DNA of 64,000 bases, taken from assembly GCA_000146465.1 (NCBI GenBank), contig CP001950.1; one strand, written 5' to 3'. Under the pieces are notes generated by a model that was given only the letters and a program-made list of their open reading frames with translations, had not been told where the DNA came from and ran no database searches. Positions 1 to 64,000 of this stretch are shown here, piece by piece; within the stretch, counting starts at the first letter, position 1; every line of letters starts with the position of its first letter. The translations under genes and the position numbers were made by a program.

Positions 1-423
1 GGAAGAAAAGTTCTCCAGAAGCATTTTGAATCTCTCATAAAAAGTCTTGTCTCAGAAAACTGGAAAAACGAAATAGAAAAGGAACTAAGTGCTTTGGAAA
101 GGGAGGTATCCCTGGCGTATAAACATCAAAGGAAAAGAATAGAACAAGGAATCCAAGATGCTCGAGCTGTCTTAAACTCCCTTTCTCAGGATGTAACCGA
201 ACTTCAGGATGAATATGAGAGAATTTTTGGCCTTCTTATNNNNNNNNNNNNNNNNNNNNNNNNNNNNNNNNNNNNNNNNNNNNNNNNNNNNNNNNNNNNN
301 NNNNNNNNNNNNNNNNNNNNNNNNNNNNNNNNNNNNNNNCAGGTCTCGGAGCTTGTCACTCACCACAGATGCCTTAACAATATACTTGTAGGATATGTAT
401 TTCTTCATAGAATATTGGAATAG
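1..423 (+). CDS. 5'-truncated ORF entering from upstream of the window, interrupted by the N gap; coiled-coil-like, unknown function
   Basis: Frame 1 is open from nt 1 (GRKVLQKHFESLIKSLVSENWKNEIEKELSALEREV...) into the gap; the frame after the gap is uncertain. Confidence 0.3.
   Translation, partial: GRKVLQKHFESLIKSLVSENWKNEIEKELSALEREVSLAYKHQRKRIEQGIQDARAVLNSLSQDVTELQDEYERIFGLLXXXXXXXXXXXXXXXXXXXXXXXXXXXXXXXXXXQVSELVTHHRCLNNILVGYVFLHRILE
240..339. other. Assembly gap (100 N)
   Basis: Run of n characters. Confidence 0.97.
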
Positions 424-654
424 TATGCATTGGAAAGGGTGGAGTAGCTTGCATCTAAGAGGACATCCTCGAAGTCCTGAGTGTAGTATTCTTGATTATT
501 AAATATAATTAAAAACTATGCATTGGAAGTATTGGAGGTTAATTATCCTTTTTTACTTGAGTGTTGCAAAGATATGCGATTATCAGGACTACACTATGGA
601 TCCAACAAGGAGGCCTTTCCCTTGTATGGATTCTGAAGAATCCCAGAGAGATCA

Positions 655-1173
655 TTATTCTTTTTTAGATTGACTTTCTAAGAACCTGTTCTGCACTTCC
701 ACCACTTCAGCACTTGACGTGCACTTGGAGTACTCCTCAAGAAGATCTTCATTTAACTTGTAGAATTCATTTCCATAATTAAATTCGTTAAGAATCTCAT
801 AGGCTTCCTCTTTGAAGCCACAGATATACAGCGAAGCACTCAGTGCCTCGGCACAGTTCAGCTTAAAAGGCTTGCCATAGTTTACCGGGTTTGCTGCAAC
901 CATAAACGGAAGAAGCCTGTTGTGCTTCCTTGGAAGCCTTTTAAAGTCCACAGAGTCTAACTGTGCCCATGAACAGTCTATAAGCCCTATTCCAAATCTT
1001 TCTATGACGTCTCTGTCTGCAGGAGAGATAGACTGATCTGCATCTGGAGAAAGAACCACTCCTTTGAAGTTTTTATTCTTTTTTATTGGCTCAATCTTGT
1101 TCTGTTTGATAAGTTTCTTCCCAGAACACTTTTTTGGATCGCACTGCTCAAACTCGTAGATTATCTTCCTCAT
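655..1173 (-). CDS. TSR3: Tsr3, 18S rRNA aminocarboxypropyltransferase (ribosome biogenesis)
   Basis: CDPKKCSGKKL, DCSW and AANPVNYGKP...LNCAEALSA motifs typical of Tsr3. The ORF-track start is TTG; the first ATG (MRKII) is at 1173 with GGG/CCC just upstream. Confidence 0.8.
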   Translation of the reverse strand: MRKIIYEFEQCDPKKCSGKKLIKQNKIEPIKKNKNFKGVVLSPDADQSISPADRDVIERFGIGLIDCSWAQLDSVDFKRLPRKHNRLLPFMVAANPVNYGKPFKLNCAEALSASLYICGFKEEAYEILNEFNYGNEFYKLNEDLLEEYSKCTSSAEVVEVQNRFLESQSKKE

Positions 1174-1204
1174 CCCAGGACTACCCAATTATAAAGACTT
1201 TATT

Positions 1205-2404
1205 CTATGCAGAAGAGACAGAAAGGTTCTTGCTATCCCTTTCCATACTTTCGTCAGGCTCCAGAATCCCCTCAACCATTTTTCTGAAGTTCTCGTACCC
1301 TATCTTGTAGATATTTCCCTTCTCTTGGTAAAAAGATGGCTCTCCCCCAACAGCAACCACCCTTGCATCCTCCTTTCTCTGTATTTCTTTGTACACATCA
1401 AACGAAACATCCTTCGTCGAAACCACCGTTCTTATGTCGAAACTCGAATATTCAAAGAAAAGAAGCTCGGCAAGAATCTGAGGAAGAGGACGGGCAGAGA
1501 CAAAGTAGACTGTCTGCTTTGTTCTATGGAGCTTCACAACAGAGTCGTATAGACGTGTTATTCGGCTTTTAAGTAGCCTATCTACACTGTAGAAAAGAGG
1601 CGTGCATGTAAACTTGAACCTTTCTGAGCTGTTAAATATCCTTTCAAACCGATGGTATTTGTCCCTCTTCAAGTTCCGAAGTGTAGTTGCTTCATGGCCT
1701 TCTCCTCCGTCTTCCTCACCCAAGCTCCCGAGGGTGATGATTCTAGAGCAACTGTTGTCGATGCAAAATAGAATGTCTCTGATCTCGGAGATTCTTCTTG
1801 ATGTCTCTTCCTTTGCCTGGCATCTTAGCCCTCCAATTCCAAATATGGGATCAAGATCAATCACAAATACACTTCGGACACTAGTCAACCCATCCTTGAT
1901 TTCGCACACCTCTTTGGTGGTTATTTCAGGGAGCTCAATTAGAAGTGACTTTATCTCTTCTTTTGTGTCGCTTGCTTTGTTGAATTCCCTCTTGATCATC
2001 TTGTCTCTTCTTCTGTCTGCTTCAATCTTAGATATTATAAATGAGTTTTCCGTATCTTCAAACATCTTCTCGTAATTTTTCATGCATTGGAAGTGCTTCT
2101 TCACATCCTCAAATTTCTCCCTCCTAATCAGGCCCATCTTATAGAGGTAGTAATATGTTGAGTACACATATTGATTGATGTTCTTCCTGTCCTCAATGGA
2201 GGGAACGAGTTCATCTGCAGGTGCCTCTACAGCTTCAATCAACCTTACTATAGCAGTGTTCCTTTTTGTCCCAAGTAAGCTTCGGACTTGGTCCCTTAGA
2301 GGCTGCTGGATCATCTTCGTTCTTATCTGCTCCTTGTTGTCATTTACAAATGCTTTGTCCTTGCATCTTTCCAAGAGATCCGAAATGTCCATTCCCTTTT
2401 CCAT
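1205..2404 (-). CDS. Hypothetical protein, 399 aa, with a vWA-like segment (VFVIDLDPIFGIGG) but no canonical MIDAS motif; family not recognised
   Basis: Long ORF with ATG start and a CCC motif upstream; I have no confident homology. Confidence 0.4.
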   Translation of the reverse strand: MEKGMDISDLLERCKDKAFVNDNKEQIRTKMIQQPLRDQVRSLLGTKRNTAIVRLIEAVEAPADELVPSIEDRKNINQYVYSTYYYLYKMGLIRREKFEDVKKHFQCMKNYEKMFEDTENSFIISKIEADRRRDKMIKREFNKASDTKEEIKSLLIELPEITTKEVCEIKDGLTSVRSVFVIDLDPIFGIGGLRCQAKEETSRRISEIRDILFCIDNSCSRIITLGSLGEEDGGEGHEATTLRNLKRDKYHRFERIFNSSERFKFTCTPLFYSVDRLLKSRITRLYDSVVKLHRTKQTVYFVSARPLPQILAELLFFEYSSFDIRTVVSTKDVSFDVYKEIQRKEDARVVAVGGEPSFYQEKGNIYKIGYENFRKMVEGILEPDESMERDSKNLSVSSA

Positions 2405-2467
2405 TCAAAGGGCTTTGTAAATTCCTGCTTTGTTGGTGCCTCTTCCCTCTTCAACCACATCATTCCT

Positions 2468-3100
2468 TCACTTCTCCAGAACAACAAATAGACTCTCCTC
2501 CTCAGGCCCATGGTCTAGAACCTTGAATCCGGAAGATTTGCAGAGCTCCACCAAATCCTCCATGCCATAAAGATGGTAGTATCTCTTGGCATCATCCCTG
2601 AGATTCCATGTTGCAAAATAGTCCTGTTCAGATCCTCCGATGATCTTCGAAAACTTCCTCTTTCCACTTACAGAACTTCCCCACACATATACTAGCATCT
2701 TGCCTCCATCTCTCAGGACCCTTCTCATCTCCTCCATCGCCTTCTTCCTCCTACAATCAGTACTAAGATGATGGATCACCCCGACACTCAGCACAAGATC
2801 AAAGCTACAATCTACAAAGGGAAGCTCCAAAACATCTCCTCGGATCAGCCCATAGTTCTTTACAGCCTTCCCGTCTCTCAAGAGACCCCAGCAGTAATCC
2901 AACCCGACTATTCCCGGCACCAGAAACGATCTTCCGTTTCCACATCCAGCATCAAGCACAATAGAATCGGCTGTCCAGTACCTGTCCAGGAAGGTTTCTG
3001 TCATCTTCCAATGCTTCCTCCTTGTTGCCGAAAACTCCCTCGAGTTTTCATTGTAGAATTTGTGTACAAACTCTCCTTCAAACTCGTTTGGATCTTCCAT
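2468..3100 (-). CDS. TRM9: Trm9-like tRNA (mcm5U) SAM-dependent methyltransferase
   Basis: FVHKFYNENSREFSATRRKHW resembles the Trm9 N-terminus; SAM-binding motif LDAGCGNGRS; MLVYVWG. Confidence 0.7.
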   Translation of the reverse strand: MEDPNEFEGEFVHKFYNENSREFSATRRKHWKMTETFLDRYWTADSIVLDAGCGNGRSFLVPGIVGLDYCWGLLRDGKAVKNYGLIRGDVLELPFVDCSFDLVLSVGVIHHLSTDCRRKKAMEEMRRVLRDGGKMLVYVWGSSVSGKRKFSKIIGGSEQDYFATWNLRDDAKRYYHLYGMEDLVELCKSSGFKVLDHGPEEESLFVVLEK

Positions 3101-3166
3101 AGTATAGGCTCAGAAGTCAATAAATATTTAAAAGACTCAAATACATATTCTTTACTAAGTTCTATG

Positions 3167-4546
3167 CTATTTCAAAAGGCCTTTGGCTGCCCTTCTGATC
3201 TCGGAATCCGAACTGTCGCATAGCCTACAAACAATTTCTTTTATGCCCTCGTCCATTTCCTGCGCATCTATTCTTTCCAGTGTGCACAACTTCACATTTT
3301 CAATCGGGTCCGACAACAGCTTCTTCCCAAACCCCGTTCCGTGGGCCTTATCAAAGGAGAGTGCTGCCTCCACCGAAGTTATCCTATACAGATAGGACTT
3401 TGATGAGGAGATGGCTTCTATCTCGGGGAGCCATTCAACCGTCCAGGGATATATCGAAACTAACTCCCCAATTACCTTGGAAGCCTCTGCCCTTACCTCA
3501 TACACCTTGTCCTTAAGATAGCCAAGAAGATGCCTTCCCAAAAACTCCTTGAGAAGCTTTTCATCCTGCTTCGAGGCACATGAAATAGACTCGAGGATCT
3601 CCTTTCTTGTCCTCCAATTAGGTGTGGAGTTGAGGGTGTTTATAAGAGGGATGACAATGCTTTTGTATGTATCCACCCTCTGGACACACAGAAGAGCCTT
3701 TTTAACTTCCCAACTTGTATCCGTGATAACATCCTTTAGCATCTCTTGAAACTCCTCTCTGTTTCCTATCATCTGGATGATCAGGGCCCGGACTCCAGGA
3801 CTACTGTCTTTCAGAAACAACGGAACAAGCCTGTCCCAACCTTCAACGTGCTCCATGTTTCCTGCAAGACATATTCTAATCTCCTCCTCAGGATCCTGGG
3901 ACAGATGTGAATACACAGCAGCTCGGTCGCTTACATTGAGCCTGCGAATCTCCTTAGCAATTGCATACCTTCTCCTCCAGGATTTCGATGTGCATATCTC
4001 AGATACAAACTTTGTCTGTCTCTTTATAAGGGGAATCACACAAGAACTTGCACACTGAATCCATTCCGAGTAGGAGCCATGCAGATCGTTCACAATCTCT
4101 ACAAGCTCGTCGTCATCAAATGGAATCGTCTTGTATTCCTCTAGCGATAACGCTGCTTTTCTAGCTACTGCTGCAACAGGATCCTTCAAGCATCTTCTCA
4201 AAGCCTCCTTTGCCTCCTTGTACTCCATGTTCACAATCAAGGATGGAATAGCTTGTCTTTGTACATAAAATGGTGATTTAAGAAGCTTCTTGATGAATCT
4301 GTCCACCTCGTCTGGAAAAGATTCAAATATCCTTCGAATAACAGGTACAATCCTTTCGGGCTCCTCAATAAGAAGAAGCTCACAAATGATTAGATGTCCT
4401 TTGTCCGGAGCAAGAGCAGCAAGATACTCGACTAACAACTCGTTGAGCTTTGGATCAACCCCAACAAGTAACTCTAGCTTTTCTACAGATAGATGCATCC
4501 GGCCCCTCAACTTTTCCACAAGGTTCGACACTTCGTTGTCAATCAT
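3167..4546 (-). CDS. HEAT-repeat protein, possibly a PP2A scaffold (A/PR65) subunit
   Basis: Repeated ~39-aa units with D..(P/W)(E/R)VR/K signatures (DSSPGVRALIIQ, DTSWEVKKALL, PNWRTRKEILE, KVYEVRAEASKVIG). Confidence 0.45.
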   Translation of the reverse strand: MIDNEVSNLVEKLRGRMHLSVEKLELLVGVDPKLNELLVEYLAALAPDKGHLIICELLLIEEPERIVPVIRRIFESFPDEVDRFIKKLLKSPFYVQRQAIPSLIVNMEYKEAKEALRRCLKDPVAAVARKAALSLEEYKTIPFDDDELVEIVNDLHGSYSEWIQCASSCVIPLIKRQTKFVSEICTSKSWRRRYAIAKEIRRLNVSDRAAVYSHLSQDPEEEIRICLAGNMEHVEGWDRLVPLFLKDSSPGVRALIIQMIGNREEFQEMLKDVITDTSWEVKKALLCVQRVDTYKSIVIPLINTLNSTPNWRTRKEILESISCASKQDEKLLKEFLGRHLLGYLKDKVYEVRAEASKVIGELVSIYPWTVEWLPEIEAISSSKSYLYRITSVEAALSFDKAHGTGFGKKLLSDPIENVKLCTLERIDAQEMDEGIKEIVCRLCDSSDSEIRRAAKGLLK

Positions 4547-4662
4547 TTCAAAGGGTTTTGAAACAGGAGAATTTCAGGTTGGAGTTATAGGACGGAATCC
4601 TATTCCATTTTCTTTTGTGCCATCTATCCTACTCCTTAGTTTGGAATAATTTTATCCATAGC

Positions 4663-5505
4663 ATGAAGTACAAAATAACATCGAAGAGACTTGATGAGAA
4701 GATCCTGGCAGTTCATGTGAACGGGGCTGTTTACACAGGCGGAACATCTAGGACATTGGTCAACCAGGATACTGGAGAAGTGATGTGCCGGTGCCGGAAG
4801 TCGATAAGATCAATAGCAAGCCATGGAAGGTACATATGCTGTGCAAGCTATGATTGCACTGCAGTGCTGTTCCACGACGGGAAGGTTGTAGATGTCATCG
4901 AGGGCCCAGACACAGAGATCAAATGTGTTGGATTTTCCGAGGATGGACGGTATCTAGCCATGGCTACACGAGGAAAGTCGGTGTGGGTGGTGAAGATAGA
5001 CCCCGAGATAGAAATCGACGAGATTATAGAGGATCATCTTCATGATGTAAAGGGTTGTGTGTTCCATAAGGGATTTCTATTTACATATGGATACGACAAC
5101 ACAATAAAGATCTACGAAAGGTTTGACTACGATGACTCCTGGGAACTTGTGCAGTCGATCAGTGAGAAAAATACAGTATGGTGTGTTATATTTCACGGGG
5201 ATAAAATGGTATGTTCCACCGAGGAAGGGACGATCAGCTCGTATGTGCTGAGAAATGGGTGGGAGCTCGAGGCATGCAAGAAGTTGTCGATATTTCCTAT
5301 CTATTCGATTTGTAGTGTTGGGAGGGATATGGCATACGTTTTGAACAGAAACAACATCGGGATTATCGACAGTAACCTGAACCTTACCACGACTATTGAG
5401 GATATACATGAAGACTTCATAAATGGAATTGCATATGATGAAGGACGAGGCAGGATAATCAGTGGAGGAGACGATGGGATTCTGAATGTGATCGAGATGT
5501 TTTAG
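4663..5505 (+). CDS. CIA1: Cia1/CIAO1 WD40 protein of the cytosolic Fe-S assembly pathway
   Basis: DTEIKCVGFSEDGRYLAMATRGKSVWVVKID...HLHDVKGCVFHK...YDNTIKIYE...SWELVQSISEKNTVWCVIFHGD parallels the CIAO1 blade pattern. The ORF-track start is TTG; the first ATG is at 4663. Confidence 0.7.
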   Translation: MKYKITSKRLDEKILAVHVNGAVYTGGTSRTLVNQDTGEVMCRCRKSIRSIASHGRYICCASYDCTAVLFHDGKVVDVIEGPDTEIKCVGFSEDGRYLAMATRGKSVWVVKIDPEIEIDEIIEDHLHDVKGCVFHKGFLFTYGYDNTIKIYERFDYDDSWELVQSISEKNTVWCVIFHGDKMVCSTEEGTISSYVLRNGWELEACKKLSIFPIYSICSVGRDMAYVLNRNNIGIIDSNLNLTTTIEDIHEDFINGIAYDEGRGRIISGGDDGILNVIEMF

Positions 5506-5658
5506 AATCCTTTTTTAAAAAGGCGATAAAATTTTGCCCCTAAAGAAAGGATGCAATTGACAAGGAAGACTAATCAACTGGCTATTCCTGATCTCTCAGG
5601 AAAGGTAACTGTGAAGGATCTACTGGAGGCTTTTTCGAAGTATGAAAAGGAAATGTAA

Positions 5659-6183
5659 GTGAAGATAAAGTATCCTTGGTTCGTGAAACTGAGCCATGAT
5701 GAGAACTTTGGGCAGATACTAACTTTTAGAACAAGCGTCAAGCTTAGCAAGCAAAGGAGATCAAGAGATGAGGATCTCAAGGTTGGATATGTTGAGTTTG
5801 AAACGGTTGAGGATACGGAAAAGGCCTATGGAGAGGGAAGCATCAAGGTTGGGGGAGAGATGAAGGCTCTACACTATGCAAAGAGAAAGGACCAAAGAAT
5901 GAGAGAACGGGTTGTTGTTTCTAACAAGAAGGTGTATATTTCTGGAATTCCCGAGGATACCGACAAGGACGAGCTTTCTGCACTCTTGGGAAATTGCAGG
6001 ATATCTGGAGGAGACAAGGGCAAAAGCTATCTTTTTGCAGAGTATGACAACAGCGAGGAACAGGAGAAGGCACTGAACAGAATCAATAACTCGAAGATCA
6101 AAGGCTCTAAGTTGTTTGCAACTCAAGCATATGAAAAGGCAAACATTGGAAGAACTGGTAGAAAGAGGAGCGATTCCAATTAA
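5659..6183 (+). CDS. RRM-type RNA-binding protein; the ORF lacks an in-frame ATG until 5860
   Basis: Two RNP1-like segments (KVGYVEFETVEDTEKA and KSYLFAEYDNSEEQEKA) plus RNP2-like VYISGIPED. The ORF opens with GTG immediately after an ATG-TAA. Confidence 0.5.
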   Translation: MKIKYPWFVKLSHDENFGQILTFRTSVKLSKQRRSRDEDLKVGYVEFETVEDTEKAYGEGSIKVGGEMKALHYAKRKDQRMRERVVVSNKKVYISGIPEDTDKDELSALLGNCRISGGDKGKSYLFAEYDNSEEQEKALNRINNSKIKGSKLFATQAYEKANIGRTGRKRSDSN

Positions 6184-6267
6184 ACAGGTTTTAGTTTTTA
6201 CACTATGTTCTAGGCAGTCCGTTACTCCTGGGGTTTGATTATATTTTTTCAGCTTTCTGGCCGTGAG

Positions 6268-7131
6268 ATGTCTTGCTTTGACTCCACGCTTGTGGTGGAA
6301 ACAGACGCAGTGAAGGATTTCAAGCTTCCCCACACACGGCAGATGATTCTTGTGAAGAATGTGTCTTCTATCCAGAGTTCCCCATTTCCCAAGTATCTCC
6401 ATGTGTTTGGTAGAAGCTGTATGTCCTATCAGCTTGCTCCATTCAAGTTGCTCAGAACTTTTGAGTACAGCGAAGATGTGATGGATGCAGTGGCCATCCG
6501 AGGCAAGATGGCTGTTCTCTCTAGAGACTCGATAGTTGTCTGGAACAAAGGGAAAGAGCAAGTTATTGCAGGGAAGTTTGATGGAAGACTCTCAGAAGTA
6601 GACGGGTGCCTCGGAGTTCAGGAACGGGCCAAGTTGTCGGTGTATTCGTTGGAGACGTTGGAGGTGATGAAGGTGTACAAGGCAAATGCCCACTGTTCAA
6701 TAAGAGACGTGCTTGTGACATCTCTGGATAATCTGGTTTCTTTGTACTTCAAGGGGGGAAAGATACTTGAGATTTCGATGCCGGAGGCAATATGTAAGCT
6801 GTGCACCGACCCACTACTTACAAACATATACTGTGGAACAGGTAGTGGAACCATATTCTGCTGCAACACAAGCAATGGAGAGCCAAGTAGTATGAAGTAC
6901 CATAGAAGCCAGGTTGTGGGGCTGGGCATAAGTTTCTGTGGAAAGTACTTGTACTCTGCAGACATGGAGGGTCTTGTGTGCATATGGGATACAAAGTTCA
7001 ACACGGTGGTTGGAAAAGTGTCCATGGAGTCGGAAATAAGGAGGATGAAAGTGGTATATGTCTCCGAGTGGAGAAAAGCTCTGGACACGCCAGAGGATGA
7101 TCTAATAATTCCAGGGGGGACAACAAAATAA
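6268..7131 (+). CDS. WD40-repeat protein, function unknown
   Basis: WD-like blades (YSADMEGLVCIWDTKF). The ORF-track start is TTG; the first ATG is at 6268. Confidence 0.5.
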   Translation: MSCFDSTLVVETDAVKDFKLPHTRQMILVKNVSSIQSSPFPKYLHVFGRSCMSYQLAPFKLLRTFEYSEDVMDAVAIRGKMAVLSRDSIVVWNKGKEQVIAGKFDGRLSEVDGCLGVQERAKLSVYSLETLEVMKVYKANAHCSIRDVLVTSLDNLVSLYFKGGKILEISMPEAICKLCTDPLLTNIYCGTGSGTIFCCNTSNGEPSSMKYHRSQVVGLGISFCGKYLYSADMEGLVCIWDTKFNTVVGKVSMESEIRRMKVVYVSEWRKALDTPEDDLIIPGGTTK

Positions 7132-7212
7132 AAACGGTGAAGAGACCAAAGGTTTTATTATATTGATCAGATATTTAAAAAGTACAGGACATACGTCTCT
7201 AGAGTAGTACAG

Positions 7213-7821
7213 TCAGCAACACTTACTATTAACCTTTCTATTTGGATTCCCGCGAGAGGAAAGAGGGCTGTCAATGTCCCATTTTTGGCCTAGTGCCTGC
7301 TTCTTAAGGAGGATCATTGCCATGTCTTCAAAGATGTTGTTTACATTTTCTCCTGTCTTGGCACTTGTAGTGTAGTACCTTGCCTTCATTTCATCTGCCT
7401 TCTCTCTGAACCTACCTTCCATTGCTTTGTACGAAGCGCTGTCCACCTTGTCCCTTTTGTTTCCAACAAGAAACAAGGGAACACCTCCAGTCTCTTCTCT
7501 TATACGCCCAAACCATCTGTCCACACACGAGAATGTTCTTTCGTCACTGATGTCAAAAATAAGGAGTATCCCGTCTGCATTTCTATAGTAGCTCTTTGTT
7601 ATAGAGAAAAACCTCTCCTGCCCGGCGGTGTCCCAGATGTTAAGCATAATGTTCTTCCCGTTCAGAACTATACTCTTGGAGACTGTGTCCACTCCAATTG
7701 TTGTCATCAAAGACTGCTTGAAGTCGTCTTCCTTGTACTTGTGGAGAAGACATGTCTTCCCTACATCGCTTTCTCCTAAGACTATTATCTTGTAGCGGTA
7801 GTCTATCCGTGGAGCAGCCAT
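7213..7821 (-). CDS. Rab-family small GTPase
   Basis: GESDVGKT (G1), WDTAGQE (G3), GNKRD (G4), C-terminal CC prenylation motif. The start was moved to the ATG (MAAPRIDYRYKIIVLG); CCCC upstream. Confidence 0.8.
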   Translation of the reverse strand: MAAPRIDYRYKIIVLGESDVGKTCLLHKYKEDDFKQSLMTTIGVDTVSKSIVLNGKNIMLNIWDTAGQERFFSITKSYYRNADGILLIFDISDERTFSCVDRWFGRIREETGGVPLFLVGNKRDKVDSASYKAMEGRFREKADEMKARYYTTSAKTGENVNNIFEDMAMILLKKQALGQKWDIDSPLSSRGNPNRKVNSKCC

Positions 7822-8006
7822 TCTGATTAGGGGCTTTGCTGTTATTTGCAATTGATCCTATCCTAGAAACCTGATTCTTTGTGATTGAGGTATTTGCAGC
7901 AGGCAGGCCAAGATGAGTCAAAACAAACCAATGTGTGATGTGATCTCCTTAAGAACAAATAAAAGAAAATTGACATCGATATAATAGGAAGCCGAGAATA
8001 AGGGTT

Positions 8007-11000
8007 ATGACGGATTTGATGGGGAGATTTCGGCACATATCGAAGGAACAGAGAAGAAGATACCCTCCCAACATTATAAGGAACCAGAAGTACAAGTGGT
8101 ATACGTTTATATTTGCGGTTCTTAGGCTGCAGTTCAGCCACTTCTTCAATACATTTCTTTTTTTTGTGTGCATGACGCAGTTGAAGAAAGAGTATCTTGT
8201 GTCCTCTCTTGTGGCTTCTGTCGGGCCCTGGGCGATGGTTCTCATGTTTTCACTTTTCAAAGAGGGAGTGGAGGACTACAAGAGGTATGAGAGAGACAAG
8301 GTTACTAACAATCAGTTGTACGCAAAGCTCACAAGCCAGGGGTTTGTCCGGGTGCCCAGCTCTCGGATAGAAGTTGGAGATCTGATCCTTCTGGAGAAGA
8401 ATGAGCGTGTTCCTGCAGATATGGTTCTCTTGAAGGCTTCAGACGTGTCTGGAAATGTGTTTGTAAGAACAGACCAGCTGGATGGAGAGACGGACTGGAA
8501 GTTGAAGTTGTCGATTCCAAGGATACAGTCAGCAACATTTGACGAGGTTCGGAGATTGAGTATACTTGCAGAGCAACCAAACAAAAACATATACTCATTT
8601 GTAGGGAAGATTAAGATAGGAAGATTTTCACCGGAAGAGCTTGAGGAAGTTGAAGAAGAAGATGGAGAGAAAGAAAGGTTTGCAAGCTGGCTGGAAAGGT
8701 TTTTAGAGTTTGACTTTGGTAGAGAGGAGTCGGAAGCTGACGAGATGGAGAAGCCTAGAGACGTCTCTTGGGTCTATTCCTCGTCTACCCAGAGCAGTGA
8801 GGAGAATGGGTCTCGAGAGAACAGTCTGAAGACCCCTAGCGAGGTAAGTGAGAATTCTGTCTCTTCGGAGACGGCAGAAGGCCTTGAAGTGGGAAACGAA
8901 AGCAACATAGGAAGCGAAGCAGGGGACATTGATGCAAGTTTGAGAGACCAAGAGGGAGGAGAGAACATTGCTGAGGTGCTTAACTGCGAGAATATGCTAT
9001 GGATGAATACAGTTGTTGCAACATGCTCAGTTCTTGGGTGTGTTGTATACACGGGAAAGGATGCAAAAGCAATGCTCAACACCACTCAGCCAAGAAATAA
9101 GATAGGAAAAATAGAACTGGAGTTGAACGGATATATGAAGGTGCTAGGGATTGGATGCATGGTGCTTGCGGGAGTGTTTACATACATGCGGGGGCTTGAA
9201 TCAAGACCCGACATTATATTTATCCGGTTTCTTGTGCTGTTTTCGTCGGTGATACCTATTTCTTTGAGGATCACAGTGGATTGGGCGAGATACTGCTATG
9301 GGCGATACATAAGCAGGGATGAGAAGATAGAAGGAGCAATGATGCGATCAAATGGACTGCCTGAGGAGCTTGGGAGAGTGTCGTACTTCCTTACAGACAA
9401 GACAGGGACACTGACCAAGAATGAGATGGAAATGAAGAAAATACATCTTGGGACGATATGTTACACAAAGGAGCTAAACAGGGAGATCAGTAAGAATCTG
9501 GCCAAGGTGCTTAACAGCAGAAGCGATGGAAAAAAGGTGTTTTCCAGAGGTAAGAAGAACATCAACGCAAGGGTATACGACCTGGTCCAAGCACTTAGTG
9601 TTTGCCATAATGTTACACCTGTTGTTTCTGAGAACGAGGTAAGCTATCAAGCGTCAAGCCCCGATGAGGTTGCAATTGTCCAGTGGACAGAGTGTGTGGG
9701 AATGAAGCTATATAAAAGGGATCGGTCGACGATAGTTATAAGAGACCCTCTGAATGATGAACAAGAGTACCGGGTGCTCTATACTTTTCCATTCACCAGC
9801 GAGACAAAGAGAATGGGGATTATTGTAAGGTACAACGAGGAGATAATATTCTTTTTGAAGGGGGCTGATGTGGTGATGAAAAAGATAGTAAAAGGCAACG
9901 ATTGGGTTGAGGAAGAGGCAGATAACATGGCCCGGGATGGGTTAAGAACACTTGTCATAGCAAAGAAGGTTCTCAGCAAGAAGGAGTTTGAGACCTTTGA
10001 GGAAATGTACAACAAAGCGTGGATGAGTCTAGTCGATAGGGCTGAGGCAATAAACAAAGCAATGGAAACCATTGAGAACGACATGAGTGTTCTTGGGATA
10101 ACAGGGGTTGAAGACAAGCTTCAGGAAGATGTTAAGGTTACACTCGAGAATCTAAGGAATGCAGAAATGAAGATTTGGATGCTTACAGGAGACAAGATAG
10201 AGACAGCCATTTCTATTGCAAGGTCCTCGCGGATCTTCCATAGAGGAACCTCATACCTGGTGATCAGCAATGCAAGTTCTGTGGGAGATGTTAAGACAAA
10301 GCTTGACCTGCTCCGCGGCTCTGGATACAACTCCCTAGTTATCGACGGCCAAAGCTTGTCGTTTGTAATTGAGAGCTGCATGGACGAATTTATTGAGGTT
10401 GTCTCGGGGTTAGAATCTGTGGTAGGGTGTCGGTACACTCCCACACAGAAGGCGGCAGTTGCAAGAGAATTGAAGAGAAAGACCAAGAAATGTGTGTGCT
10501 GCATCGGAGATGGAGGGAACGACGTCTCGATGATAACGGAAGCAAATGTGGGAATAGGAATAGTGGGGAAGGAGGGAAACCAAGCATCGCTGGCTGCAGA
10601 CTTCAGTATAAATAAGTTTTGCCATGTGTCGGACCTTCTCTTCTGGCACGGGAGAAATTCGTATCAAAGAACAGCAAAGATAGCCCATCTGATAATTCAC
10701 AGAGGGCTTACCCTTACTGTGATTCAGGCAATTTTCTGCTCTCTCATCTACTTTGTCCCGGTGGGTCTTTTCCGAGGAGAGCTTCTTATGATGTTTATAA
10801 CAGTCTACACCTTTCTTCCAATATTTTCCATCATATGCTCAAGCGATATAAGCAGAAGCGTTGTCGTCAAGTTTCCAGAGCTCTACAAGGAACTGGTGGA
10901 GAACAAGCTCCTGTCGTTTAGACATTTTTCGGTATGGATCCTGATATCATTTTACCAGGGAACAATCATGATGATAACATTCTATCTTCTGAAACAAGAG

Positions 11001-11300
11001 TTCTTTATTATTTCGACACTGACCTTCACAAGCCTAATAATCAACGAGCTTCTGATGGTGATACTAACAACCACTCGGATGACGTCCTTGGTGTTTATAT
11101 CTTCTGGGATGTCACTTGCCATCTATGTCGTTTACTTTATCCTTAGAAAAGGTCTTCTAAGATACCAGAAGCCTTTTTATCTCTTTCTGTTGAAGATTGT
11201 GGTTGTAAACGCTCTTGCAATACTGGTCAGTGTAATCCAGAAGCTCTGGACCAAGTATATGAGCCCTCCAACCTACTCAAAACTAGAGGTTTTGGTATGA
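8007..11300 (+). CDS. P4-type ATPase (phospholipid flippase, Neo1/Drs2-like)
   Basis: DKTGTLT phosphorylation site, TGDKIETAI, GDGGNDVSMI, and about 10 TM segments. It contains an acidic, Ser-rich low-complexity insertion of roughly 110 aa. Confidence 0.9.
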   Translation: MTDLMGRFRHISKEQRRRYPPNIIRNQKYKWYTFIFAVLRLQFSHFFNTFLFFVCMTQLKKEYLVSSLVASVGPWAMVLMFSLFKEGVEDYKRYERDKVTNNQLYAKLTSQGFVRVPSSRIEVGDLILLEKNERVPADMVLLKASDVSGNVFVRTDQLDGETDWKLKLSIPRIQSATFDEVRRLSILAEQPNKNIYSFVGKIKIGRFSPEELEEVEEEDGEKERFASWLERFLEFDFGREESEADEMEKPRDVSWVYSSSTQSSEENGSRENSLKTPSEVSENSVSSETAEGLEVGNESNIGSEAGDIDASLRDQEGGENIAEVLNCENMLWMNTVVATCSVLGCVVYTGKDAKAMLNTTQPRNKIGKIELELNGYMKVLGIGCMVLAGVFTYMRGLESRPDIIFIRFLVLFSSVIPISLRITVDWARYCYGRYISRDEKIEGAMMRSNGLPEELGRVSYFLTDKTGTLTKNEMEMKKIHLGTICYTKELNREISKNLAKVLNSRSDGKKVFSRGKKNINARVYDLVQALSVCHNVTPVVSENEVSYQASSPDEVAIVQWTECVGMKLYKRDRSTIVIRDPLNDEQEYRVLYTFPFTSETKRMGIIVRYNEEIIFFLKGADVVMKKIVKGNDWVEEEADNMARDGLRTLVIAKKVLSKKEFETFEEMYNKAWMSLVDRAEAINKAMETIENDMSVLGITGVEDKLQEDVKVTLENLRNAEMKIWMLTGDKIETAISIARSSRIFHRGTSYLVISNASSVGDVKTKLDLLRGSGYNSLVIDGQSLSFVIESCMDEFIEVVSGLESVVGCRYTPTQKAAVARELKRKTKKCVCCIGDGGNDVSMITEANVGIGIVGKEGNQASLAADFSINKFCHVSDLLFWHGRNSYQRTAKIAHLIIHRGLTLTVIQAIFCSLIYFVPVGLFRGELLMMFITVYTFLPIFSIICSSDISRSVVVKFPELYKELVENKLLSFRHFSVWILISFYQGTIMMITFYLLKQEFFIISTLTFTSLIINELLMVILTTTRMTSLVFISSGMSLAIYVVYFILRKGLLRYQKPFYLFLLKIVVVNALAILVSVIQKLWTKYMSPPTYSKLEVLV

Positions 11301-11373
11301 GCTTCTGGCTTATCAATAAATACAGGTAATTAGAAGAAGGCACTTTAAAACTAAGCATTCAAGGAGGGCTGTT

Positions 11374-11919
11374 TTAATCTGTTGAGGAGACTTGTTCCCG
11401 TTCTGTCCCTGTCTTGACAATTTCTCCAAAGAACAGATTCAGGAGGAATCTTGCAATTGAAGTATGATATATCCTGTAGAAAGGATTACATCTGAGATCC
11501 AGCATTCTCAAAGAGCCTATCCCCTCCTTCCTAAGCTTCAAGAGATACCATGGGAAAAACCTTAATCTGTTATTAGATAGATTGAGTACCTTCAGATTCT
11601 TCATATTTTTCATCGAGCGCGGGAGCCTTCTTATCCTATTGTTAGAAGCATCTACCTCTTCAATCCACTCCAGACACCCAAAATCTGAGGGTAATTCCTT
11701 CAGCTTATTATCTGAAAGATCGAGTTTCCTGATCTTCTTGTTCCTTTTCAGGGCCTCCATCATTTCAGGAGATATGAACTCAAGGTCCATATCATGGAGA
11801 TCGCAGATTTTCAAATCTTCTAAGTTTTTAATGATACTTAGTGCTTCGTTCATATTGTCTGAGCACAAGACATGCATCAGAAAAAAAGGCAAAATGCTGA
11901 TCCTGAGTTTAGTATTCAT
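11374..11919 (-). CDS. Small secreted leucine-rich-repeat protein
   Basis: N-terminal hydrophobic signal-like segment (MNTKLRISILPFFLMHVLC) followed by LRRs (LDLSDNKLKELP, VDASNNRIRRLP, LNLSNNRLRFFP). AAATTT+CCC signal upstream. Confidence 0.6.
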   Translation of the reverse strand: MNTKLRISILPFFLMHVLCSDNMNEALSIIKNLEDLKICDLHDMDLEFISPEMMEALKRNKKIRKLDLSDNKLKELPSDFGCLEWIEEVDASNNRIRRLPRSMKNMKNLKVLNLSNNRLRFFPWYLLKLRKEGIGSLRMLDLRCNPFYRIYHTSIARFLLNLFFGEIVKTGTEREQVSSTD

Positions 11920-11981
11920 TAGAAGGGAGAATTTTTGCTTTATTTTAATAAAAATTTAATTCTACTACATAAAAGTCTAAT

Positions 11982-12719
11982 CTACCATCTTCTAACTCTT
12001 GGGTACTCCTCGTCCCTCCTTCCCTTCGTTCGCTTAGAATGGTTGTGGTTTCCTTGTCCATCCAATCTTCTTCTAGACATTCCATAACTTTCATGAGGAT
12101 TTCCGTTTCTTATCGGCCCCTTTCTCAGGTTCTCTCCCGAGGCTTTGGCCCCACCATCAAACCAAGTGCTTTTTGTTCCTTTCTCTCCATACAATAGTCC
12201 CTGGGATTCAAACAATTCCTCTGCAAGATCGGTAGACACTCGGGCAGAGTGTATGAAACCACACTTCTCTCCCTTTTCGCACTTCTCCTTCTCATTGTCT
12301 GTGCACATTCCATCGTCTATCCTGTAGCAGTTTCCAAGTTCTGCAGCTATTCTCCTCCCGCTGTAGTATCTCTTTCCAATTTCTTCAACACATCTTAGTG
12401 CTGTCTTCTCTTCTTCAAACTCAATGTAGATATTTCCTAGGAGCTGGGAAGAGCTGTTGGAAGCAATAACAAGTCTTCGAATGGACCCATATCTTATAGA
12501 CAGCTCGGAAAACCAATCTTCGTAGAAAAGATCAAGATGGATCTGGATGGATTCCTTGCTCAGTGTGGATTCTGGATCATTCTTAGGATACAAGTACATT
12601 CCTTTTACAACAACAACCTTGCCTCTTATAGGAATCCGATGGGCTTTTGTGCACTCAAGACCATATCTGCATGCATTGGTTTTTGAGTAAAAAAGACATG
12701 TGTCTCTCCCTGTAGCCAT
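11982..12719 (-). CDS. U2AF small-subunit-like splicing factor (two C3H zinc fingers flanking a UHM/RRM, basic C-terminal tail)
   Basis: CLFYSKTNACRYGLECTKAH and CEKGEKCGFIH zinc fingers flanking an RRM-like core; RS-like C-terminus. Confidence 0.65.
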   Translation of the reverse strand: MATGRDTCLFYSKTNACRYGLECTKAHRIPIRGKVVVVKGMYLYPKNDPESTLSKESIQIHLDLFYEDWFSELSIRYGSIRRLVIASNSSSQLLGNIYIEFEEEKTALRCVEEIGKRYYSGRRIAAELGNCYRIDDGMCTDNEKEKCEKGEKCGFIHSARVSTDLAEELFESQGLLYGEKGTKSTWFDGGAKASGENLRKGPIRNGNPHESYGMSRRRLDGQGNHNHSKRTKGRRDEEYPRVRRW

Positions 12720-12796
12720 TTGCTCTGGGGACTCTCGGCCGATGAAATTCTGCAGAGATTTGATATAAACTCAAATTTCTTCCCTATAAAGGCATT

Positions 12797-13258
12797 ATGG
12801 AGAGCGAAGTAAAAATTTCCATTACAACCTTGGCAAAGGAAATCTATTCTGGAGTTCTTGGTAGATACGCATCTGGGAAATACGTTATTCTGAAGAATGT
12901 GGTCCGAAGGCATCCGGGATCTACTGATAACAGGAGAGATGTCTTTGTCTATCCAGTCATGAGGTTTAAGATAGAAAATATCGGAGAAATCGGAATCACA
13001 TGGACTCCAAACAGTGGTGGAAAGGAGAATGGGCTTCTGGTTTTGGAAAGCTTGGGGAGTAAGGCTAGAATTCTTGAGGCCGGGGGAGATAAAGGGATAT
13101 GTTCAAGGTCCAGTGGAAGCCCGGAGGGTCTGGAAGGAACCAGAGGCGAAGTGGTGGAAAGGATTCTGGATACGCATAGGAGTCCTAGGATAGAGAGGTT
13201 GTTTAGGAGGCTTGACCTAGACTGTATGCCCAGCAGAGCAACCCGGCAAATAAGATGA
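12797..13258 (+). CDS. Hypothetical protein, 153 aa
   Basis: ATG-initiated ORF in an intergenic-sized slot; no family recognised. Confidence 0.3.
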   Translation: MESEVKISITTLAKEIYSGVLGRYASGKYVILKNVVRRHPGSTDNRRDVFVYPVMRFKIENIGEIGITWTPNSGGKENGLLVLESLGSKARILEAGGDKGICSRSSGSPEGLEGTRGEVVERILDTHRSPRIERLFRRLDLDCMPSRATRQIR

Positions 13259-13398
13259 TTTCGTTTGGTGAATAAACATCTCTGCTGCAGAACATTGGGC
13301 TGACTTCTCCTGGAGAGTCCCTGAGATATACCCTTTTATTATGACAAATCATCTAATTGATAAAGCTAAGTTTAAAGAAACCAAGTCTATGGGTTTCA

Positions 13399-14133
13399 AT
13401 GTCAACAACAAACAGTGATGAAGACCAGAAGAGGATTCTTTACGAGTCTCTTTGCACAGTCGAGGCTGAGAACCTAAGCGAGGCGTGCACCAACGCCATA
13501 GAAGGGAAACGAACAGAGACGGGAAAAAAAGCTCATATCATAAGATTTATTGGAGAGATGTGCTGCTGTGGAGACATGTTTGACACAGATGCATTTATAA
13601 ACGAGTCTGTTTTTTCAGCCATGGCATATATAGAAAAGGACATTTCCGGCGTCAAGGATGTGTTCATCAGTGCCGAGTCGGAGGAAAACTCTAACAACTG
13701 TGCAAAGTTACTTGAACTGAATGAGAAGATAGAGTATTCCTCTGTCCATCCAAAGGATGTTGCAATGGGATTCCGAATTTATACTGAGGAAAACATAAAG
13801 AACGTAATCCCGCACAATGTTCGAAAAAAGGTTATTGAAGCGTACAGGAACAATGATGAGGAAAAGAAGAAAACAATAATCCCTCGAATCCCGTTTGTGA
13901 TAGGAGATTCGAAGAGGATGTTTCTTAAGTCTCTGAAAAGCATTTTCCTTGCGATCGAGGCAAACAATAAGGACGAGGGAGCTAATGTGGAGAAGATATA
14001 CAGGATATTTGGGTCCCTTATTATAAGAAGGCCTGATGGGATGCTTGACACAGATGGAGAAACATTGAAGATGATACTGATGGACTTGATGAAAGCCGAT
14101 TTTGATGAATTCCCTGTTTCATTCTACTCATGA
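13399..14133 (+). CDS. Hypothetical protein (ORF-track start is TTG; first ATG at 13399)
   Basis: Long ORF with no overlap; no recognisable motif. Confidence 0.35.
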   Translation: MSTTNSDEDQKRILYESLCTVEAENLSEACTNAIEGKRTETGKKAHIIRFIGEMCCCGDMFDTDAFINESVFSAMAYIEKDISGVKDVFISAESEENSNNCAKLLELNEKIEYSSVHPKDVAMGFRIYTEENIKNVIPHNVRKKVIEAYRNNDEEKKKTIIPRIPFVIGDSKRMFLKSLKSIFLAIEANNKDEGANVEKIYRIFGSLIIRRPDGMLDTDGETLKMILMDLMKADFDEFPVSFYS

Positions 14134-14201
14134 AGGGCTGTCACCTTAGGATGTTTGAACTTTATAATAAATCAGCTTCTATGTCTGAAAATGCAAAAGG
14201 A

Positions 14202-14274
14202 CGTTCCGGGTGGGACTCGAACCCACGACCTCAGCTTTAGGAGAGCCGCGCTCTACCAACTGAGCTACAGGAAC
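14202..14274 (-). tRNA. tRNA-Arg, anticodon CCU
   Basis: The reverse complement folds as a canonical cloverleaf. Acceptor GTTCCTG/CCGGAAC (one G-U pair), D-arm GCTC-AGTTGGTA-GAGC, anticodon arm CGGCT-CTCCTAA-AGCTG, variable loop AGGTC, T-arm GTGGG-TTCGAGT-CCCAC, discriminator G. The ORF track translates it as GGTRTHDL. Confidence 0.85.
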
Positions 14275-14364
14275 TGTACCATGGCAGGGGAGGTTCCATC
14301 ACGCCGACTCTGCCTGGACGGGGATTCTAAAGGATACATTGTGCCACCAAACACTATCCCCAGG

Positions 14365-15645
14365 ATGGCAAAGAACAGTAACATAGCAATCCATAGTCAT
14401 GTAAAGTCCCTGGGCCTAGACAATCTTGGGAGGCCTCTGGACGTGCCGGATGCGGTGGTTGGACAGGAAGATGCACGAGAAGCTGCAGGTCTCATAGTAG
14501 AAATGGTTAGGACAAAGAAGATGTCTGGTAGAGCAGTACTTATATCCGGGCCTGCAGGGTGTGGGAAAACTGCTCTTGCTGTTGGAATCAGCGAGGAGCT
14601 AGGCCCTGGAACTCCATTTACCTCGATGAGTGGTAGCGAGATATACTCCAGCGAAGTGAAGAAGACCGAGGTCCTTGAAGAGGCTCTGAGAAGATCAATT
14701 CTTGTGCGGATGAGAGAATTGAAGGATGTTTATGAGGGAGAGATAGTTGATCTTCGGATTGTGGATGAGGAAAATCCATTGAGTACTCATGGTAGAAGAG
14801 TTAAGGAGATATTTGTTACTTTAAAGACAAGCAAGGAGTCAAAGAAACTTAAGCTTGCACCATCTCTCTATGAGCAGATAGATAAGCAAAGGATAGTCAA
14901 TGGGGATGTTGTTTACATCGAAGTCAATTCAGGAGTTATCAAGAAGTTAGGGAGGAGCGAGGCTCACATGAATGACTTTGATCTTGAAGCCGAAGCTTAT
15001 GTCCCTATTCCAAAGGGAGAAGTTCTGAAGAGAAAAGAGGTGGTACAATCTGTAACGCTTCACGACTTGGATATGGCAAATGCCCGGCCTTCTGGACAAG
15101 ACATGCTTTCGCTTGTTTTCCGGATACTGAGTCCCAAGAAGACAGAAATAACAGAAAGACTAAGAAGCGATGTCAACAAGATGGTGAACGAATATCTTGA
15201 GAAGGGGAATGCCGAGATTGTTCCTGGAGTTCTCTTTATTGACGAGGTCCATATGCTTGACATTGAATGCTTCACCTTCCTCCACAAGGTCATCGAGTCT
15301 CCGCTCAGCCCAACAATAGTATTTGCCTCTAACAGAGGAATGGCTCCAATTAAAGGAAGTGGAGGGCTCCTCGGGCCCTTTGGAATTACCAAGGACTTGC
15401 TTGATAGAGTTGTGATTATCAGTGTAAAGAGCAACTCAAGCGAGTCAAACAGAAAGATTATCGAGATGAGGTTGAAGGAAGAAGGGCTTGAGATGGATGA
15501 CGACGGACTTGTGTTTCTTGCAAGCTTGAGCTCTTCAAGGGGGCTGAGATATTGCATAAGTCTTATTCCTCTGCTGAAAACATACGGAAGGAGTGTTGGA
15601 GTTAGGGATGTGGAGGAGGTGAGTGAATTGTTCCATGACGGTTAA
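14365..15645 (+). CDS. RVB1: RuvB-like 1 (Rvb1/TIP49a) AAA+ helicase
   Basis: HSHVKSLGLD, KKMSGRAVLISGPAGCGKTALA (Walker A), SEIYSSEVKKTEVLEEALRRSI closely match Rvb1. The start is chosen at the ATG with CCCC upstream; the alternative ATG at 14281 lies only 6 nt from the tRNA. Confidence 0.8.
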   Translation: MAKNSNIAIHSHVKSLGLDNLGRPLDVPDAVVGQEDAREAAGLIVEMVRTKKMSGRAVLISGPAGCGKTALAVGISEELGPGTPFTSMSGSEIYSSEVKKTEVLEEALRRSILVRMRELKDVYEGEIVDLRIVDEENPLSTHGRRVKEIFVTLKTSKESKKLKLAPSLYEQIDKQRIVNGDVVYIEVNSGVIKKLGRSEAHMNDFDLEAEAYVPIPKGEVLKRKEVVQSVTLHDLDMANARPSGQDMLSLVFRILSPKKTEITERLRSDVNKMVNEYLEKGNAEIVPGVLFIDEVHMLDIECFTFLHKVIESPLSPTIVFASNRGMAPIKGSGGLLGPFGITKDLLDRVVIISVKSNSSESNRKIIEMRLKEEGLEMDDDGLVFLASLSSSRGLRYCISLIPLLKTYGRSVGVRDVEEVSELFHDG

Positions 15646-15686
15646 CTTTTGGCGATTAAATAGTTTAATTATCCCCCCTGTTTAGG

Positions 15687-16955
15687 ATGATTCTGTGCTG
15701 TAAATGTGGAATACTTATCGAGCCGAGACTGATGAACATGTGTGACAGATGTCTTGTAACTGAAGTCACAATATCTTCCAAGGTAAAGAGAAATCTTGTT
15801 GTGGAACGCTGCAGAGGCTGCGAGCGGTATCTTCAGCCTCCAAAGAGTTGGGAGGGATTTTCTTGGGGATCGAAGGAGCTTCTTCTTTTTTTGATAAAGA
15901 AGAACAAAACACTCAACGGTCTCTGCATTGTGGACTCGAATTTTGTGTACACAGAACCGAATTCCAAAAGGATTGTGGTGGCACTCACAGTGTCGGAGTG
16001 TGGAGTGGAACAGCCTTTGGAGATCAAGTATGTGATTAAGAACATGCAGTGTTCGGATTGTGCAAAGGTGGAGGCAAAGCAGTTCTGGAACAGCCTGGTG
16101 CAAGTCCGGCACAGAGGAAGACACAAAAGGATGATGATATATCTAGAGCATCTTGTTCTGAAGAATAATGCATATGGAGATACCAGCAATATAAAACAAA
16201 GAAAAGAAGGACTGGACTTCTATTATATCGATCGAAATGCAGCGTCCAGAATGGTAAGTTTTCTGCAAAGTGTTCTTCCAGTCAAGACCAAGGTATCTGA
16301 AAGGCTGATAAGCAAGGATGTTCATACCAGTAAATGCAACTACAAGTTCAGCTATTCTGTTGAGATTGCACCTCTATGCAAAGATGATTTGGTTGTTGTT
16401 GGGAGAAGCCTTTCGCAGAGTCTTGGGATTGGGAGTCTAGTTCTTGTCCAAAAGATAGCCACAAGCATTGTCCTTTTTGATGTGGGATTGATGAAGAGTG
16501 TTAGGATTGCAGGGTCGTTTTACTGGAGTAACCAAGATGAATTCAAAGTGCTGATGAGTTCGAAAGACTTCACTAAATATTCTGTTGTGATGAGGGATGA
16601 AAGAAGAAGGAAAGGAGGAATAGGATACGACCTCACTGTGACATCCGATGGAAGTGTGTTTTCCGAGGCCAGATTTCATCTTGGGAATGTAGAGGAGGAT
16701 GATGAGATTCTGGGGTATGATCTTCGGCATTTGAACTTAACTGTGGAGTGTGAAGAGAAACCCGAAGTTGTTCTTGTGAGGAAGATGCCCCGAGACGATG
16801 TTGTATGGAAAATAGATGTTCCACAAGAAAGCCAAATGGAGTACAGGTTGTTTGTAGAGGATGTGGAGAATGACAAAGAGATGGTTGAAGGCCTTTGTTT
16901 GGTTGAAGAGAAAGGGGGAATAGACAAAAAAATAGAGGCATTCCGAGTTAGCTGA
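15687..16955 (+). CDS. NMD3: NMD3, 60S subunit nuclear export adaptor
   Basis: N-terminal Cys clusters ILCCKCGILIEP...MCDRCL...CRGCERYLQPPKSW characteristic of Nmd3. Confidence 0.85.
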   Translation: MILCCKCGILIEPRLMNMCDRCLVTEVTISSKVKRNLVVERCRGCERYLQPPKSWEGFSWGSKELLLFLIKKNKTLNGLCIVDSNFVYTEPNSKRIVVALTVSECGVEQPLEIKYVIKNMQCSDCAKVEAKQFWNSLVQVRHRGRHKRMMIYLEHLVLKNNAYGDTSNIKQRKEGLDFYYIDRNAASRMVSFLQSVLPVKTKVSERLISKDVHTSKCNYKFSYSVEIAPLCKDDLVVVGRSLSQSLGIGSLVLVQKIATSIVLFDVGLMKSVRIAGSFYWSNQDEFKVLMSSKDFTKYSVVMRDERRRKGGIGYDLTVTSDGSVFSEARFHLGNVEEDDEILGYDLRHLNLTVECEEKPEVVLVRKMPRDDVVWKIDVPQESQMEYRLFVEDVENDKEMVEGLCLVEEKGGIDKKIEAFRVS

Positions 16956-16996
16956 GGATCTATGGGCAAATTGGCCATGCCGAATTGGGATATATA

Positions 16997-17317
16997 ATGG
17001 ATACTTCCAAAGGCCTTGAAATGAAAGGAGGAGAACTAGAAAAAGCCTTGGACAAAAATGAAAACCTAATAGTTTCGAAGGAGGGATGTCCATTCTGCCT
17101 AGATGCAGTAGAGATATTAAATGAATGGAAGATAAAGTTTGATGAGGTGAGAAACATAGAGAATGAAGAACTCTCGAAGGAGATAGAAAGGAGGTATGGG
17201 ATCTCCACATTCCCGAAGATTTTCCTTAAGAGACGATTTGTTGGGGGAGCAAGCGACTTGAGGAAGTATGTAACAAAAAAAGAGTTTGTTGATGCCTTTG
17301 GTTCTGAAAGAAAATAA
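16997..17317 (+). CDS. Glutaredoxin
   Basis: CPFC active site and TFPKIFLKRRFVGGASDL C-terminal motif. Confidence 0.7.
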   Translation: MDTSKGLEMKGGELEKALDKNENLIVSKEGCPFCLDAVEILNEWKIKFDEVRNIENEELSKEIERRYGISTFPKIFLKRRFVGGASDLRKYVTKKEFVDAFGSERK

Positions 17318-17379
17318 AATTTGCATTGGTCTTATTTTTGGTGTTCCAAGGAAAAAAGGAAAATTCGTATAGCCCTGAA

Positions 17380-17865
17380 ATGGAAAATTTAAGATTTGAG
17401 GAGACACCCACCAGTCCAAAGGACATAAGACCTGGAAACTATATTAAGGTTGAGGTTAATGGACAGATGAGGTCTGCACAGGTTGTTGATACCTCTTCTG
17501 TAAAGAACGGCAAGCATGGAGCGGCAAAGACAACGATTGCATCAAAGATCCTCTGCACGGGATCGAACCACAAGGGCATATATACTGCAAACGATTCCAT
17601 CATTGTGTGCAGGCCTGAGAAGGTCCAGCTCAAGTTAATTGATATTAGCGGATCGACAATAACGTTTTCCGATAGTAACGGGTCATTTGACTCTGTCGAC
17701 GTTTCTGGGAAGATGAGCTCTGAGGATATCAGCAAGATTGCTCAAAGTGTTGAGGGGTCTAGCAGCGAGAGCTTTGATCTTTCCCTTCGAGTGCTTCCAG
17801 ACTTCTACAAGCTAGAATCGATCAGGAAATCAGGAGGACCGTCTGGCTCTACTGCAGGAGGATGA
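17380..17865 (+). CDS. Translation factor eIF-5A
   Basis: Hypusination loop VKNGKHGAAKT; overall eIF5A length of 161 aa. The start was moved from TTG to the ATG at 17380. Confidence 0.85.
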   Translation: MENLRFEETPTSPKDIRPGNYIKVEVNGQMRSAQVVDTSSVKNGKHGAAKTTIASKILCTGSNHKGIYTANDSIIVCRPEKVQLKLIDISGSTITFSDSNGSFDSVDVSGKMSSEDISKIAQSVEGSSSESFDLSLRVLPDFYKLESIRKSGGPSGSTAGG

Positions 17866-17976
17866 ATTTCCAGGAGGCGGGATTTGGATAATGTTCTGCC
17901 CAAATACTTTCAATAAAACCTTTTCTGGATGGATTTTTAGCTCCAATGATTTATCTTTTTCTCTGTATCCCTGAGA

Positions 17977-20061
17977 ATGAACCAAGTCAGTGAGTTGCGG
18001 AAGTTTGAGACATCTATAAATTACCAGTTGGACAAAGATAGACTGAGTAAGTTTTTGCTCTTCCATGAGGAGGATGGAGAATTAACCTATGTCAATCGGA
18101 TCCGAGAGTCTGAGGGGTGTGTTGAGATTGACACTGAGGACATAGCAGTATACGATGACAGTGGACTTGTGAGTAGAATTGAGGGGAATGCAATGTCTTA
18201 TATGAACCTGTTGTACACGGTGATAGACGAGATTTTGCTTGAGAATGGAGAAGCTTTTGGTGGAGAAGAGCCGGAAGATGTCTTTTTCCACCACAGAGTT
18301 TCAAGGCTTAAGGAGAGATTTCCTGAGAAGAATGTGATGGATGTGTTTCCTCCGTTTCTATTGAGAAGATACTCTTTGGTGTTGAAGCCGCGGAGAAATT
18401 CCAGGGTGTACTCTGTCCGGGGGCTGAAGTCGATGCATATTGGATCTCTAGTGAGGGTAAGCGGGGTTGTCACCAAGGCTAGCCAGGTGAAGCCAAGTAT
18501 CCGAGTTGCAACATACATCTGTGAGAACTGTGGTGCAGAAACGTACCAGCAGGTGGAGGGAGATGTGTTTGATCTATTAGAAGAATGTGGAAGTGAAAAA
18601 TGCAGGATTAGGAATGTTCGGGGAACTTTGGTTCTTGTTACAAGAGGGTCGAAGTTTATTAAGCATCAAACGGTATACATCCAAGAGCTTACGGGGGACA
18701 TTCCACGGGGATGTATTCCAAGAACCTTGGTAATGGAGTGTTACTCTTCTCTTGCCGAAAAGTGCAGGCCTGGAGATGTGGTGGTGGCTGGGGGAGTCTT
18801 TATGCCCAAGCCATATCATGGAATAAAGAAGTTGAAGGCTGGGTTACTTGCAGATACTTATCTCCATGCAACTAGTATTGAGAGGGTTGGGACAAGTGCT
18901 CCGAAGCTCAGTGGAAAAGTGAAAAAGTATCCTGTGGAGCAGATGGTAAGATCTATAGCGCCGGAGATCTTCGGGATGGAGGATATAAAAAAGATCTTAC
19001 TTCTGATGCTTGTAGGAGCACCTGGAAAAGTTCGTTCTGATGGAATGAGAATAAGAGGAGACATCAACGTATTACTTGTGGGAGATCCCGGAATTGCAAA
19101 AAGTCAGCTCTTGAAAACATGTGTGAAGATAAGCAGAAGGGGAGTGTACACAACAGGGAAGGGATCAAGTGGAGTTGGTCTTACGGCAAGTGTCACTAAG
19201 GACCAGATTACTGGAGAGATGGTTCTTGAAGGAGGAGCTCTAGTACTTGCAGATGGAGGGATATGCTGTATTGATGAGCTGGACAAGATGAACGAGGTGG
19301 ATAGAATCAGCATCCATGAGGTTATGGAACAACAGAGTGTATCGATCAGTAAGGCAGGAATCAACACAAGCTTAAATGCGAGATGCTGTGTCCTTGGGGC
19401 AGCCAACCCTGTAAGAGGAAAATACGATATAAGGCAGAGCGTTGAATATAACATTGGTCTTCCATGTGCTCTTCTTTCCAGATTTGATGTAGTTGCCATC
19501 CTCCGAGACGAACCTGATTTGGAAAGAGATGAAAGCCTTGCCAACCATATCACATCTCTCCATCTGGAAGAGGAAACCGAGTCTATTTCTTACGATGAAA
19601 TCCGGCAAGTTATTGACGAGGCCAAGAGAATAGACCCTGTCCTTCCACTCCACCTTTCGAACAGGCTAACAGATGCATATGTGAAGGCCAGGAAGGAAAG
19701 TCCTTATGTGACACCCAGATATCTCTTGTCATTGATAAGATTAAGCTTGGCACACTGCAGACTCCGTCTTTCAACGGAAGTGGAGGAAGATGATATTAAT
19801 GAAGCATTAAGACTTATGGAAGTAACAAAAATTCCTATTCCAAAGAAAAAGAGAGAAGAGGTTTCCAGTAAGAGGGAGATATACAATCTTATTCTCTCTC
19901 TTGCCATTGAAGAAGGAAACAAAAGATATGTAAAGCTAGCACGTCTTTGGGAGGCTACCAAGAACAAGTACAGTACTAGCGAAGTCGAAGATGTTATTTC
20001 TGATTTTGCCTCGTGTGGAATTTGGATAAGAAATAACGAAGAGCTAGTTATTTTCAATTAA
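17977..20061 (+). CDS. MCM7: MCM7 replicative helicase subunit
   Basis: Zinc finger CENCGAETYQ...ECGSEKC plus RGSKFIKHQ (matches the MCM7 N-terminal signature), Walker A GDPGIAKSQLLK, IDELDKM, SRFD arginine finger. Confidence 0.9.
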   Translation: MNQVSELRKFETSINYQLDKDRLSKFLLFHEEDGELTYVNRIRESEGCVEIDTEDIAVYDDSGLVSRIEGNAMSYMNLLYTVIDEILLENGEAFGGEEPEDVFFHHRVSRLKERFPEKNVMDVFPPFLLRRYSLVLKPRRNSRVYSVRGLKSMHIGSLVRVSGVVTKASQVKPSIRVATYICENCGAETYQQVEGDVFDLLEECGSEKCRIRNVRGTLVLVTRGSKFIKHQTVYIQELTGDIPRGCIPRTLVMECYSSLAEKCRPGDVVVAGGVFMPKPYHGIKKLKAGLLADTYLHATSIERVGTSAPKLSGKVKKYPVEQMVRSIAPEIFGMEDIKKILLLMLVGAPGKVRSDGMRIRGDINVLLVGDPGIAKSQLLKTCVKISRRGVYTTGKGSSGVGLTASVTKDQITGEMVLEGGALVLADGGICCIDELDKMNEVDRISIHEVMEQQSVSISKAGINTSLNARCCVLGAANPVRGKYDIRQSVEYNIGLPCALLSRFDVVAILRDEPDLERDESLANHITSLHLEEETESISYDEIRQVIDEAKRIDPVLPLHLSNRLTDAYVKARKESPYVTPRYLLSLIRLSLAHCRLRLSTEVEEDDINEALRLMEVTKIPIPKKKREEVSSKREIYNLILSLAIEEGNKRYVKLARLWEATKNKYSTSEVEDVISDFASCGIWIRNNEELVIFN

Positions 20062-20086
20062 AGGATGCCATGAAAAGAAATAGTTT

Positions 20087-20473
20087 TTAATAGAAGTATC
20101 CAAGGATTCTTCCTCCAACATTTTCTGTCAGACATTCCTTGTGGTCGAGGATACCTTTGGATGTATTGAACAGGACATGTCCGAACTGTCTAGCAGGAAG
20201 AAGCCTCTCTCTGAAGTTCTCAATCCCATCTCGCTTAACGATGTAGTTAGGAGAAATAGCTCCGCATCTGTTAAGCCTGCCGTTCAGGTCGATAATGCTC
20301 TTTCCACTTCTTTTGTCATGTATATAGGAAAACCCTGAGATATAGCCGTACTTCAGCATCTGGAGAAGAAACATACGCATCTCCTCTGTTGAGAACTTCA
20401 GGAGGAGCTGTCTCTTTCCTGCTCTACTGGCATTGTTGATAGCCTTGCACATGTTGGCCAATTCTGCGCTCAT
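20087..20473 (-). CDS. RPS15A: 40S ribosomal protein S15a (uS8; yeast S22)
   Basis: From the internal ATG the protein ([22 protein letters not shown]...GRILGYFY) aligns over its full 129 aa with eukaryotic S15a. AAATTT+CCCC signal upstream. Confidence 0.85.
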
Positions 20474-20491
20474 TTCAAGGGGCAAATTTTT
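20474..20491 (-). promoter_or_regulatory. AAATTT-like plus CCCC motif immediately upstream of the RPS15a start (microsporidian-type start-proximal signal)
   Basis: aaaaatttgccccttgaa ATG in gene orientation. The same arrangement precedes the eIF4A-like gene (aaaaatttacccct ATG, ~34028-34041) and the LRR gene (aaaaattctcccttcta ATG, ~11920-11936). Coordinates are approximate to +/-2 nt. Confidence 0.4.
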
Positions 20492-20562
20492 CTCTGGATA
20501 ATTTGCTCCTATTGCTAAGGCAACAGTACAAGTGACATGAATAATCCGGGTATCCAACACCC

Positions 20563-21006
20563 ATGATCTTCCTCCTTATTTTCACTGTTGTGCTGGCAAT
20601 CTTCATTAGAATTGTAGCACACCTCATCACAAGAAGGGGACCTAGGGTGATAAAGTTTGTTGGACCTCGTGGAGCAGGAAAGACCAAGACACTTAATGCA
20701 CTGATGGGAATTCATGGTAGGACAGTCCCCACCCTTGAGAGCTACAAGGTAATATATAAAGGTATGGAAATACATGATGTAATTCCAAAGGATGGAAGCT
20801 TTTTTGAAAGATATGGCATTGATGATCCGTCGGCAACCTATTTCTTCTTCTTAAGAAGTATGGACGATTCTTATGGAATTCCGGGGGCAAAAGGATTGAA
20901 TGTAAGACTTGTATATTGTCAGCCATATGATGGCAAAGAGGCCTTGGAGAGAGGTGTCCTTGTGTTGGACAAGGATCTTACCCATATAGAAAAGTATTTC
21001 TCCTAG
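20563..21006 (+). CDS. Signal recognition particle receptor beta subunit-like small GTPase (N-terminal TM anchor)
   Basis: Hydrophobic N-terminus followed by the GTPase P-loop [10 protein letters not shown]. Confidence 0.6.
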
Positions 21007-21031
21007 AAATCCCAAATAAACTTAGATGGAA

Positions 21032-21961
21032 CTATGGCTTTTTGTTTCCCATATCAAGGATATCGTGGAACATTCCGTAGAACTGGAGTCTTGAGTTAAC
21101 ACCTTCAGATATTCTGAGGTTTGCCAAACCAATCACTTTAAGAAGTTCGTAGTTCTCCATGTTCTTTGCAGCCCGGAAAAACGAGTTTATCAGATCTAGG
21201 GGATCAAACTTCTCATCCCAGATTTCATCAAACATCTTTAAGGCCTCTTCAGCCTCATTCCTTAGAAGTCTCTCGAGGACTCTTTCAATTCTCTTTGGAG
21301 ACGGAAGGCCTATTATTTTGATTATGTAGCCTTGATCTATGGTTTCCGAGGAACTGATGCACGCCTGGAGGATGTTTAGTGACTGTCTCATATCTCCATC
21401 ACTGAGTTCAACAATGAGGTCTAAGGCCTCCTTGCTTATCTTAATGCCCTCATCCTTACTAATTTCCCTTAGTCTTTCCAGAATCATAGAGTTTTCTATT
21501 CTGTCGAATCTCAGTATTGCACATCTACTCTGAATAGGCTCGAATATCTTTGTTAGAGTATTACATATTAAGATGAACCTGCACTCCGAGCTGTGCACCT
21601 CCATTACCCTGCGCATGGCTTGCTGGGCTGCTGTGGTCATTGAATCCGCCTCGTCCAAAATAATAACCTTAAAGCTACAGTCCTTAATCCTTCTTTGAGC
21701 AAAGCTTTTGATGGTGGTCCGGACTGTCTCTATTCCTCTTTCATCAGATGCGTTCAGCTCTAGTAGTCCTTCCTTGCTGGGGAGAAGTTTTCTAGCGAGT
21801 ATCTTTGCACAAGTCGTTTTACCTGTTCCAGGAGGTCCCGCAAACAGTAGGTGTGGCATGTCTTTACTGTCAATGATTAATGAAACAAGCTCCACAGTCA
21901 TCTGGTTTCCAATTACATCTTGAACTTCATTTGGCCTGTATTTGTTAACAAGTAGATCCAT
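21032..21961 (-). CDS. Replication factor C small subunit (RFC2/4-like)
   Basis: VNKYRP, GPPGTGKTT, ILDEADSMT..AQQAMRRVME, SRCAILRF. The ORF-track start is GTG; the ATG at 21961 has CCCC upstream. Confidence 0.85.
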   Translation of the reverse strand: MDLLVNKYRPNEVQDVIGNQMTVELVSLIIDSKDMPHLLFAGPPGTGKTTCAKILARKLLPSKEGLLELNASDERGIETVRTTIKSFAQRRIKDCSFKVIILDEADSMTTAAQQAMRRVMEVHSSECRFILICNTLTKIFEPIQSRCAILRFDRIENSMILERLREISKDEGIKISKEALDLIVELSDGDMRQSLNILQACISSSETIDQGYIIKIIGLPSPKRIERVLERLLRNEAEEALKMFDEIWDEKFDPLDLINSFFRAAKNMENYELLKVIGLANLRISEGVNSRLQFYGMFHDILDMGNKKP

Positions 21962-22145
21962 CGGGGCTTTATAATTGTTCCTGATAACCACCTTGATGGT
22001 AGTAGACGTTCTCTAAAATGGCCGCTAGAATTACATTTAAAACAGAATGGAGTATGTGGCAGTACTCATGGAGCCATTGTTATACTTATGAAACTATTGT
22101 TTCGGGGTCTTTGTTGATAAACTCGTAACAAATGCATTGGATAGA

Positions 22146-24005
22146 ATGCTGGTCTTCTTCTTAGGCCTAACATTTGCGAAAGATGCTTGCGTTTCCGGGT
22201 CTGCAGAATGTGTTGCAAACACCTTGAGAGTGTGCGGAATAAAGAATCAGTGGATATACGTTGACTGTCCCTCCGGGACGGAGTGTGCAGTAAAAGGCAG
22301 TGAGATATCTTGTGTTCCGAATGGTGGAAAGGGAGAATTAGAGTCCCATGACAAGAAGAAGCCTAAGAAGAGGGATGAATCTGAGGCTTCTCAAAGCCTT
22401 GAGGAAAAGCAAGATTCAGGTGATGATCTCGGTGAAAGCCCTGAAGATAATAGACAATCTGAAGACGATAAGCCAGAAGAGCCCAATGAAGAACAAAAGA
22501 AGAAGGTCCATGGGAAGAAGGGGGACGAAGATCAAGAAGGGAAGAAAAAGACAAAAAAAGAAAAAGACAGTGATGAGAAAACCAAGGACAAGCATTTGGG
22601 CTTAGGAGAAGATAAAAAGAAAAACACAAAGGGAAATAAGAAAAAGGAACCTAAGGTTGTAACCAAAACAGTAAGTGTCTTGAAGAAGGAGACCACTACT
22701 ACTGTCACTGTATTGAAGACAGTTGTTCAAAAGCAACAGCCTACAGAGATAAAATTGGAATACACATCAAGTGACATTGAATCGAAAGTTAAGCCTGTTG
22801 GCTCTTCATCACCAGGACAAGGACAAGCTTTGCAGGGCTCAAGTAGAAATGTTTCAAAGGCAGGGCACCCTACTTCTCTCCCTGGTATCGAGAGCATGGG
22901 AGGAGCCAGTTCACCAGGGAAAGCGGGGCAAGGTGCAACACCGGCAGCACCATCTTCGTCAGGCAGTCCCTCCTCAGGAAAGGGTACATCGGTAGGAAGT
23001 AGCTCTTCGTCAGCCCCTTCTTCGCCAACAAGCAACAAGTCTTCTTCCGCACCTTCATCTCAAGGCAGCACACCAGAGTCACAGGGAAAGGCACAAACAG
23101 CTGGTGGAGGCACTGGAGGAGCTACCCCTTCTACAGGTTCGCAGGGAGGAAAGGGAGCAGAAAGTGGTAAATCGTCAGGAGGGTCGGCAGGAAAGACTAC
23201 TGGTGGAACTAGTTCTTCTGCAGGTTCGCAGGAGAAAAAAGAAACTGGAGGAAGTGCTGGGGGGTCTACTCAAGCTTCGGGAGGATCCCAAGGGCAGAAA
23301 GAATCAGAAGGTAGTAAACAACCAGAGGGAGGTGCAGGGGGAACTAGTCCTTCTACAGAGTCCCAGGGAGGAAAGAAAACAGAAAGTGGAAAATCATCTT
23401 CTTCAGAAGGAAAAGGAGGTTCACTTCTCTCGGCCGATAAGCTGACTAAGGTAATGACGAATTTGGGATACTCTCCCAATTCAGAATATATCGATGCAGT
23501 CGTCCTTGGAGTGAACGAGAGATTTTCGGACCTTAATCAGGCTGTAATGTTCGTGGCTCAATGTGCTCATGAGTCTGGAGGATATCAATATATTGAGGAA
23601 ATAGCGTGTGCTGGAGGAACGGGATGTGCAGGGCAGTATGGAACAGGAGCCCCCGGGAAGTCCTATCACGGAAGAGGATTCATACAACTCTCATGGCCTG
23701 AAAACTACAAGGCTGCAGGAGAAGCCCTGGGTCGGGGAGATGAGCTCTATAATAACCCCGAGAAAGTTGTAGAGAACCCAAGTCTTGCAGTAGATGTGTC
23801 GATATTCTACTGGGAGTCGAGGGTTGCAGATGCTCCTGGAGTGAAGGAAAACCATTTTGGAGCCACTACAAAGGCAATTAATGGAGCGCTGGAGTGCACG
23901 GGGTCTAATATTGATAAGAGCAAGAAAAGGTATGAGATATACACTGCTCTTGTTGAAGAATTTGGCGTTAGCAATCCTGCCGATGAAAGCGGATGTTACA
24001 GTTAG
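22146..24005 (+). CDS. Secreted multi-domain chitinase: signal peptide, 6-Cys module, K/E/D-rich segment, Ser/Gly/Thr-rich mucin-like linker, then a C-terminal GH19 catalytic domain
   Basis: N-terminal MLVFFLGLTFA. GH19 signatures AQCAHESGGYQYIEE, GRGFIQLSWPENY, NGALEC. About 250 aa of S/G/T/K low complexity with imperfect repeats. Confidence 0.8.
   Translation: MLVFFLGLTFAKDACVSGSAECVANTLRVCGIKNQWIYVDCPSGTECAVKGSEISCVPNGGKGELESHDKKKPKKRDESEASQSLEEKQDSGDDLGESPEDNRQSEDDKPEEPNEEQKKKVHGKKGDEDQEGKKKTKKEKDSDEKTKDKHLGLGEDKKKNTKGNKKKEPKVVTKTVSVLKKETTTTVTVLKTVVQKQQPTEIKLEYTSSDIESKVKPVGSSSPGQGQALQGSSRNVSKAGHPTSLPGIESMGGASSPGKAGQGATPAAPSSSGSPSSGKGTSVGSSSSSAPSSPTSNKSSSAPSSQGSTPESQGKAQTAGGGTGGATPSTGSQGGKGAESGKSSGGSAGKTTGGTSSSAGSQEKKETGGSAGGSTQASGGSQGQKESEGSKQPEGGAGGTSPSTESQGGKKTESGKSSSSEGKGGSLLSADKLTKVMTNLGYSPNSEYIDAVVLGVNERFSDLNQAVMFVAQCAHESGGYQYIEEIACAGGTGCAGQYGTGAPGKSYHGRGFIQLSWPENYKAAGEALGRGDELYNNPEKVVENPSLAVDVSIFYWESRVADAPGVKENHFGATTKAINGALECTGSNIDKSKKRYEIYTALVEEFGVSNPADESGCYS
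22850..23420 (+). repeat. Low-complexity Ser/Gly/Thr-rich coding repeats (mucin-like linker of the chitinase)
   Basis: Imperfect repeated units, e.g. GG(T/A)GGATPSTGSQGGKGAESGKSS and GGAGGTSPSTESQGGKKTESGKSS. Confidence 0.6.
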
Positions 24006-24055
24006 TAGGAAAGTATATCAAATTCAAAGTCTTGTTATCTATATCAAATCTCGAT

Positions 24056-24922
24056 TTAAAGAATTAAACAATTTCTTTTACATTTTCGGGATGGTATAGG
24101 AGCTTTGCCGATTACGTCATAGGTATGGCTCTCAGGATCTATGTCCAGAAGCTCCAAGCCATGGATTGTATCGTTTACAGAGAGACCTGACTCTGCAGAT
24201 ATATTACTTATAGACACCTCCTGTCCATTTTTGTTCTGTAATGTTTCCAGCACCTTGTTTCTCCAGTACCTTTTGTATAGAGCACGTCCTCTTCCACTCA
24301 GAGGTTTCTCTGGGGTTCCTGCTTCCAAGATATAGCTTAGATCCACCATCAATGAGCCGTATCCCTTGGCCCTGTACGGAGGAAGAATTAGAAGACAGGA
24401 TAGATTATGCTCTATGCTTTCCTTTTCCTTACTAAAAAACCCTGTCGCTTTTCCTTCGGAAAATAGGACATAGAAAAGATATCCATCCACATCGAGATAT
24501 AAGGTCTTCCTTTTTATAAAGGCTTTTCCAATGATGCAGATTCTTTGGCATAAGACTCTCTCTTTCTCCCCATCAATCTCAATCACAGATATGTCCTCTT
24601 CCCTGTCGCTATATATACACTTTCCCGGAATTTCTAAGGAACAGCTTCTTCTGTGGCTAGCAAAGGACATCGAATCCCAACATTGAAGCAGACACCTATC
24701 ACATATATATATTGTGTTTTTATCCGAAAACAGCCAGACTCGGTTGGGAAAGTCTAAAAGGTTATCTCCAAATACAGCTTGTGTTACCTCGACGCTTCTT
24801 CCCTGAAATTTCATAGGCGGGATAGGCTCTGTGGACTGGTTTTTTCTTTTTATGGTATCGAAGTATTCTCTGAACTCGGGGTCTTTCTTCAGCATGTCGA
24901 TCTCCCCATCGTTAAGGTCCAT
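24056..24922 (-). CDS. MYST-family histone acetyltransferase (Esa1/Sas-like)
   Basis: C2HC zinc finger IYICDRCLLQCWDSMSFASHRRSC. Acetyl-CoA-binding core LYLDVDGYLFYVLFSE...GFFSKEKES...NLSCLLILPPYRAKGYGSLMVDLSY...PEKPLS. Confidence 0.8.
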   Translation of the reverse strand: MDLNDGEIDMLKKDPEFREYFDTIKRKNQSTEPIPPMKFQGRSVEVTQAVFGDNLLDFPNRVWLFSDKNTIYICDRCLLQCWDSMSFASHRRSCSLEIPGKCIYSDREEDISVIEIDGEKERVLCQRICIIGKAFIKRKTLYLDVDGYLFYVLFSEGKATGFFSKEKESIEHNLSCLLILPPYRAKGYGSLMVDLSYILEAGTPEKPLSGRGRALYKRYWRNKVLETLQNKNGQEVSISNISAESGLSVNDTIHGLELLDIDPESHTYDVIGKAPIPSRKCKRNCLIL

Positions 24923-24969
24923 GGGCTCACCGGAACACAGATATAAACAAAGGGAATCCAAGTCCTTTT

Positions 24970-25380
24970 ATGGAAGAGCATATTACAAGAAGGGCAGAGG
25001 CTTTGAAGATTGCTAAAAGCATTATAATGAAGTCGGACAACCCTCCCGAAGAGTTGGTGAGGAAGATTCTGATCCACCAGGAGCTTCTTTCAAATAGAGA
25101 CATTATCTTGAACGATGACTTCTATTCGATACTGACTAGTAAAGCCAATGTCCGGCCAGAGATGGTTGGTCTTGCAAGAAAGAAGGAACAGGTAGAGTGT
25201 GTTAGAGTGGAGAAGAAAATGATATGTCCTATCAGCCAAAAAGAAGTAACCGAGGCATATGTTGGAGAATGTGGGCATGTGCTGGAGGAAAAGGAAGCCA
25301 TAAAGTATATCCGAAATAACTCTCGGGCTATCTGCCCACAGATTGGATGCAACAAGAGACTCGTCCGGAAGAAAAGATAA
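24970..25380 (+). CDS. SP-RING zinc-finger protein, Nse2/Mms21-like SUMO ligase candidate
   Basis: ICPIS...CGHV...ICPQIGC spacing fits an SP-RING. Confidence 0.45.
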   Translation: MEEHITRRAEALKIAKSIIMKSDNPPEELVRKILIHQELLSNRDIILNDDFYSILTSKANVRPEMVGLARKKEQVECVRVEKKMICPISQKEVTEAYVGECGHVLEEKEAIKYIRNNSRAICPQIGCNKRLVRKKR

Positions 25381-25450
25381 AGGCTTTACTGGTACTTGGT
25401 TGTTCCGAGAACGAATTTTGATTAAAGTTCTTTGACCGTTCCCCAGGAGG

Positions 25451-25942
25451 ATGAGGGAAAAGATGTATAGAGAGAGAAGACAGCCAAAGAACCGCAGGAT
25501 GTATGGAAGGTTGGAGAAGAAAAAAGACTTGGTTAAGAGACTTTCGAAGATTGGGAAGCAGAAGGAAGAGATTAGAAGAGCCAAAGAGGAAATCAAAAAC
25601 AAGAGTGGCCAGGAGTATTTCTTTGGATATTATTCAGTGGAAAGGAATGGGGCGAATATCTACAAGATCGACAGGCCCACTCTTGAGGAGCTTAGAAAGA
25701 TGAAGGCCTATGTCGATAATGAAATCCAAAGATCCAGGATGAAGTTGGAAAGATATATTCCCCGACCGTGTGGAACACATATAAAATTTGAAGAGGATAG
25801 CTCTTCGAAGAATGATACAGACATTGGCTTTGAGCACAACGAAGAGACTAGAAAAGAATTTGAGAAGTATTTAGAAGATCTAATTGGGAAGAGAAGGGAA
25901 ATTCAGGAGAGGATAGACGAGCTGAAGAACCAAAAGATATAG
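25451..25942 (+). CDS. Basic coiled-coil protein, probably nucleolar; unknown
   Basis: K/R/E-rich; CCCC motif upstream of the ATG. Confidence 0.3.
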   Translation: MREKMYRERRQPKNRRMYGRLEKKKDLVKRLSKIGKQKEEIRRAKEEIKNKSGQEYFFGYYSVERNGANIYKIDRPTLEELRKMKAYVDNEIQRSRMKLERYIPRPCGTHIKFEEDSSSKNDTDIGFEHNEETRKEFEKYLEDLIGKRREIQERIDELKNQKI

Positions 25943-25995
25943 TGTGTGAACAAAGATTTATTTCTTGAACGGGTATTAAAAATTACTTTTTCCTT

Positions 25996-26511
25996 CTATT
26001 CAATAACGTCCATGGCAGATTCCAGGACTTCTTTACAGATCGGATGTCCATTAGAGCGGCAGAAGTCAAGGATTGTCGGATTGATGGATGCAGGATAATT
26101 CCTATGCATCACGTATAGCAGCTTGAGGTGTTTCAGGGTAACCATGCGGTTTAGTTCGCCACAAAAATATCTTTGAACAGGATCTATAGATATCTTTTTT
26201 TTCTTCTCAAGTATGTACCTTAGAAGCACCGGTGTATTTTCGTCTCTCTTCTTTACCAAGATGTCTATCATGTCATCCACATGGTTCAACGAGACCTTTT
26301 TGAGTGCACTTCCAAGAACTTCTGCCTCCTTTCTGGACAAATCTAGCCTCAGAATGTTATATATCTTACTTGTCTTGGCAAGGCGGCACAAGTCATTCCA
26401 CTTTCCCGGTGGTAGCTTTGGCTTTGCAGCAAGGATGTCTCGGTATATCTGAAAGTCGGAAGGTCTGTCCATCTCCTTGAGTGTATGAATTATCCTATCT
26501 GAAAGAGACAT
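25996..26511 (-). CDS. Hypothetical protein, 171 aa
   Basis: ATG start with a CCCC motif; no family recognised. Confidence 0.3.
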   Translation of the reverse strand: MSLSDRIIHTLKEMDRPSDFQIYRDILAAKPKLPPGKWNDLCRLAKTSKIYNILRLDLSRKEAEVLGSALKKVSLNHVDDMIDILVKKRDENTPVLLRYILEKKKKISIDPVQRYFCGELNRMVTLKHLKLLYVMHRNYPASINPTILDFCRSNGHPICKEVLESAMDVIE

Positions 26512-26557
26512 TTGGGGTGGATGTTTTAGAAGCCGAAAAAATTTATCCCTATTAAGG

Positions 26558-26755
26558 ATGGAAGATCAGCAAGAATTTTTCGGAAAGGTTACACAGGTGC
26601 TTGGGAGAACTGGAGGATCTGGGCTACTGACCCAGGTGAAGATGGAGCTTATCCATAACAAGAGAATGATCCAGAGGGCGATCAAGGGGCCGATAAGCGA
26701 GGGGGACTTTGTCGAGATATTAGAGTGTGAGCGTGAGCATCGAAGAACAAGGTAG
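26558..26755 (+). CDS. 65-aa S1/OB-fold miniprotein resembling the core of eIF1A
   Basis: QEFFGKVTQVLGRTGG...KMELIHNKRMIQRAIKGPISEGDFVEI parallels eIF1A GQEYAQV..MLGNGRL...KRLCHIRGKLRKKVWIN.GDIILV. Confidence 0.4.
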   Translation: MEDQQEFFGKVTQVLGRTGGSGLLTQVKMELIHNKRMIQRAIKGPISEGDFVEILECEREHRRTR

Positions 26756-26862
26756 ATAAAGTATCCAATAAAGATGATTTAATGTTCTTTGGCCGTTTTA
26801 ACTGTTTTTAGTTGTTTTTTTGTTGATAAGAATGAAAGGAGCCTGGGAAGCTAGACCCCGGA

Positions 26863-27855
26863 ATGTGCCGCCAGAATGAGATTTACGGGAAGCAAAGCGA
26901 AGAGGAAGGGCACTTGAACTATGGGGAGATTGAGAGGAAGCGCAGAGAAAGGGTCGACGAGTTGGCTTATAGGCTATTAGTAGAGAGAGAGAAAGCGAAC
27001 AGAAGTATTGAAGAGGAGCTTCAAAGGCTTTTTGAGCTTGAAAAAGATCCTGTAGACACAGAAACTCATTCCTCGGAAGAGCCTGCAAAGGAGATAGAGA
27101 CATATAGTCCTGTTATTCTGGAAGAACATGGACTTAGTGAAGAGTTATCCAAGAACAATTCTGGAATGCAACCCTTATGCTCGACAAACGTGCCTTTTAC
27201 TGACGAGCTTGTCTCTAGATTCATTCTTAACAAAGCCTATGTGTCTATAGAAGAAAAGATCTGGAGGGAAAGGCAGACTATGCCAAAGAACATACAAATG
27301 CAAACTAAGATTCAAGTCAATAAAAGACTTACCCAGGTTAGCGGAAAGGCTGGACAGGTTGACAGAATATTCAATGTTCTTAGGGAATATTCTCATTCAT
27401 ACGTATTTGTAGAGACATTCACGGTAAAGATTATAGAGCAGGGAAGATTACAAGTGAGTTCCTGTCCTGAGTCGTATAAAGAATTTGCAGAGCTCTTCTG
27501 CAGGTTTTACTCCTCTGAATTGATGGAGTACTTTCGAGTTATTTTGTTTACTAGAGAGGCTTCTTCCAGTACTATCAAGGGAGTTTACAGTATCTATTTT
27601 GGAGTACTAGAAATTCAAGGGAATTCTGACGAGGCATGGTTTTTCATTGCATCGATGCTGAACTCGAGGCAGAGCGAACTGTCCTGCTATGTTGTAGAAT
27701 GTTTTTTTTCTATACTTGGAAACTTGTTATTCAGAACATGCCGAGGACCTTTCTTCAAACTTATAGAATATGTCAAGAGGTACTACTTCAGGGAGATGAA
27801 CAACGAGCCATGTAAAATAAGGATATCTTCGATGTTTGAGAGATATGGGGCATGA
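26863..27855 (+). CDS. Hypothetical protein, 330 aa (acidic N-terminus; helical C-terminal half)
   Basis: ATG start with CCCC upstream; no confident family. Confidence 0.35.
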   Translation: MCRQNEIYGKQSEEEGHLNYGEIERKRRERVDELAYRLLVEREKANRSIEEELQRLFELEKDPVDTETHSSEEPAKEIETYSPVILEEHGLSEELSKNNSGMQPLCSTNVPFTDELVSRFILNKAYVSIEEKIWRERQTMPKNIQMQTKIQVNKRLTQVSGKAGQVDRIFNVLREYSHSYVFVETFTVKIIEQGRLQVSSCPESYKEFAELFCRFYSSELMEYFRVILFTREASSSTIKGVYSIYFGVLEIQGNSDEAWFFIASMLNSRQSELSCYVVECFFSILGNLLFRTCRGPFFKLIEYVKRYYFREMNNEPCKIRISSMFERYGA

Positions 27856-27916
27856 TGTAGACAAGGACATGTGTCACATGTGTAAGTTTTTGGTAAGTTC
27901 CAATTTTGATGCCCCG

Positions 27917-28903
27917 ATGAAACTTATAACCGACGGAGTCTGGTCTCTTTCAAGAACACATTTAAGAATACTTCGGACTGCAGAGCAATGCATGAAGTCA
28001 CACGTGGTTATTCCCTTTGATGTGCTGAAGACCAGATCACAAATAAAAGGCAACTTCATGGAGCATGTGATAGATCTGTGCAAACTCAAGTTCCTTTCTT
28101 ATGTGGAGAATGGATACAAACTGACGTACTCTGGACATGATTGCCTTGCAATTAACACACTGAGGTCACGCGGGCTTGAAGCAATGGGAGAAAAGATAGG
28201 GATTGGAAAGGAGTCTGACATTTATCTCGGGGTGTACAAGGGAAAGGATTCAATATTGAAGCTCCACAGGCTTGGGCGGAGCAGTTTTCGAAATGTGAGG
28301 AGAAATCGGGAATACGCAGGGGAGAAGACAGATTGGCTTGCATTGTCAAGAACTTCTTGTAGAAGAGAAGTTGAGTACTTGGAAAAGTTCAAGGACATGA
28401 ATGTTCCTGCAGTACTTGACCATGACAGACATGCTATTGTGCAGGAGTTGCTGGATTATCTCCCCTTATACAAGACAAGAGTGGAGAATGTGAAGACGAT
28501 TTTTTATCTTATGATAGACTTCATTAAGGACCTATGGAAAAGAGGATATGTGCACGGAGACTTCAATGAATTCAATGTTCTGGTGAAAGACGACATAAAG
28601 GTCATAGACTTTCCTCAGTGCATCCAGAGCAACGATGAGAGAGCAGTAAGCTACCTGAGAAGAGACTTTGAATGCGTCCTAACATATTTCAAAAAGAAAT
28701 ACAGATACGAGCCGGAGAATGGATGTTCTAAGTTTATGAGGGAATTGGGGATAGAAGACTTCCTAGATGAGCCTGAGACTTATGGGACTGATTCTGAGGA
28801 TTCATCCCTCTATTCGACTGATGAAGTGGGTTCCCAAAAGGAGATGGAGCTTCTAGAGACAAAAATGGAGAAGACTTTCATTTCTGATACCCAGAGTGCA
28901 TAA
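27917..28903 (+). CDS. RIO2: RIO2 atypical serine kinase (40S maturation)
   Basis: N-terminal winged-helix FRILRTAEQCMKSHVVIP, then GYKLTYSGHDCLAINTL and IGIGKESDIYLG, HGDFNEFN catalytic motif. The start was chosen at the ATG with CCCC upstream. Confidence 0.8.
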   Translation: MKLITDGVWSLSRTHLRILRTAEQCMKSHVVIPFDVLKTRSQIKGNFMEHVIDLCKLKFLSYVENGYKLTYSGHDCLAINTLRSRGLEAMGEKIGIGKESDIYLGVYKGKDSILKLHRLGRSSFRNVRRNREYAGEKTDWLALSRTSCRREVEYLEKFKDMNVPAVLDHDRHAIVQELLDYLPLYKTRVENVKTIFYLMIDFIKDLWKRGYVHGDFNEFNVLVKDDIKVIDFPQCIQSNDERAVSYLRRDFECVLTYFKKKYRYEPENGCSKFMRELGIEDFLDEPETYGTDSEDSSLYSTDEVGSQKEMELLETKMEKTFISDTQSA

Positions 28904-29080
28904 AGATTATTTATTTCCAAAGGTGTTCCTTAATCTACCTAGTAAAGACGTTGCCCGAGAAATGTCATTTTTATATTCCTAGAGTTAGAGGGAATTCACT
29001 TACCTGTAAAATGTCGTTGTATCTATCAAGAACTTCTTCCAGAGACTTCTCGAAACTATCCATTGGTAGGGTGTCTTTGG

Positions 29081-29764
29081 ATGATTTCAGGAAATAAAAA
29101 ATTTACCCTGGAAATGAGCGATGACCAAGTTCTGAAAAGGTTTATGAAGAATGGACTTATGAATGCAGAGCTGAAGGAGTTTTTTGAGAAGGCACTTGTG
29201 AATGAAGGCTTTAATACTATGGAGCTTCGGATGCAGGAGACTCCGATTAAGATTATTTTAAAGGTTGCAAAGCCACACGAGGCAATAGGAGAAAAGAAAT
29301 ACAGGCTAAAGCAATTCCAGCACTTAGTTGCCCAGAGGCTTGAGGTTCCCGATGAAAATGTCGAGATAATTGTTGAAAAGGTCCACGAAAAGGGACTCTG
29401 TGCACTTATCCAGGCCAATTTTATCAGGGAGAAGATGCTGGGAGGAGTACAGTACAGGAGGTCGGTTAACATGGCCCTGAAGGCTGTAAGACATTCGGGA
29501 GCACAAGGATGCCAGATAATAGTTAGTGGAAAGCTGAAAGGGCAGCGTGCCAAATCCGTAAAGTTCCAGGATGGAGTGTTAATTCACAGTGGAAACCCAG
29601 TCAAAGACTATATTGATACGGGATATGCCACGGTTGAAACCAAGCAGGGAGTGATTGGAATTCAAGTTAGAATAATGCTGCCATACGATCCGGAAGGAGT
29701 GCTTGGGCCAAGCTACCCTCTTCCTGATAGGATTACCATTCTTGAGCCTAACGAAATTCAATAA
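29081..29764 (+). CDS. RPS3: 40S ribosomal protein S3 (uS3)
   Basis: Near full-length collinearity with eukaryotic S3 (GLCALIQANFIREKMLGG, SGKLKGQRAKSVKFQDGVLIHSGNPV, GVIGIQVRIMLPYDP). The start was moved from TTG to the ATG at 29081. Confidence 0.9.
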   Translation: MISGNKKFTLEMSDDQVLKRFMKNGLMNAELKEFFEKALVNEGFNTMELRMQETPIKIILKVAKPHEAIGEKKYRLKQFQHLVAQRLEVPDENVEIIVEKVHEKGLCALIQANFIREKMLGGVQYRRSVNMALKAVRHSGAQGCQIIVSGKLKGQRAKSVKFQDGVLIHSGNPVKDYIDTGYATVETKQGVIGIQVRIMLPYDPEGVLGPSYPLPDRITILEPNEIQ

Positions 29765-29805
29765 TTAATTAAAGCTAAGTCAAAGTATTTATTTCGATGT
29801 AGTCT

Positions 29806-30444
29806 CTAGGGATTCGGAAACTCAAGCTTACTGTCTTCGGAGAGAAGATGGTATATATCTCTTATATCGGTGTCCTTCTCTGCATCTATCCATACAAACC
29901 CATTTAGCCCCAATGCAATTCTAAATCTGTATTTCTTTCCTATTGTGGCCAATGTGGTACTCAGATAGAGAAGACGTACCTTCCAAGGCTCTAATGGAAG
30001 CACAACCCCGCTTAGCTTTCCAAAGCCCTCACCCACACATGTGAGTAGTGGCTCCGTACCTGTTCTCGCAATCTTACATAAAAGATAGTCTCCCTTGTTT
30101 ATCTCCGGTTTGTTTCTTTTTGTGGCATTTGTAAAGCTGAGAGAAGGAAGTGCACCAACCACGCCTCCAAGATCTATCCTATGCATGTCCTGGGATGTGA
30201 GTATAGCCTTCCCTATCACAATGTCGTCGATGCATGGATGGTATCGATTGGTTTTCGATACCACAAACAGATGATTGGATGTTTTGCACAGTGTTCCTAC
30301 AATTGTCGCCTTGGTTCCATGGATTCCAAGAGATTTTGAGCCATTGGAAGGCACATCGTCTCCGGGAAGTACATTTTTTATCTTAGTCAGCATTTGCAGA
30401 GGAGAAAAATATCGAAGAATTATTGGGAAATCCCAAGGGCCCAT
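29806..30444 (-). CDS. Exosome cap subunit, Rrp40-like (S1 + KH domains)
   Basis: VLPGDDV N-terminal motif, S1-like core, KH-like YRFRIALGLNGFVWIDAEK. Alternative internal start at 30393 (MLTKIKNVLPGD). Confidence 0.5.
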   Translation of the reverse strand: MGPWDFPIILRYFSPLQMLTKIKNVLPGDDVPSNGSKSLGIHGTKATIVGTLCKTSNHLFVVSKTNRYHPCIDDIVIGKAILTSQDMHRIDLGGVVGALPSLSFTNATKRNKPEINKGDYLLCKIARTGTEPLLTCVGEGFGKLSGVVLPLEPWKVRLLYLSTTLATIGKKYRFRIALGLNGFVWIDAEKDTDIRDIYHLLSEDSKLEFPNP

Positions 30445-30445
30445 A

Positions 30446-30862
30446 ATGAATGTAAGGCCAAGGAAATCTGCATCAAAATACTCCTTTGAACCGAAGATTC
30501 CTCAGAACCAAGAGTTATTTGAGGTCGAAGAGTCTAAAGAAAAGAAGGAGTTTGTACTTGGAGACCAAGGAGAATATGCTCCAAAGTCTATGGACCAAGG
30601 GGTTGTAGAGTATCCGTTTATCCTTGGAAAGGAGGACGGAGTTGTCCTCACTCTCCCTTCCAATGCCCTAACATCGAAGATCATTGTATACGAAGATGGG
30701 AGCTGTGGACTAAAAATTGGAGATGAGATTCACCCGATTGCCACAAGATTCATTGGAGAGTCTCTTGCTATCGAGCACAAGGATATGGCATATAACATAG
30801 GAAGTGCTAAGTTTCAGCTGACTCCCCAAGTCCAAGACAGTTTAAAAGATAAAAGTCCATAG
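30446..30862 (+). CDS. Hypothetical protein, 138 aa
   Basis: The ATG at 30446 has CCC..CCC just upstream and lies 1 nt from the opposite-strand ATG at 30444; no family recognised. Confidence 0.3.
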   Translation: MNVRPRKSASKYSFEPKIPQNQELFEVEESKEKKEFVLGDQGEYAPKSMDQGVVEYPFILGKEDGVVLTLPSNALTSKIIVYEDGSCGLKIGDEIHPIATRFIGESLAIEHKDMAYNIGSAKFQLTPQVQDSLKDKSP

Positions 30863-30877
30863 AATAAAACATAGCGT

Positions 30878-31300
30878 TTAGTATCCAAATATGTTCTTGA
30901 TGATCAAGTCATAGCAAATCTTCCCGTCTCCATCGGGATTCAAAATGTTCAAAAGCTCTTCAATCTCTTCTTGACTAAACTTATTTTCTCCAGAAGAAAG
31001 AATCTGGACAAGCCTTCCTGCATCGATGTGCGAGGTATTTTCTGCATCCAGTCTTCGAAAGGACTTTTGCAGTTCCTCGCGTGTTATCTCTCTTTCCCGG
31101 ATTTTCTCGCAGATCTCTACAAGCTGGCTGAAGTCAAACATCTCTCCAGGAACTGAGGCCATGAGCTCTTCTGCATAACTTTCAGATATGATGTATCCTG
31201 CAAACCTCAAGATATCTCCCAACCTGTCGGTGGGAACTCTCTCAGTGGGCGACTCTGCAAATAGTTGGTAAACCTTTTGAAGGCGTTTTGTCTCCTCCAT
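30878..31300 (-). CDS. EF-hand protein (calmodulin / myosin light-chain-like)
   Basis: EF-hand loops including DGDGKICYDLI. The start was taken at the internal ATG (MEETKRLQKVYQLF) with CCCC/GGG upstream. Confidence 0.6.
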   Translation of the reverse strand: MEETKRLQKVYQLFAESPTERVPTDRLGDILRFAGYIISESYAEELMASVPGEMFDFSQLVEICEKIREREITREELQKSFRRLDAENTSHIDAGRLVQILSSGENKFSQEEIEELLNILNPDGDGKICYDLIIKNIFGY

Positions 31301-31489
31301 CCCGATGGGGTATATTCTTGGCCAAGACCAAATGGCTAGGAGGAGTAACTGTTTTTCAGGCATGGCGGGAGTCAAGAACCCCTAGCAAAGCAATCCTGTC
31401 TGCTTCCTTTACCAATGAAGATGACTTATCCAAAACCAAATTAATCGCCGGGGAAATTACCCAAACAAATCTTCCGAAGCGAAAATTAG

Positions 31490-32716
31490 ATGAAGAGATT
31501 AAGCATTGCAATGGTATCCGACTTCTTTTATCCGGTAATGGGGGGAGTGGAGACCCATATAAGGTATTTGAGCGAGGAGTTGATTTCAATGGGGCACAAG
31601 GTCATAGTCATTACACACAAAATAGGGGACCTTGTTGGATGCAGAGCTGTGGGAAACATAAAGGTTTATTTTCTCGATATTCCTGTTTTATGCAGAAACA
31701 CAACATTCCCAAGTCTTTACTCCAACCTTCCTCTGTTCAAGGAAGTCTTCGATAACGAAAAGATCGAGATAGTTCATGGTCACCAGACAATGTCGAACAT
31801 GTGTATTGAGGCTTTATTTCATGCAAGAACATTGAACCTCAAGACAGTGATCACAGACCACTCGATATTCGAGGTGGGTCCCTTTGAGAACATTGTTGTT
31901 AACTCCCTGTGCAGACTTGCACTGAAGAACATAGACAGATGCATCTGCGTATCCTACACATCCAAGGAAAACACTCATATCAGAACCATGATCCCCCTTG
32001 AAAAGATCCACGTTATCCCCAATGGAATAGTCTCGGACATCTTCTATCCTAGGGAAAAAAAGCAGTCCGATGAAAGAATTGTTGTGGTAGCATCTAGACT
32101 TATGTTTAGGAAGGGAATAGATCTGCTCATTGGAGCAATCCCACTAATCTGTAAGGGAGATCCAGAAGTGAGGATTATTATAGTGGGAGATGGGCCTATG
32201 AAAGAAGGAATCGAACAGGTTTTAGACGAAAACGAGCTTTACGACAGAGTGGAGATAATTTGTGAGGTAGATCACGGAGAGGTTGGAGATATAATGAGAA
32301 GGGGTGATGTCTTTCTCAATACATCCTTAACAGAGACCTTTTGCATAGCCATAGTTGAGGCAGCTTCGTGTGGCCTCCATGTTGTAAGTACCAACGTCGG
32401 TGGGATCCATGAAGTCTTACCTCCAGACATGATAACATTCAGCAAAATTACATCTGAAGACCTTGCCGAGAAAGTACTGATGGCTTTGAAAAAAAACAAT
32501 CATAATCCGCAGGATTATAACAAAAGACTTAGAAACATATATAGCTGGGAAAGAGTAGCAAAGATGACTGAAAAGGTGTATGTTGACATCAAAGAAACTT
32601 CTCTCAGCTACTTGGACAGGAGAAAGGAGTTTAAGGGCGCCACAGGCTTTATTTCGAGATTCATGATAACCATGGAGTATATATTCCTCTTTTTCCTTGG
32701 TGGAAAGAGCAGGTAA
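31490..32716 (+). CDS. PIG-A: PIG-A/Spt14, GPI-GlcNAc transferase catalytic subunit (GT4)
   Basis: MVSDFFYPVMGGVETHI, HGHQTMSNMCIEALFHARTLNLKTVITDHS, CVSYTSKENT, FLNTSLTETFCIAIVEAASCGLHVVSTNVGGI all match PIG-A. Confidence 0.9.
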   Translation: MKRLSIAMVSDFFYPVMGGVETHIRYLSEELISMGHKVIVITHKIGDLVGCRAVGNIKVYFLDIPVLCRNTTFPSLYSNLPLFKEVFDNEKIEIVHGHQTMSNMCIEALFHARTLNLKTVITDHSIFEVGPFENIVVNSLCRLALKNIDRCICVSYTSKENTHIRTMIPLEKIHVIPNGIVSDIFYPREKKQSDERIVVVASRLMFRKGIDLLIGAIPLICKGDPEVRIIIVGDGPMKEGIEQVLDENELYDRVEIICEVDHGEVGDIMRRGDVFLNTSLTETFCIAIVEAASCGLHVVSTNVGGIHEVLPPDMITFSKITSEDLAEKVLMALKKNNHNPQDYNKRLRNIYSWERVAKMTEKVYVDIKETSLSYLDRRKEFKGATGFISRFMITMEYIFLFFLGGKSR

Positions 32717-32749
32717 GACAGCGGTAGCATTATTTATCCATTGGACACT

Positions 32750-34027
32750 TTATTGAAAACTAAAATCTGCTGGAAGCTCCTTGATGGTGGTGTTATAGAA
32801 TCTTTCGATTGCCTTTAGGTTTTTTAGCTCATGTTCATAAACTATGTTTATAGCTATTCCTTTTCTTCCATATCTTCCAGACCTTCCTATCCTGTGGATG
32901 TAAGTGCTTTTCCTCTCGAACGACGGCACATCGAGACAGAACACTACAGAGAGATTCTGGATGTCAATTCCTCGCGAAAGCAACCCTGAAGAGATCAGAC
33001 ATCTTCCAGTTCCCCCACGGAATCTGTTCAAAGTTCTTTCCCTCTCAGCCTGTGTTAGTTCTGCAGATATGAGCTCACACTCCCACTCATGCTTGATCAG
33101 CCAGTCATACACTATTCTAGCATCCTCTTTACTGTTGATAAACACAATTGATTGACCCAAGCGTTGCTTGCGGAATATATCATATAGAGTTACAAGCTTT
33201 GGAAGTAGATAGTCTTCTCTTCCCTTTCGGAATGGTGGCTCCTTCTTCAAGTCGATGAAGTATTGCCTTATTCCTTTTAGTGTTTGATCGTTGTACCTTA
33301 GATCGATTATCACCGGATTAATAAGGATCTCCTCACTAACGCGAAGCTCCTCCTCATCGTATGTGGCCGAAAACATTGCTATTTGAACCTCATCCTTGTT
33401 TGTGATTCTTCTGAATATTGACTTCACCTGCTCCTGGAACCCTGCCTTCAGCATCTCGTCGGCCTCGTCAATCACAAATAATTTAATGTTGTCCATGTTC
33501 AGCTCGTTTATGTTGATCATGTGCTCAACTCTTCCAGGCGTTCCAACAACAATATGAGGCCTCTTCTCAAGTGCTATCTTATCTGCAGAAATAGGACTCC
33601 CTCCAGAAAGCAAGGCTACTCTTGCTCCCATAAAACATCCAAGATCCTCAAATCTTGCTGCATTCTGTGCTGCAATTTCCCTTGTTGATGCAAGTACGAG
33701 GATCTGCGTAACATCCTGGCTCATATCGCATATCTGAAGTGCTGCCACCGCAAATGCTCCTGTCTTTCCAGTTCCACTTTGTGCCTGTGCCCTTATATCT
33801 CTCCCGTCTATTATTGGCTGGATTGCTGCCTTCTGGATAAATGATGGCGTCTCAAACCCTATCCCATAAATCCCTTTCAAAAGGTCCTCCTTCAGCCCAT
33901 AATCTTCCCACGTATCAAACATCCGAATCTGGGACGAATCGCTTCTCAGATCCTCAAAATCCCTAACTTCCACATTGCTACTTTTCAAGTCTTCAAAATC
34001 TTCCTCTCGTTCCAGCGCCTGTTTCAT
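32750..34027 (-). CDS. DEAD-box helicase of the eIF4A family (eIF4A or eIF4A-III/Fal1)
   Basis: GIYGIGFETPSFIQKAAI, AQAQSGTGKTGAF, VIDEADEML, SAT, HRIGRSGRYGRKGIAINIV. The start was moved to the ATG with AAATTT+CCCC upstream. Confidence 0.8.
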   Translation of the reverse strand: MKQALEREEDFEDLKSSNVEVRDFEDLRSDSSQIRMFDTWEDYGLKEDLLKGIYGIGFETPSFIQKAAIQPIIDGRDIRAQAQSGTGKTGAFAVAALQICDMSQDVTQILVLASTREIAAQNAARFEDLGCFMGARVALLSGGSPISADKIALEKRPHIVVGTPGRVEHMININELNMDNIKLFVIDEADEMLKAGFQEQVKSIFRRITNKDEVQIAMFSATYDEEELRVSEEILINPVIIDLRYNDQTLKGIRQYFIDLKKEPPFRKGREDYLLPKLVTLYDIFRKQRLGQSIVFINSKEDARIVYDWLIKHEWECELISAELTQAERERTLNRFRGGTGRCLISSGLLSRGIDIQNLSVVFCLDVPSFERKSTYIHRIGRSGRYGRKGIAINIVYEHELKNLKAIERFYNTTIKELPADFSFQ

Positions 34028-34095
34028 AGGGGTAAATTTTTCTTCAAATAATTTCTTTTTCTTCAGCAATCTTCCTTGGGATTACTAAGATCTAT

Positions 34096-34305
34096 ATGCT
34101 TCCCCCACAAGAAAGCCCTTCCATGAGCTTGTCTCTCCATGAAAGAAAGGAAAGAATCCTCAAAAGACTGGAGTTTACCCTTGAAAACACACATTCCATC
34201 ATCTGTGACATAAATACCAGGCTAGAAAAAATAGTTGACAATTCAAAGGTCCTTGAGAGAGTTGTAGATGCCTATGAAATATGGTCCCGAAAAAACTCCT
34301 TCTGA
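34096..34305 (+). CDS. 69-aa coiled-coil miniprotein, possibly a DASH/Dam1 complex subunit (Dad1-like)
   Basis: Short helical protein ending ...VVDAYEIWS, reminiscent of the Dad1 C-terminus. Confidence 0.25.
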   Translation: MLPPQESPSMSLSLHERKERILKRLEFTLENTHSIICDINTRLEKIVDNSKVLERVVDAYEIWSRKNSF

Positions 34306-34401
34306 GATATGTCTAATTCATCCAAATAAAGCTTTTTTCCAAAATCTAAGCATCTAACCTGAAACATTCCTAGCTCAAAACCATGCCTGAGAGTCGTAAA
34401 C

Positions 34402-35565
34402 ATGGCCACAACACTGGCTTCTGGATATGTGACACTCCTCAAGACATCTATAGGTAGTGGCATTCTTTCCTTTCCTTACCTATTCAAGACTTACGGAATC
34501 CTCACAGGAATTGCCTTAACAATGGTCTCAGGCTTTTTCTCGGTACTGGGCCTCATCCTCTATGCAATTTGTAGCCAGGAACTAGGAAGAACTGCTACTC
34601 TCTCAAGGCTTGCCACAGAGAGTATGCCATATACAAGGATAATAGTCGACCTTTCTGTATTTCTCAAGTGCTTTGGAGTTGCACTTTCATATCTCATAAT
34701 CACAAGACAGCTTCTGCCAGTACTAATAGAAACAATCTTTGGGGCTTCAATTCTATCTGATCCAAACGTTTCTCTCCTAGCATTTATATCATGCATAGGG
34801 CCCTTTGCCTACTTCAATAGACTGGACAAGCTAAAGTACACATCTCTATGTGGGGTTATTGCAATAGTCGTAGTGGTGATTGCATCACTCTACAGGTACG
34901 AATACACCCCAGTCTCTGCAACGAATTCCATAGAGTATTTTGCCCCGCTTTCCTACGCCTGGGCCGGCGGGTTCGGAAAGTTTGTATTCTCTTTCACTTG
35001 CCACCAGAACATATTCGCAATCCATTCAGAAATGGAGGACAACTCCTTCCCCAGAATGAAGAGACTTATCTACATGGTTGCCTCCTCGGCTGCCATCATA
35101 TACATTTCCTTTGGAATCCTGAACTATCTTCTTTATGGAAAAGCTGTCAAAGATAATGTCCTAGAAAACTATCCAAACGACGTCTTGGCTTCTGTAGTTA
35201 GAGGTTTGTACATAGTGGTCATGGGTGTCTCCTACCCACTCCAGGTAAATCCTTGTAGAAGCCATCTCATAAACATCATTGCCTTTTCACAGAGATCAGA
35301 AAAGCTCCTGAGATTCGCCGTCACAACAGGCATCATCATATCAACATGTCTTCTTGCAGTTTCGGGGATGAGTCTTGGTATCATATACTCAGTAATCGGC
35401 GCAACCGCCTCCACATTTATGTGTCTAATATTCCCTGCTCTCTTCTACTTCAACATGAACATCACTAAACCAAAGGGACTTATTTTCCTATCCTATACGG
35501 CATTTCTGTTTGGAATCTTCGTTTTCAGCGCATCTCTCTTCAGCATCATACTTCGCAACATCTAG
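34402..35565 (+). CDS. Amino acid / auxin permease-family transporter (Avt-like)
   Basis: About 10-11 TM segments; the N-terminal LLKTSIGSGILSFPY motif is typical of Aa_trans proteins. Confidence 0.7.
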   Translation: MATTLASGYVTLLKTSIGSGILSFPYLFKTYGILTGIALTMVSGFFSVLGLILYAICSQELGRTATLSRLATESMPYTRIIVDLSVFLKCFGVALSYLIITRQLLPVLIETIFGASILSDPNVSLLAFISCIGPFAYFNRLDKLKYTSLCGVIAIVVVVIASLYRYEYTPVSATNSIEYFAPLSYAWAGGFGKFVFSFTCHQNIFAIHSEMEDNSFPRMKRLIYMVASSAAIIYISFGILNYLLYGKAVKDNVLENYPNDVLASVVRGLYIVVMGVSYPLQVNPCRSHLINIIAFSQRSEKLLRFAVTTGIIISTCLLAVSGMSLGIIYSVIGATASTFMCLIFPALFYFNMNITKPKGLIFLSYTAFLFGIFVFSASLFSIILRNI

Positions 35566-35612
35566 CCCACTACTCCTACAAAAATTTATGTTCTTTTGTT
35601 TTGTCCAGAAAC

Positions 35613-36314
35613 ATGAACTCGAAGGAAATAGAAAGATACTTCAGAAAGAAAAGACAGTATCTGAGTAAGGAGGAGTACAGGACAATAGTTGAGGTATTAA
35701 GGAGGCTGGAAAATGCCGAAAAAACCTCAAACAAGCACCTTGCAGAGGAGATGAAAAACAAAGGAAATGAAGAATACAATGCCGGAGATTTCCAATCGGC
35801 TATAGACTCATATACCCAAGCTATCATCTACGACCCGACTAACGCAGTCTATCTATCAAATAGAGCTGCTGCCTACTCAAAGCTCGGAATGGTAGAAAGT
35901 GCAATCGAAGACTGTGAAAGAGGACTGAAAATCGATTGCAAATTTGTAAAGCTATATATAAGGCTTGGAATGCTGCATCTCGACAGAGATAAGGAAAAGG
36001 CATGCCAGATCTTCAAAAGGGGGCTGGAGATCGATCCAGAAAACAAGACACTAAAAAGACAGCTTGCCCTCCTTCAGGAAAAAACTCCCGATCAGTCTTT
36101 GAAATCTTCCAAATCCCCCTCTCTGGACGACATGGTCAAGAACATAAACATGGAAGCCCTTAAAGACAGCAAGATCGATTTCAACTCTTTTTTCAACAAC
36201 AAGAACATTAAAGATGTCTTGGATACAGTCATCAAAGACAAATCTCCTAAGGATCTGATGGAAATGGTCAAAGATGTGATTGAGGCAATGGGAGGTCAGG
36301 ACTGCAAAAAATAA
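35613..36314 (+). CDS. SGT2: Small glutamine-rich TPR protein (Sgt2/SGTA-like co-chaperone)
   Basis: TPR block AEEMKNKGNEEY...NAVYLSNRAAAYSKLG...AIEDCERGLKID almost identical in pattern to SGTA. Confidence 0.7.
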   Translation: MNSKEIERYFRKKRQYLSKEEYRTIVEVLRRLENAEKTSNKHLAEEMKNKGNEEYNAGDFQSAIDSYTQAIIYDPTNAVYLSNRAAAYSKLGMVESAIEDCERGLKIDCKFVKLYIRLGMLHLDRDKEKACQIFKRGLEIDPENKTLKRQLALLQEKTPDQSLKSSKSPSLDDMVKNINMEALKDSKIDFNSFFNNKNIKDVLDTVIKDKSPKDLMEMVKDVIEAMGGQDCKK

Positions 36315-36701
36315 ATCTTTCTAATGGCATGAGTTTTCGAAGAAAGAATAGAAACATTAGACAAAAATGTAGTTCCAAAACTATGAGAAGCACAGAAGGG
36401 CCTTCAACTCTCGAGGAACCCTCATGTCCCATGTGTGTAACGAATGGATGGAATAACCACTATTCTGACTAAACATGGGAGGCAAAAGCCAGGGGTGATC
36501 GGATCTACTAAATTAAACAAAATATTCTAATTTAATGAGACTCTGCACACTCTCCCGGACCTTTGTTCACTTGCCTAGCTCTTCTAACCAAGTAAAATTA
36601 GAAGAAACATCAGTCAAGTCAATCCAGTCATGAATCCCAGTCTTCCATTGGTTCTATCGATATAGCATGTTTTCTTTAAAATCATCCTAATCCCTTAGAA
36701 C

Positions 36702-37526
36702 ATGAAGTATTGCTTTTGCAGATGTTTCGAAGAGTCAAAGAACTTGGTGAAGATAGGCCTTGTTGACAGGATATTCAGAAGAGATGCCGACGAAAAAACA
36801 AAAAGCATGTGTCATCTTCTTTGCCTAAAACTTACAAACAACGGAAACATAAAAAGAAATGGAAGATGGGGATTCCAACCAGTCCTAGGAATGACTGAGT
36901 TCTTCTCAGCCCTTTTTTCGTTCATGAACCTCATAACAAACATCTTCTGCTTCCATAGAATGCTGAAGAAACACCTTCGGGTGACAAGATTGGGTAAGCT
37001 ATACTACATCCAATACTACATATGCAACCTGGCATTCATCTCCAGTACCCTCTTTCACATTCATGAGACCCCCTTTACAAGAAATTGCGACTATTTCCTA
37101 GCATTTCTAACAATTCTCTTCGGTTTCTATATGGCGCTTGTTAGAGTCATCCTCATGGCAAGCCCTTCCATGGAAAGAGCCATAAGAAAGCCACTCCAGC
37201 TTATCTTCACTCTGTTCTATGCATACCATATTCACAGAATGTCCAATATAGAATTTGACTACGTATACAATAAGATATCCTGCACCATCATCATCGCATT
37301 CACCCTTTTGTCACATCTGATAACATTCCTCAAGTACCGAAGAATGGAACACTCCAAAAACATCCTTCTGTTCACATTTTTCTTCTTTCTTGCAGGAGCA
37401 ATAGAGATCCAGGATGTGCCTCCATATGCCTATCTCATCGACTCCCATGCCATTTGGCATTTGATCTCTTGCATCTCAACGCCGTTCTACCTTCTCTTCT
37501 GGAGTGGAGACGTCTATATGCATTGA
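36702..37526 (+). CDS. PER1: PER1/PGAP3-family GPI-anchor lipid-remodelling protein
   Basis: Multi-TM protein with WGFQPVLGMTEF, HIHETPFT and DSHAIWHL motifs corresponding to Per1 conserved His and Asp sites. Confidence 0.65.
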   Translation: MKYCFCRCFEESKNLVKIGLVDRIFRRDADEKTKSMCHLLCLKLTNNGNIKRNGRWGFQPVLGMTEFFSALFSFMNLITNIFCFHRMLKKHLRVTRLGKLYYIQYYICNLAFISSTLFHIHETPFTRNCDYFLAFLTILFGFYMALVRVILMASPSMERAIRKPLQLIFTLFYAYHIHRMSNIEFDYVYNKISCTIIIAFTLLSHLITFLKYRRMEHSKNILLFTFFFFLAGAIEIQDVPPYAYLIDSHAIWHLISCISTPFYLLFWSGDVYMH

Positions 37527-37711
37527 TCCTATACAATAAACCTCATTCTTATCCATAATAAATTGATTTCCCTTATTGTGTTTCCCCTTTCTCCTATTGA
37601 TCACAAAATAATATCCTATCAACTAATATATAATCTGTTTTGATTTCTGTTTAATTATCCTAATATGGAAAAGATGTTATATATAAAGTAAGACCCATTC
37701 TACCCTACCAA

Positions 37712-39379
37712 ATGGATTTCAATCAACTTAAAAGACTTACGGAGTATGCAAAGATAATTGAAGGTATCGGCGACAAAGAAGCCGTAAAACACCTAGAAAG
37801 TGCTATTGAGTCCTTTCTTAAAGAAGTTGAAAGCCTCTTGGATAAAGTTACTAATCTTGGAGGGAATTTGGAAAAAGCTGCAGAAGGAGCCGATAGTGAA
37901 GGGATTTGCCAAAATGCCTGCCAGAAATTGACTAATCTATCTGGTCTTCTTAAAAAAGCTAAGGAAAGTTGTTGTGGAAAGGGGCCTCACAAGTGTACTA
38001 CCTTATTCAAGAGTATTGATGATGTACTCAAGGAAGTCACCGAAGAAGGTCTTGATAACACACTTGGAGGACTCAAAGATTTCCTCGGAATCTTTAAGGG
38101 GGATGAAACATTAGGAGAGGATATTCGTGAAGAGGTAAAAGCAACTACAACAACTATTGAGAAGTTTTTGGAATCTAAATTTGATGATAAATTAACGGAA
38201 GAAACTCTTAGTTGCTTTAAGAAATGCTTTAGTGGAACAGTATGCGAAGAGCAATGCGCCTCCGATTTTTCAGAGGGTCTTCAGGGAAAAGTAGACCAGT
38301 TAAAAATATTGGTTGACGAATGCCCAAAAGAAGAAGTTAAGGGTCAACTCACTGAACTTTTTGAACAAGTTTGTGCTTTGTCTAATAACATTCAGGAGAT
38401 GGCCGCTGCACCTGAGAATGTTTTTAAACATTCTTGTGGACAACTTGCTAATTTTTCTCAAGTAAGTGAAGAATTCCGTTCGGAACTTAGAAAGGTGAAA
38501 GGAACCTTGAAGGATATAAGCGAAAAACTTATTGATTTAGAAAAGAAAAGTGAAGAAATTAGAAAACTTACAAGAAAGGGATTTTTTGAAAGACTTCAAG
38601 ATTTTTACCAAAGACTCAAGGAAAATATACTGTCGATAAACACTGGAAGTTTATATGGAAATCTATGCTTGGCATTCTTGGGAATTCTGGTCATACAGAT
38701 CATCATTTGGAGCTTTGGAAGGGAGGATGAAGAGACTGATTTCCAAAAAGCATGGAATACGACAGTATACTTCATAGCTGTAGTGGTAAGTATTATATAT
38801 CTCCAGTGGCTGGCGAATAAGGGATATAAAAGTAGCAGTGGCATTGGAGATACTCTAAAGAAAGAGTGGCCAACCATTTTGAGCACAATTCCGATGATGA
38901 TAGGAATTCTGAATTTTGGGCCAATAAAGAGCAGCATTTATGCTTTGACAATGGCTGCTACTGCTGTCGTGATGCTTTATGCACAGAATCTTGTGAGAAC
39001 AAACAATATGTCTAAAAAGGGGATGCTCTTAGTTGGGGTCGGGAACTTGATTATAATTTTGGCATACTTCACTGGGCCTGAGTCGTCTTTTATGCCTACT
39101 ATTAGTGGTCCTAACTACCGTGCGTATACTGCACTTATCATATTCGTCATTCTTCTCCTTATCATATCATACCTGGAACGAAACCTCCCAAAGGAGGAGG
39201 TATTGAAAGAAGGAACACCGGGAACGAAGGGACTTGCCTATTGGATTAGTTACGCATTGTTCGCATTAACGCTGATCACGGTTACTTGGGTGTCTTACAT
39301 GGCAGGAAGTGACTACCATCAACTTTATGGTTCCAACAATAGCACTAAGCCTTTAAACGACGATTTCTTTAATTCATGA
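37712..39379 (+). CDS. Hypothetical 7-TM membrane protein with a ~300-aa helical, Cys-containing N-terminal domain
   Basis: Seven hydrophobic segments in the C-terminal 250 aa. The N-terminal domain has paired cysteines (ICQNAC, CCGKGPHKC, CFKKCFSGTVCEEQC, DECP); no family recognised. Confidence 0.45.
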   Translation: MDFNQLKRLTEYAKIIEGIGDKEAVKHLESAIESFLKEVESLLDKVTNLGGNLEKAAEGADSEGICQNACQKLTNLSGLLKKAKESCCGKGPHKCTTLFKSIDDVLKEVTEEGLDNTLGGLKDFLGIFKGDETLGEDIREEVKATTTTIEKFLESKFDDKLTEETLSCFKKCFSGTVCEEQCASDFSEGLQGKVDQLKILVDECPKEEVKGQLTELFEQVCALSNNIQEMAAAPENVFKHSCGQLANFSQVSEEFRSELRKVKGTLKDISEKLIDLEKKSEEIRKLTRKGFFERLQDFYQRLKENILSINTGSLYGNLCLAFLGILVIQIIIWSFGREDEETDFQKAWNTTVYFIAVVVSIIYLQWLANKGYKSSSGIGDTLKKEWPTILSTIPMMIGILNFGPIKSSIYALTMAATAVVMLYAQNLVRTNNMSKKGMLLVGVGNLIIILAYFTGPESSFMPTISGPNYRAYTALIIFVILLLIISYLERNLPKEEVLKEGTPGTKGLAYWISYALFALTLITVTWVSYMAGSDYHQLYGSNNSTKPLNDDFFNS

Positions 39380-39413
39380 TTAACAATAAACTTTATTCAT
39401 GATTAACAATAAT
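39374..39413. repeat. Short tandem direct repeat (ttcatgattaacaataa, 2 copies) spanning the stop codon of the preceding gene
   Basis: Seen directly in the sequence. Confidence 0.5.
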
Positions 39414-39666
39414 AAAAAATCTTTTTGTTTAGAATAAGACCTTACTTCTCCTTCTCAAGAAAGTGATCAAAGTAATTAAAATACAATTCTTTTATGAGTT
39501 GAAAGCGTATAGAATAGACAAAACTTCTTTCAAGTGGAATTCTCTTCCAGGCTCTATATTTAATAATATGAGCACATTGGATGGAATGTTTGGAGTCCTT
39601 TCATATCTTGTGCCTGTTCTCTATATAAGGTAATCCTTATATTAGAAATCAAAACAAACCCCAAGG

Positions 39667-41040
39667 ATGTTTGGAATTATGCTTGGCACTGTTTTTTTTT
39701 CAGGTTATGCTATGGCCGAGGCAGTCCACATGCAAGACAGCACTCTACTTGACAATCTCAAGATTGTTCCGAGTCCGTCTATGATTGGAATGGTAAGGGA
39801 CATGAAGAGCATTGTTTCGTATGTATCTGAAGATGAGAAGTTTGATGGGGAGGGAATTAAGATAAAGCATGATGGAAGAATGTTTGTTGTTTCAAAAGCT
39901 GAGGATGTTGAAGGAGCTGTAAACATTCTGAAGAAGTATCCTGCACCGACAGAGGAGGTTATTAAAACCATAAAATCCTCTGATGGAAAAGGAATTGAGG
40001 GAAACTTTATCATATACTTCCTGGACAATTCTGGATACAAGGAGAAGCTTGTAGGGAGTAGAGAAGGGTTGAATGTGTTTGTGTCTACTGATCCTGCCCT
40101 TGCATCTCTTTTGGATGCTTCTATTCCAGGAATATATGGATATAATGGAAGGGATAGGCTTTCGTACAAGTTCCCCTTTAGTGATAAGAATGCCACAAAA
40201 ATCTTTTCACTGACCAATCTTCCGATATTTGGATTTACTTCTGCAGAGAGCATTTCGTTGTATAGGTCATTGGATGGAACCATTTTCTATATTTTCTTTA
40301 ATCCATCCAGCAGTTTGGATGTCCTTAATGGGTACTCTGGAGTTTTGGATGACTTTAGGTACGATGTTCGAGTGATACTGATTCCAAGTGTCAAGGACGG
40401 CATCAATCTTGAGGACTACGGGCTAACGGAAAAAGATCTTCCAGGATGCATATCTATCAGCGAGGACGGAGGGAAGTATATCCTAAGGAATGTGACCAAG
40501 GAAAGCATTTCGGAATTTGTCAAGGATGTGTTGGGAGGAAAAGCTGAGGCGTTTTATAAATCCCAGGAGGAACCAAAAGATAACGGCAGTAAAAATGTTA
40601 AGGTGGTTACTAGAAACAACTCCAAGACATACCTTGGGGATGTTTCCAAGGACAGACTGGTTGTATTTGGAACCGAGAGATGCCCGCATTGCATCCGAAT
40701 TAAGCCGACACTTGAAAAGTTAGGGGAGATAGTAAAGAACAATGCAGATGACAAGGTGTTTATTGGATACTGTGATGTTGATATGAACGACATGAATGAC
40801 GTTGAGATTCGCTTTGTTCCGACCATTCTACTTTATAAGGCTGGAGAAAACAAGAGCATTCAGTACTCTGGTGGAGAAAGAAACCTCTTGAATTTAATTA
40901 CCTTTATCCGGGAGTCTGGAAGCCTAGGTGTTGATCTTTCGAAGTTTGCGGGTCAGGAAGATGAATCCGAGAAGAGGAAGTTTGAGGCTGGCAAGGAGGC
41001 CACTGGGTCTTGGGGAGAAGATGCAAGGGCAGAACTCTAA
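39667..41040 (+). CDS. Protein disulfide isomerase-like ER protein (signal peptide plus thioredoxin domain)
   Basis: N-terminal signal-like MFGIMLGTVFFSGYAMA; C-terminal thioredoxin fold with a CPHC active site. Confidence 0.65.
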   Translation: MFGIMLGTVFFSGYAMAEAVHMQDSTLLDNLKIVPSPSMIGMVRDMKSIVSYVSEDEKFDGEGIKIKHDGRMFVVSKAEDVEGAVNILKKYPAPTEEVIKTIKSSDGKGIEGNFIIYFLDNSGYKEKLVGSREGLNVFVSTDPALASLLDASIPGIYGYNGRDRLSYKFPFSDKNATKIFSLTNLPIFGFTSAESISLYRSLDGTIFYIFFNPSSSLDVLNGYSGVLDDFRYDVRVILIPSVKDGINLEDYGLTEKDLPGCISISEDGGKYILRNVTKESISEFVKDVLGGKAEAFYKSQEEPKDNGSKNVKVVTRNNSKTYLGDVSKDRLVVFGTERCPHCIRIKPTLEKLGEIVKNNADDKVFIGYCDVDMNDMNDVEIRFVPTILLYKAGENKSIQYSGGERNLLNLITFIRESGSLGVDLSKFAGQEDESEKRKFEAGKEATGSWGEDARAEL

Positions 41041-41077
41041 TGAATTAAATGTAAGTCCTTGGAATCCTTTTTTGTAT

Positions 41078-41557
41078 ATGTCCCTTCTGAAGATGGATAT
41101 CCCAAGCATCATTCTTAGGCTTTTAACAGATGGAATTGTGGATGGAGAGTATCATGATTCTTTGAGTTCTCTAAATGAGCTCCTCAGGCCTATACAGTAT
41201 GAAGCCGTTGGATGGCCAGATGGATCATGTATTGTTCTAAAGGATAACCATAGTTCATATCCTCCTGATTCTAGAACAAAAGAAATAGAGGATGTGTTCA
41301 AAAAAGTTGTACGGGGGATTTCTGTTTCTGGAGAAGTGGTAGATATGCTTATTAGAGAGAGATGGATGGAAAGCACCTCAGAAGGATACCGATTGAGTAA
41401 AAGGTCATTAGTGCAGCACAAAGACTTTATTCTTGGATTGGGAGAAGGATACACAGTATGTGATGTTTGTGGATTTCTTAGATCTGAGAATGAAGTTCAT
41501 AAGTTCTGCAAGGAACTTTTAGAAAGCGAAAGAGGCTTTGGAAGAAAAAAGAATTGA
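41078..41557 (+). CDS. Hypothetical protein with a C-terminal Cys/His cluster (CDVCGF...HKFC)
   Basis: The ORF overlaps the PDI 3' end; the start was placed at the first ATG after the PDI stop. The ATG at 41093 with CCC upstream is the alternative. Confidence 0.3.
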   Translation: MSLLKMDIPSIILRLLTDGIVDGEYHDSLSSLNELLRPIQYEAVGWPDGSCIVLKDNHSSYPPDSRTKEIEDVFKKVVRGISVSGEVVDMLIRERWMESTSEGYRLSKRSLVQHKDFILGLGEGYTVCDVCGFLRSENEVHKFCKELLESERGFGRKKN

Positions 41558-41580
41558 TATCCCATTACCAGGAACCCCAG

Positions 41581-41973
41581 ATGACTGTGCTGGAAGTGGA
41601 ATTTCCCTTTAGAATTGGTAGGAGACATCCTAAGCTTAAGGTGGATGTTACAATGGAAAGAAAAGAAGATTTGGTGTCCTTTGACATGGAATACGATATG
41701 GACTTGGCGATAGATAATGCAGAACCAAAATCAAAAGAAAGGGCTGGAGGAAGATTTATACACGTATATAAGTTTGTTGATTTGGATAGTGCAATGGAGT
41801 TTATGGAAAGTAGGAAAGCGAAGGCCTTGCCCCCTAAAGGATTGCTGGATGTAGAGAGGGTGGAGAAGGAGATGGACTTATTTATGGAAAGATACGAGGC
41901 AGGGGAAAGAAAAGTCAAGAAGAAGAAAAAGACAATTGTTGTTAGCGAAGATGGATTCATGAAATATGCATGA
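41581..41973 (+). CDS. Hypothetical protein, 130 aa
   Basis: The ORF-track start is a TTG overlapping the previous stop; the ATG at 41581 has CCCC upstream. Confidence 0.3.
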   Translation: MTVLEVEFPFRIGRRHPKLKVDVTMERKEDLVSFDMEYDMDLAIDNAEPKSKERAGGRFIHVYKFVDLDSAMEFMESRKAKALPPKGLLDVERVEKEMDLFMERYEAGERKVKKKKKTIVVSEDGFMKYA

Positions 41974-42021
41974 GCAGCCAAAGCCGATCCAAGAGGTCTC
42001 CAAAGAAAGAAACCTTTATTA

Positions 42022-42666
42022 TCAAGACAACAGAAACATAATAAACTCTTGGATGACAACTATTCCAAAGAGATAATATGCTCTTCTCATCCTTTCTGCT
42101 CCCTTGTCCATCACGCGTCTCTTCAAACTTCTGCTAAGAAATACAAAGAAACTTACATACAGATACATTCCTCCAATCACCCGCACATACTGGATTTTGT
42201 TCAGGCGGAGGAGCACGGCAATGACATACTTGTATCCACTGTATGCTATTACATCAAGGGTGCAGAGAGTTACATCAACAAAGTAACCAGAGACTCTCAT
42301 AAACAACACACACATGGCTTCGAGGAAAAACAGCCTAGTAAACACAATTCCTAGCTTCTCGGGGCTAAACACTCCTTCAAGCCCGAGGTGTAATGCTCTC
42401 ACCAAGACATAGGAGATAAAGCTCATAACTGGAATATAAAGCTCAGGCCTTGCCATTCCTTCATCGTCACTTGCCCATTCTTTGTTATTGAATGGAAACA
42501 GGATGAGCACAAGCTTCTTTAGGACAAATGTATTGTCTATATCGAAATATGTACGGAAGGGTTTTAAAGACACCCCGCTAAGGCCTTTGTTAGCATATTC
42601 AGTACTCCTCTTAATCGCTTCTTTTCCTATTTCTATTTCCATGGGTGTTTTGATCCAAAGCTTCAT
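42022..42666 (-). CDS. YIF1: Yif1/Yip1-family Golgi membrane protein
   Basis: YFDIDNTFVLKKLVLILFPF...ARPELYIPVMSFISYVL...SPEKLG...LDVIAYSGYKYV matches the Yif1 pattern. Confidence 0.6.
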   Translation of the reverse strand: MKLWIKTPMEIEIGKEAIKRSTEYANKGLSGVSLKPFRTYFDIDNTFVLKKLVLILFPFNNKEWASDDEGMARPELYIPVMSFISYVLVRALHLGLEGVFSPEKLGIVFTRLFFLEAMCVLFMRVSGYFVDVTLCTLDVIAYSGYKYVIAVLLRLNKIQYVRVIGGMYLYVSFFVFLSRSLKRRVMDKGAERMRRAYYLFGIVVIQEFIMFLLS

Positions 42667-42717
42667 CAAAGCAAAAATATCCTACCACGGTCCCAGAGAT
42701 ATAATTTATTAATCAAC

Positions 42718-44193
42718 TCATATTTTTCTTTTAAACTTCTTTGGCATCTTCTCCGTTTCTTTGATGTCATTTCTTGTTAAGTCAAAGCTTACTCGCTTAT
42801 CATTTCTTTTAGACCCTTCGTCACCTCCTTTTCTTCTTTCTCCAAATCGAAACACCTCCTCCTTATGCTCTTGCCTCTCCGACTTCTTCTTCTGCTTTTT
42901 GAGTTTTGAGTTTTTCTTGGAATCTTCGGGTTGCAAGTCATCCTTTGTCTTCTTGTCCTTTGATATTCCATTTATCCTATCAAACACTCTCTGGATTACG
43001 GTGCTTGTTCTCTCCACTTCCTCATTAGTGCGAAGAGACTGGATCTTCTTATCAATAAGTGATTTGAGTTCCAGTCCGTAATCCGGAGTCCTATCCTTCC
43101 CAAAATAATCGATCTTTGCGGCAATAGAGCATTTTGTTGCAATGTACCTACAGATCCTTCCTTTGTCTTTGTCTCGGACCCTCGATAAGTAACTGGTAGT
43201 ATAGATAAGCCCATACTTTGGTGTCTTCGTCTTTGTCTTCAGAGACTTGAACAGAGACTTCTCCGCTCCAAGAAGTTGAAATGTAGATGCCGGAGCCTTT
43301 GCAAGATTTAACAATCCTCCCCCTTGCGAAATGAGCCTTGCTGCAAGCACATCCCCAAGTATGGCTGCAAGATTAGGCGCAATAGATTCCATTTTGTCCT
43401 TAAGATATTTAGACAGGCCTTTTCTGATTTCAATCTTATTGTTCACTATTTCTATTAACTTCTTCAAGTTAATCATGTCCACAGGAGAAAGTTTCATACC
43501 CATGGAATTTCTTTTCAGTTCCTTGATCTTCTCAAGCTTTTCAACATCCACTTCTATATCTTTCCATTCTCCTTTGTTTCCCTCGGTCTCTTCGTCTACA
43601 AAATGCTTTACAGCCTTAATGTATTCATGGTTGTCCTTCAGTGCAACACTCAACTCGGGAAATACCCATCCATAGATTTCTCTTATCCTCATGGAATACG
43701 AATTGATGTCCTTGCCCACTTGTTCTAATAGCATCACTGTGTGGATTACAATAAAGTCTTCTCTCTTTACGTTATATTCAACCTTCTCCCTCGAATATTC
43801 ATATGCTAGACCAAGCACCATCTGCTTGCTATCATATTCATCAAGCCTCATAAGCTTTCTATAGTCCTTTCGGACGCCTCTCATTATATTCTCGCTCTCC
43901 TTCTGTTTGATTCCAAGTACATCAAGGCCCTTTCTTAGAGTGCTGTCGCAATGCAAGACCTTAACATTGTTAAGCTCAAGAAACTTCTTTAAGTCCTCAT
44001 GGATCTCTCCTTGCGAAAGACATTTCAGATGGTCTGACGCCTCGTTAAGACTGGCAAATCTCATTCCAGATCTCAAGTTCAGAACTTGAGTTAGTTTGGT
44101 ATAGTCTTCGTACGTAGACTTCGACATGTCTTCATATTCCTTGAGTTCAAACAGTCCGTATCCCCCTGCATACTCAAAAAGCAAGTGTTCCAT
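42718..44193 (-). CDS. NOP56: Nop56 box C/D snoRNP core protein
   Basis: LLFE..GYGLFE, AYEYSREKV, MRIREIYGWVFPEL, APNLAAILGDVLAARLISQGGGL, LGAEKSLFKSLKTKTKTPKYGLIY, KGRICRYIATKCSIAAKID, K-rich tail. Confidence 0.85.
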   Translation of the reverse strand: MEHLLFEYAGGYGLFELKEYEDMSKSTYEDYTKLTQVLNLRSGMRFASLNEASDHLKCLSQGEIHEDLKKFLELNNVKVLHCDSTLRKGLDVLGIKQKESENIMRGVRKDYRKLMRLDEYDSKQMVLGLAYEYSREKVEYNVKREDFIVIHTVMLLEQVGKDINSYSMRIREIYGWVFPELSVALKDNHEYIKAVKHFVDEETEGNKGEWKDIEVDVEKLEKIKELKRNSMGMKLSPVDMINLKKLIEIVNNKIEIRKGLSKYLKDKMESIAPNLAAILGDVLAARLISQGGGLLNLAKAPASTFQLLGAEKSLFKSLKTKTKTPKYGLIYTTSYLSRVRDKDKGRICRYIATKCSIAAKIDYFGKDRTPDYGLELKSLIDKKIQSLRTNEEVERTSTVIQRVFDRINGISKDKKTKDDLQPEDSKKNSKLKKQKKKSERQEHKEEVFRFGERRKGGDEGSKRNDKRVSFDLTRNDIKETEKMPKKFKRKI

Positions 44194-44266
44194 GGGGTCT
44201 TATCCTTCCGTTTTTCTAAGCTCAGAACATGATAAACTTGAGGAATAATAATATCAGCTTTAATCT

Positions 44267-45265
44267 TTATAGTTCGATGACACGGTCTGCCGCCTTCTCT
44301 AACCTATCCATGATTGCATGGCCTTGTTCGTCGCAATCCATTCCAGCAACTAAGATTATATCGTTGACCTTGTCGAGCTTTCGAATTCCTCGGAAAAAGT
44401 TCTTGCATATATTTTTCTTATCATCTCCCATGTCGAAGATGTCAACCTTCACATCCGAAAAGATCTTAAGATCCATTCCTGAATGTAAAGCAACACCTAC
44501 TCTAGCAATATTGGAGCTCTCAGAAATATATTTGAGAATTCCATCTTTAATATCTTCTTGTCTTCCTTTGAATAAAACTAACGGTGATTTTGGCGAATAA
44601 TGCTTATGTCTTTTCTCCTTTCCTCCCCATTCATTCTTCTTTACTATCACTTCGCAATCAACAACATCTTTTATTCTTTCCACAGTTATTCCCCCTGGCC
44701 TAAGAACCTGGAGCCTTCCATCCACATACTGCACAATTGTAGACTCTACTCCAATCGAAGACGGACCTCCATCTATCATTAGCTTTACTTCGTCGCCAAA
44801 GTCCTCAATCACATGCTCAATCGTTGTAGGGCTTGGCCTTCCGCTTATGTTGGCTGAGGGGATTACAAGAGGTGCTCCAAGCCTCTCTATTATCTTTAAT
44901 AGAAGCTTACTTCCGGGCATTCTAACGGCAATAGTATTAAGTCCTCCTCTGACTATAGGGCTCACATTGTCTTTCGACTTGAAGAGAAGAGTTAGAGGCC
45001 CAGGCCAGAAGTTCTCTATTAACTTTTTATATTGCAAAGGAATCGGGCCCTCAACGATTTCTTCAAGCATTTGAACTGAAGAAATTCCTGCAATTAGTGG
45101 GTTATTTGCAGGCCTTCCCTTGAGTGCAAATATCCTTTCCACAGCACGGAGGTTCCAAATATTTGCAGCTAGCCCATAGACTGTCTCTGTGGGAACAACC
45201 ACCACATCTTCAAAAAAGTCTAGAACCGACTCGACATCGAGCCCTTCCGCAGAAACCACCCTCAT
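44267..45265 (-). CDS. SUA5: Sua5/YrdC threonylcarbamoyl-AMP synthase (t6A)
   Basis: YrdC core VVPTETVYGLAAN...ALKGRPANNPLI, plus the Sua5 C-terminal domain. The start was moved from TTG to the ATG at 45265 (CCCC upstream). Confidence 0.85.
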   Translation of the reverse strand: MRVVSAEGLDVESVLDFFEDVVVVPTETVYGLAANIWNLRAVERIFALKGRPANNPLIAGISSVQMLEEIVEGPIPLQYKKLIENFWPGPLTLLFKSKDNVSPIVRGGLNTIAVRMPGSKLLLKIIERLGAPLVIPSANISGRPSPTTIEHVIEDFGDEVKLMIDGGPSSIGVESTIVQYVDGRLQVLRPGGITVERIKDVVDCEVIVKKNEWGGKEKRHKHYSPKSPLVLFKGRQEDIKDGILKYISESSNIARVGVALHSGMDLKIFSDVKVDIFDMGDDKKNICKNFFRGIRKLDKVNDIILVAGMDCDEQGHAIMDRLEKAADRVIEL

Positions 45266-45325
45266 TTGTACTGGGGCATATGCTATGGTAAAATTACTGT
45301 TAAACTCCAAACATTGGCCCTTGAG

Positions 45326-45523
45326 ATGGTAAAGGCAACAAAGGGATATTTCCTAAGGACAGAACCTAGTGTAAAGGAAGTGATATTGAAGCTTGGGGAG
45401 ACAGAGAACTTCATAATAGAAGATATAAATGATACATGTATTTTTATCACTCCGGAAGCAGCCTCAGATATCAAGGAACGGGTGGAGCTTATAATGAACA
45501 ATGCAAAAAACCCAGGAAAGTAA
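45326..45523 (+). CDS. TFB5: TFIIH subunit Tfb5/p8 (TTDA)
   Basis: 65 aa. MVKATKGYFLRTEPSVKEVILKLGE...IIEDINDTCIFITPE tracks yeast Tfb5 KG.LVQCDPSIKALILQID...VLEELDDTHLLVNP. Confidence 0.7.
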   Translation: MVKATKGYFLRTEPSVKEVILKLGETENFIIEDINDTCIFITPEAASDIKERVELIMNNAKNPGK

Positions 45524-45573
45524 AGAACATCTTCTCTAGAAGAAAGCATATTAGATGATTCTGAAGAGCCCCT

Positions 45574-47250
45574 ATGGGTGTTCGGTCGTTGTGGAAGATT
45601 CTCAAGCCCTCGATGGAGAAGACTACGCCGTCTGGGATAAAACTTGCTGTGGACACAAGCATCTGGATATGCCAGTATGGACACTTAGGAAGTGATGATA
45701 TAATTTACTTTTTTTCAAAAAGGATTATCAAACTTCTGTACCATGGGATCCAACCAGTTTTTGTTTTTGATGGAAAGCCTCCGGAGATCAAAAAGCATGC
45801 CATTTTGGAAAGAAGAAAAAGGAGCAATAGGAGCGGGATAGAAACTGTAGATAAAATGCTCAAATGGGATGAGAATTTAGATCTTCCAAGTAGCAAGGCT
45901 AAGGCTGTCGAGTTTGGAAAGGATAGATATAATTGGGGGGACATCTTCGATTCGGAATTGGATTCACATCTACTTGAATATTCAACAAGTTCGGATGAAG
46001 AAGTCTCTTCTAACGAGCGAGAAGAAAACAGCTTGGAACTAGATATAAGCTTTGATTTTGTTGAATCCAAAGATTTGTCTAGAACACAAAAGCTTAGAAG
46101 GCTGGTTGACCTAAGAGGGCGCAGAAAGGAAATAAGAACAAGATGTAACTTTGACGATCCAGACACTTTCTCAATGCTACAGATTAAGAACTTGAAGATT
46201 CGAAATCTGATCTCCCATAATATAAAAGCTCTGGAAAAAAAAGGTTATAGAAGAGTCCATGGGGATTGTAAGGCCATATATAAGCTTACAAAGAAGCCAG
46301 ATTATGTACGTAACGAGGGAGAAACAACCAACGAATTAAAAAAACCTACAAAGAGGGTTCTTCCTGCAACTGGGCCCGATTTGGAAAATGATATTTCTGA
46401 ATTGGTTGATGAAACGTGTGTAAAGAACAATTTGTCTGTTCAGGATTTGGCATCCTATCCTGTCCTTAAAAGTCTGGTAGATAAGTACAAGGATTCGGAT
46501 AGAAGTCTGAAAAAGGACACAGAGTGTATCCAAGGAGTAGAGAACTACAAAGAAGAGAAAGTGGCTTTGGTAAGTGGTGCGAAAGAAAGGATGATGGGAG
46601 GTTTTTTTGGCCTAGATGGTAGTTTGGACTCTTGGGACACAGTCCAAGAGGAATATGGTAGCTTTTATAAAGGCAGAGAAATCCCCGATGAAACTAATCA
46701 GGGAATCCGTGATATTTGCAGAGTGATGAGGCTTATAAAGGATATCCTGGAGGTGTTCAATATTTCATACGTAGAAGCACCTTCGGAAGCTGATGCCCAA
46801 TGCGGGTTTATGTGCCGCAATAATACTGTTGATGGTGTGATAACTGAAGACAACGATGTTCTACTCTATGGAGGAACAGTTTATAGAAACTTTTTTAGAA
46901 GGGACCGAGGAATAGAGAAATACAGTCTAGAGAGAATCAAAAAGGAGCTCAACCTTGATAGGAAGAATCTTATAGAACTTTCATATCTTCTGGGAAGTGA
47001 CTACACACTAGGAGTCAAGGGAATAGGGCCAGTGAAAGCTCTTGAGGCGGTTAGAAAGGGATCTGTAAGGGAGGAAGATATAGGTATGCTGGTGGGATTA
47101 TACTTGAATCCTGTTGCTATTGATATGAAGGATATTCTAATCCCTGTAGTAGACAAAGACAAAATAAGAATGTTCTATGAAAAAAAAGGACTGAGTAAGG
47201 AAAGAATAGATGGAGTTATGTTTTTCCTTGAAAGAATCAAATTTGGATGA
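45574..47250 (+). CDS. RAD2: XPG/Rad2-family nuclease (N and I domains separated by a ~300-aa spacer, as in XPG)
   Basis: MGVRSLWKIL..IKLAVDTSIWI N-domain; I-domain EAPSEADAQCGFMCRNNTVDGVITEDNDVLLYGG; H3TH-like LGSDYTLGVKGIGPVKA. Confidence 0.8.
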   Translation: MGVRSLWKILKPSMEKTTPSGIKLAVDTSIWICQYGHLGSDDIIYFFSKRIIKLLYHGIQPVFVFDGKPPEIKKHAILERRKRSNRSGIETVDKMLKWDENLDLPSSKAKAVEFGKDRYNWGDIFDSELDSHLLEYSTSSDEEVSSNEREENSLELDISFDFVESKDLSRTQKLRRLVDLRGRRKEIRTRCNFDDPDTFSMLQIKNLKIRNLISHNIKALEKKGYRRVHGDCKAIYKLTKKPDYVRNEGETTNELKKPTKRVLPATGPDLENDISELVDETCVKNNLSVQDLASYPVLKSLVDKYKDSDRSLKKDTECIQGVENYKEEKVALVSGAKERMMGGFFGLDGSLDSWDTVQEEYGSFYKGREIPDETNQGIRDICRVMRLIKDILEVFNISYVEAPSEADAQCGFMCRNNTVDGVITEDNDVLLYGGTVYRNFFRRDRGIEKYSLERIKKELNLDRKNLIELSYLLGSDYTLGVKGIGPVKALEAVRKGSVREEDIGMLVGLYLNPVAIDMKDILIPVVDKDKIRMFYEKKGLSKERIDGVMFFLERIKFG

Positions 47251-47323
47251 TTCTACTGTTCTTTGAGACTTCTGGAAAATATTATACTAATGTAGGGAAA
47301 AAAAAGGATAAAATTATATCCAT

Positions 47324-48286
47324 ATGAAGCTGAGACCAAGAAGAATAAAGAAGAGATGTTTAGTTTTACTGATTATTTTGTTTAATCTCCTACTGGTTCT
47401 TCTTGTGAAGCATAAAAACAAAATGAACATAGGAAACAAGGTGGATCTTGGTCGTTTGAAATGGTTTGGAACTGGTACAATAGTGGTGTCGGCGATGGAA
47501 ATGTTCCAAGACGTGGGGTTTTCCGATGCCATCTCGAAATCTGAGTTGATTTCCACAGACGTTCAAGGACAAGGAGACGTTGTGGATTCCATACTGAGCC
47601 GTGTAAACGTCGAGGTTAGGGAGATTCTACTCATAGATACAAGGAGACTTAGAGGCATGAACCGTACTGTTTTCCCAAGGTTTGAGAAAGAGAGGGCAAA
47701 CTACAGTCTTGGAATAGACTATATTGAAGAATTGGCCAAGGAATTTATCAGGAGAATAGACAATGGAAGAGTTAAGTACCCATTTGGTAGTAACACAGCA
47801 AGAGAATATGTAATGAGGATAAAGTCGTTTACCAAGAGGCATACCAAGGGAGAAGACGATAGCGAGATTATAAAGCTAGTAAACAAGGTGTTTCCAACCA
47901 TTGAGATATCATTCTACACATACATAATGATGGTTCTACTCAACATTCGAGAGATGATTGTTGAAGATTTTGATTCAATTAAGGAAATATTGAAGACAAG
48001 AAAGATATATAGCATCAGTAACGACAAGATAAATCAGCTTGGAGGAATGATCATGAGAGCCCGGGCTTTCAACGACGGAATACCCGAGTGGAATTTATGC
48101 AATGCATGCGATCAAGTCTTTTTTGAAGAAGATCGCGCCGATTTACAAAAGCTTACGTGTGATGATGTTATATGTAGGAGATGTTTAAAGCAATCCTTCC
48201 TGTATTCTGATGATGAGTTCTGCATAAAGTGCGGGACTGAATACGACATTTTACCTGGAAATCGCTTTAAAGATTTACTTGATTAG
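47324..48286 (+). CDS. Hypothetical membrane-anchored protein with a C-terminal Cys-rich zinc-finger-like motif
   Basis: N-terminal TM/signal-anchor LVLLIILFNLLLVLLV; C-terminal CNAC-x17-C-x4-C-x2-C-x14-C-x2-C. Confidence 0.35.
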   Translation: MKLRPRRIKKRCLVLLIILFNLLLVLLVKHKNKMNIGNKVDLGRLKWFGTGTIVVSAMEMFQDVGFSDAISKSELISTDVQGQGDVVDSILSRVNVEVREILLIDTRRLRGMNRTVFPRFEKERANYSLGIDYIEELAKEFIRRIDNGRVKYPFGSNTAREYVMRIKSFTKRHTKGEDDSEIIKLVNKVFPTIEISFYTYIMMVLLNIREMIVEDFDSIKEILKTRKIYSISNDKINQLGGMIMRARAFNDGIPEWNLCNACDQVFFEEDRADLQKLTCDDVICRRCLKQSFLYSDDEFCIKCGTEYDILPGNRFKDLLD

Positions 48287-49819
48287 ATGGTTAGATCATG
48301 TGGATCTGGAAATCAATATGACCCGCCCAAGGCTACAAAATTTAGTCGAGGCTCAAACAAATATGTGATGGAAATGCCCATGAAAAGCATGACGGAGGAT
48401 ATAAAGAAAGAAGGAAAGAAAGGTGGAAGAAATAGAGAAAAAGAATCTTGGAAGAAAGGAGAATTCTTAGGGAAGAAGTATGTGGAAAGAAGCTCTGCCG
48501 GATTGAGTAATATTCGAAGATCCGAGGAGGAATTCCAAGGAAATGGCAAAGATGAAGAAAGAAACAATTTGGAAGGAAAGACAAATAGGAAAGAAACGAG
48601 AGACACAAAGACTAATTCTTTGGAGCTTTCCCTATTGAATAGAACAGCAGAAAGTGATGGAGGTGTGTTCTTGTCTAAAGACGTAAGAGAAACAGAGAAC
48701 GTGAAATGGGAGATATTTGGACTTAAACCCAAACTATTGAAAAGAATACAGGATATTGGGTATAACTTTCCTTCCCCTGTTCAAGTAGCGTCCATCCCAC
48801 ATGCTTTGAAAGGAAGGGACATGCTTGTTAGATCGAAAAACGGGACTGGAAAAACAGCATCCTACACAATTCCTATTCTTAATGCAATAAATCCTGAGGA
48901 GCTGAATATTCAAGGGATTATATTGGTTCCCATAAGAGAGCTTGCATTGCAGATATCGAGAAATGTCAAAAGGTTATCCGAAGGGATGGGAGTGATATCA
49001 GCACCTATTGTTGGAGGAACAAACATGCAGGATGACATCATAAGGGTGTCCAATGGTGTCCATGTGATGGTAGGAACACCTGGGAGAATAGTGGATCTTA
49101 TAGAAAAGAAAATTGGAGTACTTTCAAAGAAGATCATCTTAGTGTTTGATGAGGCTGATAAACTACTTGATGTGACATTTGGAGAGACGGTCACAAGGCT
49201 CCTGGATATCCTGCCAAGAGAAAGACATATATTATTGTACTCGGCGACATTTCCATATTTTGTTACAGGGTTCATCAAGCGGTACATGAGAGATCCACTG
49301 TGTCTCAATCTGATGAAGGAGCTTGTCCCTGTAGGAGTTAAACAGTTTTATACAATTGTAAAGCCTTCAGAAAAGCTTCTTTGTTTAAGATCGCTTCTTC
49401 TGAAACTAAAAATCAATCAGTGTGTGATATTTTGCAACAATATCAAGACTGTGGAGCTTCTGGCTATGAAGGTTACTGAGATTGGGATTCCTTCCTACTT
49501 TATCCATTCGAAAATGACACAAGAAGATAGGAACATAGTATTCCATAACTTTCTGAAGGGAAAGTGCAAGATTCTAGTTGCAACAGACCTCATAACACGT
49601 GGTGTTGATGTTCCCAACACAAACTATGTGATTAACTTTGATATTCCTAAGTCTCCTGAATCCTACCTTCATAGAATTGGAAGGGCAGGTAGGTTTGGAA
49701 CGCCAGGTGTTGCCATAAGTCTGGTTACGACAGAAGAAAAAGAAATGCTAGCAGACATAGAAGTAAAGCTGGGGAAAGAAGTATCTCCTCTCTCAGACGG
49801 AGGTCTAGATCGCTTATGA
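48287..49819 (+). CDS. DHH1: Dhh1/DDX6-type DEAD-box helicase with a K/E-rich N-terminal extension
   Basis: FPSPVQVASIP, MLVRSKNGTGKTASYTIPIL (ARAKNGTGKT signature), VFDEADKLL, SAT, HRIGRAGRFGTPGVAISLV. The ATG directly follows the upstream stop; the true start may be an internal Met. Confidence 0.75.
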   Translation: MVRSCGSGNQYDPPKATKFSRGSNKYVMEMPMKSMTEDIKKEGKKGGRNREKESWKKGEFLGKKYVERSSAGLSNIRRSEEEFQGNGKDEERNNLEGKTNRKETRDTKTNSLELSLLNRTAESDGGVFLSKDVRETENVKWEIFGLKPKLLKRIQDIGYNFPSPVQVASIPHALKGRDMLVRSKNGTGKTASYTIPILNAINPEELNIQGIILVPIRELALQISRNVKRLSEGMGVISAPIVGGTNMQDDIIRVSNGVHVMVGTPGRIVDLIEKKIGVLSKKIILVFDEADKLLDVTFGETVTRLLDILPRERHILLYSATFPYFVTGFIKRYMRDPLCLNLMKELVPVGVKQFYTIVKPSEKLLCLRSLLLKLKINQCVIFCNNIKTVELLAMKVTEIGIPSYFIHSKMTQEDRNIVFHNFLKGKCKILVATDLITRGVDVPNTNYVINFDIPKSPESYLHRIGRAGRFGTPGVAISLVTTEEKEMLADIEVKLGKEVSPLSDGGLDRL

Positions 49820-49926
49820 AAGTAACATAGATAAGAATCAAGAATAAGAATAAATATTTTTGAGTTTCATCAATATCTTAAGCATCCATTAGCTTTAATA
49901 CGATCGATTGTGATGTCTAAATCCTT

Positions 49927-51189
49927 CTATTTTTCTTCATCTCCATCTTCTTCTTTTGGAGGCACAAAGTATGGAATCTTCCCTCGGACCCAGTCATGAA
50001 GGATCATTTTAGAAACGGTATTGGTATTGGGTTCTCCCCCCTTCTGTAGTTTACCAAACTTAATTGCGAGTCTTTCAAGTAGGTCTGTAGAATCAAGAAA
50101 TTGAATTCTATATGTCTTTGATATAGAATCCCTAGCCTTTTCAACTATCATATCAATATAGTCTTCTGGATCCTCGATGTTTTCAATTCTTACAGCACCT
50201 CTAAGGACCGCCTGATCATAGTCAGGAATAGGGACAATTCCCGGGCAGTCTATAAGGTAAATCCCTCTTGTAAGTGCTATATACTGCCATACCTTGGTTT
50301 CCCCCGGAATAGGAGCAACTTTGCACACTTCCTTGTTTCTTAAGGTGTTTATTATACTGCTTTTTCCTGTGTTTGGATATCCAACAAATCCAACGCTTAG
50401 ATGTCTCTTCTTGTATAGTTTGCTAAGCTGCTTCAACAGATTTATAAGACTGGCCTTTCCATAGTTGTTTGTTACTGAATTTGAGTGATATGCTATAGTA
50501 GGATGAGACTTTGAGAGACGTTTTAGCCACTTGGCAGTTACCCCAGTAGGAACAAGATCCACTTTGTTCAGTACATACATAAGATGTTTATGAGGCGCTT
50601 CCTCCTTAATGTAACTGGCTATTTTATCACACATGGTTCCCAAAGGATCTCTTGCATCGAGAACATGAACAATCACATCGCTGCTGTCTAGAACCTTGTA
50701 CAACTCAAGCCATATTCGATGGCTCTGGCCCTTCACATGGTCTTTCTTGACTTCTTTCTTTTCCTCTTTGGCTTCCTTGGCTTTCTGAGACAATTCCTCA
50801 AGACTGCTGTACTGAAGATTTGGTTTCTTCCTTACAGATCTTTTTCCAAAAACCTCCTCAAAGTCTCCGCGCTTTTTCTTCTTTGTTCCATCTTCAAGAA
50901 GAGAGTATGGTACCTTTCCAGTGCTAAGCAATACATTATATGGGCTTTCTATCTTTGTCTCTAGTCTAAATGCATCTAGTTCGGTGGATGATATCGTTTT
51001 TGACCCGGTAAACCACTTCCTACTTGGCTCAATTCTTCCAACATCAGCCTTCGAGTTTTGGAAAGGTGCATCTTTGATTATGTCTCCTCTTGAATTCTTC
51101 TTTGCTTTCCCAGACCTCAGCATTTCAAGATATTTCAGTTTCTTCTTGTTGTAGTAGTTTTCACGCATTCTCGGGGATAATTTTTTCAT
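49927..51189 (-). CDS. NOG2: Nog2/Nug2 circularly permuted nucleolar GTPase (60S biogenesis)
   Basis: DSSDVIVHVLDARDPLGT, LNKVDLVP (G4 before G1), VGFVGYPNTGKSSIIN, DCPGIV. Confidence 0.85.
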   Translation of the reverse strand: MKKLSPRMRENYYNKKKLKYLEMLRSGKAKKNSRGDIIKDAPFQNSKADVGRIEPSRKWFTGSKTISSTELDAFRLETKIESPYNVLLSTGKVPYSLLEDGTKKKKRGDFEEVFGKRSVRKKPNLQYSSLEELSQKAKEAKEEKKEVKKDHVKGQSHRIWLELYKVLDSSDVIVHVLDARDPLGTMCDKIASYIKEEAPHKHLMYVLNKVDLVPTGVTAKWLKRLSKSHPTIAYHSNSVTNNYGKASLINLLKQLSKLYKKRHLSVGFVGYPNTGKSSIINTLRNKEVCKVAPIPGETKVWQYIALTRGIYLIDCPGIVPIPDYDQAVLRGAVRIENIEDPEDYIDMIVEKARDSISKTYRIQFLDSTDLLERLAIKFGKLQKGGEPNTNTVSKMILHDWVRGKIPYFVPPKEEDGDEEK

Positions 51190-51265
51190 GCCTTAACATT
51201 CCAATCCAAAGCTGAAGATGTCTCTGCTTCCGAAAAAAGATTCCAAGGAAGACTCCAAGAAGTCT

Positions 51266-52225
51266 TCATATCCCTCCAAACATACGTCTAGCCTTTGAAT
51301 TAATATTTATCTCGAATATTTGATCCTCTGAGCTGGAGAATATCTTGTCATTCATCTCGGAAAAGACTGCTCCAGTTATCTGTTTATCAGGAAATATCTT
51401 GAGTCTTTGGCATCTTCTGAAGTCTCTCATATCACAAATAGTCAGAAACGAGAAATGCTCTGTGAAAAACAGCAGGTCAAGGGAATTCTTCAGAGAAAAC
51501 TTCACGTTCCGTACTGCTCCCTTATGACTATCCTTCTGCTTACTCTCAAACTTGTGAAGCATGCGGTCACTTCTTATGTCCCATATGCATACATATCCGT
51601 CCTGGGTTCCCACTGCAAATGAAGAGGACACACTGTTCCACGACACACTGAATCCCCCATCCTCGGTACTCTTCAGTTTTTTAACAAGCTTGTAGTTGTC
51701 GTTGTCTATAGAGTACAAAAATACGTCGTTAGAGTCTCCCACAATAACCAAAAACTTGTTGTCCGGGCTGATTCCGCAGCTGTTGACTTGTGCAATATGG
51801 TTTATACAACCGCTGCTCTGAAGATCCATTGTAAATACCTTTAAAGTTCTATCATTGTTGCATATGAAGATTCTGTTGTTGTTTATACATATATTATTGT
51901 TGATCGATGAACTTACAACCTGAGAAAGGACTTCGTTTGTGGAAAGATTCTTAACTTTGAGATGTCCCCTGGATCCTCCTACTGCCAGAATGTCATCTTT
52001 CAAGCAGATGGATGTAGGGAAGAAGTCCGTTCCTTCATACACCATTTTGGTTGCATTTTTATAGGGATCGAAAGACATTACATTGCATGCCTTGGGAAAG
52101 ACCAAGGATTCTCCTTTGATCTTAAGCATATCCTTGAGCTGCCAGTGCTGTGAAGTTACTCCAAAGTCACATATCTTATGCATATCATTCACCAGGTTGG
52201 AAACTTCCCGCGCTTCCTGTGACAT
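51266..52225 (-). CDS. WD40-repeat protein, unknown
   Basis: WD blades (DGYVCIWDIRS). Confidence 0.45.
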   Translation of the reverse strand: MSQEAREVSNLVNDMHKICDFGVTSQHWQLKDMLKIKGESLVFPKACNVMSFDPYKNATKMVYEGTDFFPTSICLKDDILAVGGSRGHLKVKNLSTNEVLSQVVSSSINNNICINNNRIFICNNDRTLKVFTMDLQSSGCINHIAQVNSCGISPDNKFLVIVGDSNDVFLYSIDNDNYKLVKKLKSTEDGGFSVSWNSVSSSFAVGTQDGYVCIWDIRSDRMLHKFESKQKDSHKGAVRNVKFSLKNSLDLLFFTEHFSFLTICDMRDFRRCQRLKIFPDKQITGAVFSEMNDKIFSSSEDQIFEININSKARRMFGGI

Positions 52226-52554
52226 TTGTTTGTTTAGTTTATGGATAAGACTTTCAATGATACTCGTTTTAGCAAAATAACCTTTAGAAGGCTGAGCAAT
52301 TCCTTAAAGTCGATGCAGAGTTGTACTTTCTGATGCAAGACTTTTATACAAACGCCTTATACATGGTTTAAGAACTCCTCCAGTTGAAGGATTTGGATCC
52401 CTTCTAGACTGTCATTGCTCATCATAAATTCTCTTATTATTTCTTTAGCATCTTCCGGATTCATAGAAACTTCTCTAGCAATCTCCAACTTACTGTTATA
52501 ATCCATCAAGGGGATTGGATTCGCTTCTTATGAAGTGGGAAATGGAGATCCCCA

Positions 52555-55155
52555 ATGGATTCAAACTGGAACACAAAGGACCTTTACCTACTGGCTTTGG
52601 AAGTTTCTCATCTTCACAAAATTGGCTATGGAGAGATAATGTCCATGAGACTCAGAAATGGAATTCAAATATCCTGTACTCTAGATAACGGAGAAGAGAT
52701 CGGGTTTGGGCATTTGTGGAGGTACGAAGGAGAAGAGGCAGAGACCAGATTCAAACTATGTTTGGTAGAAACACAGCTGAAAAATTCGACTGAGGGCGCT
52801 GTGGATCATTTACTGATGATTCTTCCCAACACCTCGAAAGCGAACCAGCTTACAATATTCATGATCTTCTATAAGCTTACCACAAAATATAAAGTATATG
52901 ATAAAAGAATCCTTCGCGAGTGTAAAGCACATTTGCATGCCATTCACTTAAGGTATCCCATTCTAAAGACATTGGTAGCATATACTCTCTTTAAAGAAGA
53001 TCTTGTTTCTGAGGAATTTACTGATGAAGAAATCATAGAAATGAATCTGGTAGATCCTAGAAACTTGAATCCAGAAAATCCAGACGCAGTAAGACTTGTG
53101 AAAAGATTGTTTTCTACTATCACCAAGACCTCCTTTAGATACTCAAGAAGAATATTTAAGCATATGGACGAGAAGTTCTTTTTTCATTTTCCCTTAGAGC
53201 TTAATGGAGTAGGATACTCACATCTTCGGGAACTGATTGGAGAGCTCTCGCCTAGAAAGGCTTTGTCTATTGGAGAAATAATTTGCAGCAGATCAGCAGT
53301 TCGGCTGTTCTTTCCCTTGAAGATAGACGACGTGGAGAGATTTTTCATTCACAAAGATGTAGAGGTTAGAATAGAATCGGTTAGACATATAGATACCGTA
53401 GGATTGATGAAGAGATTTCTTGAAGTTAACCAATTTATCTATAATCGAAATATGGTGAAGTTGTTGTCTAGGTATTTTCGTATATGGCTTGGAAAGAGAG
53501 TTAACGAAGAGCATGAGTTTAAGGTGATGTATACTGAGATTGTATCACCGATGCTTCGAAGCAGAAACACATATAGAAGACTTCTGGGGGTTCACTTGAT
53601 GGACTCACTTATAGATATAGGAGTTGTAGAACCATCAGGGCATTCCTGGTTATTATTTGATCCGGACTATGAGATAAGAAGTATCGTATGCAAATACAGT
53701 GGGTGGATTCCCTTAAACATAGAAGAGGCCAGAATAAGAATAGAAAGTTATCAATCCTATGATGTGAATGGATGTGTAGAATACATCAAGAGTTGCAGGC
53801 CAGAATGGCTTATTAGCGATCTGAAGGATATTTTGGATACCTATGCAAAGGACTTTATGAGTGGAAAAAAAGGCATAGAAGAGGTTCCAATATATGGATT
53901 TCTCAGACTGTTTTCAGAGGTAAAGAGTTACAACATAAAGATCTATGTAGACAGGGTTTACGAATACTGTTTTGGAAAACTCTCCAATGTTATTCATGAA
54001 CAAGATGACGATGGCCTAGTGGTCTATTGGAAAAATATGAAAGAATGTTGTAACTATTACTGCTCATTAGCACTAGAAGGGGACAAGAGTTCGGCAGCCA
54101 AACTTGTAAGAACTCTTCTCTATATCAATCATCTAGGTGTTGTATTACAGGTGTCTCAATACCTAAATAAGGTGCTTAGAAGTGTGGTTTTTCCCCAGGA
54201 CGAACTACTAGAGATAGTAGATCTATCGTTCAAAAGAATTCAAAATTGCAAGATCTTTTTCAGAAAAAGCGGAGGAATACCTTTGTTACTTGTACAGATT
54301 CTTAGGAACTATCCATCCATCATTAATTATGTTTTAGAAAGATTACTCGAAATGATTGACAAAGATGAAAACAATATCAAAGTTCATTGTTTGAACATTC
54401 TTAGCAGGATTATCGGGGATGGAAGTCTCAGCCCAAAAATACCTCTTCAGACGATCGAATTGTTCAAAATTTCCTTCAGATGTAGTAGATCCAGCCTTTG
54501 GGCCGTAAGAAATATAGGAATAGAAATATTTTCTCATTTAGTTCGGAAGGTGTTTGAAAGAGGACCTGAATTTATTGTTTCCATAGCCCACAAAGAATTT
54601 CGAAATCTGTTATATGAGGAGCTTAGTTCCTGTAGCCACAATAAGGATGACATTCTAGTGTTTCTTATACTCCATTTATATGGAAGAGTAAAGAAGCTAG
54701 ACGAGAGAGAAATGGAGTTGGTTAGAAGATTTTCGAGTAGAAGTGACCTGATAGGATTAGAGTCTAAGAGTATTTGCGAAGGAAAGGAATGCAGGAGACC
54801 TCAGTATCGGGAGACGAGAATAAAATTTGATGACAAAATGAACGAAGGAGAAATACTTCTAAGATTGCTAATCCTCTTGGACTCGGAGCAACCTGAGGAA
54901 AGAAGAATGGCCGAGTCTTATATGAAAGATGTTTACAAATTATCTCTGTATTCCGAAGAGTATTTCAGACATTACATAGCAAAAAGGATATGCAGAATTG
55001 GATACAAAGATGTTGCAGTTAAGAAGCTTCAGGAATATGGGCTAGGTGTTGAAAAATCTCAGAGCTGTTTCTTTAAAGATTCTCCATCCAATGAACGCTT
55101 TGATCTGGAATATAACATATCTCTCATAGAGAAGTATAAAAGTCAAAAATGGTAA
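52555..55155 (+). CDS. Large (866 aa) helical-repeat protein of unknown function
   Basis: Uninterrupted ATG ORF with CCCC upstream; predicted alpha-solenoid-like; no recognisable motifs. Confidence 0.45.
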   Translation: MDSNWNTKDLYLLALEVSHLHKIGYGEIMSMRLRNGIQISCTLDNGEEIGFGHLWRYEGEEAETRFKLCLVETQLKNSTEGAVDHLLMILPNTSKANQLTIFMIFYKLTTKYKVYDKRILRECKAHLHAIHLRYPILKTLVAYTLFKEDLVSEEFTDEEIIEMNLVDPRNLNPENPDAVRLVKRLFSTITKTSFRYSRRIFKHMDEKFFFHFPLELNGVGYSHLRELIGELSPRKALSIGEIICSRSAVRLFFPLKIDDVERFFIHKDVEVRIESVRHIDTVGLMKRFLEVNQFIYNRNMVKLLSRYFRIWLGKRVNEEHEFKVMYTEIVSPMLRSRNTYRRLLGVHLMDSLIDIGVVEPSGHSWLLFDPDYEIRSIVCKYSGWIPLNIEEARIRIESYQSYDVNGCVEYIKSCRPEWLISDLKDILDTYAKDFMSGKKGIEEVPIYGFLRLFSEVKSYNIKIYVDRVYEYCFGKLSNVIHEQDDDGLVVYWKNMKECCNYYCSLALEGDKSSAAKLVRTLLYINHLGVVLQVSQYLNKVLRSVVFPQDELLEIVDLSFKRIQNCKIFFRKSGGIPLLLVQILRNYPSIINYVLERLLEMIDKDENNIKVHCLNILSRIIGDGSLSPKIPLQTIELFKISFRCSRSSLWAVRNIGIEIFSHLVRKVFERGPEFIVSIAHKEFRNLLYEELSSCSHNKDDILVFLILHLYGRVKKLDEREMELVRRFSSRSDLIGLESKSICEGKECRRPQYRETRIKFDDKMNEGEILLRLLILLDSEQPEERRMAESYMKDVYKLSLYSEEYFRHYIAKRICRIGYKDVAVKKLQEYGLGVEKSQSCFFKDSPSNERFDLEYNISLIEKYKSQKW

Positions 55156-55210
55156 ATAATTTCCAAGAATTTTTTAATTGGATCAGATATTATAGAATAT
55201 TAACTTTAAA

Positions 55211-56554
55211 TTAGGGCTGGCACCTTGAAACTTTTCTTGGATAGAGTGTGGCTTCGTCAACATTCTCATACCTCATAAGACCCATCAAGAACCTTTCAAA
55301 CCCAAGACCGTAGCCTCCATGTTTACATGGGCCAAACCTTGCCATGTCAAGGTACCAATAGTATGGATCAATGTTAATGTCCTCTCTCTTAAATCCCTCG
55401 ATTAGATCTTCATAAATGTCTTGCCTCATAGAGCCCCCGAGAATTTCCCCAATTCCTGGGAACAAGAGATCAACACTTTCTGTCCAATCCTTGTTTCCTT
55501 TGTCCTTTCTCATATAGAAAGGCTTCTGTTCCACAAGGAAATTTGTTAGAAACACAGGACACCCATCTCCTATGGCCTCAACAATATACCTCTCTGCTGC
55601 ATCGGGAATATCATCTCCAATTTCAAAGTCCGTTCCATCTTCTTTTTTATAGCCTTTACTATTTAGAAAGTCTATAGCCTCAGAATACTTGATCTTCTTA
55701 AACGGAGTTTTTGGAATCTTGTGAAATTCGAATTTTGGATATAAACTCAAAATATCGTCTTTCATTCCTTCATAGAACTTCTCCATCGAATACGAAATAA
55801 GAGACTCGATGGATGACATAAGTTCACTGAAATCGATATCTGCAAGTTCTGCCTCGACATGAGTATACTCACTTAAATGCCTTCTTGTTCTGCTCTTCTC
55901 TGCTCGGTAAGACGGCATGATACAATATGCACGGTGTGAAACCGGCACTACAGTTTCAAGATAAAGTTGCGAAGATTGAGTCAGGTAAGCATCTTCACCA
56001 TAGTAGTCCAGCTTAAAAAGAGTGCTTCCTCCTTCTACTTGTGTTTGGACCATTGTGGGAGGTGTAATCTCCGTATACTCCTTGGCAAAATAGAAATCCC
56101 GTATGATCTTCAGAAGATATCCTCGAGCCTTAAGGAACAGTTGGCGCTTCTTTGTTCGGAGGGCCAGGTGGGCGTTTGTGAGTATAGCGTTTACCGAAGA
56201 TTCCTCATTCAGTGGGAAAGATGGTGCTATAGCATCGTTGTATATTTCAACCTTCTCAACCTGTATTTCAAACTCGTAAGCATCCTTTTTCCCAAAGTTC
56301 TCCGCCACAGTACCATAAATAGTCATGGAAGTGCACATGGTCAAATGCATCTTTTTCGGGTAAACACACTTTACTGTCTTATAGTGGGCATACAAATCAA
56401 TGAACGTTATTGAGGATTGTGATCTTACATTTGTAACCCATCCAAAGGTTCGGATCTTCTGCCCAATATTTTCCTTTGTCAGCTTGGATAGCTCAATTCT
56501 TTTGTATTCAGAAAAATCCAATTTGGAAATTTCTTCTTCGATTTTTCCAGACAT
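55211..56554 (-). CDS. Asparaginyl-tRNA synthetase (class IIb)
   Basis: GGSTLFKLDYYGEDAYLTQSSQLYLE, SYRAEKSRTRRHLSEYTHVEAE, GGSMR, HGGYGLGFERF align throughout with cytosolic AsnRS. Confidence 0.9.
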   Translation of the reverse strand: MSGKIEEEISKLDFSEYKRIELSKLTKENIGQKIRTFGWVTNVRSQSSITFIDLYAHYKTVKCVYPKKMHLTMCTSMTIYGTVAENFGKKDAYEFEIQVEKVEIYNDAIAPSFPLNEESSVNAILTNAHLALRTKKRQLFLKARGYLLKIIRDFYFAKEYTEITPPTMVQTQVEGGSTLFKLDYYGEDAYLTQSSQLYLETVVPVSHRAYCIMPSYRAEKSRTRRHLSEYTHVEAELADIDFSELMSSIESLISYSMEKFYEGMKDDILSLYPKFEFHKIPKTPFKKIKYSEAIDFLNSKGYKKEDGTDFEIGDDIPDAAERYIVEAIGDGCPVFLTNFLVEQKPFYMRKDKGNKDWTESVDLLFPGIGEILGGSMRQDIYEDLIEGFKREDINIDPYYWYLDMARFGPCKHGGYGLGFERFLMGLMRYENVDEATLYPRKVSRCQP

Positions 56555-56697
56555 TAGTAGGGGCTCTTTAATTTTTTAAAAAGACTATGGGCAATGGAAA
56601 TAGATCAAATAATACCAAAGGACATTGATTAACTTCAAAATGGCAACATACAAGATAAAAAATTTAAGGTCTAAAGTTCTTGAAACCTTCCCCATAG

Positions 56698-58008
56698 ATG
56701 CAGAAGAGGAATGTTTATGCAGTTCCGGATCTCCCGGTAAAGGAAATAATGCAATACTTCAACGAGATGGAAATAAACATAAAGGCAAGCGACATTCTTA
56801 AGCCAACGCCTCAGTCAACTCAAAGGATCTATGAGATATTACTAGAGGTATATTGTGGAATCAAGACATCCGACCTAGTATCCAGAACAGAGAGCACAGA
56901 AGGGTTTGAAGAATCCTTGTCATACCTTCTTCTCCAGAAGCGAATGGAAGGCTTTCTCAGGAAAATAGGCATGGACAACTTTGGGCTTCGAGACCTTTCT
57001 CCAGATTCAAAAAGGCTTATTGGAATTCTGAGTGTTATTGTAAACTTCTCGATGTTTAGAGATAACAAAAGACATGTTTACGAGAGAGTATGCCAAGCTA
57101 ACGACGAGAAGCTACTTTTGAAGAACGAGATAGATGAAAGAGTTTATAATGCCCGAAAAGAGCTTGAGAAGTGCGAGAAAGATGCAAAAAAGAGTGTTGA
57201 GGACGCAAAGGAAGTTGAAAAAGAGATTTCTCTACTGGAATCTGAGCTTAAAGACTTCTACAAGCATCAAAGAGCCCTAGTACAGGAAACAGAAAGAATT
57301 AAAGCAGAGAGGAATGAGTATAGTGACAAGCTGAGTTCTTTAAGGCTAATGCTGCTTAACTTCAGTCAGGAAATAACCTGTTTGAAGACACAGGTTGTAA
57401 GTGATCCCACAAAGCTCATGGAGCTTCTTGAAGAGATGAGGAGCCTAATTTCCAAGGAGAACGAGATAATAAGGGGACTGGAGACAAAGAGAATAGGTCT
57501 CAAGGAGAAAACCGAATTTATGGAATTGATGAAGGAAGACACAATGAAGGCCATTACACTGGCGATTTCCAACAGAGAGGCTGGGAAGACTGTTGATAGA
57601 ATAAACAGGGAGATATCTGAGCTAGAGGTTCAGATAAAAAACCTTGACTCTGGCATTAATGCCTTAAAGATCCGCCTGAATCACGTGAATAGGCAGATTT
57701 CCCACATCGAATCAAAAATATTTAACCTTCAGGATAACGACAAAAGATGCTCTGAAGAAATATCTGCAAAGCTTGAAAAGCTTAAAAACAACTACGGAGT
57801 TGTTTCGGGGGAAAGAAACACCATAAGAAAGAAGATCGAGGAGAATGTAAGGCAGACTAAGAACATAGAATATGAATTAGTAAAGAAGAGAAACGAACAT
57901 ATTAACGACATAACCGCCATACAATCAGCATTATGCAGGCTCAAGGACGACATCTTCAACTACTTTGCCGAGGCCAAAGGAGTGATTGATAAGACCATGT
58001 CCAGCTGA
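56698..58008 (+). CDS. NUF2: Kinetochore protein Nuf2-like (CH domain plus coiled coil)
   Basis: N-terminal DILKPTPQSTQRIYEILLEVYCGI resembles the Nuf2 calponin-homology signature; a long heptad coiled coil follows. Confidence 0.5.
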   Translation: MQKRNVYAVPDLPVKEIMQYFNEMEINIKASDILKPTPQSTQRIYEILLEVYCGIKTSDLVSRTESTEGFEESLSYLLLQKRMEGFLRKIGMDNFGLRDLSPDSKRLIGILSVIVNFSMFRDNKRHVYERVCQANDEKLLLKNEIDERVYNARKELEKCEKDAKKSVEDAKEVEKEISLLESELKDFYKHQRALVQETERIKAERNEYSDKLSSLRLMLLNFSQEITCLKTQVVSDPTKLMELLEEMRSLISKENEIIRGLETKRIGLKEKTEFMELMKEDTMKAITLAISNREAGKTVDRINREISELEVQIKNLDSGINALKIRLNHVNRQISHIESKIFNLQDNDKRCSEEISAKLEKLKNNYGVVSGERNTIRKKIEENVRQTKNIEYELVKKRNEHINDITAIQSALCRLKDDIFNYFAEAKGVIDKTMSS

Positions 58009-58051
58009 GAGTTTTAGAAGTTTTATCTGAGGAGAATTTTAATCCCTCAAG

Positions 58052-58306
58052 ATGGTTCCGGAATCTGTCAATAACCTTTACAAAGATCTTGAGTCTGTGA
58101 TTCTTCAGTTCAAATCTCCAGCATTTGGAAACTATTTCCTCAAGAAAGCTAAGGAAGAGTTTGATAACATCAGCATCCAAACCTCAAAGCAGAAAGATGA
58201 AGGGGCGATTGAGAGATATTTGAAAGATCAAGGAGAACTCCTGGATGTTCTTCGAAGACAAACAACCATTTACAACATGTTCTATGACGAGTCAAGTGGA
58301 ATATGA
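58052..58306 (+). CDS. ISD11: LYR-family protein, Isd11/LYRM4-like (Fe-S cluster biogenesis)
   Basis: NLYKDLESV...FGNYFLKKAKEEF...LLDVLRRQTTIYNMFY follows the LYRM4 pattern LYR..L....F..YNYR.YA.RRIRD.F...L...RQ..I..LY. Confidence 0.6.
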   Translation: MVPESVNNLYKDLESVILQFKSPAFGNYFLKKAKEEFDNISIQTSKQKDEGAIERYLKDQGELLDVLRRQTTIYNMFYDESSGI

Positions 58307-58512
58307 CAGTTTGGGCGACTTGATTGTTGTTGAATACATGCTATAGGTTTGAAATCCCGTCAAAGTCCTAGGAATATCCATTGATATACCCGAGGGGAAA
58401 ATGAAGAGAATTGAAGGAAGGCCATTTCCGAGACTCTGTAGCTTCTTAGCAATAAAGATCTTATCAAGCGATTTTTTGAGAAGGATATTTATAGAGGGAA
58501 TTTCTATAGCCC

Positions 58513-60240
58513 ATGGTTCTTGGTAGAATAAAGAAGATGTTCTCAAATACTAAGAAGAATTTATTTGGAGATTTGCATTGCGGAAGAACTATTCTTATGA
58601 ATGGATGCGAAGCATTAGCGTCCCAGGAAGATCTTTTATTCTCATCAAAAAAAAGCAAGATGTCATTCAAGCTGTGTGAGATTGTGTCAATTGAACACGA
58701 TAATAAGACCCTTAGCTTCATTCATAACCAGAAAAAGTATCTCTTTACGAGCGGGGAATCTCTAGATCTTTTCTGTAAGGCTATAGTACCCTTTATAAAG
58801 AAGACCAAGATCCTATACAAAAAAAGTGCGGTGTACTCAAGATACAATACAACTACGGGGAGATTTGAAGAAGCTTCGGGAAACGTAGATGTATTTATTG
58901 TTGAAGATGGGATGTTTTTGATCAGGATAGAAACAAGAGACGACATTATACATTTTGAAGAGATAAGAACGGAGACACAATACTATATGGATCAGAAAAA
59001 CATAACGTTTGTATGGTCTGTGATGGAAGGGGGAGTTTTCCACACGTTTTCGTTGAAGTTTTTGGACAATCTTGATTTTCTTGAGTTTCTCGGCAAGTAC
59101 ATTGGATGTCTCTATAAGAATGTTAATCACGAAAACAAGGAGGACAAGGAAGCGGAGCAGTATTTTGAAAAAATGGAGATGGAGAACTATCACCCTGATG
59201 AATCCTCGGAGTCGGAAGAGGAAGAGGAGTATGAAAGTTGTGATGATGATGAGCTTGAAAACCATTTTGGAGAAGCAGACGAAAAGAATAAGCATCTTGT
59301 CGTGGGAGATGAAATGGCTTTTATAACAAGAGGAAAGTCAATAGGGGTGTTTGAAAACACAGATGACGGACTTGAGTTTAGGGCAAATATCAAGAACGTT
59401 CTGAATGAAGATGTAAAAAAGATAATCACACATGATAATTGTGCTTCGCTCATATACTTAGACAAGAGTGAAAGAGACAAGCTCCATAAGCTGGATGTAG
59501 AAAGAGGAGAGGTTATTGAGACTTGGGATGTGCAAAGGGACGTTAATGATTACTTTGATGCGCAGAAGCTAATTGATACTGGTTCGCTTGTTGGGCTCTC
59601 GGATTATTCGGTGTTCAGGATTGATCCAAGAACAAAGAATAAGGTTGTTGAGTCGAAGGACTACAAGACAAGAAATAATTTCAACTGTGGGATGGCTACA
59701 AGCCTGGGGCATGTTGTTGCAGCAGGTAAGGGAGGAGACTTGAGACTTTACGATAAGATTGACAAACGGGCAAAGTCTCTTCTTCCAGGATTTGGGGATG
59801 AAATTAAGTATATAGACGTTACAAGCAATGGAAAACATATTATTTGCACATGCAAGAACTACTTGATGCTCACAACTGTTCCCGGAGACTATAAGCAACC
59901 TATTGGGAAGGATAAGCCTGTTCCAAAAAGACTTCAGCTAAAGCCAGAGCATTTGGCATACATTAATGAAGAGATAGACTTTACTCCTGCAAAGTTCAGC
60001 ACAGACACTTCGGAAAGCAGCATAATAACAAGTACAGGAAGTTATGTTGTTAAGTGGAACTTGGATGATGTGCTTAATGGAAAGCTGTACTCGTACCAGC
60101 TAGCCAAATGCAATGATTTGGTTGTTGCCGACAACTTCGAATTTGGGGAAAACAACAGTGTAATTGTGACAATGCCAGACGACATAAGAAAAGTCAACGT
60201 CCGAAACCTCAAGAGACCTGGGCGAAAGATATGGGGATGA
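58513..60240 (+). CDS. VID27-like cytoplasmic protein (PH-like N-terminus, acidic stretch, C-terminal beta-propeller-like region)
   Basis: Acidic run ESSESEEEEEYESCDDDE followed by VVGDEMAFITRGKSIGVFEN, resembling the VID27 family. Confidence 0.45.
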   Translation: MVLGRIKKMFSNTKKNLFGDLHCGRTILMNGCEALASQEDLLFSSKKSKMSFKLCEIVSIEHDNKTLSFIHNQKKYLFTSGESLDLFCKAIVPFIKKTKILYKKSAVYSRYNTTTGRFEEASGNVDVFIVEDGMFLIRIETRDDIIHFEEIRTETQYYMDQKNITFVWSVMEGGVFHTFSLKFLDNLDFLEFLGKYIGCLYKNVNHENKEDKEAEQYFEKMEMENYHPDESSESEEEEEYESCDDDELENHFGEADEKNKHLVVGDEMAFITRGKSIGVFENTDDGLEFRANIKNVLNEDVKKIITHDNCASLIYLDKSERDKLHKLDVERGEVIETWDVQRDVNDYFDAQKLIDTGSLVGLSDYSVFRIDPRTKNKVVESKDYKTRNNFNCGMATSLGHVVAAGKGGDLRLYDKIDKRAKSLLPGFGDEIKYIDVTSNGKHIICTCKNYLMLTTVPGDYKQPIGKDKPVPKRLQLKPEHLAYINEEIDFTPAKFSTDTSESSIITSTGSYVVKWNLDDVLNGKLYSYQLAKCNDLVVADNFEFGENNSVIVTMPDDIRKVNVRNLKRPGRKIWG

Positions 60241-60300
60241 TTGTGTATTTATGCTATTAAATAAATGTGTTTTTGAACATTTCTATTTCAAAAGAATGAT

Positions 60301-61479
60301 ATGCAGCCCCGAGCTATGGACTTTAATCCTGTTCGATTTGAATACAATAAGAATTACACAAAGAGTATAGCAAGCATATTTAGTAGGGTTGAAATAATTT
60401 CTACAGATACAGACAGCTCTAGCCGAAAGTTTGTTTTTCCTTCCATTGGAAGCATTAAGTATTGCAAAGCCAGAATAGTAGAGACAGAAAGACTCGAGAC
60501 CTCCTGGAGAGAGGTTTATCGTATAAAATTCGATAAGAAGTTTGATTTTAAGCCTGGAGATTCCATTGGAATATTGTGTCCAAACAATGATGCTTTGGTC
60601 GACGAAATAATGAAGATTCTCTGTCTCAAAGATTTTAGCTGCCAAATGAGTAGAACGGGCAAGAACTCCTTCAATTACACTGGAAGAATTAGAGACTTCT
60701 TTAAGTACTACTTCGACTTCGGGGGTCTTCCAAGAAAATCCTTATTAATCAATCTAGCTAGAAGTTGCACGGAAGAAAATCAAAAATATATTGAATATCT
60801 CTGTTCAAGAGAAGGTATTGCAGACTATCTTGGAATAGGGAAAAGATGGAATAACATTCTTGATATTATAAGGACCTTTAAATGCAAGCCCACCCTGGAG
60901 GAAATTATAGGAGAATGTGAGATTGTAAAGCCTAGGTACTTTTCTCTTATAAATGAAATTGGGAAGGAATCCGAAATTCTTATTGGAATAACAAACAAGA
61001 TCTTTAATGAGTTTGTAAGATATGGTCATGTCTCAGACTTTATAATTCAATCGGAGGCCGAAGAGATTGAAGCATGTTTAAGAACAAATCTTCTCTTCAG
61101 AATGGATTACAATAGAAGGCGGATCCTGGCAATATGCACAGGGACAGGAATAGCTCCTTTTCTATCTTTTGTGGCAAATCTTCAATCACACCAAAGTATT
61201 TGGATCATATATGGGTTTAGGAACGATGAAGATGATATTTCTAAATTGATGAAGTCTGGGGAAAAGATAAAAATATCCAGAGTTAAGTCTAGCGACGGAC
61301 ACTATGTCACCGATTACTTAGTGGAGAAGATTGATGAGATAAAGGAATATATTGATGAGGAATGTGCAGTCTATGCATGCGGGAAGATGGAAATGCAGAG
61401 GAAAGTGTTTGAAATATTCAAAAATGAGCATCCCGAGATTGTAGAGTCCAAGCGATTGATCTTCGACCAATGGGGCTAA
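60301..61479 (+). CDS. FNR-type FAD/NAD(P)H oxidoreductase domain protein resembling the C-terminal half of Tah18/NDOR1 (no flavodoxin domain)
   Basis: FAD-binding barrel at the N-terminus (FKPGDSIGILCPN), KPRYFSL (RxYS-like FAD motif), GTGIAPF NAD(P)H-binding motif, C-terminal aromatic W. Confidence 0.5.
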   Translation: MQPRAMDFNPVRFEYNKNYTKSIASIFSRVEIISTDTDSSSRKFVFPSIGSIKYCKARIVETERLETSWREVYRIKFDKKFDFKPGDSIGILCPNNDALVDEIMKILCLKDFSCQMSRTGKNSFNYTGRIRDFFKYYFDFGGLPRKSLLINLARSCTEENQKYIEYLCSREGIADYLGIGKRWNNILDIIRTFKCKPTLEEIIGECEIVKPRYFSLINEIGKESEILIGITNKIFNEFVRYGHVSDFIIQSEAEEIEACLRTNLLFRMDYNRRRILAICTGTGIAPFLSFVANLQSHQSIWIIYGFRNDEDDISKLMKSGEKIKISRVKSSDGHYVTDYLVEKIDEIKEYIDEECAVYACGKMEMQRKVFEIFKNEHPEIVESKRLIFDQWG

Positions 61480-61524
61480 GGCTTTGTGCTTATTATCTGG
61501 CGCTTGAAAGTTCGATTATGGAGT

Positions 61525-62760
61525 TTATTTACTTGTGAATGGGAATTCGACAGGTTTTAGAATCAGGCCTATGAGTATTGCAAAAATGAAGATAGCAATA
61601 GGAAGCGTCATATGAAGGATATTGTATCTTCCGGACATTCTATGTACTCCAACAAAACCATCAAAAGAGGAGAAATAAACCGATTCGTTCATAAACCCTA
61701 CTCCCGTTATTGGAACATTGTAAACTTTTTTTCTCCCACTTAGAACACATTTGTTGAATAGGTAGATGTAACCATCTGCGGTTCCAACAACCGTCCACTG
61801 GCCTTCACACGACATTGTTGTGATTTTTGGGATGCTGTAGATCTTTTCGTGCACCTCCTGAAAGTACAGCTTGGAATCCTTTCCCTTTAAGTAATAAACA
61901 AGCATTTCATTGTTGTGAGCTATTCTCCCAATCTCCTTTTCATAGGAATACTTTTTGGAATTGTATACAAAAGTGTATCCTCCATCTTCGTAAACAATCT
62001 TATGGACTAATCCTCTAGTTATGAAAAATCCTTCCCAGTTGTTAGCTATGTCAGACTTTCCTTCCTCTCTCTTGAAAATAATCCTTCTATCCTTCCTGAA
62101 AGGTCTGTATGTATACTCTTCATGAGACTCATCATTGAGCAAGGATCCATTTACTTTTTTTCTTTTCCTTTCAGGTTTCAGCACCTCATCTAATGAATCT
62201 GGAGAACTTACCACATCATGGAATCCATACAGCTTTTTATCACTAATGATATATAAATCCTTGGCAAATACTTGGGAAGATATCTTTTTCTTTACTCTTT
62301 TGATAAGCGTGAGATTGCTGCCATCAAATATTAACAAGTAGAAGAATTCTTCCCCTAGGGCAGTAATATAAAGTTTCGAACAATCATCTTCTGTTTTGTT
62401 TTTTGTGTCTTTGTTATCTGGAACCAAGTCTTTACAACCTGAATTATCTTCCGAAGAGTCCTTATTGCTGGCACCTTCTATATCCTCTGAACTCCGAGCA
62501 GAGGAAGAAAGGCTTGCCTCATCATATTCATCCCATGACATATCATCCTCTCCTACCTGAAGAAATTCATCTTTGGTGTTGCAGACCGCTATATCCACAA
62601 TAATTTCGTCTGTTGAATAATAGGCCAGCTCTTTGAAGCGAAAACTCTCCAGAACCTTAACTCCATTGGACTTTCCAAATTCCTTTTCTCCCCCTCCTCC
62701 TCCTACAATAACAAATTCTCCCTTTACTTGCAATGTGAATACAGGAAAAGAAACCTTCAT
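61525..62760 (-). CDS. SEC12: Sec12-like Sar1 guanine-nucleotide exchange factor (WD propeller, C-terminal TM anchor)
   Basis: Sec12-like N-terminus VFTLQVKGEFVIVGGGGGEKEFGKSNGVKVL, C-terminal TM helix LPIAIFIFAILIGLIL, acidic Ser-rich insertion. Confidence 0.55.
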   Translation of the reverse strand: MKVSFPVFTLQVKGEFVIVGGGGGEKEFGKSNGVKVLESFRFKELAYYSTDEIIVDIAVCNTKDEFLQVGEDDMSWDEYDEASLSSSARSSEDIEGASNKDSSEDNSGCKDLVPDNKDTKNKTEDDCSKLYITALGEEFFYLLIFDGSNLTLIKRVKKKISSQVFAKDLYIISDKKLYGFHDVVSSPDSLDEVLKPERKRKKVNGSLLNDESHEEYTYRPFRKDRRIIFKREEGKSDIANNWEGFFITRGLVHKIVYEDGGYTFVYNSKKYSYEKEIGRIAHNNEMLVYYLKGKDSKLYFQEVHEKIYSIPKITTMSCEGQWTVVGTADGYIYLFNKCVLSGRKKVYNVPITGVGFMNESVYFSSFDGFVGVHRMSGRYNILHMTLPIAIFIFAILIGLILKPVEFPFTSK

Positions 62761-62817
62761 TTAATGGGTTACGAAAAGGTAAATAAAAACCTTCGAAATA
62801 TCTTTAATTTCCTACCA

Positions 62818-63633
62818 TCAGATCCCTAGAATACAGCTTCTGATCCTCTCTTTTATTGAGCTAAGGATGGGCCCATCTACCTTCCCATTCTGAATAGGAA
62901 TTTCAATAGCATTCCAGTTCCTCATATAAATACTGCTTGTCATCCCTCTTTTTACAAAGCAAAACGTCGGTATAGAGTTAAATATCTCTCCCACATCCTT
63001 TATATTCCATCTGCTTACTTGCCACTTGGTTCCATCAAGAAATATACATACAACCTTTTTCCAATCCTCAGACGTAAATCTTCCTACATCGTCCACTGCA
63101 ACAACTCCAAATCCTTCAATCTTCAGTTCTACCTTCTCGGCTTCACTGATGCTAATCTCATCGGAACATATTCCCTTCTCAAAGAACTCCTTAACGTTGC
63201 TTAGATTTACGGGAGAAGAAACCGATTGCGGAACTATGGCATAGTAGGTCACTGGTCTCCCTTCTTCCTCTTTCTTGCAAATGTTATTTAAATAGCTATA
63301 ATCCCGGAATCCAATGTATCGGAAGTCCGGTCCATCAATCTTGGCTTCAATAGATGCTTCCTTAAAGTTTTCAATCTCCTCTACAATAATCTTTTGGTCC
63401 GTATAATATATCTTTCCTATTCCACTTTCCTTGCACAACGTCATATACGCCGTGTACTTCTTGTCTTTGTTCAGTAGATAGAACAAAACCTGCTCAAATG
63501 TATACTCCTTGGTTTCTGTTCCTTTAAATTTGATGGTCTGTTTAGGGGAAATCTTTCTTCCCCCGATAGTTATTTCTTCGGGATTCATTTGGCATATGCT
63601 GGGATCCCTGAGTGCCCTCTTCAGTAGATCCAT
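62818..63633 (-). CDS. CDC73: Cdc73/parafibromin (Paf1 complex)
   Basis: N-terminal DLLKRALRD...YTFEQVLFYLLNK; C-terminal Ras-like domain KKVVCIFLDGTKWQVSRWN...IFNSIPTFCF. Confidence 0.65.
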   Translation of the reverse strand: MDLLKRALRDPSICQMNPEEITIGGRKISPKQTIKFKGTETKEYTFEQVLFYLLNKDKKYTAYMTLCKESGIGKIYYTDQKIIVEEIENFKEASIEAKIDGPDFRYIGFRDYSYLNNICKKEEEGRPVTYYAIVPQSVSSPVNLSNVKEFFEKGICSDEISISEAEKVELKIEGFGVVAVDDVGRFTSEDWKKVVCIFLDGTKWQVSRWNIKDVGEIFNSIPTFCFVKRGMTSSIYMRNWNAIEIPIQNGKVDGPILSSIKERIRSCILGI

Positions 63634-63754
63634 TCAAAAGGGCACTTTCTCAAAGCTTTTTATTTAAGACCTATCCTTGAACATTCCAAGCTGAAGTATC
63701 TCCAAGTTAAAGTATTTTATTGCTAGGAGTCCGGAACAAAAGGCCTGGAAAGCA

Positions 63755-63982
63755 TCATGCCCTGTTTCTTAAACTTCTGTTTACAAAATAATCGTCCAGA
63801 ACTTCCCCATCAACAACCCCACGATCCTTTAGTTCTAAAACACGGCTGTGGAACATCTCTAGATTAAAGGGAGGATCTATAAACAGATTGCTGAGAAGCC
63901 TTACAAATGTAATGGCTTCCTTTTTATCCTGGGGAGTAAATGTAGGTAGAAAAGAGAGGTCAAAGCTGTATTTATGGACCAT
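63755..63982 (-). CDS. Short ORF (75 aa) near the window edge, unknown
   Basis: ATG-initiated ORF; an upstream start beyond 64000 cannot be excluded. Confidence 0.2.
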   Translation of the reverse strand: MVHKYSFDLSFLPTFTPQDKKEAITFVRLLSNLFIDPPFNLEMFHSRVLELKDRGVVDGEVLDDYFVNRSLRNRA

Positions 63983-64000
63983 AAAGTATCTTATAAGGTC

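What the first reader, a model, noticed from the sequence alone, without database searches (positions are those of the whole stretch)
22146..24005. Secreted GH19 chitinase with an unusual five-part architecture
The ORF combines a signal peptide, a 6-Cys module, a ~100-aa K/E/D-rich charged segment, a ~250-aa Ser/Gly/Thr-rich mucin-like linker with imperfect repeats, and a C-terminal GH19 catalytic domain. The catalytic-site motifs are present (CAHESGG with the general-acid Glu, YIEE, GRGFIQLSWPENY). GH19 enzymes are mainly plant or bacterial. In a chitin-walled intracellular parasite such an enzyme is a candidate spore-wall remodelling or germination factor, and the long probably O-glycosylated linker suggests anchoring in or spanning of the wall. 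It is the only clearly extracellular enzyme in the window.
Basis: partly seen in the sequence, partly recalled or inferred. Interest (0 to 1): 0.6.

Follow-up and report, generated by a model that had tools for sequence, protein, structure and literature searches.

The report
Microsporidian GH19 chitinase with chitin-binding module
This is the already annotated endochitinase of the microsporidian parasite Encephalitozoon intestinalis; its odd-looking layout is an ordinary modular chitinase (chitin-binding module, very long floppy tether, catalytic domain) shared across microsporidia.

Summary
ORF 22146..24005 (+) encodes a 619-aa protein that is 100% identical to the GenBank 'endochitinase' of Encephalitozoon intestinalis ATCC 50506. 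It has a short hydrophobic N-terminus, a 6-Cys module, a charged segment, a Ser/Gly/Thr-rich segment with imperfect repeats, and a C-terminal GH19 domain. The catalytic Glu476, Glu485 and Ser516 are intact.

The layout is not unusual for the phylum: it recurs in Ordospora, Enteropsectra, Nucleospora, Ecytonucleospora hepatopenaei (EHP), Hamiltosporidium, Glugoides and Pseudoloma.

The 6-Cys module is a divergent CBM19-like chitin-binding module:
- Its HMM finds proteins that pass the Pfam CBM_19 threshold.
- hhalign gives 97.7% probability, E 2.4e-12.
- CBM_19 is the most frequent Pfam match for microsporidian modules.

So the 'five parts' reduce to signal peptide, CBM, a 367-aa disordered tether and GH19. 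That is the logic of plant class I/IV chitinases, Streptomyces ChiC and yeast Cts1.

Its role is unexplained. The linker is not an assembly artefact. GH19 chitinases in Microsporidia, and a spore-wall or germination role for them, are already in the literature. Interest is low to moderate.

The parts
22146..24005 (+). Complete endochitinase gene (619 codons plus stop)
   Evidence: ORF list. 100% identical to NCBI 'endochitinase [Encephalitozoon intestinalis ATCC 50506]'. The identical protein is on 5 contigs.
22146..22178 (+). Probable cleavable signal peptide, aa 1-11 (MLVFFLGLTFA | KD)
   Evidence: Best 8-residue Kyte-Doolittle window is 2.84, and T(-3)/A(-1) fit the -3,-1 rule. 17 of the 19 other orthologues checked also have a hydrophobic stretch just upstream of the first module Cys (Kyte-Doolittle score at least 2.0; P0030 and P0057 fall below). 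No other hydrophobic segment exists: the maximum 19-aa KD beyond aa 25 is 0.77. SignalP was not available, so this is a heuristic.
22182..22319 (+). CBM19-like 6-Cys module, aa 13-58 (putative chitin-binding module)
22320..22655 (+). Charged polyampholyte part of the disordered tether, aa 59-170: an acidic block (59-115) then a basic block (116-170)
   Evidence: Composition K30, E19, D14. The blocks have K+R 10 / D+E 20 and then K+R 22 / D+E 13. pLDDT is below 50. Identity to other Encephalitozoon species is only 29-43%, while length (111-186 aa) and charge are kept.
22656..22790 (+). Conserved T/V-rich strand-like element ending in the invariant P199-x-EIKLEY206, aa 171-215
   Evidence: P199, E201, I202, K203, L204, E205, Y206 are invariant in 11 orthologues. 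Identity within Encephalitozoon is 71-78%, against about 30% in the flanking linker. AF2 predicts no fold and there is no Pfam hit.
22791..23420 (+). Ser/Gly/Thr-rich, mucin-like part of the tether, aa 216-425; candidate O-mannosylation region
   Evidence: S56, G51, T17 of 210 residues. pLDDT is below 50. Identity is 29-33% among Encephalitozoon, with length 139-219 aa and S+T fraction 0.18-0.51 across orthologues.
23106..23398 (+). Imperfect internal duplication in the linker (units 23106-23176 and 23328-23398); extra sequence relative to the other Encephalitozoon species
   Evidence: the repeat finder families D1 and D2. Alignment columns 470-510 are filled only in E. intestinalis and P0005. 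18/29 residues are identical.
23421..24002 (+). GH19 catalytic domain, aa 426-619, of the short 'loopless' type
   Evidence: Pfam PF00182 E 1.4e-14. phmmer against PDB: S. griseus ChiC 1wvu E 4.3e-21 and S. coelicolor ChiG 2cjl E 1.1e-20. AF2 pLDDT is mostly above 90. Foldseek finds ChiC 2dbt at E 4.4e-9, with TM-score 0.67-0.70 relative to the target.
23571..23573 (+). Glu476, predicted general acid
   Evidence: Aligns with position 118 of chain 1wvu_A. That is Glu147 of ChiC if the chain starts 29 residues into the precursor, an offset taken from memory. The E147Q mutant is 1wvv. Invariant in all orthologues.
23598..23600 (+). Glu485, predicted general base
   Evidence: Aligns with the Glu of 'YIKE' in ChiC (Glu156). 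Invariant.
23691..23693 (+). Ser516 in GRGFIQLSW, predicted to position the catalytic water
   Evidence: Identical 'IQLSW' in ChiC. Invariant. The role is assigned from established GH19 knowledge (barley Ser120), not tested here.

Best explanation
The gene encodes the E. intestinalis orthologue of the microsporidian endochitinase (E. cuniculi ECU09_1320). It is a secreted, modular, inverting GH19 endo-chitinase. After a short signal peptide is removed, the mature protein starts with a 46-aa, three-disulfide, all-beta module homologous to CBM19. I infer that this module binds chitin through a face that includes the invariant Trp36. A tether of about 367 aa follows, predicted to be disordered. 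It has an acidic block, a basic block, a conserved T/V-rich P-x-EIKLEY element and a Ser/Gly/Thr-rich stretch that is probably O-mannosylated. The tether links the module to a C-terminal 'loopless' GH19 domain. In that domain Glu476 should protonate the glycosidic oxygen, and Glu485, with Ser516 holding the water, should activate the nucleophile. The most likely job is local nicking and remodelling of the parasite's own chitin endospore during sporogony, and possibly at germination. The CBM would dock the enzyme on insoluble wall chitin, and the tether would let the catalytic domain sweep a neighbourhood around that anchor. Shown here: the GH19 identity, the intact catalytic residues, the homology of the Cys module to CBM19, the predicted disorder, and the conservation pattern. 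Inferred: secretion, chitin binding, glycosylation, the substrate (own wall) and the timing.
Confidence: 0.75

Rival explanations
1. The enzyme is aimed at foreign chitin, such as the gut peritrophic matrix or cuticle of arthropod hosts or competing fungi, rather than the parasite's own wall. It would be an invasion or nutrition factor.
For: Some authors propose that GH19 chitinases of early-diverging fungi act on the chitin of animal hosts or other fungi (PMC8778642). Genome papers list endochitinases among putative virulence or attachment factors (PMC3726280, PMC5848443). Several orthologue-bearing species infect crustaceans or insects.
Against: The same architecture, with 83% identical catalytic domains, is kept in Encephalitozoon species whose mammalian host cells contain no chitin. 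The parasite develops intracellularly and its only chitin nearby is its own endospore. The E. cuniculi orthologue is co-induced with chitin synthase at sporogony (title of Ronnebaumer 2006, cited in PMC3486916).
Confidence: 0.1
2. The 6-Cys module is not a carbohydrate binder. It would be a generic disulfide-rich protein-interaction or stabilising domain whose resemblance to CBM19 is convergent, and the protein would be held in the wall by other means, for example the EIKLEY element or the basic block.
Confidence: 0.13
3. The long low-complexity linker is an assembly or annotation artefact, such as a collapsed repeat or a fusion of two genes.
For: Low-complexity composition and imperfect repeats. 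E. intestinalis has about 40 extra residues relative to its congeners.
Against: Exactly the same 619-aa protein is encoded on 5 contigs; how many independent assemblies these represent was not checked. There is a single uninterrupted ORF. Every orthologue from at least nine genera has a linker of comparable length between the same two domains. The repeats are only 61-79% identical, too diverged to collapse.
Confidence: 0.02
4. The GH19 domain is a catalytically dead chitinase-like lectin that serves as a structural spore-wall protein.
For: Chitinase-like proteins without activity exist in GH19 (plant CLPs among the PDB hits).
Against: Both catalytic Glu residues, Ser516 and the surrounding motifs are invariant across all orthologues and align with the ChiC catalytic residues. 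The Nosema homologue NbchiA is enzymatically active (PMC10381864).
Confidence: 0.03

Closest known systems
Microsporidian endochitinase orthogroup (E. cuniculi ECU09_1320; Ordospora M896_021680; Hamiltosporidium TBU07008.1; Pseudoloma KRH93262.1)
   Same: It is a member: 100% identical to the annotated E. intestinalis entry. It shares the order signal peptide, 6-Cys module, low-complexity tether, GH19 with all of them.
   Different: E. intestinalis has a lineage-specific, roughly 40-aa duplication in the Ser/Gly-rich part. Pseudoloma-type members replace the EIKLEY region with a Cys-rich LPCCDE...RICK element.
Nosema bombycis NbchiA (characterised GH19 class IV-type chitinase; Han et al. 2016, cited in PMC10381864 and PMC8042737)
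   Same: Same enzyme family and phylum. It gives experimental proof that microsporidian GH19 domains hydrolyse chitin oligomers. It has the same proposed role in the spore wall and germination.
   Different: From memory of the abstract, its catalytic residues are numbered Glu51 and Glu60. If so, the enzyme has no long N-terminal CBM and tether. I could not read the paper or retrieve the sequence, so this is unverified.
Streptomyces griseus ChiC (1wvu) and S. coelicolor ChiG (2cjl), bacterial 'loopless' GH19 chitinases
   Same: These are the closest solved catalytic domains (E about 1e-21; Foldseek E 4e-9). They have the same catalytic Glu/Glu/Ser and the same short-loop design. ChiC is also CBM-linker-GH19.
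   Different: ChiC's N-terminal chitin-binding domain belongs, from memory, to the unrelated, largely Cys-free CBM5/12 family and is joined by a short linker. The module here is CBM19-like and the tether is about 367 aa.
Plant class I / class IV chitinases (CBM18 hevein domain, hinge, GH19)
   Same: Same logic and same order: an N-terminal disulfide-rich chitin-binding module, a flexible hinge and a GH19 domain. The class IV catalytic domains are similarly short (3hbd, 4mck).
   Different: The module is not a hevein/CBM18 domain (no PF00187 hit, different Cys pattern). The plant hinge is tens of residues, not hundreds.
Yeast Cts1-type chitinases (GH18, Ser/Thr-rich O-mannosylated linker, CBM19) and the Dimargaris cristalligena GH19+CBM19 protein
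   Same: They use a CBM19-family module and a Ser/Thr-rich linker in a wall-remodelling chitinase. One early-diverging fungal GH19 is already reported with a CBM19 (PMC6784888). The Cts1 architecture is from established knowledge.
   Different: Cts1 has a GH18 catalytic domain with the CBM at the C-terminus. The microsporidian module is too diverged to be called CBM19 by standard thresholds, so this combination was not reported for Microsporidia in the papers I could search.

Membership tests
GH19 (Pfam PF00182, chitinase subfamily) | Significant match to the family profile above the curated threshold | tested here: met
   54.9 bits against a cut-off of 25.5, E 1.4e-14. 39 PDB GH19 sequences match, best E 4.3e-21.
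GH19 (Pfam PF00182, chitinase subfamily) | General-acid Glu and general-base Glu about 9 residues apart, plus the Ser/Thr that holds the nucleophilic water | tested here: met
   E476 and E485 align with ChiC Glu147 and Glu156. S516 lies in the identical IQLSW motif. All are invariant in 11 orthologues.
GH19 (Pfam PF00182, chitinase subfamily) | Alpha-rich lysozyme-like fold | tested here: met
   AF2 pLDDT is mostly above 90 for aa 430-619, except the loop at 488-505. Foldseek finds 23 GH19 structures at E <= 1e-3, and a 24th (4ok7) at 1.2e-3; TM-score relative to the target is 0.67-0.70 for the best-matching chains.
GH19 (Pfam PF00182, chitinase subfamily) | Chitinase rather than phage-type endolysin branch | tested here: met
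   Chitinases score E 1e-21 to 1e-7, while endolysins score only 8e-9 to 4e-3. The same ranking appears by structure.
GH19 (Pfam PF00182, chitinase subfamily) | Hydrolysis of beta-1,4-GlcNAc linkages with inversion | not testable with these tools
   Needs an enzyme assay. Activity is known only for the Nosema homologue (PMC10381864).
CBM19 (Pfam PF03427) | Match to the family profile above the gathering score | tested here: not met
   The E. intestinalis module gives no CBM_19 hit even at E <= 10. Among 23 microsporidian modules, 10 match, best E 1.9e-4. I therefore call it 'CBM19-like', not a curated member.
CBM19 (Pfam PF03427) | Homology detectable by profile methods to bona fide members | tested here: met
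   The module HMM finds the CBM_19-positive proteins P0045 and P0068. hhalign gives 97.7%, E 2.4e-12 over 39 columns. The permutation control reaches a maximum of 19.3 against 53.2.
CBM19 (Pfam PF03427) | Six-Cys framework with conserved Gly and aromatic positions (C-x-PG-x3-C ... G-x-W ... C-(P/G)-x-GT-x-C ... C) | tested here: met
   The spacing here is C-x6-C-x7-C-x10-C-x5-C-x8-C. In the CBM19 repeats of P0045 it is C-x6-C-x7-C-x9-C-x5-C-x9-C.
CBM19 (Pfam PF03427) | Small beta fold of the CBM14/19 type | tested here: inconclusive
   [not shown]
CBM19 (Pfam PF03427) | Binding to chitin | not testable with these tools
   Needs a pull-down or ITC experiment.
Plant class I/IV chitinase (CBM18 + GH19) | Hevein-type CBM18 domain (8 Cys, PF00187) | tested here: not met
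   No PF00187 match at E <= 10 for any module. The protein works like this class but is not a member.
Secreted protein (classical signal peptide) | Cleavable N-terminal signal peptide | tested here: inconclusive
   A hydrophobic 9-residue core and a -3/-1 site were judged by heuristics only. 17 of the 19 other orthologues checked conserve a hydrophobic N-terminus (P0030 and P0057 fall below). SignalP is unavailable.
Mucin-like O-glycosylated linker | High Ser/Thr density in a disordered region; actual glycans | tested here: inconclusive
   S+T is 35% of aa 207-425 and pLDDT is below 50. O-mannosylation machinery exists in Microsporidia (PMC3879972). The modification itself is not testable here.

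The most novel reading that the evidence does not exclude
The invariant T/V-rich P-x-EIKLEY element sits in the middle of an otherwise fast-evolving 367-aa tether. It could be a previously undescribed short linear motif that fixes or processes the enzyme in the spore wall. Possible modes are beta-strand addition or aggregation with wall proteins, or cleavage by the subtilisin-like proteases co-induced at sporogony. If so, CBM, motif and tether length together would set where and how far the chitinase can cut. In addition, the CBM19-like module appears to have unrecognised relatives in tandem arrays in bacterial lipoproteins, which would extend a 'fungal' CBM family to bacteria.
Probability: 0.2. 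Interest if true: 0.45.

Novelty: already known. Interest (0 to 1): 0.25.

Why it matters
Chitin is the main rigid component of the microsporidian endospore, and this GH19 protein appears to be the phylum's only chitinase type. It is therefore a plausible control point for spore maturation and germination, and a conceivable drug or diagnostic target. The gene and its family are already annotated and a homologue is biochemically characterised. What this analysis adds is modest. The 'mystery' Cys module is a divergent CBM19-like chitin binder that standard annotation misses. The architecture is shared across several microsporidian lineages. The tether contains one conserved, unexplained motif. 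These points give concrete constructs for experiments (module alone, W36A, tether deletions, EIKLEY mutants) but do not change the picture of the system.

Tried and rejected
1. Searching the 5.8-billion protein set with the 50-aa module alignment found nothing, because too few shared words exist. The exhaustive HMM search was what worked.

2. The search with the full protein returned only 11 hits, because low-complexity words filled the candidate list. Nosema and Vairimorpha homologues were not retrieved, so I could not test whether they lack the module.

3. Foldseek against PDB with the 50-aa model gave only insignificant hits, such as ribosomal L6 and pacifastin-like inhibitors. The afdb50 library was unavailable.

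4. Tandem Repeats Finder found no array in the linker. Only gapless seed extension revealed the diverged repeats.

5. The primary papers (Ronnebaumer 2006; Han 2016) are not held. Their content is cited only through titles and through other papers' statements.

6. A literature search for the locus tags gave only the Ordospora genome paper.

7. I considered and rejected EGF, TIL, GILT and zinc-finger readings of the module. Those Pfam matches are weaker, inconsistent between members and below threshold.

8. I considered a membrane anchor or GPI anchor. There is no second hydrophobic segment and the C-terminus is hydrophilic.

9. I considered an assembly artefact. It is rejected.
Full report
**Observation**

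The window is from Encephalitozoon intestinalis. The protein encoded at 22146..24005 (+) is 100% identical over 619 aa to the NCBI entry 'endochitinase [Encephalitozoon intestinalis ATCC 50506]'. Exactly this protein is encoded on five contigs in public assemblies. The ORF list confirms one uninterrupted frame. The in-frame TTG at 22137 is a by-product of the bacterial start rules of the tool, and all orthologues begin at the same MLVFF.

A direct read of the translation gives these parts:
- aa 1-11: a hydrophobic N-terminus, MLVFFLGLTFA.
- aa 13-58: a module with six Cys.
- aa 59-170: a K/E/D-rich segment.
- aa 171-215: a T/V-rich stretch ending in P-T-EIKLEY.
- aa 216-425: a Ser/Gly/Thr-rich segment.
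- aa 426-619: the catalytic domain.

The exceptions are the fifth element, which it missed, and the linker length (210 aa, or 255 aa with the T/V element, not about 250).

**The catalytic domain**

Pfam Glyco_hydro_19 matches at E 1.4e-14, 54.9 bits against a cut-off of 25.5. The closest solved relatives are the bacterial 'loopless' chitinases ChiC of Streptomyces griseus (1wvu, E 4.3e-21) and ChiG of S. coelicolor (2cjl, E 1.1e-20), followed by plant class IV enzymes. Phage-type GH19 endolysins score far worse.

In the printed alignment, Glu476 falls on the mutated residue of the ChiC E147Q structure, and Glu485 falls on the Glu of YIKE (Glu156). The IQLSW motif with Ser516 is identical. All three residues are invariant in 11 orthologues.

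The AlphaFold model has pLDDT mostly above 90 for this domain. Foldseek retrieves 23 GH19 structures at E <= 1e-3, with ChiC at E 4.4e-9. The GH19 claim is as secure as sequence analysis can make it.

**The architecture is not unusual for the phylum**

The first homology search returned full-length orthologues of 515-668 aa from E. romaleae, E. hellem, E. cuniculi, two Ordospora species, Enteropsectra, Nucleospora and Ecytonucleospora hepatopenaei (EHP). Their alignment shows the same succession of parts.

An exhaustive HMM search with the Cys module alone added proteins of 540-680 aa with an N-terminal module, a long low-complexity middle and a C-terminal chitinase domain. Pfam confirmed GH19 for the four of these that were scanned (P0014, P0015, P0018, P0021). 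The named sources are Hamiltosporidium, Glugoides and Pseudoloma; several others are unnamed metagenome or SRA assemblies.

Conservation is strongly bimodal. Against the other Encephalitozoon species:

| Part | Identity |
|---|---|
| 6-Cys module | 91% |
| GH19 domain | 83% |
| T/V-EIKLEY element | 71-78% |
| Charged segment | 29-43% |
| Ser/Gly/Thr segment | 29-33% |

The lengths of the two low-complexity segments are nevertheless kept, at 111-186 aa and 139-219 aa. That is the signature of a functional disordered spacer. It also explains why the Ordospora genome paper listed this gene among the most variable between genera (PMC4313915).

**What the 6-Cys module is**

Pfam gives no hit for the E. 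intestinalis module. An HMM built from ten microsporidian modules was scored against 1.84 billion representative proteins. It found 84 proteins at E <= 1e-3.

Besides the orthologues, the hits include P0045 (E 3.8e-7) and P0068 (E 1.3e-4). Both pass the Pfam CBM_19 gathering score, at 42.4 and 29 bits against 20.1, with secondary CBM_14 matches. P0045 is 80% identical to a Basidiobolus meristosporus protein annotated with PF03427 and PF01607. P0068 is from the basidiomycete Atractiella.

Further tests:
- A profile-profile comparison of 23 microsporidian modules with eight CBM19 repeats from these proteins gives probability 97.7%, E 2.4e-12, score 53.2 over 39 columns. It aligns C-x-PG, the G-x-W and the CP-x-GT-x-C motifs.
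- Cys-rich domains can align trivially, so I shuffled all non-Cys columns of the CBM19 alignment 100 times. The score fell to 10.8 +/- 2.7, maximum 19.3. The similarity therefore does not rest on Cys spacing alone.
- Scanning the 23 modules one by one, CBM_19 is the most frequent Pfam family (10 of 23, best E 1.9e-4). This is ahead of scattered weak matches to GILT, TILa and others.
- Modelled alone, the module gives pLDDT 89 and five beta strands.

I conclude that the module is a divergent homologue of CBM19. It is 'CBM19-like' rather than a curated member, because the family threshold is not met. That it binds chitin is an inference from homology and context.

**The tether**

AlphaFold predicts aa 61-424 as disordered, with pLDDT below 50. 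The charged part is a polyampholyte with an acidic block (aa 59-115: K+R 10, D+E 20) followed by a basic block (aa 116-170: K+R 22, D+E 13). The basic block contains heparin-binding-type BBXB/BBBXXB motifs.

The Ser/Gly/Thr part is 35% Ser+Thr. Microsporidia retain protein O-mannosyltransferase, and they mannosylate polar tube and spore wall proteins (PMC3879972), so O-mannosylation is plausible but untested.

They correspond to about 40 residues that E. intestinalis has in excess of its congeners. They are too diverged to be a collapsed repeat, and the identical protein on five contigs argues against an artefact.

The one conserved island is aa 171-215, with T/V-alternating stretches and the invariant P199-x-E-I-K-L-E-Y206. 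It has no family match and no predicted fold, and I cannot explain it. In Pseudoloma-type orthologues the corresponding region instead carries a Cys-rich LPCCDE...SCRICK...PIRAIVIDRESLLG element.

**Secretion**

SignalP was not available, so the evidence is heuristic:
- The N-terminus has a 9-residue hydrophobic core and a T-F-A|K site that obeys the -3/-1 rule.
- 17 of the 19 other orthologues checked have a comparable hydrophobic stretch ending 2-5 residues before the first Cys; P0030 and P0057 fall below the cut-off.
- There is no other hydrophobic segment, and the C-terminus is hydrophilic. A transmembrane or GPI anchor is therefore unlikely.

**Mechanism proposed**

The protein is a modular chitinase: signal peptide, CBM19-like anchor, a tether of about 367 aa and a loopless inverting GH19 domain. 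The same logic is found in three known groups:
- plant class I/IV chitinases (CBM18, hinge, GH19);
- ChiC (chitin-binding domain, linker, GH19);
- yeast Cts1 (GH18, O-mannosylated Ser/Thr linker, CBM19; from established knowledge).

One early-diverging fungal GH19 has been reported with a CBM19 (PMC6784888).

Several facts from the literature point to the substrate:
- The literature survey I read found no GH18 chitinases in Microsporidia (PMC8042737).
- Mammalian host cells offer no chitin.
- The E. cuniculi orthologue is reported as induced together with chitin synthase at the meront-to-sporont transition (title of Ronnebaumer et al. 2006, cited in PMC3486916).

The most likely substrate is therefore the parasite's own endospore chitin, during wall construction and perhaps at germination. 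The latter was proposed for Nosema NbchiA (PMC10381864).

Rival readings are listed with their evidence and judged much less likely. They are: foreign chitin as the substrate, a non-carbohydrate role for the module, a dead enzyme, and an artefactual linker.

**Novelty and score**

The gene is annotated, the family is known in Microsporidia, a homologue is characterised, and the proposed function is the textbook one. The new points are three:
- the assignment of the Cys module to the CBM19 lineage, which was not reported in any paper I could search;
- the demonstration that the architecture is shared across several microsporidian lineages;
- the EIKLEY motif.

I rate the finding 'already known', with low to moderate interest (0.25).

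Noticed in passing
P0012, P0023, P0027, P0052, P0040, P0060, P0077 (hits; sequences): These proteins have lipoprotein-like signal sequences and so look bacterial. They carry 1-15 tandem copies of a related C-x-PG-x3-C-x-G-x5-C-x3-G-x-W unit. None of those scanned reaches Pfam CBM_19 (P0060 was not scanned). CBM19 is usually regarded as fungal, so these may be unrecognised bacterial relatives.
   Followed up: partly
P0054 (263 aa) and P0059 (415 aa), hits: These microsporidian-looking proteins have the same N-terminal signal peptide and 6-Cys module but no GH19 domain. P0059 ends in a Cys/Pro-rich KCNC/PKPQ repeat. They may be separate chitin-binding spore-wall proteins or truncated gene models.
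   Followed up: no
P0018, P0021, P0026 (Pseudoloma neurophilia), P0028, P0032: In this group of endochitinase orthologues, the linker region that holds P-x-EIKLEY in Encephalitozoon instead contains a conserved Cys-rich element, LPCCDEDLxxSCRICKDxxPIRAIVIDRESLLG.
   Followed up: no
window 39667-41040 (+): A 457-aa protein with a signal-like N-terminus and Thioredoxin and Thioredoxin_6 domains. It is probably the ER protein disulfide isomerase that would oxidise modules such as the 6-Cys domain.
   Followed up: partly
window 11374-11919 (-): A small 181-aa leucine-rich-repeat protein with a signal-peptide-like N-terminus. It could be a secreted LRR protein.
   Followed up: partly
window 31490-32716 (+) and 36702-37526 (+): Two GPI-anchor pathway genes lie 4 kb apart: PIG-A (GlcNAc transferase) and PER1 (GPI lipid remodelling).
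   Followed up: no
window 20563-21006 (+): A 147-aa protein with a strongly hydrophobic N-terminal signal anchor and a GPRGAGKT P-loop has no Pfam hit at E <= 0.01. It might be a very reduced SRP-receptor-beta-like GTPase; that is my guess, untested.
   Followed up: no
window 23106-23398 (+): E. intestinalis carries a lineage-specific internal duplication in the Ser/Gly-rich linker, adding about 40 residues relative to E. romaleae, E. hellem and E. cuniculi. It could serve as a strain or species length marker.
   Followed up: partly
[not shown]
   Followed up: no

Follow-up and report, generated by a model that had tools for sequence, protein, structure and literature searches.

Eint_091560 of Encephalitozoon intestinalis belongs to the InterC (DUF1686) family and joins a conserved seven-helix membrane module to a fast-diverging N-terminal domain

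The Encephalitozoon intestinalis gene Eint_091560 is almost certainly a chromosome IX core member of InterC (DUF1686), a family found here in Encephalitozoon only; it is the orthologue of EHEL_091560 and EROM_091540 and the positional counterpart of the interC gene ECU09_1550. Its product is a two-module protein in which a fast-diverging, all-helical N-module (~310 aa) is joined via a long helix to a conserved C-terminal 7-TM bundle (Table 1). Taken as a whole, across identity, architecture, topology and function, the account given below is likely the best explanation of the locus. An earlier note on this DNA had left the protein unclassified. That label was wrong, as the product matches Pfam PF07937 (DUF1686), which is the published InterC family; this is an already known family, named and catalogued since 2016, and not a new kind of protein.

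Table 1. Features of Eint_091560 and its flanks, in positions of the 64,000-nucleotide window
Feature	Position	Strand	Basis
5ʹ intergenic region, AT-rich, GC 27.6%; synteny break point	37527..37711	.	GC, synteny comparisons
Eint_091560 CDS, InterC/DUF1686 protein, 555 aa + stop	37712..39379	+	ORF list, 100% identity
Variable N-terminal helical domain, aa 1-310, without signal peptide	37712..38641	+	AF2, profile
Cys cluster 1: C66, C70, C87, C88, C95 (ICQNAC ... CCGKGPHKC)	37907..37996	+	sequence
Cys cluster 2: C168-x3-C172-x5-C178-x3-C182, CFKKCFSGTVCEEQC	38213..38257	+	sequence
Long helix into TM1, aa 248-308	38453..38635	+	AF2 full-length model, low confidence
Conserved seven-helix membrane module, aa 314-539	38651..39328	+	AF2, hydropathy
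Pfam PF07937 (DUF1686) match, aa 345-533	38744..39310	+	E=3.7e-34, 118.7 bits
Tail motif G-S-D-Y-H-Q-L-Y-G after TM7, family pattern G-[RK]-[DE]-Y-x-x-[LMVF]-Y-G	39305..39331	+	family alignment
3ʹ intergenic region, AT-rich, GC 28.9%	39380..39666	.	GC

The window analysed is a 64,000-nucleotide stretch of E. intestinalis chromosome IX. Within it, the gene is a plus-strand open reading frame from ATG to stop, and the layout that had been described for it (ORF coordinates, all-helical N-part, Cys motifs and seven hydrophobic helices) is present in full. Its product shows 100% identity with Eint_091560 of E. intestinalis ATCC 50506, a sequence found in four accessions and five contigs, with zero variants in its 90% cluster. 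The sole overlapping frame is an antisense ORF of 110 aa, which is unsupported. Two CCC motifs (37694-37696 and 37703-37705) lie immediately 5ʹ of the ATG, in keeping with the start context claimed for the gene, and an AATAAA (39385-39390) lies 3ʹ of it; a 21-nt direct repeat, with copies at 39369-39389 and 39392-39412, spans the stop codon. The intergenic flanks (185 bp on the 5ʹ side and 287 bp on the 3ʹ side) are indeed AT-rich, with a GC content of 27.6% and 28.9% versus 41.2% for the window, and are among its ten lowest 200-bp segments.

The match to PF07937, for which the gathering cut-off is 25 bits, covers profile positions 3-181 of 182. The same domain is matched by all 12 of the 12 aligned family members, and other Pfam families recur in at most two of them. 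DUF1686 is the InterC multigene family of Encephalitozoon, which includes frameshifted pseudogenes and has twelve copies in the chromosome cores of E. cuniculi, eight of them on chromosome IX (PMC4704409, PMC10158259); ECU09_1530 and ECU09_1550 are both in the interC gene list (PMC4704409 supplement). InterC proteins lack a signal peptide, carry 5-8 TM helices in their C-terminal part and have an N-terminus predicted to be cytosolic (PMC4704409), and in published work AlphaFold and DeepTMHMM agree on this architecture for the family.

A phmmer search, exhaustive over 1.84 billion representatives, returned 18 clusters, 16 from Encephalitozoon (E. intestinalis, E. hellem, E. romaleae and E. cuniculi) and two from SRA assemblies; the restriction to Encephalitozoon thus refers to a phmmer search with one sequence and no profile. 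In a word-indexed homologue search, the full-length protein matched itself alone, and the TM domain by itself and the family alignment matched nothing, Eint_091560 included; because phmmer did find these clusters, the blanks reflect a limit of the tool and not absence. Weak Pfam matches of the N-domain to UBA_HOIP (E=1.7e-4, below the cut-off), Syntaxin (0.012), Bacillus_HBL, Spectrin and others were rejected as similarity between helical segments of like composition, because none recurs in other family members. Matches to PDB sequences, likewise set aside, were to keratin and designed coiled coils (E>=0.23) and to one nAChR TM fragment (E=0.046).

The seven hydrophobic helices of the earlier note hold up by two methods. 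By Kyte-Doolittle 19-mers there are five strong segments (312-338, 349-370, 435-457, 466-494 and 507-530) and two weaker ones (~386-403 and ~409-427), and AlphaFold2 (AF2) models the membrane domain as seven helices (314-335, 343-374, 378-399 with a kink at P394, 408-429, 435-453, 467-490 and 503-539) with a pLDDT of 79.8 and a pTM of 0.78. All seven segments are hydrophobic in 17 of 17 family members (mean KD 1.26-2.23). TM2 and TM3 are the best-conserved segments of the family alignment, and family-conserved residues of the TM2-TM5 core are T350, Y353, Y363, W366, W386, P394, Y410, Q425, G444 and N445. The bundle (pLDDT 80) has no match among solved folds, its novelty being gauged against the PDB alone. 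Profile and fold comparisons also yielded no qualifying similarity to GPCR/rhodopsin-like, Lung_7-TM_R, GPR107/108, TMEM120 or PAQR proteins. The TMEM120, lung-7TM and GPR107/108 families had been suggested as distant homologues to look for.

Conserved polar and aromatic residues in TM2-TM5 (T350, Y353, Y363, W366, Q425 and N445), together with a locus retained in all four species and an intact ORF with little within-species variation, would suit a housekeeping role in which the 7-TM module is a divergent transporter or channel for solutes or lipids and the N-domain is its regulatory cytosolic extension. This is nonetheless very unlikely: Pfam shows no transporter or channel family for Eint_091560 or the aligned family members, and the family comparison reveals no conserved charged residue inside the membrane. 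Moreover, the InterC locus is 31-34% identical between species versus 61-87% for six syntenic neighbours, which is atypical of housekeeping genes, and InterC expands and decays in subtelomeres, pseudogenes included. The earlier note had named confident assignment to a known housekeeping membrane family as grounds against its reading; the family is indeed known, but it is not a housekeeping one.

Eint_091560 sits at a synteny breakpoint, and chromosome IX differs between species by an inversion of ~37 kb. In all four Encephalitozoon species, the PDI-like gene has a DUF1686 gene as its immediate 5ʹ neighbour; in E. hellem, E. romaleae and E. cuniculi, as here, the two are on one strand. E. hellem and E. 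romaleae also conserve the final ~25 nt 5ʹ of the PDI-like start. ECU09_1550 adjoins the PDI-like gene on its 5ʹ side, with identical downstream gene order. The conserved flank is the downstream one only (PDI-like, YIF1, Nop and Sua5); the upstream flank differs in each comparable species, and Per1 is a neighbour in E. intestinalis alone. The analysis bears out the neighbours first reported (Per1, the PDI-like thioredoxin protein, YIF1 and PIG-A), and a DEAD-box helicase, an amino-acid transporter, a TPR protein, Nop56/58 and Sua5 are interleaved among these ER/secretory genes. Because the upstream neighbours, Per1 included, differ between species, the ER/secretory neighbourhood is not functional evidence and was rejected as a functional context. 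No second InterC copy or relic was found in the window by tblastn with either protein half; the nearest paralogue, Eint_091090, lies ~7 kb past the left window end, roughly 45 kb from Eint_091560. Internal InterC loci of E. cuniculi are described as inverted pairs, an arrangement absent at Eint_091560.

Divergence is pronounced in the N-domain, where identity to the orthologues is 23-29%. Among paralogues, the TM halves of ECU09_1550 and ECU09_1530 share 92% identity and their N halves 29%; for ECU09_0540 and ECU09_0530, the values are 100% and 43%, respectively. Judged from such sequence comparisons, the variable and constant halves of InterC genes appear to evolve separately: divergence of the 5ʹ half would produce diversity across the family, and gene conversion or recent duplication would keep the 3ʹ half alike in paralogue pairs. 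The neighbour-joining tree built from TM domains places Eint_091560 with EROM_091540 and EHEL_091560. ECU09_1550 falls in a separate, species-specific clade and is therefore taken as a positional counterpart rather than a strict orthologue.

Orthologue lengths span 439-591 aa, strain variants in E. hellem show 3 differences in 439 residues, and the InterC repertoire of E. intestinalis is the smallest. It is highly improbable that Eint_091560 is a relic under relaxed constraint, that is, a near-neutral leftover of a multigene family without important function, open by chance in a compact genome. Fast divergence, variable orthologue length, the frameshifted pseudogenes of the family and the small repertoire all agree with such a relic. 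However, four species have an intact ORF in the same place, the residues and motifs of the TM core are conserved family-wide, homology of the N-domain is still recognisable across the family, and the CCC start context and AATAAA signal are present.

The N-domain is hydrophilic (34% K+E+D+R) from its N-terminus (MDFNQLKRLTEYAK...), which has no hydrophobic stretch, and AF2 models it, with low confidence (pLDDT 50-70), as nine helices. Against a profile built from paralogue N-domains, that of Eint_091560 scored 21 bits, with a maximum of 7.8 in 500 shuffles; by this profile comparison, the N-domain is a divergent but family-wide homologous module. It contains 12 Cys (66, 70, 87, 88, 95, 168, 172, 178, 182, 204, 221 and 242), which make up 4.0% of its residues versus 2.0% in the window's ORFs, and three CxxxC pairs versus 0.42 expected (P ~0.006). 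Cys pairing exceeds chance within Eint_091560, yet 11 of the 12 Cys are unconserved in relatives, and the motifs are specific to E. intestinalis. At the cluster 1 positions, Cys occurs in no aligned relative, single chance matches aside, and C172, in an F-x-x-C-F motif, is the sole cluster 2 Cys that recurs in paralogues. The paired cysteines singled out from the sequence are therefore present and spaced non-randomly; they do not characterise the family, and the N-domains of the E. romaleae and E. hellem orthologues have 2 Cys each. Nor does the N-domain qualify as a disulfide-bonded secreted or lumenal Cys-rich domain such as that of fungal CFEM-7TM receptors: there is no signal peptide, the Cys pattern is not shared by relatives, and neither CFEM nor another Cys-rich Pfam family is matched. 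In small Tims, the twin-CX3C spacer is ~11-16 residues long. A twin-CX3C (small-Tim-like) reading of cluster 2 was rejected, as the spacer here has 5 residues, the motif is missing in the orthologues, and AF2 pLDDT is below 50 at residues 171-182.

The N-domain likely lies in the parasite cytosol, with the C-tail extracytosolic. Since there is no signal peptide, TM1 would serve as a signal anchor. Charge, too, speaks for an N-domain in the cytosol: K+R in the loops on the N side versus the opposite side number 11 versus 4 in Eint_091560 and 157 versus 102 in the family, with the positive-inside signal weak or reversed in several paralogues. The cytosol is a reducing compartment, so structural disulfides would be unlikely there; against this placement, the CxxxC pairing is non-random, and the even count of 12 Cys would fit an oxidising compartment as well. 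The tail motif after TM7 resembles YxxPhi, and if this putative sorting signal is used as such, the C-tail would be cytosolic, at odds with an N-in protein of seven TM helices.

With the N-domain facing out (N-out), the YxxPhi-like motif would be cytosolic, and Eint_091560 could be an exposed variant surface protein, a disulfide-stabilised, fast-evolving molecule of the host interface similar to protozoan subtelomeric antigens. An analogy with var, vesa and vsg was drawn by the authors of PMC4704409, and it accords with the expansion of the family in subtelomeres, copy numbers that vary by species, very fast divergence concentrated in the N-domain, and 12 N-domain Cys, a frequency double that of the background, whose CxxxC spacing is non-random. 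Exposure of this kind is unlikely, however, given the absence of a signal peptide, the 310 hydrophilic residues before the first TM helix, a K+R distribution (11 versus 4) that favours N-in, the cytosolic N-terminus predicted in PMC4704409 and the lack of these Cys in the orthologues (2 each). The sequence is also without variants across four accessions and five contigs, and only 3 of 439 residues distinguish the E. hellem strain variants.

A literature search by locus tag found, among the papers searched, no mention of Eint_091560 or its orthologues and no expression or proteomic data on them. The protein may, tentatively, be a lineage-specific membrane scaffold or receptor-like protein, in which the constant 7-TM module would serve membrane placement, possibly with a small-ligand or lipid pocket, and the variable N-module would set its partners. 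A bolder extension is quite unlikely: that the 7-TM fold has no characterised counterpart and that InterC is an Encephalitozoon-specific receptor-/channel-like system, in which gene conversion would homogenise the membrane half but leave an exchangeable, diverse N-module to tune interactions at the host-parasite interface, with the E. intestinalis-specific CxxxC pairs as a redox or metal switch. InterC is restricted to a human-infecting genus with the smallest eukaryotic genomes known, which retain little that is unneeded, and one of its loci is fixed in place across four species and evolves about twice as fast as its neighbours. This fixed, fast-evolving locus, the apparently separate evolution of the two halves and the bundle without a solved-fold match make Eint_091560 a reasonable target for localisation and expression studies; none of these three results is surprising to a specialist.

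Among known systems, GPCRs, Lung_7-TM_R/GPR107/108, TMEM120, PAQR and insect-type 7-TM channels have seven membrane helices, as does Eint_091560. PAQRs and insect-type receptors are oriented N-in/C-out, as predicted for Eint_091560. The var, vsg and vesa genes are, like InterC, multigene families tied to chromosome ends and recombination sites with some internal copies, and they evolve fast and vary in copy number between species. However, they share no sequence or fold with InterC, whose variable module is predicted to be cytosolic and not exposed and which gives no sign of switching or of mutually exclusive expression and has almost no polymorphism between strains of one species. InterD (PF09591, DUF2463) is likewise genus-restricted, mostly with 7 predicted TM helices, and subtelomere-expanded, and InterD genes adjoin a copy of the E. 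hellem orthologue (L002). InterD proteins (~260 aa) are without the long N-terminal domain, and their genes, unlike those of InterC, are confined to subtelomeres; homology between the two families was rejected, with an hhalign probability of 0.14% (E=0.42) for the membrane domain.

Compared with InterC itself (ECU09_1550, ECU09_1530, ECU10_0450, EHEL_091560 and EROM_091540), the E. intestinalis locus has one copy where E. cuniculi has the inverted pair ECU09_1530/1550, and a second E. romaleae copy, EROM_091530, lies on another contig, at its end. The Eint_091560 N-domain is almost unalignable with those of its orthologues and carries 12 Cys that are missing from the E. romaleae and E. hellem proteins. 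In other respects, Eint_091560 conforms to the family: it shares the Pfam domain, far over threshold, and the same layout of a hydrophilic helical N-part followed by 7 (family 5-8) TM helices with no signal peptide, and it lies in the core of chromosome IX, in the slot directly 5ʹ of the PDI-like gene that is common to four species.

Eint_091560, an InterC protein, has two modules: a seven-helix membrane core that stays constant and a helical N-module that varies. The protein encoded in the window and Eint_091560 of Encephalitozoon intestinalis ATCC 50506 (chromosome IX) agree at every residue (100% identity). Residues 345-533 match Pfam PF07937 (DUF1686; E=3.7e-34), and the score of 118.7 bits exceeds the gathering score of 25. 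DUF1686 is InterC, which with InterAE, B and D makes up a set of four multigene families tied to Encephalitozoon chromosome ends (PMC4704409). The protein, which the earlier note had called unclassified, therefore has a family. Its membership of InterC/DUF1686 is nearly certain at the least, and it says nothing about function. InterC proteins carry 5-8 TM helices at the C-terminus and lack a signal peptide, and their N-terminus is predicted to be cytosolic; of the 23 interC-related CDS in E. cuniculi, 12 lie in chromosome cores, eight of these on chromosome IX, and the published gene list names ECU09_1530 and ECU09_1550 (PMC4704409). The family has also been reported from E. intestinalis and E. 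hellem (PMC4355639, PMC10158259), with AlphaFold and DeepTMHMM models (PMC10158259).

When 1.84 billion representative proteins were searched exhaustively with phmmer (E<=1e-3), 18 clusters came back, 16 from E. intestinalis, E. hellem, E. romaleae or E. cuniculi and two from SRA assemblies. Nearly all matches were limited to the membrane half. DUF1686 was matched by all 12 aligned family members, and no further Pfam family recurred in more than two of them. UBA_HOIP, Syntaxin and other weak matches of the N-domain (residues ~1-310) were therefore set aside as one-off.

The seven C-terminal helices described in the earlier note are borne out. Kyte-Doolittle 19-mers mark five strongly hydrophobic segments (312-338, 349-370, 435-457, 466-494 and 507-530) and two weaker ones (~386-403 and 409-427), and all seven segments were found in all 17 InterC members analysed. 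AlphaFold2, run on the 12-sequence family alignment, gave an all-helical full-length model (mean pLDDT 65) with nine helices in the N-domain (pLDDT 50-70) and a helix at 248-308 that runs into TM1, the first membrane helix. The membrane domain modelled alone has seven helices (pLDDT 79.8, pTM 0.78). Family-conserved positions lie mainly in TM2-TM5 and are polar, aromatic or small: T350, Y353 (invariant), Y363, W366, W386, P394, Y410, Q425, G444 and N445. Loop 4 has an invariant residue too, M433, and variation is greatest in loops 2, 5 and 6. The conserved TM2-TM5 positions would suggest a site for specific packing or ligand binding rather than a plain membrane anchor. Conserved polar positions of this kind would also fit a divergent transporter or channel; the family alignment contains no conserved charged residue within the membrane, and this reading is quite improbable.

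A cytosolic N-domain is probable and the more likely topology, because lysine and arginine are biased to the N-domain side, a signal peptide is absent and 310 hydrophilic residues precede TM1. The K+R counts, N-side versus opposite, are 11 vs 4 in the query, 12 vs 4 and 10 vs 6 in its orthologues and 157 vs 102 (N-in) across the family; the bias is reversed in three of the 17 members and tied in one. The same orientation was predicted in PMC4704409. TM1 would then act as a signal anchor; the N-module would remain on the cytosolic side in the parasite, with the C-tail and the short loops on the other. After TM7, most members carry the motif G-[RK]-[DE]-Y-x-x-[LMVF]-Y-G (query residues 532-540). 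It resembles a YxxPhi sorting signal, for which the C-tail must be cytosolic, and this is at odds with the favoured topology of seven TM helices and N-in.

The query has 13 cysteines (66, 70, 87, 88, 95, 168, 172, 178, 182, 204, 221, 242 and 319), and every paired-cysteine motif quoted in the earlier note was reproduced. Cysteine makes up 4.0% of the N-domain versus 2.0% in long ORFs of the window, and CxxxC pairs number three against 0.42 expected (P ~0.006). This enrichment is what an exposed, disulfide-bonded variant-surface protein might display. Structural disulfides are unlikely, though, if the N-domain is cytosolic. In E. romaleae and E. hellem the orthologous N-domains carry two cysteines each, and the one query cysteine that recurs in several paralogues is C172, part of an F-x-x-C-F motif. 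As far as the aligned sequences indicate, the query cysteines are not conserved in its relatives, a detail new here, and the surface-protein reading is unlikely.

Eint_091560 shares 31-34% identity with its three positional counterparts, against 61-87% for six syntenic neighbours; the locus is diverging about twice as fast as its surroundings. By domain, identity is 33-42% in the TM half and 23-29% in the N half. Such divergence could also mark a relic under relaxed constraint, a very improbable account; the ORF runs from ATG to stop without interruption. A profile of paralogue N-domains that excluded the two orthologues scored the query N-domain at 21 bits, versus a maximum of 7.8 over 500 shuffles; the N-domain is thus still a homologous module across the whole family. 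Neighbour-joining of the TM domains places the query with EROM_091540 and EHEL_091560 and puts the E. cuniculi copies in a separate clade. Two E. cuniculi paralogue pairs are sharply modular: identity is 92% in the TM half and 29% in the N half for ECU09_1550 and ECU09_1530, and 100% and 43% for ECU09_0540 and ECU09_0530. These pairs suggest gene conversion, or else a recent duplication, that was limited to the interC 3' half, and the pattern agrees with the reported divergence of interC1 and interC2 at the 5' end (PMC4704409). Variation within a species is slight: the E. intestinalis protein has four accessions, occurs on five contigs and has zero variants in its 90% cluster; E. hellem strain variants differ at 3/439 residues. 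A constant core with a packing or ligand site, joined to a variable N-module that probably sets partner specificity, is a tentative functional reading, possible rather than probable.

The locus itself is kept in four species, a new detail: three other Encephalitozoon species likewise have a DUF1686 gene directly 5' of the gene for the PDI-like thioredoxin protein and on its strand. The 3' order is common to all four (PDI-like, short ORF, DUF5093, YIF1, Nop, Sua5, Tfb5 where annotated, XPG). Upstream lie Per1, TPR and an amino-acid transporter in E. intestinalis; aminopeptidase, DHFR, TS and SHMT in E. hellem; and a 399-aa gene, Tsr3, an inverted InterC copy and DUF5097 in E. cuniculi. Per1 and YIF1 are indeed present, as the earlier note had it in describing an ER/secretory neighbourhood. 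Since the upstream flank differs between species, that neighbourhood is in part an accident of rearrangement in E. intestinalis and uninformative on function.

Locations of the features discussed
Feature	Sequence	Position	Remark
Eint_091560	window	37712-39379(+)	555 aa
Post-TM7 motif	window	39305-39331
Direct repeat	window	39369-39412	21 nt, spacing 23 nt
EHEL_091560	E. hellem locus L001	6001-7320	directly 5' of PDI-like, same strand
EHEL_091560, second copy	E. hellem locus L002	6001-7320	subtelomeric
EROM_091540	E. romaleae locus L003	357-1982	directly 5' of PDI-like, same strand
EROM_091530	E. romaleae locus L007	8001-9179
ECU09_1550	E. cuniculi locus L004	8001-9776(+)	directly 5' of PDI-like, same strand
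ECU09_1530	E. cuniculi locus L004	3581-5269(-)
399-aa gene	window	1208-2389(-)	71% identical to E. cuniculi
Tsr3	window	664-1173(-)	88% identical to E. cuniculi
Apparent inversion	window	~655-37526	Tsr3 to Per1
Putative left end	window	~1-655
Putative right end	window	37527-37711	5' flank of Eint_091560
AT-rich stretch	window	100-450	GC ~0.20
tRNA-Arg(CCT)	window	14202-14274(-)
Mechanical ORF	window	14191-15645(+)
198-aa ORF	window	40961-41557(+)	probable start near 41096

Eint_091560 sits at a synteny breakpoint, also new here. The 399-aa gene and Tsr3, directly 5' of the E. cuniculi InterC pair, have E. intestinalis orthologues 37 kb from Eint_091560 in opposite orientation, so the intervening block appears inverted relative to E. 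cuniculi. DUF5097 lies between the E. cuniculi InterC pair and, in E. intestinalis, just past the window's left end; the rearrangement history probably involved more than one event. The window is at its most AT-rich in the intergenic region between ATG9 (just outside the window) and Tsr3, at the left end of the putative inversion.

The two E. hellem copies of EHEL_091560 are identical (439 aa) and share the upstream aminopeptidase gene and small ORFs. One is internal to chromosome IX by the PDI-like gene; the other lies 15-28 kb from a chromosome end and adjoins three DUF2463 (InterD) genes. These copies link the core locus to subtelomeric segmental duplication. In E. romaleae, the adjacent genes EROM_091530 and EROM_091540 stand at one contig's end and at the start of another, which begins at the InterC gene. 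This places an assembly break at the locus, which is what a repeated or rearranged region would be expected to produce.

The flanks of Eint_091560 are as AT-rich as the earlier note stated (27.6% and 28.9% GC versus 41.2% for the whole window; both among the ten most AT-rich 200-bp windows), and the CCC start context it described is present 7-18 nt before the ATG. AATAAA follows the stop codon. The direct repeat (TTAATTCATGATTAACAATAA and TTTATTCATGATTAACAATAA) doubles the last codons, stop codon and AATAAA. The 198-aa ORF shares 80 nt with the 3' end of the PDI-like gene and has no Pfam match. Its counterparts in the other three species have 153-167 aa, so an internal ATG is probably the real start. 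Elsewhere in the window, tRNA-Arg(CCT) falls within the 5' end of a mechanical ORF, whose first ~30 codons (MQKDVPGGTRTHDLSFRRAALYQLSY...) resemble a translated tRNA gene; the true protein start is probably a later Met (MAGEV...).

Foldseek against the PDB gave no match for either model: the best E was 0.33 (TM-scores <=0.26) with the TM model and 0.095 with the full-length one. PDB sequence and profile searches returned nothing specific. The fold of the modelled membrane module may be novel, a claim limited to solved structures. GPCR, Lung_7-TM_R/GPR107/108, TMEM120 and PAQR-type assignments found no support. No relationship between the InterC and InterD membrane domains could be detected (hhalign probability 0.14%). 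The gene, its Pfam domain, the family and the chromosome IX core copies were already known from databases and literature; the new details of locus, rate, N-domain, cysteines, fold and breakpoint are of use to InterC workers and would not surprise a specialist.
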